Origin: Caldivirga maquilingensis IC-167
GTDB lineage: Archaea; Thermoproteota; Thermoprotei; Thermoproteales; Thermocladiaceae
Length of the DNA stretch: 32,000 bases
Direction of reading: 5' to 3'
Assembly (NCBI RefSeq): GCF_000018305.1
Contig: NC_009954.1
Location: 840,001 to 872,000, forward strand
Shown here: positions 1 to 32,000 of the stretch, piece after piece
Layout of the letters: every line of letters begins with the position of its first letter
How positions within the stretch are numbered: the stretch's first letter is position 1
Made by a program: the position numbers and the translations under genes
The notes under the pieces: generated by a model
What the model was told of the DNA's origin: nothing
The model's input: only the letters and a program-made list of their open reading frames with translations
Databases searched by the model: none

Positions 1-580
1 CCTCCACGGTCACAAGGCCTAAATGCCTCTCATTAATGATTAACCCTGCATCATATGGTATGTAACCCAAGCTCACTACATCCTTGGGTAGTGAGGATTT
101 ACATGCGTTATAGTGGTTGCTTGAAGCCACATTATTGAAGATGACCCCAACCACGTTAACAGGTCCATAATCCCTTAAACCCTTAACAATTGCCCCGGCT
201 GTATAGGATATGTTGGAGCAGTCTATTACTAGGATAACTGGTAATGAGAGTAATTTAGCAACATGAAATGTACTCGACCCAACCTCAACACCATCATATA
301 ATCCCATTACACCCTCAATCAACCCTAAATCAACCCCCCTCATGTATCTGCAGAAGGTTTCTTTAAGCTTCTCCTCACCCATTAACCATAAATCAAGGTT
401 AATTGAGGGTAATTCAGTGGCTACTTTATGGTAACCTGGATCAATGTAATCTGGCCCAACCTTAAACGCCCTAACCTTAAGTTTACTTGATAATGCTGCT
501 GCTATTATTGATGTAACCGTGGTCTTTCCTGATCCACTCCTATCCGATGCTATTAATAACGCCCTGCCAGTGGGCATCAT
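1..580 (-). CDS. cbiA: Cobyrinic acid a,c-diamide synthase (CbiA/CobB), N-terminal part; the C-terminus lies outside the window
   Basis: My own translation of the minus strand from the ATG at 580..578: MMPTGRALLIASDRSGSGKTTVTSIIAAALSSKLKVRAFKVGPDYIDPGYHKVATELPSINLDLWLMG.... It has a P-loop (SGSGKTT) and the KVGPDYIDP signature typical of CbiA. The frame stays open to the window edge. It is absent from the supplied ORF track, presumably because it is truncated. Confidence 0.8.
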   Translation of the reverse strand, partial: MMPTGRALLIASDRSGSGKTTVTSIIAAALSSKLKVRAFKVGPDYIDPGYHKVATELPSINLDLWLMGEEKLKETFCRYMRGVDLGLIEGVMGLYDGVEVGSSTFHVAKLLSLPVILVIDCSNISYTAGAIVKGLRDYGPVNVVGVIFNNVASSNHYNACKSSLPKDVVSLGYIPYDAGLIINERHLGLVTVE

Positions 581-613
581 TACCGGTTAAGGTGAGGATT
601 ATTAATAAGCTTC

Positions 614-1423
614 TCAGGAGGGATTAATACCCTTAATATACTTAATTACTTCACTAGCACTTGGTTCATTAAAGTCACCTAGCCATAGTTTATCAGCAGC
701 CAGGGCTTGCCTAACCAGTATTTCAACACCATCAATAACTTGAATACCTAGCTCCCTAGCCCTCTTGATTAAGTCTGTTTCAGTATTGGGTTTATAAGCC
801 ATGTCAAGGAGCAGCATAGTCCCCAGCTCACCTAGGTTAAGTAACCAATACTCCTCACTGCTCAGTGGGGTGGCGTTAATAATAACGTGGGGTTTACCAT
901 AATTCCCACCAATATCCACCACACTGCAGTCTAAGCCTAATCCATTGGCTAATCCACATAACTCCACTGCCCTCTCCCTACTTCTATTAAGTACTTTAAT
1001 TGCCCTGCACCCAGTTTTCGATAAAGCCAGAACCACAGCCCTAGCAGCTCCCCCAGCACCAATTAGTAATGCTTCCTCACCCTTATATCCTCTTTCAATT
1101 AAAGATTCCTCAACAGCCACATAGTCGGTATTATAGCCTATTAATTTCTGGTTACTGTTAACAACAGTGTTCACGCTCTTAATAGTGTCTGCATCATCAT
1201 TAAGTTCATCAATTAGTTTAGCCACTGCAACCTTATGCGGTATAGTTACGTTGAATCCGCTTAAGGCATCCCTTGAGAACTCAATGAAGTGTAGTAATCT
1301 CTTCGACGCTACCCTTAATGGTACATACGCTGCATCAATTCTTAGTCTCTTGAAGACGTAGTTATGAATCTGAGGTGATAGGGTATAGTTCAGTGGATAA
1401 CCTATTAAGCCAAATACATGCAT
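614..1423 (-). CDS. aroE: Shikimate 5-dehydrogenase
   Basis: 269 aa. N-terminal GLIGYPLNYTLSPQIHN, NVTIPHK, GYNTDY and the NADP-binding GAGGAARAV motif. It is the last gene of the aro cluster. A GGTGAAGGAG Shine-Dalgarno-like element lies just upstream at 1426..1435. Confidence 0.9.
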   Translation of the reverse strand: MHVFGLIGYPLNYTLSPQIHNYVFKRLRIDAAYVPLRVASKRLLHFIEFSRDALSGFNVTIPHKVAVAKLIDELNDDADTIKSVNTVVNSNQKLIGYNTDYVAVEESLIERGYKGEEALLIGAGGAARAVVLALSKTGCRAIKVLNRSRERAVELCGLANGLGLDCSVVDIGGNYGKPHVIINATPLSSEEYWLLNLGELGTMLLLDMAYKPNTETDLIKRARELGIQVIDGVEILVRQALAADKLWLGDFNEPSASEVIKYIKGINPS

Positions 1424-2457
1424 GACTCCTTCACCAGCCTAAGGTACTCATCAACCTTAACCCTAACCTTAACCCAATCACCTAATTCAGTAACAATGGG
1501 TAAGTTAAGGAAGCCACCGTTTCTCTTCTTATCACCGGTAATGGCTCTTAATGCGGAATCAGCGTTAACCTTAATGCTTTGAATCAAGTTAAGTTCACTT
1601 AGTGATTCAGTTAAGTAACCGGGTATATCTGGGTTCGTGTAACCTAATTTAACCCCAATGGTTGATTCACAAATCATGCCTAACCCCACTGCTTTACCGT
1701 GACTGATGCTGAATCCTGACGCTGACTCTAATGCGTGTCCAATAGTATGCCCATAGTTAAGCACTATTCTTATACCTAGGGTATCGTACTCATCAGCCTC
1801 AACCACATGAGCCTTATTAACCAGTGAACCGTAGATTAAATCCTCCAGTAATCCCTCATCCCTATTCATCACCTTATCAACATTACTGCTTAACTTATCG
1901 AATAACCCCTTATCCATAGTTACCCCATACTTAAGAACCTCAGCGAAACCATCCAGGTAATTTGAGGCTGGTAGGGATTTAATGAAGGCTAAATCCACTA
2001 TGATTTCACTGGGCTGCTTCACTACACCAATAATATTCTTTAAACCAGCGGCATTAACCCCTGTTTTTCCCCCCAGGGCTGCATCAACCATGGCTAATGT
2101 AGTGGTGGGTACATTAACGTAATCCACACCCCTCATGTACACTGCTGCAGCAAACCCAGTTACATCAAGTGTGCTTCCACCCCCAATCCCAATCATAACC
2201 CCGCTCCTATCCAGGGAATTATCCATTGATTGCTTAATAATGTTTAAGACTGTTTCAATGCCCTTACCCTCTTCCCCATCCTTAATAATAATCCTTGGGC
2301 ATTTACTGAAATTCACTAAACTGCTTACGGAGGATGGTGTAATTATCATGCAGCTAGTGTACTTATCAAGGAGTTTACTTAACTCATCGGCATGCGGGTA
2401 ATTAACCAGAACCCTTACCTCACCACTACACCTACTCCTATAAGTGAAGCTCCTCAT
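1405..2457 (-). CDS. aroB: 3-dehydroquinate synthase
   Basis: 350 aa. GIGGGSTLDVTGFAAA, NVPTTTLAMVDAALGGKTGVN and the metal-binding HTIGHALE/HGKAV motifs. Its start overlaps the upstream stop (ATGA). Its 3' end overlaps aroE by 19 nt. Confidence 0.9.
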   Translation of the reverse strand: MRSFTYRSRCSGEVRVLVNYPHADELSKLLDKYTSCMIITPSSVSSLVNFSKCPRIIIKDGEEGKGIETVLNIIKQSMDNSLDRSGVMIGIGGGSTLDVTGFAAAVYMRGVDYVNVPTTTLAMVDAALGGKTGVNAAGLKNIIGVVKQPSEIIVDLAFIKSLPASNYLDGFAEVLKYGVTMDKGLFDKLSSNVDKVMNRDEGLLEDLIYGSLVNKAHVVEADEYDTLGIRIVLNYGHTIGHALESASGFSISHGKAVGLGMICESTIGVKLGYTNPDIPGYLTESLSELNLIQSIKVNADSALRAITGDKKRNGGFLNLPIVTELGDWVKVRVKVDEYLRLVKESCMYLA

Positions 2458-3449
2458 ATACCCCTACCTATTGCCTGGGCTACTGCCTTAGCCTTACTCA
2501 TTAATTCATTAAACATATCGAAGGTTAATTGCTGCTCGGAGTCTGATAAAGCCTCCCACGGCCTTGGGTGAACCTCAACAATAATCATATCTGCCCCAGC
2601 TGCCACTGCGGCTAAGGCCAGTGGAATAACGTACTCCCTCTTACCGGCTGGGTGTGATGGATCCACGCATATTGGTAAGTGGGTTAATTTCTTAGCCGCC
2701 ACCACTGCACCTAAGTCCAGCGTGAATCTCGTGGCGTTCTCAAAGGTCCTTATCCCTCTTTCACAAAGCACTACGTTACCATTACCCTCAAGCATGATGT
2801 ATTCCGCTGCCTGAAGCCACTCCTCAACCGTGTTTCCCATACCCCTCTTGAGTAGTATTGGTTTCCCAGTCTTACCAGCCTCTTTAAGTAGGTCAAAATT
2901 CTGGGCATTCCTAGCCCCTATCTGAATCATGTCAACGTAACTGGCCACCACCTCAACCATCCTAGTATCCATAACCTCAGAGACTACGGGTAAACCAACC
3001 TCATCTGAGACTCGCCTCAGTATCTTTAAGCCATCTACTCCAAGTCCCTGGAAACTGTAGGGACTTGTCCTAGGTTTAAACGCCCCACCCCTCAGTAGTC
3101 TTGCTCCAGCCCCCTTAACTGCCTCGGCAGTCTCCTTAACCTGCTCATAACTCTCCACTGCACATGGCCCAGCTGCAACCACTAAATCATCACCCCCTAT
3201 CTTAACCCCTGAAACATCCACAATGCTCCTCTGCCTCCATTGCTTACTGGCTAACTGGTACTTGGCCTTAACGTTAACTAGTACTGCCCCAGGGTCAATC
3301 ACTCTAATGGCTCCCTCATCAACAGGGTCTTCAGGCCAAGTCACTATTAACTCCTCACCAAGCAGCTTAACCTCCCTGAACCTTACCTTAGCCTTATCTA
3401 GAGCTGATGCAACTTCATTAATCTTACCTGGCGTTACCCTTATTATCAC
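2454..3449 (-). CDS. 3-deoxy-7-phosphoheptulonate (DAHP) synthase, type I-beta, with an N-terminal extension of about 75 aa
   Basis: 331 aa. AGPCAVES, GGAFKPRTSPYSFQGLG, IQIGARNAQN and DPSH motifs of the KDO8PS-like DAHPS subfamily. GTG start at 3449 within a GTGA overlap with the upstream stop. A perfect GGAGGTGA SD precedes it. Confidence 0.85.
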   Translation of the reverse strand: MIIRVTPGKINEVASALDKAKVRFREVKLLGEELIVTWPEDPVDEGAIRVIDPGAVLVNVKAKYQLASKQWRQRSIVDVSGVKIGGDDLVVAAGPCAVESYEQVKETAEAVKGAGARLLRGGAFKPRTSPYSFQGLGVDGLKILRRVSDEVGLPVVSEVMDTRMVEVVASYVDMIQIGARNAQNFDLLKEAGKTGKPILLKRGMGNTVEEWLQAAEYIMLEGNGNVVLCERGIRTFENATRFTLDLGAVVAAKKLTHLPICVDPSHPAGKREYVIPLALAAVAAGADMIIVEVHPRPWEALSDSEQQLTFDMFNELMSKAKAVAQAIGRGI

Positions 3450-4447
3450 TTTAAGTCACCTCCAATTAACTCACTTAATTTACCTTCAGCTGCTGCTGAA
3501 TTAACAATGTTAATGTACTTGGTAATCTTATCCCTAACTTCACTGGCGTATGGATTCATTTCCTGAATCTCCTCAACAACATCAAGCTGCTCCAGGGTTC
3601 TTTCAATAGCCTTCATGGTTAACCTCAAGCTGTGGGTCATAAGTAGGTTTGCATCAATCCCACCTACTTTACCAGCATCCTTAAGCATGGTATAGAGGGC
3701 TAGTAGCATTAAATGGTGGGCAACCTGTATGTAAGCCATTACCTTATCATGAGTATCAGGATCACTTAACACCACTGTTCTTAAGCCTGCTGCCTCAAAT
3801 ATCTGAGTAGCCATTGGTAGTGAATCCCTACTTGTTAATGATGGTATTAGGACTACTACTTCACCCCAAGTATCCGTTAGGCTACCGAACAATGGGTGTA
3901 TGCTCAGGTACTTGAAGCCTACTTCCCTTGACTCATCCTCAATGATGTTGAATAACCTTGACTTAACCGAGAAGGAATCCATGAGCACCCTACCCCTTAT
4001 GCTCTCACTATTCCTCTTAATGTAGTTAATGGAGTCCTCAGTGGGTCTTGTGGCAAGTATTACTATGTCTGAGTCAGGTAATTCATCCCTCATGCTAATT
4101 AAGGTTGTTGGAGTGACTTGGCTTAAAGCCCTCTTAAGCGTCTTACCTAATCTCCCTGAACCCACTATAGTGACTTTAACGTTAAACCAATTCCTAATCT
4201 GCCTCTTGGTGGATGCCTTTATCACTAGCTCAGCAATGCTTCTGGCTGTTAATTCATCTAAACCAGCCTCAACTAAGCCACTGACCCATCTATCAATAAC
4301 TTCACTCTCCCTCTCATGATCCACGGGTGGTAGATTAAGCTTCCTCTTAACATCACCTATGGTTTCGGCTATGGTTAGCCTCCTGGCGAGTAACTTAATT
4401 ATTTCATCATCAACCTCATCAATACTCTTCCTCAACTGCCACAGCAT
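3446..4447 (-). CDS. tyrA: Bifunctional chorismate mutase (AroQ) / prephenate dehydrogenase (TyrA-like)
   Basis: 333 aa. The N-terminal ~90 aa are helical and CM-like (LRKSIDEVDDEIIKLLARRLTIAETIGDVKR...). A Rossmann fold follows (VTIVGSGRLGK), then a PDH-like core with HPLFG. Confidence 0.8.
   Translation of the reverse strand: MLWQLRKSIDEVDDEIIKLLARRLTIAETIGDVKRKLNLPPVDHERESEVIDRWVSGLVEAGLDELTARSIAELVIKASTKRQIRNWFNVKVTIVGSGRLGKTLKRALSQVTPTTLISMRDELPDSDIVILATRPTEDSINYIKRNSESIRGRVLMDSFSVKSRLFNIIEDESREVGFKYLSIHPLFGSLTDTWGEVVVLIPSLTSRDSLPMATQIFEAAGLRTVVLSDPDTHDKVMAYIQVAHHLMLLALYTMLKDAGKVGGIDANLLMTHSLRLTMKAIERTLEQLDVVEEIQEMNPYASEVRDKITKYINIVNSAAAEGKLSELIGGDLK
3456..3463 (-). promoter_or_regulatory. 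Shine-Dalgarno element GGAGGTGA upstream of the DAHP synthase GTG
   Basis: The minus strand reads GGAGGTGACTTAAAGTGATAA. The SD lies inside the last codons of tyrA, and the tyrA TGA overlaps the GTG start (GTGA). The element is complementary to the conserved archaeal 16S 3' end (...UCACCUCC...). Confidence 0.6.
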
Positions 4448-4449
4448 TA

Positions 4450-6228
4450 TTACTCACCCTTAATTAGCGTGAGAGCCTCATTAACAATCCTCCTATGTGT
4501 TAAACCAATGTACTCCATTAACTGCCTGGTTGATCTACCTGACCTACCAAACCCATTAATCCCAATCATCCTAATTGGCACAGGGTAATTTTGGGAAAGC
4601 ACCTCAGCTACCGCTGAACCAACCCCACCATGTGTTGAATGCTCCTCAATAGTCAATACCGCCCCAGTTCTCTTAGCTGCCTTAACCACAGTGTCAACGT
4701 CAATGGGTTTAATCGTGCTTAGGTTAATGACCATTACCGATACCCCCATTTTACCTAATTCCTCAGCAGCCATTAAAGCATCCCATAGGACTGGTCCAGC
4801 ACCAATAATTGCTAAATCATCCCCATCCCTAAGCACTGAGGCCTTACCTAGCTTGAATTCATCACCATTAGTTACCCTGGGTCCGTAATCCCTACCAATC
4901 CTGACGTAGGCTGGTCCCTGATGCTCCATTAACGCTAACACAGCTTTACCAGCCTCATTGGGGTCGGCGGGTACTACAATGGTCATGTTTGGTAGAGTCC
5001 TCATTAGTGATATGTCCTCGAAGGTTTGGTGGGAAGCCCCATCAGCGTAATCGCTTAAGCCGGAGTGGGTTCCAATAATCTTAACGTTAAGATTCATCCT
5101 AGATACCGTATTCCTAACCTGTTCCCAAGCCCTCATTATGAACATTGCGAACCCAATGGCCACAGGTCTAAGGCCTGTTAAGGCTAATCCACTGGCTACA
5201 CCAATCATGTGTTGTTCAGCTATACCAACGTCAATGTACCTGTTGGGGAACTTCTCCTTAAACCAAATAGCCCTTGTTGACCCACCTACATCAGCTGTAA
5301 CCACGTATAAGTCATTGTACCTTTCACCCGCCTCAAGGAGAGCCCTGCCGACAGCATCCCTCATTGATCCGAAGCCAGGTTCCCCACCATCATCCAGTAT
5401 CCTCTGTTTACTGGTTCCCTCAATGTCGGAAACCCCCTTCCCCCTAATGGTTCTGGCTACTATAACCTTGGGTCCATTTACCTTATGTGCTTGAATCAGA
5501 GTATCAATCAAGGCCTCTGGGTCATGTCCATCACACTCCAGTACGGTGAATCCCAGTGACTTAAGTGCCTCAGTTAACGTTGATTTAATACCCCTCACTG
5601 GTCCATCTAATTGAACACCATTGTAGTCAATTATTATGAATAAGTTGCTTAACTTAGATTCAGCAATATCCATTAACGCCTCCCAGGCCTGCCCCTCATC
5701 TAATTCACCATCACCCACTATTACGAAAACCTTACCTGAGGCCTCCCTAGCCATTAACCCCCTTGCAATACCCACGGCTGTACTTAACCCCTGCGCTAGA
5801 CTACCTGTGGATACTGGTACTGTTGGTAACTTAACCTCAGGGTGACCCTGCAGTGGGCTCCAGGGTTCATTAATCATCATTAACTCCTCCCTATTAACTA
5901 GGCCTAATTCCGATAACACCACGTATAATGCTGGGGCTGCGTGACCCTTTGATAATATTACGTAATCCCTCCTTAATGGATCATTATCACGTACATTAGT
6001 CATTAAGTATAGTGTAGCTATAATATCTATGCTTGATAGGGATGAGCCCAAGTGAATATGTGGATCTATTAGGCTTAACCCAACCAATATTGAACGGGCC
6101 TTATTACTTATCTCCTTAACCCTATTAACCAGGTTCACCTTAGCCTCTTTTACCATTCCAGGTATTCCACGTGGGTCCCGAATTCCATACCAATCTAAAC
6201 AGCCTATACAATCTATATTTTTAAGCAT
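4450..6228 (-). CDS. tkt: Transketolase with the N- and C-terminal halves fused in one polypeptide
   Basis: 592 aa. SKGHAAPALY, the TPP-binding GDGELDEGQAWEA...DYNG motif, and a C-terminal pyrimidine-binding half (DVGIAEQHMIGVASG). It is the first gene of the aro cluster. The start is ambiguous: Met1 at 6228 or Met25 at 6156. Confidence 0.85.
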   Translation of the reverse strand: MLKNIDCIGCLDWYGIRDPRGIPGMVKEAKVNLVNRVKEISNKARSILVGLSLIDPHIHLGSSLSSIDIIATLYLMTNVRDNDPLRRDYVILSKGHAAPALYVVLSELGLVNREELMMINEPWSPLQGHPEVKLPTVPVSTGSLAQGLSTAVGIARGLMAREASGKVFVIVGDGELDEGQAWEALMDIAESKLSNLFIIIDYNGVQLDGPVRGIKSTLTEALKSLGFTVLECDGHDPEALIDTLIQAHKVNGPKVIVARTIRGKGVSDIEGTSKQRILDDGGEPGFGSMRDAVGRALLEAGERYNDLYVVTADVGGSTRAIWFKEKFPNRYIDVGIAEQHMIGVASGLALTGLRPVAIGFAMFIMRAWEQVRNTVSRMNLNVKIIGTHSGLSDYADGASHQTFEDISLMRTLPNMTIVVPADPNEAGKAVLALMEHQGPAYVRIGRDYGPRVTNGDEFKLGKASVLRDGDDLAIIGAGPVLWDALMAAEELGKMGVSVMVINLSTIKPIDVDTVVKAAKRTGAVLTIEEHSTHGGVGSAVAEVLSQNYPVPIRMIGINGFGRSGRSTRQLMEYIGLTHRRIVNEALTLIKGE

Positions 6229-6400
6229 TACCCATAATTTAATAATTTATAGTTAACTGAGGTGCATCATGAGTAATCAGTAGGGTTACTCAGGATTCAC
6301 TTCATTAATCTAAAAATGAGGCTTAATAATTAAATCGCTCATTATTTAAGGTGAATCAATTACGCAAATGTAAATAACCCCCTTCACCGAATAGTAGTTA

Positions 6401-7654
6401 ATGGGTAACAACGTGCTTGTGACTCATCGTTACTGGGGATCACCAGGAGGTGGTCAATTAGTCTGTGCCTCAGCTGCCTTCTCGCTTGATAAACTGGGAT
6501 TTAACCCAGTGTTAACCGGTACATTTAAGTTTAATCCAAGCAAGTACATTGACTGGTATGGTATCGACATATCCAAGTACCCTGTGGTGACACTACCCCT
6601 CGGTAATATTAAGGCCTTTGGCCTATGGACAAGGTTATTCGTATGGTACCCTGCGGTTAAGGCGATTAATAAGTACCGTGCCCTACTAATGTTCACTGAT
6701 GAGGAGACCTATAAACCATTAATTAACTATAGGGGGAGGGGATTAAGCATAATCGAGTACATTCACTTCCCCTTCGAGGTAATAATTAACCCTAAATTTA
6801 AGGGAACTGGGTTAGCTTACGGTGAGGATCCATACGTCACTGAGAGGTATGGTAGGTTCCCAATGAATCTTTACTGGGGATTATTCACAAGGCTGCTTCC
6901 GCACTACATTAGGGAGAACCCGTTCAATGATGCTGACGTGGTTTTAACGAACTCCAAGTGGACCGCTGGAGTGGCTAAGATGGTTTACGGTGAGGAACCC
7001 ACTGTACTTAACCCACCCATAGCCCCTAATACTGAGATAGTTGAGGAACCTAAGGCATTTGATGAAAGGGATAATTGGGTCATTATGCTTGGTAGGTTCA
7101 GTGAGGAGAAGAGGTACCACTGGGTTGTCACTGAGCTTGCCCCAAGGCTCCTTAAAGAGGTTAAGGCCACTAGAATAATCATATTTGGTGGAGCCACCAC
7201 TAGAACGCAGTTAACGTACATGAGTAGGGTCATGGATTTGGCGGGTAAGGCTGGTTTAAGGGTTTCAAGTGATATTAGTAAGGACGCTGACCTATACCTG
7301 GTGCCTAATGCACCTAGGAGGTTGATAAATGAATTAATGGATTCAGGTAAGGTTTTCCTCCACGCAACAATAAATGAACACTGGGGCATAGCGGTGGCTG
7401 AGGCTATGGCAAGGGGATTACCTACAGTTGTCCATAAGTCAGGGGGTACTTGGAGTGACTTAATTGAGAATGGTGTGAGGGGGCTAGGGTACAGTGATGT
7501 TGATGAAGCCATTAACGCAGTGGCGAAACTAATCACTGACGGTAAGGCTTGGAGCCACTACTCATCGGCATCAGTAAGTAAGGCTAAGGATATGACTCTG
7601 CAGGCCTTCATGAGTAAGTTCAGTGAAATACTCAGGAAGGAGGACTTAATTTAA
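6401..7654 (+). CDS. Glycosyltransferase, group 1 (GT4-like)
   Basis: 417 aa. The C-terminal half has the GT-B retaining-transferase pattern (RFSEEKR..., EHWGIAVAEAMARGLPTVVHKSGG). Transcribed divergently from the aro cluster. Confidence 0.75.
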   Translation: MGNNVLVTHRYWGSPGGGQLVCASAAFSLDKLGFNPVLTGTFKFNPSKYIDWYGIDISKYPVVTLPLGNIKAFGLWTRLFVWYPAVKAINKYRALLMFTDEETYKPLINYRGRGLSIIEYIHFPFEVIINPKFKGTGLAYGEDPYVTERYGRFPMNLYWGLFTRLLPHYIRENPFNDADVVLTNSKWTAGVAKMVYGEEPTVLNPPIAPNTEIVEEPKAFDERDNWVIMLGRFSEEKRYHWVVTELAPRLLKEVKATRIIIFGGATTRTQLTYMSRVMDLAGKAGLRVSSDISKDADLYLVPNAPRRLINELMDSGKVFLHATINEHWGIAVAEAMARGLPTVVHKSGGTWSDLIENGVRGLGYSDVDEAINAVAKLITDGKAWSHYSSASVSKAKDMTLQAFMSKFSEILRKEDLI

Positions 7655-7811
7655 GGAGGGTAGTGTCGTTTACGGAATCAACCCAAGTATACTCATGCCA
7701 CAGGGACAGTAAGGCTTATTAACTTACCTAAGCCTAAGCAATGAAAGCCCCAGCCCCTTCCTAAAGGCGGCCTTCCATGCGGGTCATGGTGCGTTGTTTT
7801 TCAGGGAACGC

Positions 7812-7820
7812 TTTTTAAAT
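7812..7820 (+). promoter_or_regulatory. TATA-box-like element (TTTTTAAAT) about 30 nt upstream of the rgy start codon
   Basis: An AT-rich box in an otherwise GC-richer spacer. The spacing fits a leaderless or near-leaderless archaeal mRNA starting near 7845..7850. Confidence 0.45.
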
Positions 7821-7849
7821 CCCCAGCATTACCTTAAGATTGAATTGGG

Positions 7850-10800
7850 ATGCGTGATAATAAGGGTGATGGCGGCAGTGGGGAACCACTGGTGCTTTAC
7901 CACGGCATGTGCCCCAACTGCGGTGGCCCAGTTACCTCGGATAGGCTTAGGGATGGTTTACCATGCCATGTTTGCCTACCTGAAGGTTCAAGATTAAGGG
8001 CAGCATCATTAAGAGTAGTGTTAAGTGAACTTAATAGAGAAGGTAGATTAGTTAGGCTTAGGGATATCTTCAACTACTTAATGAAGTATGATGAATTCAG
8101 TGAATTATTCAGAAAAGCCACTGGAACCTCAATGTGGGGTGCTCAGAGGTTTTGGGCTAAGAGACTTATCAAGGGTAAGAGCTTCGCCATAATTGCACCC
8201 ACGGGTAGCGGTAAGACCACCTTCGGTTTAGTTGCCTCAATATACGTAGCCAGTAAGGGGGGTAGGGTTCTCATGGTATTCCCAACTTCAACACTGGCTT
8301 ACCAAGTGTATAAGAGGGCTTTAACCTACAGGGATTCCGCAGCCGTTAACATTAAGGTAATAACCTATAATGGCCTACTCAGCGAGAAGGATAAGAGTGA
8401 GGTGCTTAATGCCATTAAGGCAGGCGACTTCAATATACTTATCGTAACTAACGCCTTCCTACCAAAGGGCATGGAGATTCTAAGCAAGTACAGGTTTGAC
8501 CTTGTTTTCGTTGATGACGTTGACAGCGTCATGAAGGCTTCAAGCAGGAATATTGAGAGACTACTTCAGTTACTCGGTGTGCCGAGGGAAGCCATTGATA
8601 AGGCGCTTGAGATTGCGAAGATAAGTGACTTTAAGGAGAGGGAGGGTAAGGTGAGTGAATTAAGGAGGATCCTTGAGGGTAGGAGGATTGGTTCATTAAT
8701 AGTAAGCGGCATGTTAACCAGAACCAGGAGGACGGCTAGGGCTGCATTATTCAGGGAGATACTGGGATTCGATGTTGGTGGTAGGGCTGAGGGGCTTAGG
8801 AATGTGGTTGACCTATACATTAAGCCTAAGGGTGACCTTAAGGTAATTATCCTGGATTTAATTAGGAGGCTTGGTGATGGTGGAATAATATACGTACCCA
8901 CTGACTTAGGCAGGGAATTCGCCGAGGAGTTGAGTAAGTTCCTTAATGATAATGGTATTAACGCTGGGCTTTACCTAAAGCCTAAGAGGAAGTTGATTGA
9001 GGGCTTTGAGGATGGTTCAATACCGGTGCTAATAGGGTTAGCCACATCTAGATCAGCGTTAGTTAGGGGCATTGACCTACCCCATAGGATAAGGTACGTG
9101 GTGTTCGCCGGTGTACCTAAGATAAGGTTCAGGTTATCGCTTAAGGAGTTTAACCCAGGCCGTTACATAATGCTCCTCTCCTCACTTAGGGTTATTGCAC
9201 CAAGTGAATACAAGACTAGGATTGATAAGACTGTTTCAAGCTTAAGGAACATAATGAATTTAAGCCAGGACAGGATTAATAAGATTATTGAAGCTATTGA
9301 GAGAGGTGAGAGTCTTCAGGGCTTCGATAAATATGCCTCAGAAGTCATTAGTAACGCCATTAAGCTTGCCCAGGACTTGCTGAATAGGGATGATGTGAGG
9401 GAAGCCATGAGTAAGTCAATTGTTAATATTCAACGCATGGGTGACGATATCTATGTTATTCTACCAGACTCACCAGCCTACATACAGGGTAGCGGTAGGA
9501 CATCTAGAATGTACCTAGGCGGCATTACCCACGGTCTCTCAGTGCTTATTGTTGATAATGAGGCTGTCTTCAATAGTTTAAGCAGGGACTTAAGGTATAG
9601 GCTGGTGGACTTCCAGTTCATAAATTATGAGGAGTTTAATGTTGATGCCTTACTTAAAACCATTAATGAGGAGAGGGAATTAATAAGGCAAATAATGACT
9701 GGTAATGTACCGCAGAGCATAAGTCAAGTTGATCCACTTAAGTCAGTTCTAGTGATTGTTGAATCACCTACTAAGGCTAGGACAATAGCGAACTTCTTCG
9801 GTAAACCAAGCACAAGGGTGCTCGGTAGTTTAATAGTGTATGAGGTCACTTCAGGTAATCTACTATTAAATATAATAGCCACTAAGGGTCATGTGGTTGA
9901 GTTAGCCACCGAGCAGTATGCGCAGTCAGTTAGTAGTGATGTGGATTACGTGACTAAGTTCATATCAAGTGTAACCAGGAATTATTACTCAGTGTTGAAA
10001 ATAGATGGTAACTTCATCCCAATATACTCAACAATAAAGCGTTGCCCAACCTGTGGTAGATCATTCACTGATGATGTGAGTAAGTGCCCCTTCGATGGTA
10101 CGCCACTAGTGGATAGTAGTGGGGTTATTGAGATGCTTAGGGACCTGGCCACTGAGGTTGACCTAGTCCTAGTGGGTACTGATCCCGACTCAGAGGGTGA
10201 GAAGATAGCCTGGGACGTATTCAACATGCTTAGGCCCTTCGTGCAGGATATTAGGAGGATAGAGTTCCATGAAGTGACTAAGAGGGCTATATTGAATGCG
10301 TTAGCTAATCCAAGGGGGGTAAACGGTAATATGGTTAAGGCTCAATTGGTTAGGCGTATTGAGGATAGGTGGATTGGCTTTGGTTTAAGCTCATACCTAC
10401 AGAGGGCGTTTAATGATAGAAACATGTCAGCCGGTAGGGTTCAGACACCTGTGCTTAAGTGGATTATTGAGAGGTATATTGAGTATAGGAGGAATAGGGT
10501 GATTAGGTTAATTGTTAGGAAGAGGATTAGTGATGGTAAGGTTCTTGAGGTTTCCTTTGATAAGGTTACTAATGGTGATGAAACAGCCAGGGTTAGGCAT
10601 GACTTAAGGGATGTGGCTAAGGATAAGAAGGGGCTTAGAATAATAATAACTAAGCTCAGTGAATCAGAGGAGGAGGTTAACCCGCCACCACCCTTCACCA
10701 CAGACTCAATGCTCACTGAGGCTACTGCTAGACTTAGAGCCGGTACAGAGGAGGTTATGAGGCTTGCACAGGAGTTGTTTGAAATGGGTTTAATAACATA

Positions 10801-11704
10801 CCATAGGACTGATAGCACAAGGGTTTCAGCGGTGGGTATTAGTGTGGCTAAGGAATACTTAACCAACAGGTTCGGTGAAGGTGTCTTCACGGCTAGGGAA
10901 TGGGGTATGGGCGAGGAGGGTGCCCATGAGTGTATTAGGCCAACTAGACCCATTGACTCCGAGGAGCTTAGAAGCCTAATTGATAGTGGCGTGCTTAAAT
11001 TAAAGTTAACTAATAGGCACATTGCACTCTACGATTTAATATTCAGGAGATTCATGGCAAGCCAAATGCAGAGTGGCTTAGTTAAGAAGGTGAAGGTGGA
11101 GGTTAAGTTAATGCGCAATGGCGACATGCTTTCAAGTAGGGTTGATGAATTCGTAACAAGCGTGATTAGGAATGGCTTCTTAGCCATATATCCGACTATT
11201 AGGGTTACTCAATTCCCAGAGTCATCAATGGAGTTACCTGTGACTGAGGAGGATGAGGTTATTGTTAAGACAGTTCACACAACATACCCGTATAGGGAAG
11301 GTGATATTGTTGCTGAAATGAAGAGGAGAAGGATAGGTAGACCATCCACTTACGCCAAGATAATAGAGACTCTTAAGAGGAGGGGTTATGTTAAGGCCCT
11401 TGGTTCAACAAAGGTATTAATCCCAACTAAACGCGGTGTAGCAGCATACATTTGCCTATCGAATGATAAGGATGTGGCTAAACTCTACTTAAGCACTAGA
11501 CGCAATAAGGTTCAGGAGAATACGGAATTCGAGAGTTTACTGAAGCAGTGTAACGTTAACTTCAAGTGCCTTATAAGTGAGGATAGGACTAGAATGGTTG
11601 AGGAACACATGGATAATATTGAGAATGGAGATGAAGATTACTTAACAGTTCTGCATGAATTATTCAATGAGGCTGTTAAATATGGAATAATGCCTCAGAA
11701 TTAA
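7850..11704 (+). CDS. rgy: Reverse gyrase (helicase-like domain fused to a type IA topoisomerase)
   Basis: 1284 aa. N-terminal zinc finger (CPNCGG...CHVC), Walker A (APTGSGKTT), DDVD, and QGSGRTSR (motif VI). These are followed by TOPRIM (VIVESPTKAR, GTDPDSEGEKIAWD), an internal zinc ribbon (CPTCG...CPFDG) and the catalytic-Tyr motif (ITYHRTDSTRVS). Confidence 0.97.
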   Translation: MRDNKGDGGSGEPLVLYHGMCPNCGGPVTSDRLRDGLPCHVCLPEGSRLRAASLRVVLSELNREGRLVRLRDIFNYLMKYDEFSELFRKATGTSMWGAQRFWAKRLIKGKSFAIIAPTGSGKTTFGLVASIYVASKGGRVLMVFPTSTLAYQVYKRALTYRDSAAVNIKVITYNGLLSEKDKSEVLNAIKAGDFNILIVTNAFLPKGMEILSKYRFDLVFVDDVDSVMKASSRNIERLLQLLGVPREAIDKALEIAKISDFKEREGKVSELRRILEGRRIGSLIVSGMLTRTRRTARAALFREILGFDVGGRAEGLRNVVDLYIKPKGDLKVIILDLIRRLGDGGIIYVPTDLGREFAEELSKFLNDNGINAGLYLKPKRKLIEGFEDGSIPVLIGLATSRSALVRGIDLPHRIRYVVFAGVPKIRFRLSLKEFNPGRYIMLLSSLRVIAPSEYKTRIDKTVSSLRNIMNLSQDRINKIIEAIERGESLQGFDKYASEVISNAIKLAQDLLNRDDVREAMSKSIVNIQRMGDDIYVILPDSPAYIQGSGRTSRMYLGGITHGLSVLIVDNEAVFNSLSRDLRYRLVDFQFINYEEFNVDALLKTINEERELIRQIMTGNVPQSISQVDPLKSVLVIVESPTKARTIANFFGKPSTRVLGSLIVYEVTSGNLLLNIIATKGHVVELATEQYAQSVSSDVDYVTKFISSVTRNYYSVLKIDGNFIPIYSTIKRCPTCGRSFTDDVSKCPFDGTPLVDSSGVIEMLRDLATEVDLVLVGTDPDSEGEKIAWDVFNMLRPFVQDIRRIEFHEVTKRAILNALANPRGVNGNMVKAQLVRRIEDRWIGFGLSSYLQRAFNDRNMSAGRVQTPVLKWIIERYIEYRRNRVIRLIVRKRISDGKVLEVSFDKVTNGDETARVRHDLRDVAKDKKGLRIIITKLSESEEEVNPPPPFTTDSMLTEATARLRAGTEEVMRLAQELFEMGLITYHRTDSTRVSAVGISVAKEYLTNRFGEGVFTAREWGMGEEGAHECIRPTRPIDSEELRSLIDSGVLKLKLTNRHIALYDLIFRRFMASQMQSGLVKKVKVEVKLMRNGDMLSSRVDEFVTSVIRNGFLAIYPTIRVTQFPESSMELPVTEEDEVIVKTVHTTYPYREGDIVAEMKRRRIGRPSTYAKIIETLKRRGYVKALGSTKVLIPTKRGVAAYICLSNDKDVAKLYLSTRRNKVQENTEFESLLKQCNVNFKCLISEDRTRMVEEHMDNIENGDEDYLTVLHELFNEAVKYGIMPQN

Positions 11705-11834
11705 TTAAATTCACTTGAACCGCATACGATACGTCAGTATTTAGACGATCATATTAATATTGATAATAATTGTCATATTTATGACTACTAAGTCAATTAA
11801 TTTGACTAGTTTGGTACCCTATTTGGTGGTCTGA

Positions 11835-13223
11835 GTGCAACTGGAGACCCTTTACGAGAAGGATAGGAGAACTGTATGGATAGCCAGTTGGATTCTGCTG
11901 GCGTTAGCCCTTGGGCTACTGCTTGGGGGAGTGTACATGCAGGTGGTTCTTCATGAGACTAAGGCACCGCTATTACTTGGTATTGTGGCGGCATTACCAC
12001 TTGCTATTCCACTTGAATTATGGAACTTCTCTGATCCTGACACATTATTCAGAGTTATGGCATTACAGGATAGATTCTTAGTTGCTTGCTTTGGTTTCGC
12101 AATAGGTTTAGGGGCAATACTACTATATGGTCTTAACCTGTTTACTCATCCCAACTTCGGCATTAAGGACCTATTCATAGGTGGTATAATCCTAGGTGGC
12201 CTACTCTTTGGTGTGGGGGTTGGGTTAGCAGGCTACTTCCCAGGCACCATATGGATAGCCCTTGGGCAGGGTAGGAGGGATGCATTATATGCTGTGGCTG
12301 GTGGTTTACTGGGTGCCTTCACTTGGTCAATGATATTTGGTTGGGCTAGGGGGCCATTATGGGATACATTGAACTTCGGCCCAATTACCTGGCCTAACTT
12401 ATTCGGTATACCCTTCAGTGATAAAGTTGGGATGTTCGCTGGCTCAATAGTATTCGGTGTATTACTACTTCTAGTGTTCCTATTCCTACCAAGGTACCCT
12501 AAGCAGCCCATTAAGCATGCCTGTGGATTCCACCTAGCTGGTGTTGGTAAGGAGACTGTGATTAGGTTTAGCGATATGATGAATGATGACTTAGTCAAGT
12601 ACCCCAATCAGAATAGGTTCCTTGTTGAGTTAATTAATGAGAGTAGTGTGAGGAATGCTAGGTTCATAATGGTACTTGGCGCCGCCTTCACCATCGAGGC
12701 TGTGGCGGTGATAATATTGCATCAGATATTTGGTGAATCAACAACGTACTCATGGATTGGTGCCCAGTTATCGTACTTAGTTAACCCGTATTGGGCTGCA
12801 TCAAACCCATACTTCCAATTATTCGGTGGAATGCATATTGTTAACGGTATACCTGTGAATAAACCCTTCAGTGAAATCGGCTGGGAACCAATAACCGACT
12901 TAAGCACATTCATAGGTGGTTTAGTGTCATCATTATTCATATCAAGGAGATTCATGGGTTTCAGGAACCAGATACCGAGGGTTTGGGCTCATAGGTTTGG
13001 TGAATCAACGTGGAAGAGGTTCCTTGGTTCATTCTTCGGAGCATACCTAGTACTATTCGGTGCAAGGATGGCGAATGGATGCGCCAGTGGGCATATTTTA
13101 AGTGGGGATATTCAAATGGCTGTATCCAGTGCATTATTCCTAGTAATGGTAATGATTGGAAGCATGCTAACCCTAAGATACGTGCTGAAGCTGAGGATAA
13201 ACGCCTGGGGATACGTTCAGTGA
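11835..13223 (+). CDS. YeeE/YedE-family (sulfur-compound transport-like) polytopic membrane protein
   Basis: 462 aa, multi-TM and Gly-rich. The C-terminal module carries the family signature GARMANGCASGHILSG. The equivalent N-terminal module reads GLAGYFPGTIW and has no Cys. GTG start. Confidence 0.6.
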   Translation: MQLETLYEKDRRTVWIASWILLALALGLLLGGVYMQVVLHETKAPLLLGIVAALPLAIPLELWNFSDPDTLFRVMALQDRFLVACFGFAIGLGAILLYGLNLFTHPNFGIKDLFIGGIILGGLLFGVGVGLAGYFPGTIWIALGQGRRDALYAVAGGLLGAFTWSMIFGWARGPLWDTLNFGPITWPNLFGIPFSDKVGMFAGSIVFGVLLLLVFLFLPRYPKQPIKHACGFHLAGVGKETVIRFSDMMNDDLVKYPNQNRFLVELINESSVRNARFIMVLGAAFTIEAVAVIILHQIFGESTTYSWIGAQLSYLVNPYWAASNPYFQLFGGMHIVNGIPVNKPFSEIGWEPITDLSTFIGGLVSSLFISRRFMGFRNQIPRVWAHRFGESTWKRFLGSFFGAYLVLFGARMANGCASGHILSGDIQMAVSSALFLVMVMIGSMLTLRYVLKLRINAWGYVQ

Positions 13224-13287
13224 ACATTTAGCTAATGCCATAATTTAAATTAAAATCATTTATTTTCACTTTACCTTAAGGGTAATC

Positions 13288-13297
13288 CTTTTAAGCT
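13288..13297 (+). promoter_or_regulatory. TATA-box-like element (CCTTTTAAGC) upstream of the Rieske gene
   Basis: It lies about 21-30 nt upstream of the ATG at 13318, in an AT-rich spacer. Confidence 0.35.
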
Positions 13298-13317
13298 AGT
13301 TAACCTTACTTAGAGCC

Positions 13318-13659
13318 ATGGGAATGAGGGTGAATATACTTGTTAAGGTGTTTGAGAGAAGAAACTCAATAATAGCCTGGGTTAATAATAAACCCATCCT
13401 AATAGTTAAGTATGGGGATAAGTTATACGGCATGGATGCTGTATGCGCTCACATGGGTTGTGCCTTACTCACTGATGTTAACGGCTACGTAGCCACATGC
13501 CCAGCCCACTTAGCTAAGTATGATGTTAGGACTGGTGAATTAATTGAGAAACCTGTAGTTAGGCCTGAGGTTCCCTGCGAATACATGCAGGTTAAGGTTC
13601 CTTTAAAGACGTATAAGATTAACGTTACGCCTGAGGGTTTCCTTGAAGTTGAGGAGTAG
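13318..13659 (+). CDS. Small Rieske [2Fe-2S] domain protein
   Basis: 113 aa. It has CAH-x15-CPAH (CAHMGCALLTDVNGYVATCPAHLAKYD), which matches the CxH-x(15-17)-CxxH Rieske ligand pattern, followed by the typical D..TGE. Confidence 0.8.
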   Translation: MGMRVNILVKVFERRNSIIAWVNNKPILIVKYGDKLYGMDAVCAHMGCALLTDVNGYVATCPAHLAKYDVRTGELIEKPVVRPEVPCEYMQVKVPLKTYKINVTPEGFLEVEE

Positions 13660-14320
13660 GGCAACCAGCGTATTTAGCGGCTGCACATAGTATGTTAACT
13701 AGGTCACTTAATCTTAACCTACCAGTATTAGTATTCCTTGGACTTGGGTGATAACTCATGTATACTGCAGTATCGTTAATCTTAACTACACCCCCATGCT
13801 TAAAGCCTCCACGTAGCCCAAGAGCCATGGCCACTCCCCTCCATGCAACTTCACCAAGCACCACTATCGCCCTAGGCTTAACCATATTTATTTCATTAAT
13901 AAACCACCTGCCTACACAAGCCTTAACCTCACCTGGAGTTGGTTTATTATCCGGTGGTGCACACTTAACGACTGACGTAATGTAAACACAGTTAACCTTA
14001 GTGCCGTCAATCCTACTAAGGCTATATGGGTTATTTGATAATCCACATGCGTGAAGAGCCTTGAAAAGGAATTGGGCGCTCGCATCACCGGTGAACATTC
14101 TACCCGTCCTATTGCCACCATGGGCGGCTGGTGCTAACCCCACTATCATGATTCTTGGGTTACTCAAGTCTCCCCAAGGTGGTACTGGTTTCCTCCAGTA
14201 TTCATCATTACTAAACCTAGGTAACGGTGGCACGGTTACCCTATACCTTACTAACCTTTCGCAGTAGTTGCAATTAATTAGGTTCCTGAGTAAATCATGG
14301 TAATGTGCATTAATACTCAC
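13625..14320 (-). CDS. udg: Uracil-DNA glycosylase superfamily protein (family 4/5 type, Fe-S containing)
   Basis: 231 aa. N-terminal CNYCERL. Motif 1 is GLAPAAHGGNRTGRMFTGD; the GLAPA form resembles family 5 UDGb. Also VVKCAPP and C-terminal HPSPRNTNTGR. Confidence 0.78.
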   Translation of the reverse strand: MSINAHYHDLLRNLINCNYCERLVRYRVTVPPLPRFSNDEYWRKPVPPWGDLSNPRIMIVGLAPAAHGGNRTGRMFTGDASAQFLFKALHACGLSNNPYSLSRIDGTKVNCVYITSVVKCAPPDNKPTPGEVKACVGRWFINEINMVKPRAIVVLGEVAWRGVAMALGLRGGFKHGGVVKINDTAVYMSYHPSPRNTNTGRLRLSDLVNILCAAAKYAGCPTPQLQGNPQA

Positions 14321-14348
14321 TCCCCACTCACCTCAAATTAAATTTAAC

Positions 14349-15110
14349 CTACTTAAGCCACTCATCAAGACCAGTGGATTTAAGGGTACTGGTTTTATTA
14401 TGTGCGCTAACTTCCTTACACCTACTGTATTCCCTTGGTTCAATTACGTTAATTCCACCATCACTATAATCTATTATGAATGGGGAGGCAACGTTCTCGA
14501 AGGCTGCATTAATTATTACTGAGTCACCCATTTTAACACACCTGGTTTTTGAACGATGAGCATGACCATGTATGGCAAGTACCCTACTGCTTGATAATAC
14601 TTCCTCAAGTTTTCTAGTACCTAGGAGTGGGTAATTATACTCATTCTCACCCTCCAGTGTTGCGTAGACTGGTGCATAGTGGGTTAGTAGGATGACTTCA
14701 TTGGAGTTCTTAAGCTCATTAATCAACCACCCCAGTCTCCTCCTATATAATTCATCAATACCCTTAATGTTCCTCTCCTGCCATTTAGTTGGCTTATCTA
14801 ATATGCCCCTTGATCCAATGATTTTAACACCATTAATGATGAGTGCCTCATCATTCAGCAGGGTTAAGCCACTCATCCCCTTCAATGCCCTTAACTTATC
14901 ATCATACTCCTCATTACCCGGTACAGCTATAATAGCACCAGCCCTATTCCTCAATAAGTTGATTATTACACTGTAGTACTCAATCCTACCCCCATCAACC
15001 ATATCTCCAGCCAATAGGGCTAAGTCAACGTTACTAACATTAACTAAACTATTCTTGAACTCGCTTAAATGCTTTGGTGAATGAACATCTGAAGTTGCAA
15101 GTATTCTCAC
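14349..15110 (-). CDS. Calcineurin-like metallophosphoesterase
   Basis: 253 aa. SDVHSP (DxH), AGDMVDGG (GD), PGNEEYD (a variant of GNHD/E), THYAP and HGHAHRS motifs in canonical order. Confidence 0.75.
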   Translation of the reverse strand: MRILATSDVHSPKHLSEFKNSLVNVSNVDLALLAGDMVDGGRIEYYSVIINLLRNRAGAIIAVPGNEEYDDKLRALKGMSGLTLLNDEALIINGVKIIGSRGILDKPTKWQERNIKGIDELYRRRLGWLINELKNSNEVILLTHYAPVYATLEGENEYNYPLLGTRKLEEVLSSSRVLAIHGHAHRSKTRCVKMGDSVIINAAFENVASPFIIDYSDGGINVIEPREYSRCKEVSAHNKTSTLKSTGLDEWLK

Positions 15111-15264
15111 ATAGGTAGCATTAAATTGAGGTTAATTAATGCTTCTATTCATCCCTATGAAATTTATGGACTTTAAGAATCCTCACCCCTGCATGCTGGG
15201 TTATTACCGCGTGTTCATTAATGACATTAAGGGCATGTGGTTGCTATGATAGTTATGGTACAAT

Positions 15265-15272
15265 AATTTAAA
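15265..15272 (+). promoter_or_regulatory. TATA-box-like element (AATTTAAA) about 24 nt upstream of the glycerate kinase start
   Basis: Its position relative to the ATG at 15296 is consistent with a leaderless transcript. Confidence 0.4.
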
Positions 15273-15295
15273 GGAATACATTAACCACTTAATGC

Positions 15296-16633
15296 ATGCA
15301 GGCTAACGATTCCAGTGAACTTAGGGATCTTGCACTTAGGTTAGTTAATCAAGCTCTTACTGCCTCAGATCCGGCACCAGTGGTTAGGAATTGTGTTAGA
15401 CAGGTAGGTAGTAGTATTAATGTTTGCGGTAGGGAATTTAACGTGAGGGATATTGCTGTGGTTGCTATTGGTAAAGCCGCCCCAAGGCTTATTGATGGTG
15501 CATTATCCTCAGTGAATGCAACCAGGGCATTAGCAGTAATACCTAGGGATTGGGTAAAGCCTAAGTCGAGTAATGTTGAGGTTATTGAATCAACACACCC
15601 ATTACCAAGTGATTTAAGCATTAAGGCCGCTGAGGAGATTATTGAATTATCCAGAACCTTAAGTAGAGGTGACTTAGCCTTAATCCTCATTAGCGGTGGT
15701 GGAAGCGCATTAGTTGAATTACCTAGGCCACCATTAACCATTGATGATTTAGTTGAGTTAAATAGGTTAATGCTTAATTCGGGAATGAGCATCAGTGAGA
15801 TTAACACTGTACGTAAGCACGTATCAATGATTAAGGGTGGTCAATTAGCCCAATACTTCATTAAGAGGGGTGTTAGGGTTGTTGGATTATATGTTAGTGA
15901 TGTACCTGGTGATGATCCATCACTAATAGCAAGCGGCCCAACGGTCCCAGATAAGTCAAGCTTCAGTGACGCCGTAAGCATTCTTAAGGCAAGGGGTATT
16001 TGGGGTAGTTTACCGGATAAGGTTAAGGTTTTACTTGAAAATGGGGTAAGGGGTAGTATTCCAGAAACCCCAAAGAGGCTTAAGGCTATGAATAAGGTAA
16101 TATTAACTAACCTTAATGTACTTAAGAGCCTAAGGTTAAGGCTCAGTGAACTTGGCGTTAAGTCAATCATATTAACATCCAGGCTTGAGGGTGAAGCCCG
16201 TGAGGTTGGGAAGGCATTAGCCTCAATCACCCTTGACTCCTTAAGGAGAGGCTTACTGCTTAAGAGGGGTGTAGTGTTGGCTGGTGGTGAACCTACCGTT
16301 ACCGTTAGGGGTAATGGTAGGGGTGGTAGAACAATGGAGCTTGCAGCAGCCTTCGCTAAGTCAGTGAGTGGGCATGGTTCAGTGGCTTTACTGGCCTTAG
16401 CCACGGATGGTATTGATGGTAATACCGATGCCGCAGGTGCATACGCCGACTACACCACTGAATCAAGGGCGATGAGTATTGGTTTAAGCATAGATGATGC
16501 CTTAAGTAGAAACGATACGTACACTCTATTTAAGGCATTAAATGACACCATTATAACAGGCCCAACGGGGACTCAGGTTAACACAATTATAGCCATGCTA
16601 ATTAACGCTAAGATCACTCACCAAGTCCAGTAA
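15296..16633 (+). CDS. MOFRL-family glycerate 2-kinase (hydroxypyruvate reductase-like)
   Basis: 445 aa. LILISGGGSALVE, AGGEPTVTVRGNGRGGRTMELA and LALATDGIDGNTDAAGA motifs typical of the DUF4147/MOFRL glycerate kinase family. Confidence 0.75.
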   Translation: MQANDSSELRDLALRLVNQALTASDPAPVVRNCVRQVGSSINVCGREFNVRDIAVVAIGKAAPRLIDGALSSVNATRALAVIPRDWVKPKSSNVEVIESTHPLPSDLSIKAAEEIIELSRTLSRGDLALILISGGGSALVELPRPPLTIDDLVELNRLMLNSGMSISEINTVRKHVSMIKGGQLAQYFIKRGVRVVGLYVSDVPGDDPSLIASGPTVPDKSSFSDAVSILKARGIWGSLPDKVKVLLENGVRGSIPETPKRLKAMNKVILTNLNVLKSLRLRLSELGVKSIILTSRLEGEAREVGKALASITLDSLRRGLLLKRGVVLAGGEPTVTVRGNGRGGRTMELAAAFAKSVSGHGSVALLALATDGIDGNTDAAGAYADYTTESRAMSIGLSIDDALSRNDTYTLFKALNDTIITGPTGTQVNTIIAMLINAKITHQVQ

Positions 16634-16872
16634 GGGTTTTGGTAATTTAGTAAACTATATTGCGTAACACAGCCTTGATTATTATATTAAAACTATAAAA
16701 CTATTAATCCTACCTCTTATTCATAGCTTCAACCTAACTGCTGTAAGTATTAGCCTATTCTTAATTCTCCACTACAATTATGATTATCTCTTACTTAAAG
16801 GCTTAACCATTAGTGGGGAATGAGGTAAAACCTTGAATTAAGTTAAAAAATTAAAGTTAGGTTTCCTTAATT

Positions 16873-18393
16873 TTACTCAGGTGGTATTTCCTTATACACT
16901 AGGGTTATATCTATCCCCCTCTTCATGTTAATGTACTTAGATGCAGTATAGACTACTGCGCCTAATCCTATGAGGCCAAGCACGTAGGCTAATCCTGGGT
17001 AATATGGTTGCAGCGGCTTTAATGATTCAATAACACCAAAGTACGGGTTCGTGAATGCCTCATAACCTAGGAGCGATAGAGGTATTAGTGAGAGTACTGA
17101 TGAAACCAGCATCCCCTTATTCCCCTCCTCTCTAGCAGCCTTAATGCCAGCCACTGATACGAGTATTAAGTAAATTATGGCTAATGGTGTATAACTGTAT
17201 AGTGCCTCATACCCATTCGGGCTTATTATCGGGAAGGCCAGGAAGACCGCTGTGGCGGCTAAGTCAAGTAAGTGGGCGTACATTGGTGAACCCCACTTAT
17301 TAAGCCTTGAGAAGATTTCTGGGAATAACCTATCGAAGGAGAAGGCGAACACGTAGCGTGCGAAGACTATTACGCCAAAGGCCATTATGAAGAACTCCCA
17401 GGCAATTAGACCTAGGCCAATGAACCATTGTAATGCCTCATTGCGAGCTAAGTATATTGCAATATTCCAGAAGTTGTATATGCTGGTTGGGTAATAGGTC
17501 ATGTTGAAACTGTAACCCGCAGCTAAATCCATTAATAGGAAGGGTAGGGTAATGAAGATTACCGTTATTACGCTTCCTAGGATTTCATTATACAATAGCC
17601 CCCGTCTATCCCTTATCTCAGCGGCCACGGCTGGCCCGGCGTAGAGCCATATGTAGGCGTATGAGGCGAAGTACGGTATCATGTATAATGTTGCAGGTAA
17701 GCTAAAGGAGGGGCCTGTGTATGCGCTCTGGTTAGTTAGATTGAAGTACCTTAGGAATTGCCCAATACTCTGGTGGAAGGTTGGTATTGAGAAGCCTAGA
17801 ACAATCATTGCTGCTGCAGTGCCTGTTAAGGCTAATGCCCCTAAGGCTGTGGTTAACTTGAAACCGGCGCTAGGCCTAATTATATTAATTAACAGTATAA
17901 TTATGAATGCGATTAAGGCTATGGTGTAGTTAAACCATGCATTACTGGTACTGAATACTATGTTTGCTAATTTAATTAAGTCTTGTTGACCATGAGAGTA
18001 CCCTATAACCAATAGCACATTATTCACAGTGGTAACGGAGAAGAAGGCTGAGAGTGCGAAGAATGGAGGCATGTTGAAGGCTAGGGCAATACCCATGATT
18101 GAGCCTAAACCTCCGTGAAGCTTCCTGGTGATCCACACGTAATCCCCACCAGTCCTAGGTATCCTAGCTATGAAGTAGGTGTAAAGTATCACCAGTGGGA
18201 GGGTTAGTATGAATGTCAGTATACTTGATAACCATAATACTGCACCAGGTATCACAAAGGGGCTAATACCTATGAATACGGCTAAGCCAGCACCCATGTT
18301 AGCGACGTTAAGCATTGCAGCATCCCACAGTGAGGCCCTCTTAACAAGACCGGAACTCTGCCTAACGAATAAAGCCATATTCACGGGAACCAT
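16873..18393 (-). CDS. APC-superfamily amino acid/polyamine permease
   Basis: 506 aa with about 12-13 predicted TM segments. The N-terminal pattern ([21 protein letters not shown]...[10 protein letters not shown]) is typical of APC transporters. Flanked by ~240-nt AT-rich spacers. Confidence 0.75.
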
Positions 18394-18600
18394 GCCGGGT
18401 TATAATAACACAATAGTGCAGAAACAGGTAATTTAACCTAAATCCTTATGATTATGTAGTGCAAAAATAATGCAGGAAACAATGCAATACCTCATAACCA
18501 GTTAATTGAGTAATTAAGCATCAGGATTATTAATTAAATAAGATGATGTATGGTTATTACTTACGTTATGAATCATGGGGTTAATTTTCCTGAAAAGGTG

Positions 18601-18608
18601 TTTAAATA
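18601..18608 (+). promoter_or_regulatory. TATA-box-like element (TTTAAATA) 28 nt upstream of the DUF89 gene start
   Basis: Its spacing to the ATG at 18636 fits a leaderless mRNA. Confidence 0.45.
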
Positions 18609-18635
18609 GACTTCACTCCACGTAGTTGAGTAATA

Positions 18636-19514
18636 ATGAAGCCGCATAGGGAATGCCCACTCTGCATAGTGAGTGTTAGGCTTAATGAGGTTGCCTCGGC
18701 TCAAATTAATGATGAGAAGGTTATTGATGCATCATCACTGGTGTTAGAGGAGTCCGCCAAGGCCTTCAGGAGAGATGATGAATTAACTAGGATTGCCTCA
18801 AGTATATTTGCTGAATTAGTTTCAAGGTACCCTGAGGTTATTGAGTATTATAAGGTTGCTAAACGTAGGAGCATTGATAATGCCAAGGCTCAGTTAGCCT
18901 TAATTAAATCAGCATTACATGATTTAAGCGGATTCAATTTATTTAAGGCAGCCACCAGGGTTTCAATAGCAGGTAACCTACTGGACATGGGGGTGGCTTC
19001 CCATAAACCACCCAGTGAATTATCGTTAAACTCAATCATGAGTATGCCCTTCTCCATAGACCATACCAGTGAATTATACAATATGCTGAGTAAGGGTGGC
19101 TTAAGGGTACTGTGGCTTTTTGATAATGCTGGTGAAGCAGTGTTTGACACTGTTCTCATAGATTTAATCAGAGGCATGGGTAATACAGTTACCGGTGTGG
19201 CTAAGGCTGAGCCAGGTTTTCAAAATGACTTAACAATAAGTGACGCTGAATACGCTGAACTAGGTAATCACCTGGATGAATTAATATCAACAGGATATGC
19301 GGGTTCAAGTATACATTTAGATAAGGTTAGTAGTGAATTCCTAAGCAGGCTAAAGGCCAGTGACCTAGTGGTGGCTAAGGGTATGGCTCACTTCGAGTAC
19401 TTATCCGAGGTTAATTTAGGTAAACCCACAGCATTCCTACTGGTTCCTAAATGCGGGCCTGTTGCCAGGGTATTGGGTGTTGAGAAGGGTACCCTAGTAG
19501 CTATGTTAAGGTGA
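18636..19514 (+). CDS. DUF89 (ARMT1-like) metal-dependent phosphatase family protein
   Basis: 292 aa. N-terminal CPLC, the core LFDNAGEAVFD motif (DNxGE...D metal site), and C-terminal VAKGMAHFE. Confidence 0.7.
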   Translation: MKPHRECPLCIVSVRLNEVASAQINDEKVIDASSLVLEESAKAFRRDDELTRIASSIFAELVSRYPEVIEYYKVAKRRSIDNAKAQLALIKSALHDLSGFNLFKAATRVSIAGNLLDMGVASHKPPSELSLNSIMSMPFSIDHTSELYNMLSKGGLRVLWLFDNAGEAVFDTVLIDLIRGMGNTVTGVAKAEPGFQNDLTISDAEYAELGNHLDELISTGYAGSSIHLDKVSSEFLSRLKASDLVVAKGMAHFEYLSEVNLGKPTAFLLVPKCGPVARVLGVEKGTLVAMLR

Positions 19515-19576
19515 AGTAATTAAACAATAGAATCACATCATTAAATAACCAATGCGCATCGTGTTGAGGATTCATC

Positions 19577-19987
19577 ATGGGCTTACACTTAATAAGTTTA
19601 CTTAGAGGCCCTTGCATGCATGTAGGTAACTGGGCTAATGTACCTCAACAGGACGTATCAAGCCTACTTAAGGGGACTAGGGGATTCTACATTCAGTGGC
19701 TTGTAACTAAGGATCATGGTTCAGTGAAATATGCTGTGAGGAGGTTTGTGGTTAAGCCAGGTGGCTACATGCCTCTTCATAATCATAAGTACACGGAGGC
19801 TGTAATTATACTTAAGGGTAAGCTTAGGGTTAAGGGTAATGGTGTCCTCTACGACCTTGGACCTGGTTCATTCTTCTTCACGGGACCATATGAACCCCAT
19901 TCATTAGAGAACATTGGTGACGATGACGCTGAATTCATTTGCGTAATATCCTATGAGGATGATATGGAATTAAGGCCCCTTGAGTAA
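19577..19987 (+). CDS. Cupin domain protein
   Basis: 136 aa. Cupin motif 1 (GGYMPLHNHKYTEAVIILKG) and motif 2 (GSFFFTGPYEPHSLENIG). The true start may be the internal Met14. Confidence 0.7.
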   Translation: MGLHLISLLRGPCMHVGNWANVPQQDVSSLLKGTRGFYIQWLVTKDHGSVKYAVRRFVVKPGGYMPLHNHKYTEAVIILKGKLRVKGNGVLYDLGPGSFFFTGPYEPHSLENIGDDDAEFICVISYEDDMELRPLE

Positions 19988-20049
19988 CCGCATCCCGCTG
20001 AGGACAGGATGCTTAATGTATGGTTAATTAAGGCTTCAATGTTTAATTG

Positions 20050-20056
20050 TTATAAA
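20050..20056 (+). promoter_or_regulatory. TATA-box-like element (TTATAAA) about 21-27 nt upstream of the MmgE/PrpD gene start
   Basis: GTTATAAACC at 20049..20058. The same decamer occurs on the + strand at 25591..25600, where its reverse complement GGTTTATAAC serves the minus-strand helicase. Confidence 0.45.
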
Positions 20057-20076
20057 CCAGGCATTATTATTAAGTT

Positions 20077-21450
20077 ATGCCTAAGGATTTATCAGAGGTT
20101 TTCGTGGATTACGCAATGAGCATAGGCTTCGATGATTTACCCACTAATGTTGTTAAGGAGGTTAAGAGGAGGATACTTGATAGCCTTGGGGTTGCATTAG
20201 CCTCATACTCAGCTGAGCCTGTTAAGTACGCTAGGTTAGCTGCATTGGGTTTTAGGGGTAATGTACCCATAATTGGTTCAAGTCAATTAACCACCGTTGA
20301 TTGGGCTGCCTTCATAAATACGCTTATGGTTAGGTACCTTGACTTTAACGACACTTACCTATCCAAGGAGCCGCTGCATCCATCAGACATGATTGGTACA
20401 GCCTTAGCTGTTTCACAGTACCTTGGGTCAAGTGGGAAGGAGGTTATTACAGCCTTAGCCATTGGTTATGAGGCTGGGGTTAGATTATGTGATGCAGCCT
20501 CACTTAGGGCTCATGGGTGGGATCACGTTAACTACACTGGCATAGGGCACTTACTGGTTGCTGGTAAATTAATGAGGGTTAATAGGGAGGCATTCATTAA
20601 CGCCATTGCCATACATGCAACCTCCCACTTATCCACAAGGCAGAATAGGGTTGGTGAATTATCTCACTGGAAGGCAGCCGCCACCGCTAATCAGGCTAGG
20701 AACGCTGTATTCTCCGTGGTGGTGGCCTCCCATGGCTTAACTGGACCTGATAAACCCTTTGAGGGGGAAATGGGGTTCATTAGGCAGCTCCTGGGTGGTG
20801 AGTTTGATTACGGGCCCATGAAGGATCTTGAGAACCTTACTAAGCCATCAGCCATATTGAGAACCTACATTAAGCCTTACCCAGTGGAGTATCATGCCCA
20901 GTCAGCAGTTGAGGCTTCACTTAGGATTCGCAGCGAATTAGGTGCAATTGATCCAAGTGATGTTGAATCCATTAGCATTAGGACGTTTAAGGCGGCTTAC
21001 GACATTATTGTTAAGGACCCTGAGAAGTGGAATCCTAAGACTAAGGAGACCGCTGACCATAGTTTAATGTGGGCAGTAGCAACCGCTTTAATTAATGGTG
21101 ACTTATGGTTAAGTCACTATGAGCCATCTAGAATAAGGGATCCCAGGGTGCTTGAGTTAATTAAGAGGATTAAGGTTACTGTTGACCCTGAATTAGATAA
21201 ACAGTATCCACAAGCCACACCCACCGTGGTTAGTGTTAAACTGAGAAATGGAAAGGAAACTGAGGTTAAGATTGATTACCCAAAGGGCCACCCCATGAAC
21301 CCCATGAGCGATGATGAGGTTGAGGGCAAGTTTAGGAGGCTTACCACTGGTTTACTCACCGTTAAGCAGCAGGACGAGGTTATAAGGGTGGTTTGGGGTC
21401 TTGAGGATATTAAGGACTTAGCATCATTAATTAAGGCAACTGTAATCTAA
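20077..21450 (+). CDS. MmgE/PrpD family protein (2-methylcitrate dehydratase-like)
   Basis: 457 aa. N-terminal family pattern (FDDLPTNVVKEVKRRILDSLGVALAS) and a mid-region HPSD. The length and layout are typical of PrpD. Confidence 0.85.
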   Translation: MPKDLSEVFVDYAMSIGFDDLPTNVVKEVKRRILDSLGVALASYSAEPVKYARLAALGFRGNVPIIGSSQLTTVDWAAFINTLMVRYLDFNDTYLSKEPLHPSDMIGTALAVSQYLGSSGKEVITALAIGYEAGVRLCDAASLRAHGWDHVNYTGIGHLLVAGKLMRVNREAFINAIAIHATSHLSTRQNRVGELSHWKAAATANQARNAVFSVVVASHGLTGPDKPFEGEMGFIRQLLGGEFDYGPMKDLENLTKPSAILRTYIKPYPVEYHAQSAVEASLRIRSELGAIDPSDVESISIRTFKAAYDIIVKDPEKWNPKTKETADHSLMWAVATALINGDLWLSHYEPSRIRDPRVLELIKRIKVTVDPELDKQYPQATPTVVSVKLRNGKETEVKIDYPKGHPMNPMSDDEVEGKFRRLTTGLLTVKQQDEVIRVVWGLEDIKDLASLIKATVI

Positions 21451-21481
21451 GTTAATGCATTTTTAACCACTATAGTTATGT

Positions 21482-21490
21482 CTTTAAAAT
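21482..21490 (+). promoter_or_regulatory. TATA-box-like element (CTTTAAAAT) about 22-30 nt upstream of the MFS gene start
   Basis: Its position relative to the ATG at 21512 indicates that the MFS gene has its own promoter. Confidence 0.4.
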
Positions 21491-21511
21491 ACATTCCTAA
21501 TGCAGTAAACT

Positions 21512-22723
21512 ATGGTGAATAAGGATACATACATTGCCATACTGGCTGGAATGGGTGGTTTCACGGATGGTTTCGCATTACTACTGGGTGGTGCAGCATT
21601 ACTATCATTAAGTCATTACTTTAAATTAACCCCTGGGATTGAGGGATTAATAATATCAATGCCGTTCATAGGTTCAGTTATTGGTTCATTAATCTTCGGT
21701 AGATTAGCCGATTTATTAGGTAGGAGGGCAATATTCCTAAACGTCCTACTCTTCTTCGTCTTAGGTTCACTTATAAGCGCCGTAGCCTACAATACGCTAC
21801 TCATAATTATTGGTAGATTACTAGTAGGTATTGGAATAGGGGGTGATATACCAGCTGGCGCCAGTCTAGTGGCTGAATTATCTAATAAGGGTAGTAGAGG
21901 TAGGTTAATTTCAATACAAAGCATGTTATGGGGACTCGGTGGTTTTGCGGCGGCGTTGGTTGCATTACCATTACTGAACCTAATGGGTGCTGAATCATGG
22001 AGGTTAATATTCGGGCTAGGTGCAATACCACCTTTAATAGTGTTAGTCTTAAGAAGAAGCATTAATGAGAGTTGGGTATGGGAAATCAAGAGGAGAAATA
22101 GCAGTAATATTAAGTTAAGTAATCGTAGTAGGTATACATTAGTCTTAGCCTTCACCGCAGCGTCGTTATTTGTATGGACATTTATCTTAGCCATATTCGC
22201 CAATTATACACCCACCATATTAGTTAATGCAATGCAGCTTAATAAGGCTATGGCATTACTCATAAGTGGACTTCAGTGGATTGGCTTCGTAGCTGGTGGA
22301 TTAATCGTATTCAAGTACTGTGATAGGCTTGGTAGAAGAACACTCATAGTACCTGCGACAGTGGGTGAGGCTGCATTACTTTACTTATCAATAATAATGG
22401 TCAAGGATCCAGTGACACTATCACTAATACTAATAACTCTATGGGTACTGGGGGGAGTCGGCTACATTGTGAACAGCATATATTCAGCGGAATTATTCCC
22501 AACACTACTCAGGGGTACATCAAACGGTATAAGTTTCTCAGCAGGGAGACTGGGTGGGTATATAAGTACGCTTATATTACCATCACTGCTGTTGAGTATT
22601 GGATTAAGTAAAGTATTCTTAATCCTTGCAGTCATGATAACCCCATTAATTGCAACCTGCATAGCCACTGCACCACGTAGTGAGAATAAGAGCTTAGAGG
22701 AATTAGAAAAAGACTACTTCTAA
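21512..22723 (+). CDS. Major facilitator superfamily transporter
   Basis: 403 aa, about 12 TM. MFS motif A (GRLADLLGRRAIF) after TM2, and a second-half repeat (CDRLGRR). Confidence 0.85.
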   Translation: MVNKDTYIAILAGMGGFTDGFALLLGGAALLSLSHYFKLTPGIEGLIISMPFIGSVIGSLIFGRLADLLGRRAIFLNVLLFFVLGSLISAVAYNTLLIIIGRLLVGIGIGGDIPAGASLVAELSNKGSRGRLISIQSMLWGLGGFAAALVALPLLNLMGAESWRLIFGLGAIPPLIVLVLRRSINESWVWEIKRRNSSNIKLSNRSRYTLVLAFTAASLFVWTFILAIFANYTPTILVNAMQLNKAMALLISGLQWIGFVAGGLIVFKYCDRLGRRTLIVPATVGEAALLYLSIIMVKDPVTLSLILITLWVLGGVGYIVNSIYSAELFPTLLRGTSNGISFSAGRLGGYISTLILPSLLLSIGLSKVFLILAVMITPLIATCIATAPRSENKSLEELEKDYF

Positions 22724-22905
22724 AAATAACGTATTCCTAAGGATTCAAGAATAATGGTTTTCCGCTCATTAAACGAATATTACGCATCATATCTCGGATT
22801 ATATTAAGGATGAGTTTAACGCGAGTATTGATGGGTTAAAGGTTTAAGATTAGGAACTTGGCTTCATCCTAAATGTTGAACAGTAAGTATTTTTCACCAC
22901 TGGTT

Positions 22906-25566
22906 TCATTTAACATACTTAAGCATGCTACCCTGCTCCTTAAGTTTACTAACTATTGCCTTAACCCTATTTAGGAGTAGACTTAGGTCCTTCTCATCAT
23001 ACTTCCTACACTCCTTCTCGTAGACTTCATCATCCGGGTGCCTCTCATTACTTAAGGCCTCCTCAATGGTGTTTCTAGCAATTATTTCATAGACCCTAGC
23101 CTCAACTTTACCCTCAGTCTGCCTAACCACACGCCCAACCCTCTGAATCATTTGCCTAGGTGAACCTGTTCCTGAAACCACTACGGCTACATCAGCATCA
23201 GGCACATCAATACCCTCATCCAACACTGTTGTAGTAACCAGGACCTTAACATTACCTAACCTGAATCTCTCAAATATATCATCCCTATTACTGGTCTTAG
23301 ATGTTATTAACGCTACCTTAACCCCAAGCTCCTTCTTCAATTCCTCGTAAATCTCCTCAGCCTGCTCAATATACTGTGTAAACACTATTACCTTACTTCC
23401 CAGTGAATACTCCAGTTTAGTTAATTGAACAGTCACTGGAATCTTAGCCTTAGCCTGAGCCGCAGTGTTCCTAAGCATTATGGCGTTATCCTCCCCAATT
23501 GACCTATACTCCTTAACCTCATCCTCACTTAACTTAACGTAAATCCTGAAGTGCCTTATTGGGACAACGAGACCAGCATGAACCATGTCTAGGTAAGTCG
23601 CCTTATGCACCACACCACCACTGGTTAGGTATATTAATTCCTCGTTACCATCCTTCCTAGTTGGTGTTGCTGATAAGGCTAACCTATAGGGTGCAGTCAA
23701 CTTGAATGCAACGTTCTTAAAAGTCTCAGCAGGCACATGATGGCAATTATGAACAACCACACCATCAGCTATGAAACTATGATCCTCCTCCACCTCAATA
23801 TCATAAACAACCCCTACCCCTCCTAAAATACCTCTAATGCCGGTGACTGGATTAATCTTAGGAATCCCCTCATCAACTTCATGTTCAGCATACGGAGAAG
23901 GTAGTGATTGCCGTATCGCATTATCATGATCTTTATCTACAAGAACGTTCACACTAAGTACTCTCACTGGGGTAAAGTATGAATCATGCTTAGCTTCATA
24001 CCTCTTATTTCCCATGGAATTAATAAGCAGTAATCCTTGTCCACTATCTTTAATAATGTCATCATCTCCAAGGGTAGTTGCTACTTTAGTGGGTTCATTA
24101 TTCATAGGTTTAGGTTGCTTACCGTATAATGGTTCCCTGAGATTTAAGCCGCTTTGAATTCTACCCTGTGGCGCCTGCGTATTGTAGAAGTATAGTAAGT
24201 CTCCGTTCCTTAATTCTATTGCTGGTTTCCACCCATTCTGTGTAAGGATTAGATGGTCTTCCGTTACCGTTAATTCGCCTTTCTCATGCGTAATCCTTAC
24301 TAGTCTCTTAACTAAGGGTATTTTGAAGTAATTAGTAATACGCATGAAGCGTCCTTTATGCGTAAGAACCTTAACGGGTAATCTCTTCTCCACAATCTCC
24401 CCTATGGGTATTAATCCCTTATCCGTAATAACTAATGCATCATATGGTAAACACTCATCGAAGATTGCTAAGTCGAATCTATCCCTAATGTCACCTATGT
24501 ACTTAACCGCTGAATTATATATGGCTACGGTCACATCCTTGATTTCATTAAACCCACCACCAAGCCTACCTGCCTCAATACCCAGCATCCTTCTGATTCT
24601 ATCATGCCACTGATTCATTAATTCCTCCGTAACCACTAGTATTATTGTAGGTACTTTAACTGTTGCAATGGCCTTTAATGCGATGAATGTTTTACCACCA
24701 CCTGTTGGGATGACCACTGTTCCCTTATAACCATTCTTAACCCACGCCTCTAATGCATTCCTTTGGAAATCCAGTAGATTAACATTATCCTTAGGCACTG
24801 GGATTGATCTAGGTTTCCACTCAACTTCCTTAATAACGTAGCCCAGTTTCCTCAGTAATGACTCTATGGTTTGCTTTTCAAATACAGGGAACCTAATAAT
24901 CCATTTATCACCATCCCTATACACATCATCCCTACCTATAACTGGTATTTCATACCTATTCAAGTTACCTTGCTTATCAACAGTATTGTAAGGTATTCTA
25001 ATCTCCCTAAGGCTCTTAAGTAGTCCCTTGGCTAGGAAGTTTAACGTCACCTTACCGTTATCAACAATGGCAAGTCTCCATTCAATTCTCCTACCGTAAG
25101 TCTCCCTTAGGGAATGATCATTCAGGAGTATTTTCACGGCCTCCTCAACGGCATCATCACTCTTAACCCCTAGTTTCTCCATCGCCTTACCCACAAGCTT
25201 AGTAACGTAATCCTCGAATGACTCAGCCTCAACGTATTCATCCTCCATTATGAGTTTAGCAACACATGGTACATTAACCCTATTACCCATTGCACACTGC
25301 TTAAACTCCTCCGGAACCTTAGGAACCTTAATTGATGCCTTAAGTAATGGCTTAACAATTAACTCATACTCACTGGCGCTTAACCTAAGTAGCTCCCTAA
25401 GCTTCTCAACGTCATTAATCCTACTTAATTTACCCACCCAGGTTGTATCACTGGGATTCCACTTAAACCCCATTCTCTTCAACTCATCCTTAACCTTGAC
25501 TACAGTCCCCCAGTTCCATTGCCTCTTAATTAATACACCATTAACATTAACCTTAAACTCCACCAC
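22906..25566 (-). CDS. XPB/Rad25-like SF2 DNA helicase (Res-subunit-like) precursor containing a mini-intein
   Basis: 886 aa, GTG start. Motifs: Q-like LLDFQRNALEAW, motif I (IPTGGGKTF), motif Ia (ILVVTEELMNQW), motif II split as FDE|intein|CHH, motif III region (LALSATPTRKDGNEEL), motif V (VTTTVLDEGIDVPD) and motif VI (SPRQMIQRVGRVVR). Residues 1-260 match nothing I recognise. Confidence 0.85.
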   Translation of the reverse strand: MVEFKVNVNGVLIKRQWNWGTVVKVKDELKRMGFKWNPSDTTWVGKLSRINDVEKLRELLRLSASEYELIVKPLLKASIKVPKVPEEFKQCAMGNRVNVPCVAKLIMEDEYVEAESFEDYVTKLVGKAMEKLGVKSDDAVEEAVKILLNDHSLRETYGRRIEWRLAIVDNGKVTLNFLAKGLLKSLREIRIPYNTVDKQGNLNRYEIPVIGRDDVYRDGDKWIIRFPVFEKQTIESLLRKLGYVIKEVEWKPRSIPVPKDNVNLLDFQRNALEAWVKNGYKGTVVIPTGGGKTFIALKAIATVKVPTIILVVTEELMNQWHDRIRRMLGIEAGRLGGGFNEIKDVTVAIYNSAVKYIGDIRDRFDLAIFDECLPYDALVITDKGLIPIGEIVEKRLPVKVLTHKGRFMRITNYFKIPLVKRLVRITHEKGELTVTEDHLILTQNGWKPAIELRNGDLLYFYNTQAPQGRIQSGLNLREPLYGKQPKPMNNEPTKVATTLGDDDIIKDSGQGLLLINSMGNKRYEAKHDSYFTPVRVLSVNVLVDKDHDNAIRQSLPSPYAEHEVDEGIPKINPVTGIRGILGGVGVVYDIEVEEDHSFIADGVVVHNCHHVPAETFKNVAFKLTAPYRLALSATPTRKDGNEELIYLTSGGVVHKATYLDMVHAGLVVPIRHFRIYVKLSEDEVKEYRSIGEDNAIMLRNTAAQAKAKIPVTVQLTKLEYSLGSKVIVFTQYIEQAEEIYEELKKELGVKVALITSKTSNRDDIFERFRLGNVKVLVTTTVLDEGIDVPDADVAVVVSGTGSPRQMIQRVGRVVRQTEGKVEARVYEIIARNTIEEALSNERHPDDEVYEKECRKYDEKDLSLLLNRVKAIVSKLKEQGSMLKYVK
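23746..24453 (-). mobile_element. Mini-intein (236 aa) inserted in helicase motif II
   Basis: Cys1 is at 24453..24451 (TGT), directly after FDE. Block A is CLPYDALVITDKGLIPIGEIV, block B is TVTEDHLILT (TxxH), block F is VYDIEVEEDHSFIADG, and block G is VVVHN followed by +1 Cys (TGC, 23745..23743). Removing it restores FDECHHVPAETF. No LAGLIDADG or HNH motifs are visible. Confidence 0.85.
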
Positions 25567-25591
25567 TGAGTAGCCATTCCCAGTGTGTAAG

Positions 25592-25598
25592 TTATAAA
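25592..25598 (-). promoter_or_regulatory. TATA box (TTTATAA on the minus strand) 26-32 nt upstream of the helicase GTG
   Basis: The minus strand reads GGTTTATAAC-N22-GTG. This implies that the helicase has its own promoter and a leaderless mRNA, even though the upstream gene is on the same strand. Confidence 0.5.
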
Positions 25599-25612
25599 CC
25601 TATGGTCACTGA

Positions 25613-26581
25613 TTATTCATACGCCTTCCTTAACTCATCCCATGGAATCTTTCTACCGCATTTAGGGCAGTACTCCCAATCCTCGCTTAATAATGCACCA
25701 CAGTACGGGCACCTGTATTCCCTTGGCTTTTCAGGTTCAGGTTCAGGGCGTTTAACCTCCTCAACCTTCACCTGTGTCTCAAGGTACTTACTTACGTACT
25801 TCTCCCAAACACCCCTGGGATCCCTGGTGTATATTCTGAGCCTACGGTATGGTAAATTACTCATTGGCTTCTTAAGAACAATCTCCACGAACCTCCTCTT
25901 CTCATCAACCATTACGCTATCCGCATCTAAGGGTGCCTTGAGTACGTAAAGGTCATCAAATATTACTGCATCCTTATAGAAGGTAATGCTCTTAGTGGGT
26001 ATGTAAGGCATGTTCTGCATCATTGAGGTGTTTTGGCTTAGGTACGGTAAACCAGTATACCTAGCTACAACATAGAAGACGGCGAACCATATCCCAAACA
26101 TTATTAGGTAGGTTATGAAGTATCTCAGGAACTCCACCGTTGACTGAGCCATTGATGTACTGCCCAGTAATGCTGATATGACTTCAGCTATCTTATTGAA
26201 TAAGGTTGAGTAAACCAGTAGTACAGCAATCAGTAGAACTATCATTATGCCTAGGTTAAGGAACATCTTCTTACTTAAAGCTGAGTACTCCTTAGGTAAC
26301 TCATAATCCCTCTCCATGGCCTTCTTAATATCATCACCAGTTAACCTACTTAAGGCCTGTCTCCTCCTATACTGTTCACCCTCCCTCCTATTCCTTGAGT
26401 ATGACTTATAGCCAGCATAAGCTGATATACCGAATATTAGTATGAAGTATGCTATGAATAAGCCTATTGGCATCCAGTAATTCTTAATAACCTGCCCCCA
26501 TGCGAAGAATGCCGCAAAGGCAACTGGGGTAGCTACCCAAAGCACATACGTCATAGGCTTAGATGTCATTGTGTAAGACAT
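25613..26581 (-). CDS. Hypothetical 4-TM membrane protein with a C-terminal zinc ribbon
   Basis: 322 aa. Two TM pairs flank a charged loop. A soluble C-terminal domain follows, then a PEPEPE linker and CPYCG-x10-CPKCG. No family was recognised. Confidence 0.6.
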   Translation of the reverse strand: MSYTMTSKPMTYVLWVATPVAFAAFFAWGQVIKNYWMPIGLFIAYFILIFGISAYAGYKSYSRNRREGEQYRRRQALSRLTGDDIKKAMERDYELPKEYSALSKKMFLNLGIMIVLLIAVLLVYSTLFNKIAEVISALLGSTSMAQSTVEFLRYFITYLIMFGIWFAVFYVVARYTGLPYLSQNTSMMQNMPYIPTKSITFYKDAVIFDDLYVLKAPLDADSVMVDEKRRFVEIVLKKPMSNLPYRRLRIYTRDPRGVWEKYVSKYLETQVKVEEVKRPEPEPEKPREYRCPYCGALLSEDWEYCPKCGRKIPWDELRKAYE

Positions 26582-26631
26582 AGCTAACTACCATTTGCGT
26601 ATCTCGTTTTAAACTTTTCCACAAGATTAAA

Positions 26632-27060
26632 TTAACCATTTGAACTACCCTTACTAAGCCTAATCACAACCCTATGAAGCGCCTTAGCCTCCTCAGGGAA
26701 GTCACTTAGGTTAATGCCACCGTTCTTAACAGTCTCCTCAACCCATGGGCAATCCTTAGACACCAACACTTCACCAGTCCTTGGGTTAAACAATAGTGGA
26801 TACATTTTGCAGGCAAGTGGCTTAACCGAATGTATTGTGCATAGTTTATTATCCTTATCATAGAATGGGCAGTAACCCAATATGATCCACCTATACATTG
26901 TAACCCCATTAACCTTAATCTCCCTGAAGGTTAACTCAACCCCCCTTTCTTTAGCTAATCTCCTAAGTCTCTTAACCTCATCACTGAACACTAAGGGTCC
27001 CTGCTCCTCACGTTCAAAGAAGCAGCAGTTGTCGCAGTGAAGGCACGTGAACTTACCCAC
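26632..27060 (-). CDS. YkgJ/UPF0153-type CxxCxxCC zinc- or iron-chelating domain protein
   Basis: 142 aa. N-terminal CLHCDNCC, then downstream CPFYD...CTIHSVKPLACKMYP, matching the PF03692-type pattern. Confidence 0.7.
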   Translation of the reverse strand: MGKFTCLHCDNCCFFEREEQGPLVFSDEVKRLRRLAKERGVELTFREIKVNGVTMYRWIILGYCPFYDKDNKLCTIHSVKPLACKMYPLLFNPRTGEVLVSKDCPWVEETVKNGGINLSDFPEEAKALHRVVIRLSKGSSNG

Positions 27061-27168
27061 ATTACGCTCATGCAGCTTCCCTTAATAAGTAATTCACACT
27101 AGGGAACCGGTACTACCCTGAAAATAACGGGAAGAGTTTAAAATAGGCTTTAATTTAACTTAAAGCAG

Positions 27169-28671
27169 GTGGTGAAGAATTTGTCAACCATTAGTAAAGA
27201 TAGGTATATAGGTGCCGTGGATTTACCGATAATGGTATTCAACACCGCCACTAAGATGACTGAGCAATTCAGGCTAATGAAGGCCGGGGTCGCTAGGGGT
27301 TACGTATGCGGTTTAACACCTTACGATGAGGCGCATGTGGGTCATGCAAGGGTAGCAGTATTCTTCGACTTATTTAGAAGGTACTTGGAGTACCTGGGCA
27401 TTAACGTTAGGTTGGTGACTAATTTCACGGATATTGATGATAAGATAATTGAGGCTGCTAGAAAGGAGTTTGGGGATGATTTAATTAACCATTGGTATGA
27501 GGTGCCCTCAAGGTACATTAAGAAGTACCTAGACTACATGGATGCCCTCTACGTTAAGAGAGCTTACGCATACCCCAAGGTCACTGAGAACGTGCAGGAT
27601 ATGGTTAAGTGGATTGATGAACTAGTGAGGAGGGGTAACGCCTACGTCGCCGATGGTTCAGTGTACTTTGATGTAACCAAGGTACCTAATTACGGTGAAT
27701 TCTCGGGGCAGAGGATTAATGAGTTAATTGCAGGGGCTAGGGTTGAGCCGGAGCCGGGTAAGAGGAATCCACTGGATTTCGCCCTTTGGAAGGCTTGGAA
27801 ACCCAATGAACCCTGGTGGGATAGTCCATGGGGACCCGGTAGACCTGGATGGCACCTGGAGTGCGTTGTAATGTCGTCTAAGTACCTTGGAGTACCCTTT
27901 GATTTCCATGGCGGTGGACAGGACCTAGTGTTTCCTCACCATGAGAATGAGATCGCCATAGCCAAGGTTTACTATGGGCTTAGGTTATTCGCAAGGTACT
28001 GGATACACGTTGGTTTAGTTAACATTGGTGGTGAGAAGATGAGTAAATCCCTCGGCAACATAATACCGATAAGTGACGTACTCAGTAAGTATGATGCAGA
28101 GGCGGTTAGGTTATACTTCCTGAACACCCACTATAGGAAACCCATTGACTTCAGCTTCAGTGGTATTGAGGCTATGGAAAACACCCTGAGGGGTATTTAC
28201 GCAAGCTTCGATTACTTAATCCAACTAATGAATGAGGCTTCTGAGAAGGGTACTAGTGATGAAGCAGTGACTAATGATGCTTTTAAATTCATGGTTAACT
28301 TCGAGAACGCACTTAACGATGACTTCAATACCCCTGCAGCCGTATCTGAGTTAATTAACTTAAGTAACTATATCAACTCAAGGATAGTTTACCAGCCTGA
28401 GAAGGTTTCCAAGTACTCTATTTCGCAATTATTAAATGTTTTATCATACATGAGTCAAATCTTAGGCGTGCTTAATAGGACTAGGATTAATCCAGTTCTC
28501 GTTGATTTAATAAATACGTTAATTAAGGTTAGGCAGAGTTTAAGGGAGAGGAAGCTTTACGACGCAGCGGACTTAATTAGGGAGGAGTTGGGTAAACTGG
28601 GTATTGTTTTAGGTGACTATGGTGGTAGGACTTACTGGTTCATTGATAGGAAGAGGCTTAACTTACCTTAA
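27169..28671 (+). CDS. cysS: Cysteinyl-tRNA synthetase
   Basis: 500 aa. Class I HIGH motif (HVGHAR), the CGLTPYD zinc ligand, WHLEC, and KMSKSLGN. The start is ambiguous: GTG at 27169 (TATA-like GTTTAAAATAGG at 27136..27147) or ATG at 27232 (MVFNT..., TATATA at 27205..27210). Confidence 0.95.
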   Translation: MVKNLSTISKDRYIGAVDLPIMVFNTATKMTEQFRLMKAGVARGYVCGLTPYDEAHVGHARVAVFFDLFRRYLEYLGINVRLVTNFTDIDDKIIEAARKEFGDDLINHWYEVPSRYIKKYLDYMDALYVKRAYAYPKVTENVQDMVKWIDELVRRGNAYVADGSVYFDVTKVPNYGEFSGQRINELIAGARVEPEPGKRNPLDFALWKAWKPNEPWWDSPWGPGRPGWHLECVVMSSKYLGVPFDFHGGGQDLVFPHHENEIAIAKVYYGLRLFARYWIHVGLVNIGGEKMSKSLGNIIPISDVLSKYDAEAVRLYFLNTHYRKPIDFSFSGIEAMENTLRGIYASFDYLIQLMNEASEKGTSDEAVTNDAFKFMVNFENALNDDFNTPAAVSELINLSNYINSRIVYQPEKVSKYSISQLLNVLSYMSQILGVLNRTRINPVLVDLINTLIKVRQSLRERKLYDAADLIREELGKLGIVLGDYGGRTYWFIDRKRLNLP

Positions 28672-28922
28672 CCCTGAGTCTTCTCAAAGACCAGTAAATC
28701 ATCCGAGAACTTCACCAACCCCCTCCTCTGCAGTTCCCAAAGGATATCAACAATCATTGGCCTTAACCTAGCCTCATCCTCATCACTAAGCCTACCCCCC
28801 TTACTTAAATTAACCATGATACTGTTAACGAAGTCAATTGTCCTAACCTTATCCCCAGGCTTAAGTCTACTTAATTCATCATTAATAATCCTACTGAGCG
28901 CCTCTAACTCATCATTAGGCAT
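28668..28922 (-). CDS. Hypothetical small protein (84 aa), possibly winged-helix-like at the C-terminus
   Basis: An intact ORF with host-like codon usage and an acidic/basic helical composition. No recognisable motif. Its stop codon shares the TTAA at 28668..28671 with the cysS stop. Confidence 0.5.
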   Translation of the reverse strand: MPNDELEALSRIINDELSRLKPGDKVRTIDFVNSIMVNLSKGGRLSDEDEARLRPMIVDILWELQRRGLVKFSDDLLVFEKTQG

Positions 28923-28991
28923 TAGTTTACTGCAGTGTCTCGGTTTAATAATCTATCTCAAGAGCATGTTTTTAAACGGTAATTAATCCCA

Positions 28992-29675
28992 ATGACCATG
29001 CATTACTACGCTGAGGTTCACCCCAGGATTAGTGGGAATCTAGCGTTCATAAAGGGATTAGGGGCGTATGATGGATTCAATATACCTGACTCCCCCCTTG
29101 GTGAACCGGCACCATTACCGTTAGCGGCCGCCTGCCTCATTAGGAGGATTCACGATGATAAGAGGATTATGGTTAATCAAAGGCTACTGGATGTTAATGA
29201 ACTTCACTTAGTCTCAATAGCACAGGGAACCCTAATGCTTAATGCTGACTTAGTATTAACCAGGGGGGATAAGCCTAAGATTGGTAAGGAGGTGGGTTAC
29301 TTAACGTCAGAGGAGGCCCTTAGGTTGCTTAAGAGTAGGGTTAAGGGTGTTAGGGTTGGGTTAATGTTAAGTATGAGGTATGGTAAGGAGCTTATTGAGA
29401 ATAGGATGAGGAGTGGGGCTGATTTTTACCTGGTCCTTAGGTTAAGTAACCCGGTTGAATTAAGGGGATTAGACACCAGTAGGCTAATACCATATGTATT
29501 AATTGAGACTGAGAGGAATAGCAAGGTGATTAACAGGATTAATCAACCGCACTTCAAGTTAAGTGAATTAGGGGATTTACTCAACGGCCTTAGGGGGATT
29601 GGGGTTGAGGGTGTATTACTATCAGTGCCGGGGGATTATGAGTCTTTAATTAACTTAACAAGGTACTTTATTTAA
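28992..29675 (+). CDS. Methylenetetrahydrofolate reductase (MetF)-like TIM-barrel protein, short form
   Basis: 227 aa. The order of elements resembles MetF: YAEVHP, FNIPDSPLGEP..., and LVLTRGDKP (cf. the LxLxGDxP signature). The assignment comes from pattern memory only. Confidence 0.45.
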   Translation: MTMHYYAEVHPRISGNLAFIKGLGAYDGFNIPDSPLGEPAPLPLAAACLIRRIHDDKRIMVNQRLLDVNELHLVSIAQGTLMLNADLVLTRGDKPKIGKEVGYLTSEEALRLLKSRVKGVRVGLMLSMRYGKELIENRMRSGADFYLVLRLSNPVELRGLDTSRLIPYVLIETERNSKVINRINQPHFKLSELGDLLNGLRGIGVEGVLLSVPGDYESLINLTRYFI

Positions 29676-29678
29676 ACA

Positions 29679-30173
29679 CTACCTAATAGGCATGTTCCTA
29701 TTTCTCCAAGTGGCCACGTTCTCAAGAACAATCATGGTCTCAGACTTAACCACATCCGGGTGCGTGGGTAGGTATCTTATTAGAAAGTTTGAGAGCTGCT
29801 TAAGGTCCTTGGCCCAAACCTTAAGCACTAAGTCATATTGCCCAGTAACAACCTGAGCCTCCTCAACCCAGGGTAGGTCCTTTTCATTATCTGAATCATA
29901 TATTATCCTCTCAGCTAAGGCGACTTGACTAGGCTTAGTCGCCCCAGGAACTCTCCTGACTGTTAAGAGGACATAAGCCTGTATCGTATAACCCATTTGA
30001 ATTGGGTCAATAACAGTCTTATAGCCCAATATTATTTTACTTGACTCTAATCGGGCTAATCTACTCATTATCGTTGTCCTAGGTTTATTAAGTAACTCAG
30101 CTAACCTGGATACTGTGATTCTCCCATTTCTTTGCAGGGATTCCAGGATTTTAATATCTAATTCATCCATCAT
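29679..30173 (-). CDS. Lrp/AsnC family transcriptional regulator
   Basis: 164 aa. N-terminal HTH (LDIKILESLQRNGRITVSRLAELLNKPRTTIMSRLARLE), followed by a RAM/ACT-like domain (YVLLTV..., VVTGQYDLVLKV). Confidence 0.9.
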   Translation of the reverse strand: MMDELDIKILESLQRNGRITVSRLAELLNKPRTTIMSRLARLESSKIILGYKTVIDPIQMGYTIQAYVLLTVRRVPGATKPSQVALAERIIYDSDNEKDLPWVEEAQVVTGQYDLVLKVWAKDLKQLSNFLIRYLPTHPDVVKSETMIVLENVATWRNRNMPIR

Positions 30174-30230
30174 TAGCTAGCTTAAGGTCTGGAGATTAAT
30201 TAACATTATGTTTCACAGAGATGAGACCAA

Positions 30231-31346
30231 TCATTCCGCCCCCTCAACCTTAGTCGAACCACGTATGAATTGAATGGGATTCTTGACACCGCAGCCTAGG
30301 TTAGTTGGGCATAACCCTAGGCTATTCAACTCTTGACATGAGGGTGGGGTGTAGAATTTCCTACCACCCCTAAGGCCAGCCAAGTGCTCCACCTGGTATC
30401 TAGTTATCTTCTCATTATAATCAGCAGCATGCGTAAAGGGCTCTAGAACCTCATCAACACACTCCTCCCTCTCCTTACCCTCAGCCACACACCTGTGGAG
30501 CATGTAGGTGGCTAAGGTGAACCTAGCCATGTGGCTTGGGTTGCCACCAGCCTTAAGCTCATTAATTATAGCTGTTACACATGGTGGATCACCCTTAGGT
30601 AAAACCCTCCTACTAACCCTATACCTAACCTGGGGTGCAGACTCCTCAATAGCCTTAAGCCTATCATTAACACTATCTATGAGTTCCTTAAAGAGGTCTA
30701 GGTTACTGCCTAGTTTACTTATCATTGTAATCGCCTTATTCTCCACGGCTTCTTCAATAATCCTGTAGACATCATGCTGTGTTAGGAGGATGTAACCATG
30801 GATAATTGGTCTAGTACCCAGGACCCAGTTTGGATCATTCCTAGGGCTATTCCTTAAGTAATCCCAAATGGAGACCGCGTACATGAATGGCTTAGGCATT
30901 AGCACTTGACCCTGCAGGTTAAGCCGCTTAGCAACTAATGATGATACTTCACCAACACCTATAATCCTTAATTCAAGTTCCCTAGCAACCTCCTTAATGC
31001 ATTCTAAGTTAGGCTTATTTAAGTAACTCAACTTAACCATGTTTGAGAATATTTTACTCTCTGAATCGGCTATTCTCCTCCAAATTCTCTTATCCATTGA
31101 GGCTGTTAGAACATAGGCTATGTACCTTGACACAGCCACATCCCTCACACTAAAGTTTAGCTTAGCGTGTTCACCATTCTTAATCAATGCCTCAAGCATT
31201 CTTAATGCATCATTAACAATTGGCTCAAACTCCCTGCTCATTAACTCACTAACTCTAATACCCACCTCCTCGATAATGCTTCGTCCACTCCTGGTAAATG
31301 GATACTTGCTCACCAGTTCACTAATTCCGCATGATTCAGTACGCAT
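30231..31346 (-). CDS. priL: DNA primase large subunit PriL
   Basis: 371 aa. Hallmark PPCVTAIINELKAGGNPSHMARFTLATYM, plus C-terminal Fe-S cysteines (PPSCQELNSLGLCPTNLGC). Confidence 0.9.
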   Translation of the reverse strand: MRTESCGISELVSKYPFTRSGRSIIEEVGIRVSELMSREFEPIVNDALRMLEALIKNGEHAKLNFSVRDVAVSRYIAYVLTASMDKRIWRRIADSESKIFSNMVKLSYLNKPNLECIKEVARELELRIIGVGEVSSLVAKRLNLQGQVLMPKPFMYAVSIWDYLRNSPRNDPNWVLGTRPIIHGYILLTQHDVYRIIEEAVENKAITMISKLGSNLDLFKELIDSVNDRLKAIEESAPQVRYRVSRRVLPKGDPPCVTAIINELKAGGNPSHMARFTLATYMLHRCVAEGKEREECVDEVLEPFTHAADYNEKITRYQVEHLAGLRGGRKFYTPPSCQELNSLGLCPTNLGCGVKNPIQFIRGSTKVEGAE

Positions 31347-31867
31347 TAATTATAGTGGCTCTAAAACGCCTTTAATAACCAGTGGATAGTTAACTTAAAG
31401 TATTATCTAAGTGAGAGGTAATTTTAAGGTAAGCATAATAATTAGATTAAATGATTGCTAAGGACGCTAAAAAGATTATTACAAGAGAATTTTAAGATGC
31501 AGAGGTAATGCGGTTGAATTATGGATCAGTAAAATTACCTGGAAGCAATGCATTAAGGATAAGGAGGAAACCGGTGCTTTACTATAACCCTATCAGGGTA
31601 ATATAGAAGTAATGTTATTTATGCATGATTATGCATAGCTAATAATATGTAAGTCACATCGTTTTGATGGTTCCTGCCTCATTGTTTTACTGATGGTGAA
31701 TATTCGCTAGTGGTGGTTTTGTGCGTCTGCTCCTTATTCCTATTCCCCTCACCTCAAGTATCCTCCAACCACCCTATGAGTAAACAAAAGTAGTACTCAT
31801 GTTTTTCTTCCATAAGCACTCTCAAGTAAAAACCCCAGAATAAGATGAGGCATATTTTTACTGTAAA

Positions 31868-32000
<133 letters not shown>

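What the first reader, a model, noticed from the sequence alone, without database searches (positions are those of the whole stretch)
23746..24453. A 236-aa mini-intein splits the DExH box of an XPB/Rad25-like helicase
The helicase ORF reads ...RFDLAIFDE | CLPYDALVITDKGLIPIGEIV ... ELTVTEDHLILT ... VYDIEVEEDHSFIADGVVVHN | CHHVPAETFKNV....

The inserted block has the canonical Hint-domain landmarks:
- Cys1.
- A TxxH block B about 65 residues in.
- A block F with an acidic stretch plus His.
- A terminal HN, followed by a +1 Cys.

Excision would rejoin the sequence as FDECHH, a normal SF2 motif II in which the +1 Cys occupies the x position of DExH. The unspliced precursor therefore cannot be an active ATPase.

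The ~100-aa central segment (residues ~90-200 of the intein) has no LAGLIDADG or HNH motif. It is either a linker or a fully decayed endonuclease.

I cannot tell whether this insertion site is already catalogued.
Basis: partly seen in the sequence, partly recalled or inferred. Interest (0 to 1): 0.8.

Follow-up and report, generated by a model that had tools for sequence, protein, structure and literature searches.

The report
Helicase mini-intein with fossil out-of-frame endonuclease
A self-splicing protein insert (intein) really does interrupt the ATP-hydrolysis motif of an XPB-like DNA helicase in Caldivirga maquilingensis, and its odd "linker" turns out to be the read-through of a dead homing-endonuclease gene that relatives still carry intact in a different reading frame.

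Summary
**Observation:** confirmed exactly. The helicase ORF lies on the minus strand (22906..25566, 886 aa). Residues 372-607 (window 23746..24453) form a class-1 intein inserted between FDE and CHH of SF2 motif II.

- Three intein models pass their curated cut-offs.
- The Hint core folds confidently and matches the Mtu RecA mini-intein.
- A 94%-identical Caldivirga orthologue is exactly 650 aa and reads an uninterrupted FDECHH.

**Host:** Caldivirga maquilingensis protein A8MD01, named only "helicase-related protein".

**New here:**
- The "central ~100 aa" is really two disordered inserts (aa 94-157 and 174-213), separated by a conserved Hint strand.
- Both inserts are the frame-0 shadow of a decayed gene in the +1 frame. 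That gene encoded a C2H2 zinc finger plus a LAGLIDADG_2 homing endonuclease.
- Seven relatives keep this +1 ORF free of internal stops inside an open intein frame: a Vulcanisaeta MAG, an Archaeoglobaceae XPB and other helicases.
- In the window the +1 frame has 8 premature stops and has lost about 137 codons in two large deletions.

**Prior description:** out-of-frame intein endonucleases are known but rare (cyanobacterial dnaX, actinophages).

**Verdict:** this is an ordinary, now immobile mini-intein. Its lineage is unusual and under-annotated.

The parts
22906..25566 (-). Precursor ORF: XPB-like SF2 helicase plus intein, 886 aa (GTG start; the end coordinate includes the stop). Identical to Caldivirga maquilingensis ABW01657.1 / WP_012185876.1 / UniProt A8MD01.
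24454..25566 (-). N-extein, aa 1-371. It comprises an N-terminal region of about 210 aa with no Pfam family match, an XPB-like N-terminal part, and helicase domain 1 up to the D370-E371 of motif II. Motif I PTGGGKT is at 24688..24708; FDE is at 24454..24462.
23746..24453 (-). Class-1 intein, 236 aa (Cys1 ... His235-Asn236).
24175..24453 (-). N-terminal Hint subdomain, intein aa 1-93. It holds block A (Cys1) and block B (T64xxH67 at 24253..24264). AF2 pLDDT is about 90.
23983..24174 (-). Insert 1, intein aa 94-157. It is predicted disordered (pLDDT below 50). It is the frame-0 read-through of the zinc-finger, linker and start of the LAGLIDADG motif-1 part of the dead +1-frame endonuclease gene.
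23935..23982 (-). Conserved Hint beta-strand (intein aa 158-173, FTPVRVLSVNVL) lying between the two inserts. AF2 pLDDT is about 94.
23815..23934 (-). Insert 2, intein aa 174-213. It is predicted disordered. It is the frame-0 read-through of the C-terminal remnant of the +1-frame endonuclease gene. Relative to the 377-aa relative, 108 codons have been deleted here, including LAGLIDADG motif 2.
23746..23814 (-). C-terminal Hint subdomain, intein aa 214-236. It holds blocks F and G: VYDIEVEEDHSFIADGVVVHN.
23793..24204 (-). Fossil of a C2H2 zinc-finger plus LAGLIDADG_2 homing-endonuclease gene, in the +1 frame relative to the intein. Pieces: zinc-finger remnant 24079..24204; motif-1 remnant 23929..24078 (GDG changed to DKD); C-terminal remnant 23793..23928. 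It has 8 premature stops, no ATG, lost Cys ligands, and two large deletions (29 and 108 codons).
22906..23745 (-). C-extein, aa 608-886, plus the stop codon. It starts with +1 Cys608-His-His (23737..23745), which completes DECHH. Motif III SATP is at 23662..23673, the RKD variant of the XPB RED motif lies within 23647..23658, and motif VI is at 23122..23145.

Best explanation
**What it is.** A class-1 intein inserted in-frame after the Asp-Glu of the Walker B / DExH box of a chromosomal XPB-like helicase.

**How it works.** The splicing steps below are inferred from the established class-1 intein mechanism; they were not tested here.
1. The gene is translated as an 886-aa precursor.
2. The Hint core folds. 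It consists of intein aa 1-93, 158-173 and 214-236. Two disordered loops project from it.
3. Cys372 makes the N-S acyl shift.
4. The thioester passes to Cys608.
5. Asn607 cyclises.
6. An S-N shift then yields a 650-aa helicase whose motif II reads FDECHH.

**Origin of the two loops.** They are not a designed linker.
- They are what the intein frame reads across the wreck of a homing-endonuclease gene.
- That gene encoded a C2H2 zinc finger plus a LAGLIDADG_2 domain and overlapped the intein in the +1 frame.
- In relatives the two frames are both open. The endonuclease frame is the better conserved of the two.
- The intein frame is kept free of stops and also encodes one Hint strand in the middle of the overlap.

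**State in Caldivirga maquilingensis.** The endonuclease is dead, so the element can no longer home. It persists by vertical descent, because only a precise deletion would restore the helicase.
For: **Intein identity and precise junctions**
- Three intein models score above their curated cut-offs.
- The Hint core is modelled confidently and matches the Mtu RecA mini-intein at TM 0.82.
- An intein-free orthologue has exactly the predicted extein length, and the DNA aligns without gaps once the 708 nt are removed.
- C1, T64, H67, D218, H225, H235 and N236 are invariant across 8 lineage members.

**Sporadic distribution, as expected of a mobile element**
- 16 of the 120 best homologues carry an intein, all at DE|CHH. 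The Caldivirga-clade proteins P0002, P0005, P0006 and P0007 lack it but keep the Cys.
- The intein N-terminal domain is 83-88% identical to copies in hosts whose helicase core is only 65-68% identical.

**Out-of-frame endonuclease in relatives**
- An ORF nested in the +1 frame scores 114-123 bits against LAGLIDADG_2, carries a C2H2 zinc finger, and hits I-SceI at E 1e-9.
- The intein frame and the +1 frame are both open across the overlap in L005 (Vulcanisaeta MAG), L008, L009, L010 (Archaeoglobaceae XPB), L090 and L091.
- Random synonymous recoding predicts 9-19 stops in the intein frame, and none of 5000 trials per locus was stop-free. The observed count is 0 in all six loci tested: L005, L008, L009, L090, L091 and L092, whose +1 ORF is DUF559/Vsr-like.
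- In the overlap region the +1 frame gives higher identity and alignment score than frame 0 in all 15 pairs compared.

**Fossil in the window**
- The window's inserts align codon by codon with the overlap region of relatives. Their +1 translation shows recognisable zinc-finger, motif-1 and C-terminal remnants with 8 stops.
- tblastn with the endonuclease hits the window at E 4e-4.
- The offset is the same +1 as in the relatives.
Against: - No experiment shows splicing.
- The two disordered loops total 104 residues and could slow folding or splicing at the organism's growth temperature.
- The -1 residue is Glu, whose effect on the splicing rate is unknown.
- Similarity of the window's +1 frame to the endonuclease is weak on its own (E 4e-4, 0.27, and profile E 0.046). 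It follows partly from the same DNA homology seen in frame 0, so it is not independent evidence.
- Expression of the +1 ORF in relatives is not shown. No consistent ribosome-binding or promoter motif was found upstream of it.
- AF2 modelling of the full 376-aa relative failed (mean pLDDT 36.7).
Confidence: 0.85

Rival explanations
1. The insert is a dead, non-splicing Hint relic. The gene would then be a disabled helicase, in effect a pseudogene that happens to remain open.
For: - The endonuclease has already decayed, and the element carries 104 residues of disordered loop.
- Splicing was not tested.
Against: - Every catalytic residue is intact and invariant across the lineage.
- The Hint core is 83-88% identical to distant copies, whereas the inserts vary freely by insertion and deletion.
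- Both exteins are full length with all SF2 motifs present, and are 94% identical to the intein-free orthologue.
Confidence: 0.06
2. The intein has been co-opted as a conditional switch. Possible triggers are a Cys1-Cys+1 disulphide, temperature or DNA. The switch would hold the helicase inactive until splicing is triggered. This is compatible with the main explanation rather than exclusive of it.
For: - The intein sits in the catalytic Walker B motif, so precursor and product should differ in activity.
- It has outlived its endonuclease.
- Conditional splicing is documented for other inteins in repair proteins (papers listed, e.g. PMC5238726 and PMC5790916).
Against: - Nothing here indicates regulation.
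- Close relatives do well without the intein (P0002, P0005, P0006, P0007).
- Persistence after endonuclease loss is what a selfish element is expected to show anyway.
Confidence: 0.12
3. The central inserts are a functional in-frame linker or small domain, unrelated to any endonuclease.
For: - No endonuclease family matches frame 0 in any of the 8 lineage members.
- The frame has stayed open.
Against: - AF2 gives pLDDT below 50 for both inserts.
- The inserts vary from 0 to about 240 residues among close relatives.
- They align to DNA that encodes an intact LAGLIDADG_2 protein in the +1 frame, and that frame is the more conserved of the two.
Confidence: 0.03

Closest known systems
Cyanobacterial DnaX (Pol III gamma/tau) intein
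   Same: - It is inserted at the Walker B motif of a P-loop ATPase (PMC4760082).
- Full-size copies carry a LAGLIDADG endonuclease in an overlapping, out-of-frame ORF on the same strand, and the in-frame peptide is predicted disordered.
- Mini-intein alleles and intein-free alleles coexist with the full-size ones (bioRxiv 10.64898/2026.09.14.751524).
- The Spl DnaX mini-intein is a PDB sequence hit for the window's block F/G.
   Different: - The host there is an AAA+ clamp-loader subunit in bacteria; here it is an SF2 XPB-like helicase in a crenarchaeon.
- The window copy has lost the endonuclease.
- Direct homology between the two endonucleases was not tested.
PI-MtuI / mycobacterial RecA intein
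   Same: - It is the best structural and sequence match for the Hint core.
- Actinobacterial RecA inteins carry an endonuclease from the same LAGLIDADG_2 family.
   Different: - In RecA inteins the endonuclease is in frame, and it lies entirely before the last Hint strand. In this lineage it is in the +1 frame and spans that strand.
- The host protein and the insertion site are different.
Non-canonical actinophage inteins (Gosselin, Arsenault and Gogarten, bioRxiv 10.1101/2025.01.02.630785)
   Same: - The endonuclease is encoded outside the intein's reading frame, and the in-frame region has no recognisable structure.
- The authors warn that such inteins get mistaken for decaying inteins or mini-inteins.
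   Different: - The types they report are antisense LAGLIDADG, antisense VSR-like and frame-3 Endo VII-like, found in phage polymerase, terminase, capsid and ThyX genes.
- The passages retrieved list four phage host protein types and mention no same-strand +1 zinc-finger LAGLIDADG_2 in helicases or in archaea.
Canonical LAGLIDADG inteins at the same DE|CHH site (lineage B: P0023-25, P0058, P0107, P0118, P0120)
   Same: They occupy the identical insertion point in the same helicase family and are also class 1 (Cys1 ... HN / Cys+1).
   Different: - Their Hint sequence is unrelated: 24-33% identity in the N-terminal domain.
- P0023 and P0107 have a precomputed LAGLIDADG_3 (PF14528) hit on the whole protein; its frame and position were not examined here.
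Archaeal XPB (Sulfolobus XPBII 6p4f/5tnu; Archaeoglobus XPB 2fwr)
   Same: - They are the best solved relatives of the extein (E 1.7e-63 to 2.6e-59), covering both helicase domains.
- An Archaeoglobaceae XPB carries a related intein at the same site.
   Different: - The window protein scores below the NCBIfam XPB cut-off (180 against 610 bits).
- It has about 210 extra N-terminal residues.
- It reads RKD where XPB has RED.
- It has no Bax1 gene next to it.

Membership tests
Intein (class 1, Hint superfamily) | Hint/intein sequence models score above their curated thresholds | tested here: met
   PF14890 scores 41.4 against a cut-off of 35.8. TIGR01445 scores 35.6 against 24.5. TIGR01443 scores 35.7 against 15.6.
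Intein (class 1, Hint superfamily) | Catalytic residues: Cys/Ser1, block B TxxH, block F Asp/His, penultimate His plus terminal Asn, and +1 Cys/Ser/Thr | tested here: met
   C1, T64, H67, D218, H225, H235 and N236 are present, and all are invariant in the 8-member alignment. The +1 residue is Cys608.
Intein (class 1, Hint superfamily) | Hint fold | tested here: met
   The AF2 core has pLDDT around 90. Foldseek against Mtu RecA intein 3ifj gives E 4.6e-8 and a target-normalised TM-score of 0.82.
Intein (class 1, Hint superfamily) | In-frame insertion at a conserved host site, absent from orthologues with a precise junction | tested here: met
   P0002 is 650 aa and reads FDECHH without interruption. 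The DNA aligns without gaps, 1953 nt against 1953 nt.
Intein (class 1, Hint superfamily) | Autocatalytic protein splicing | not testable with these tools
   This needs expression of the precursor followed by SDS-PAGE and mass spectrometry.
Mini-intein (no functional endonuclease) | No intact endonuclease domain, either in frame or in any overlapping frame | tested here: met
   Frame 0 matches no endonuclease family. The +1 frame has 8 premature stops and two large deletions of 29 and 108 codons. The +2 frame of the intein DNA is full of stops; antisense frames were not translated for the window, though the ORF list shows only one ORF of 60 aa or more on the opposite strand (24344..24613).
[quoted passage not shown] | Intact endonuclease ORF in another frame, nested between the splicing blocks, with the intein frame open across it | tested here: not met
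   Not met in the window, where only a fossil remains. Met in relatives L005, L008, L009, L010, L090 and L091.
[quoted passage not shown] | Descent from such an element: the inserts are homologous to the overlap region and sit at the same frame offset | tested here: met
   Codon-threaded alignment to the 377-aa relative. The frame-0 'shadow' profile hits the window intein at E 2e-4. The endonuclease profile hits the +1 frame.
XPB helicase (NCBIfam NF045503 equivalog) | Whole-protein score above the curated cut-off | tested here: not met
   The extein scores 180.5 bits against a cut-off of 610. XPB is nevertheless the best-scoring family.
XPB helicase (NCBIfam NF045503 equivalog) | RED motif after motif III | tested here: inconclusive
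   The window reads R-K-D. Across the family the motif varies among RED, RRD and RKD.
XPB helicase (NCBIfam NF045503 equivalog) | Adjacent Bax1 nuclease partner gene | tested here: not met
   The neighbours are a DUF2208 membrane / zinc-ribbon protein, a CxxCxxCC protein and an MFS transporter.
XPB helicase (NCBIfam NF045503 equivalog) | Closest solved structures are XPBs, covering both helicase domains | tested here: met
   6p4f and 5tnu at E 1.7e-63 and 2.2e-63; 2fwr at E 2.6e-59.

The most novel reading that the evidence does not exclude
The window's intein may be a fossil of a large, mostly unannotated class of dual-coding inteins.

- These inteins target the DE|C(H/Q) Walker B site of many SF2 helicases: XPB, ResIII-type, SNF2 and giant methylase-helicases, in both archaea and bacteria.
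- Their homing endonuclease is overprinted in the +1 frame across the intein's own loops and one Hint strand.
- The endonuclease is a zinc-finger LAGLIDADG_2 in most tested cases and DUF559/Vsr-like in at least one.
- Gene callers then report either the helicase or the 'C2H2 zinc finger protein', but not both.
- If this is right, many inteins filed as decaying or mini-inteins would need re-reading, and this class would offer a natural system for studying how two proteins share one stretch of DNA.
Probability: 0.55. Interest if true: 0.7.

Novelty: new member of a known kind. Interest (0 to 1): 0.5.

Why it matters
**For this genome.**
- The protein is named only "helicase-related protein". It should be read as a 650-aa XPB-like helicase plus a 236-aa intein.
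- The helicase's activity presumably depends on splicing.

**More broadly.**
- The apparent junk linker gave away an overlapping endonuclease gene in relatives.
- Seven relatives examined at the DNA level have a +1-frame zinc-finger LAGLIDADG_2 ORF; an eighth (L092) has a DUF559/Vsr-like one.
- In Vulcanisaeta genomes this gene is annotated as a stand-alone "C2H2-type zinc finger protein". In the one locus inspected (L005), the helicase around it is not called at all.
- Out-of-frame intein endonucleases have been reported only rarely: dnaX in 1998 and 2026, and actinophages in 2025. No paper found in the searchable library reports one in an archaeon or in an SF2 helicase.
- The series running from intact (376-408 aa), through single-stop forms, to heavily deleted forms (273, 243, 236, 232, 166 and 135 aa) is a ready-made record of the decay phase of the homing cycle.

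Tried and rejected
- **Word-indexed protein search with the intein alone**. It returned only two fragments of the same helicase intein and was not informative.
- **In-frame decayed LAGLIDADG or HNH.** No endonuclease family matched frame 0 in any of the 8 lineage members, including the 376- and 377-aa ones. This negative result prompted the look at other frames.
- **Antisense endonuclease, as in some phage inteins.** The antisense frames of the relatives carry 4-23 stops, and the longest open stretch is 180 aa or less. The 89-aa ORF on the opposite strand of the window (24344..24613) was not analysed further.
- **AF2 of the full 376-aa relative**. The model failed overall (mean pLDDT 36.7), so it says nothing reliable about the inserts.
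- **Codon-position GC and purine periodicity as a fossil of the +1 frame**. There was no clear signal beyond a low GC3 in the inserts (0.27).
- **A shared ribosome-binding or promoter motif upstream of the +1 ATG**. An ATG always lies 4-20 codons before the first CxxC, but no consistent motif precedes it.
- **Literature on a Caldivirga or XPB intein**. Nothing names it. The supplement of the Novikova et al. 2016 survey is not held, and Gorbalenya 1998 is not held. Whether a registry already lists this intein therefore remains unknown.
- **Other inteins in the window.** None was found with the lineage-specific N- and C-terminal Hint profiles.
- **Mobile-element or defence-island context.** Rejected: the neighbours are housekeeping genes (reverse gyrase, CysRS, primase large subunit), and the locus is syntenic in a second Caldivirga genome.
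Full report
**1.

- The only long ORF across the interval is on the minus strand: 22906..25566, 886 aa.
- Residues 372-607 map exactly to window 23746..24453 and read CLPYDAL...VVVHN. They are flanked by ...LAIFDE and CHHVPAE....
- The 236-aa block passes three curated intein models. Pfam Intein_splicing scores 41.4 against 35.8, TIGR01445 scores 35.6 against 24.5, and TIGR01443 scores 35.7 against 15.6.
- Its PDB sequence hits are the Mtu RecA and Spl DnaX mini-inteins.
- AF2 models a Hint core (aa 1-93, 158-173, 214-236) at pLDDT around 90. Foldseek places that core on the Mtu RecA intein with a target-normalised TM-score of 0.82.
- The profiles built from this lineage find no second intein in the window.

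**2. The junctions are exact.**

- The window is from Caldivirga maquilingensis. The protein is ABW01657.1 / A8MD01 and is named only "helicase-related protein".
- A Caldivirga sp. MAG encodes a 94%-identical orthologue of exactly 650 aa with an uninterrupted FDECHHVPAETF. It sits in the same gene neighbourhood.
- With the 708 nt removed, the window gene aligns to that allele without a single gap: 1953 nt against 1953 nt, 90.2% identity.

**3. Host and site.**

- The extein has ResIII, Helicase_C and ERCC3_RAD25_C domains.
- Its best NCBIfam family is XPB, but at 180 bits against a cut-off of 610.
- Its best solved relatives are Sulfolobus XPBII and Archaeoglobus XPB, at E 1.7e-63 to 2.6e-59.
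- It has about 210 extra N-terminal residues, reads RKD where XPB has RED, and has no Bax1 gene beside it.
- I therefore call it XPB-like, not XPB.
- Among its 120 best homologues, 16 carry an intein, and every one is at the same DE|CHH point.
- Intein-free members of the Caldivirga clade keep Cys at the x position of DExH. Most homologues named Pyrobaculum or Thermoproteus, and the intein-free Vulcanisaeta ones, have Ala there.
- Two unrelated intein lineages use the site:
  - Lineage A (CLPYDAL...VVVHN, 135-377 aa) includes the window's copy.
  - Lineage B (CL..T...LTHN, 150-369 aa) has members with a LAGLIDADG_3 hit.
- Lineage A's N-terminal domain is 83-88% identical between hosts whose helicase cores are only 65-68% identical. 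This suggests past horizontal movement.

**4. The site is a hot spot.**

- An exhaustive search with the intein against 1.84 billion representative proteins gave 1423 hits.
- For 121 of the best hits I could fix both intein ends. In 66 the intein is preceded by DE, and in 63 the site reads DE|[C/S][H/Q].
- Of the 40 hits scanned, 32 match Helicase_C, 24 ResIII and 15 SNF2-related domains.
- Splitting a DExH or Walker B box is therefore a common habit of this intein group, not a peculiarity of this gene.

**5. What the "central segment" is.**

- Aligning lineage A shows two variable inserts either side of a conserved strand, FxPVRVLNVE. Together the inserts range from 0 to about 240 residues.
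- In the window they are aa 94-157 and 174-213, and both have pLDDT below 50.
- No member has an in-frame endonuclease domain, not even the 376- and 377-aa copies.
- The inserts have an odd charged, low-complexity composition, yet they share short motifs across very distant copies.
- This is explained by an ORF in the +1 frame lying wholly inside the intein DNA. It encodes a C2H2 zinc finger plus a LAGLIDADG_2 endonuclease: PF03161 at 114-123 bits, and I-SceI at E 1e-9.

**6. The overlap is real and is maintained.**

- In a Vulcanisaeta MAG (L005) the helicase-plus-intein ORF (2548..5676) and the 276-aa endonuclease ORF (3983..4813) are both intact. NCBI annotated only the endonuclease there, as a "C2H2-type zinc finger protein". 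The same protein is annotated in the cultured Vulcanisaeta sp. JCM 16161.
- Five further loci have a stop-free +1 ORF of 284-333 aa at the same offset:
  - an XPB-like gene (L008);
  - another ResIII helicase (L009);
  - an Archaeoglobaceae XPB (L010);
  - two further metagenomic helicases (L090, L091).
- A 2592-aa methylase-helicase (L092) has a +1 ORF of a different kind, DUF559/Vsr-like.
- Random synonymous recoding of each endonuclease predicts 9-19 stops in the intein frame, and no trial out of 5000 was stop-free. The observed number is 0 in all six loci tested.
- Across the overlap the +1 frame is always the better conserved of the two, in all 15 pairs compared.
- Two copies (L003, which resembles V. 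moutnovskia, and L004) each have a single stop at different positions, which looks like early decay.
- A profile of the frame-0 "shadow" peptide recognises 19 of the 104 large representative inteins, 17 of them at DE sites. This is only an indirect estimate of how widespread the arrangement is.

**7. The window copy is a fossil.**

- Threading the window's codons onto the 377-aa relative shows its +1 frame still spells pieces of the endonuclease:
  - a zinc-finger remnant (RRRHRV.FKAA.ISGNHY against CRIC.FPTL.ALGCHY);
  - a motif-1 remnant (LLKIVDKDYCLLIP against VLGMVLGDGYLTIP);
  - the C-terminal 45 residues.
- That frame has 8 premature stops, no start codon, lost Cys ligands, and deletions of 29 and 108 codons. 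The larger deletion removes LAGLIDADG motif 2.
- tblastn with the endonuclease finds the window at E 4e-4, in the +1 frame relative to the intein.
- This similarity comes from the same DNA homology seen in frame 0, so it is not independent evidence. It does show which frame once carried the meaning.

**8. Mechanism.**

- Shown here: a Hint fold with all class-1 catalytic residues, a precise in-frame insertion, patchy distribution, and a dead endonuclease gene.
- Inferred from established intein chemistry: splicing through Cys372, Cys608 and Asn607 to give a 650-aa helicase with FDECHH.
- Also inferred: the precursor is inactive because motif II is split, and the element is now immobile and inherited vertically.
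- How relatives express the +1 ORF is unknown. An ATG always lies just before the zinc finger, but no common upstream signal was found.

**9. Comparison with what is known.**

- Out-of-frame intein endonucleases have been described for the cyanobacterial dnaX intein, which also sits at a Walker B motif (PMC4760082; bioRxiv 10.64898/2026.09.14.751524).
- They have also been described in actinophage inteins, as antisense LAGLIDADG, antisense VSR-like and frame-3 Endo VII-like types (bioRxiv 10.1101/2025.01.02.630785). Those authors predict that such inteins are overlooked as "decaying" or "mini".
- The same LAGLIDADG_2 family occurs in frame in actinobacterial RecA inteins. There it lies before the last Hint strand rather than across it.
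- I found no paper that names this Caldivirga intein, an XPB intein, or an out-of-frame endonuclease in an archaeal or helicase intein. The relevant registry tables could not be read.

**10. Verdict.**

- The finding is correct. As stated, it is an ordinary mini-intein at a common kind of site in a public genome.
- Its value lies in what its "linker" reveals: descent from a rare dual-coding intein lineage that appears to be widespread in SF2 helicases and is poorly annotated.
- Scores: interest 0.5; novelty, new member of a known kind.

Noticed in passing
L005:2548-5676 (+), with the nested ORF at L005:3983-4813 (+): In a Vulcanisaeta sp. MAG the helicase-plus-376-aa-intein ORF and a 276-aa +1-frame zinc-finger LAGLIDADG_2 ORF are both intact. 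The NCBI annotation calls only the small ORF ('C2H2-type zinc finger protein') and leaves the helicase uncalled. The same protein is annotated in Vulcanisaeta sp. JCM 16161. A 221-aa truncated form is annotated in V. moutnovskia.
   Followed up: yes
L092:301-8079, intein at protein aa 1354-1765: A 2592-aa methylase-helicase carries a related intein at VDE|CH. Its +1-frame ORF (343 aa) has several zinc ribbons plus a DUF559/Vsr-like endonuclease domain instead of LAGLIDADG. This is a second endonuclease type in the same overlapping arrangement.
   Followed up: partly
L010:1968-4643, with the nested ORF at L010:2887-3780: An Archaeoglobaceae MAG helicase that reads EREDG after motif III and resembles Archaeoglobus XPB by eye carries a 408-aa intein at FDE|CHH. 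A stop-free 298-aa +1-frame reading frame inside it encodes two zinc fingers and a LAGLIDADG_2 domain.
   Followed up: partly
P0023-25, P0058, P0107, P0118, P0120: A second, unrelated intein lineage occupies exactly the same DE|CHH site in the same helicase family. Two of its members (P0023, P0107) have a LAGLIDADG_3 Pfam hit.
   Followed up: partly
L089, L061 and 12 other actinobacterial loci: RecA inteins of Mycobacterium asiaticum, Marmoricola and others carry the same LAGLIDADG_2 family in frame. There the endonuclease precedes the last Hint strand, whereas in the helicase lineage it spans that strand. A simple frameshift from such an ancestor therefore does not explain the +1 arrangement.
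   Followed up: partly
P0122 (134 aa): This predicted protein starts in the intein frame (MLTHKGRFMRITNYF...) and runs on into the endonuclease frame (...GGHYVTAHNPELQ...). It looks like a frameshifted or misassembled allele that joins the two frames.
   Followed up: no
window 22724-22905 compared with L001:5981-7534: Between the helicase and the MFS transporter, the Caldivirga sp. MAG has three extra genes (an HTH_45 protein and two hypotheticals, about 1.6 kb). The window has only a 182-bp spacer at that position.
   Followed up: no
Helicase homologues P0001-P0120: The x residue of DExH is Cys in every intein-bearing copy and in the intein-free Caldivirga-clade copies, but it is Ala in most of the listed homologues (FDEAHH, 58). 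Only Cys alleles could serve as splicing-competent target sites.
   Followed up: yes
window 7850-11704 (+): A 1284-aa reverse gyrase has its Toprim match stretched over residues 633-808, whereas the model is 96 positions long. This is probably the usual reverse-gyrase insertion. The lineage-specific N- and C-terminal Hint profiles found no intein there.
   Followed up: partly
window 25613-26581 (-): The gene immediately upstream of the helicase encodes a DUF2208 membrane protein with a C-terminal zinc ribbon. The pairing is conserved in the Caldivirga MAG. Whether there is any functional link to the helicase is unknown.
   Followed up: no
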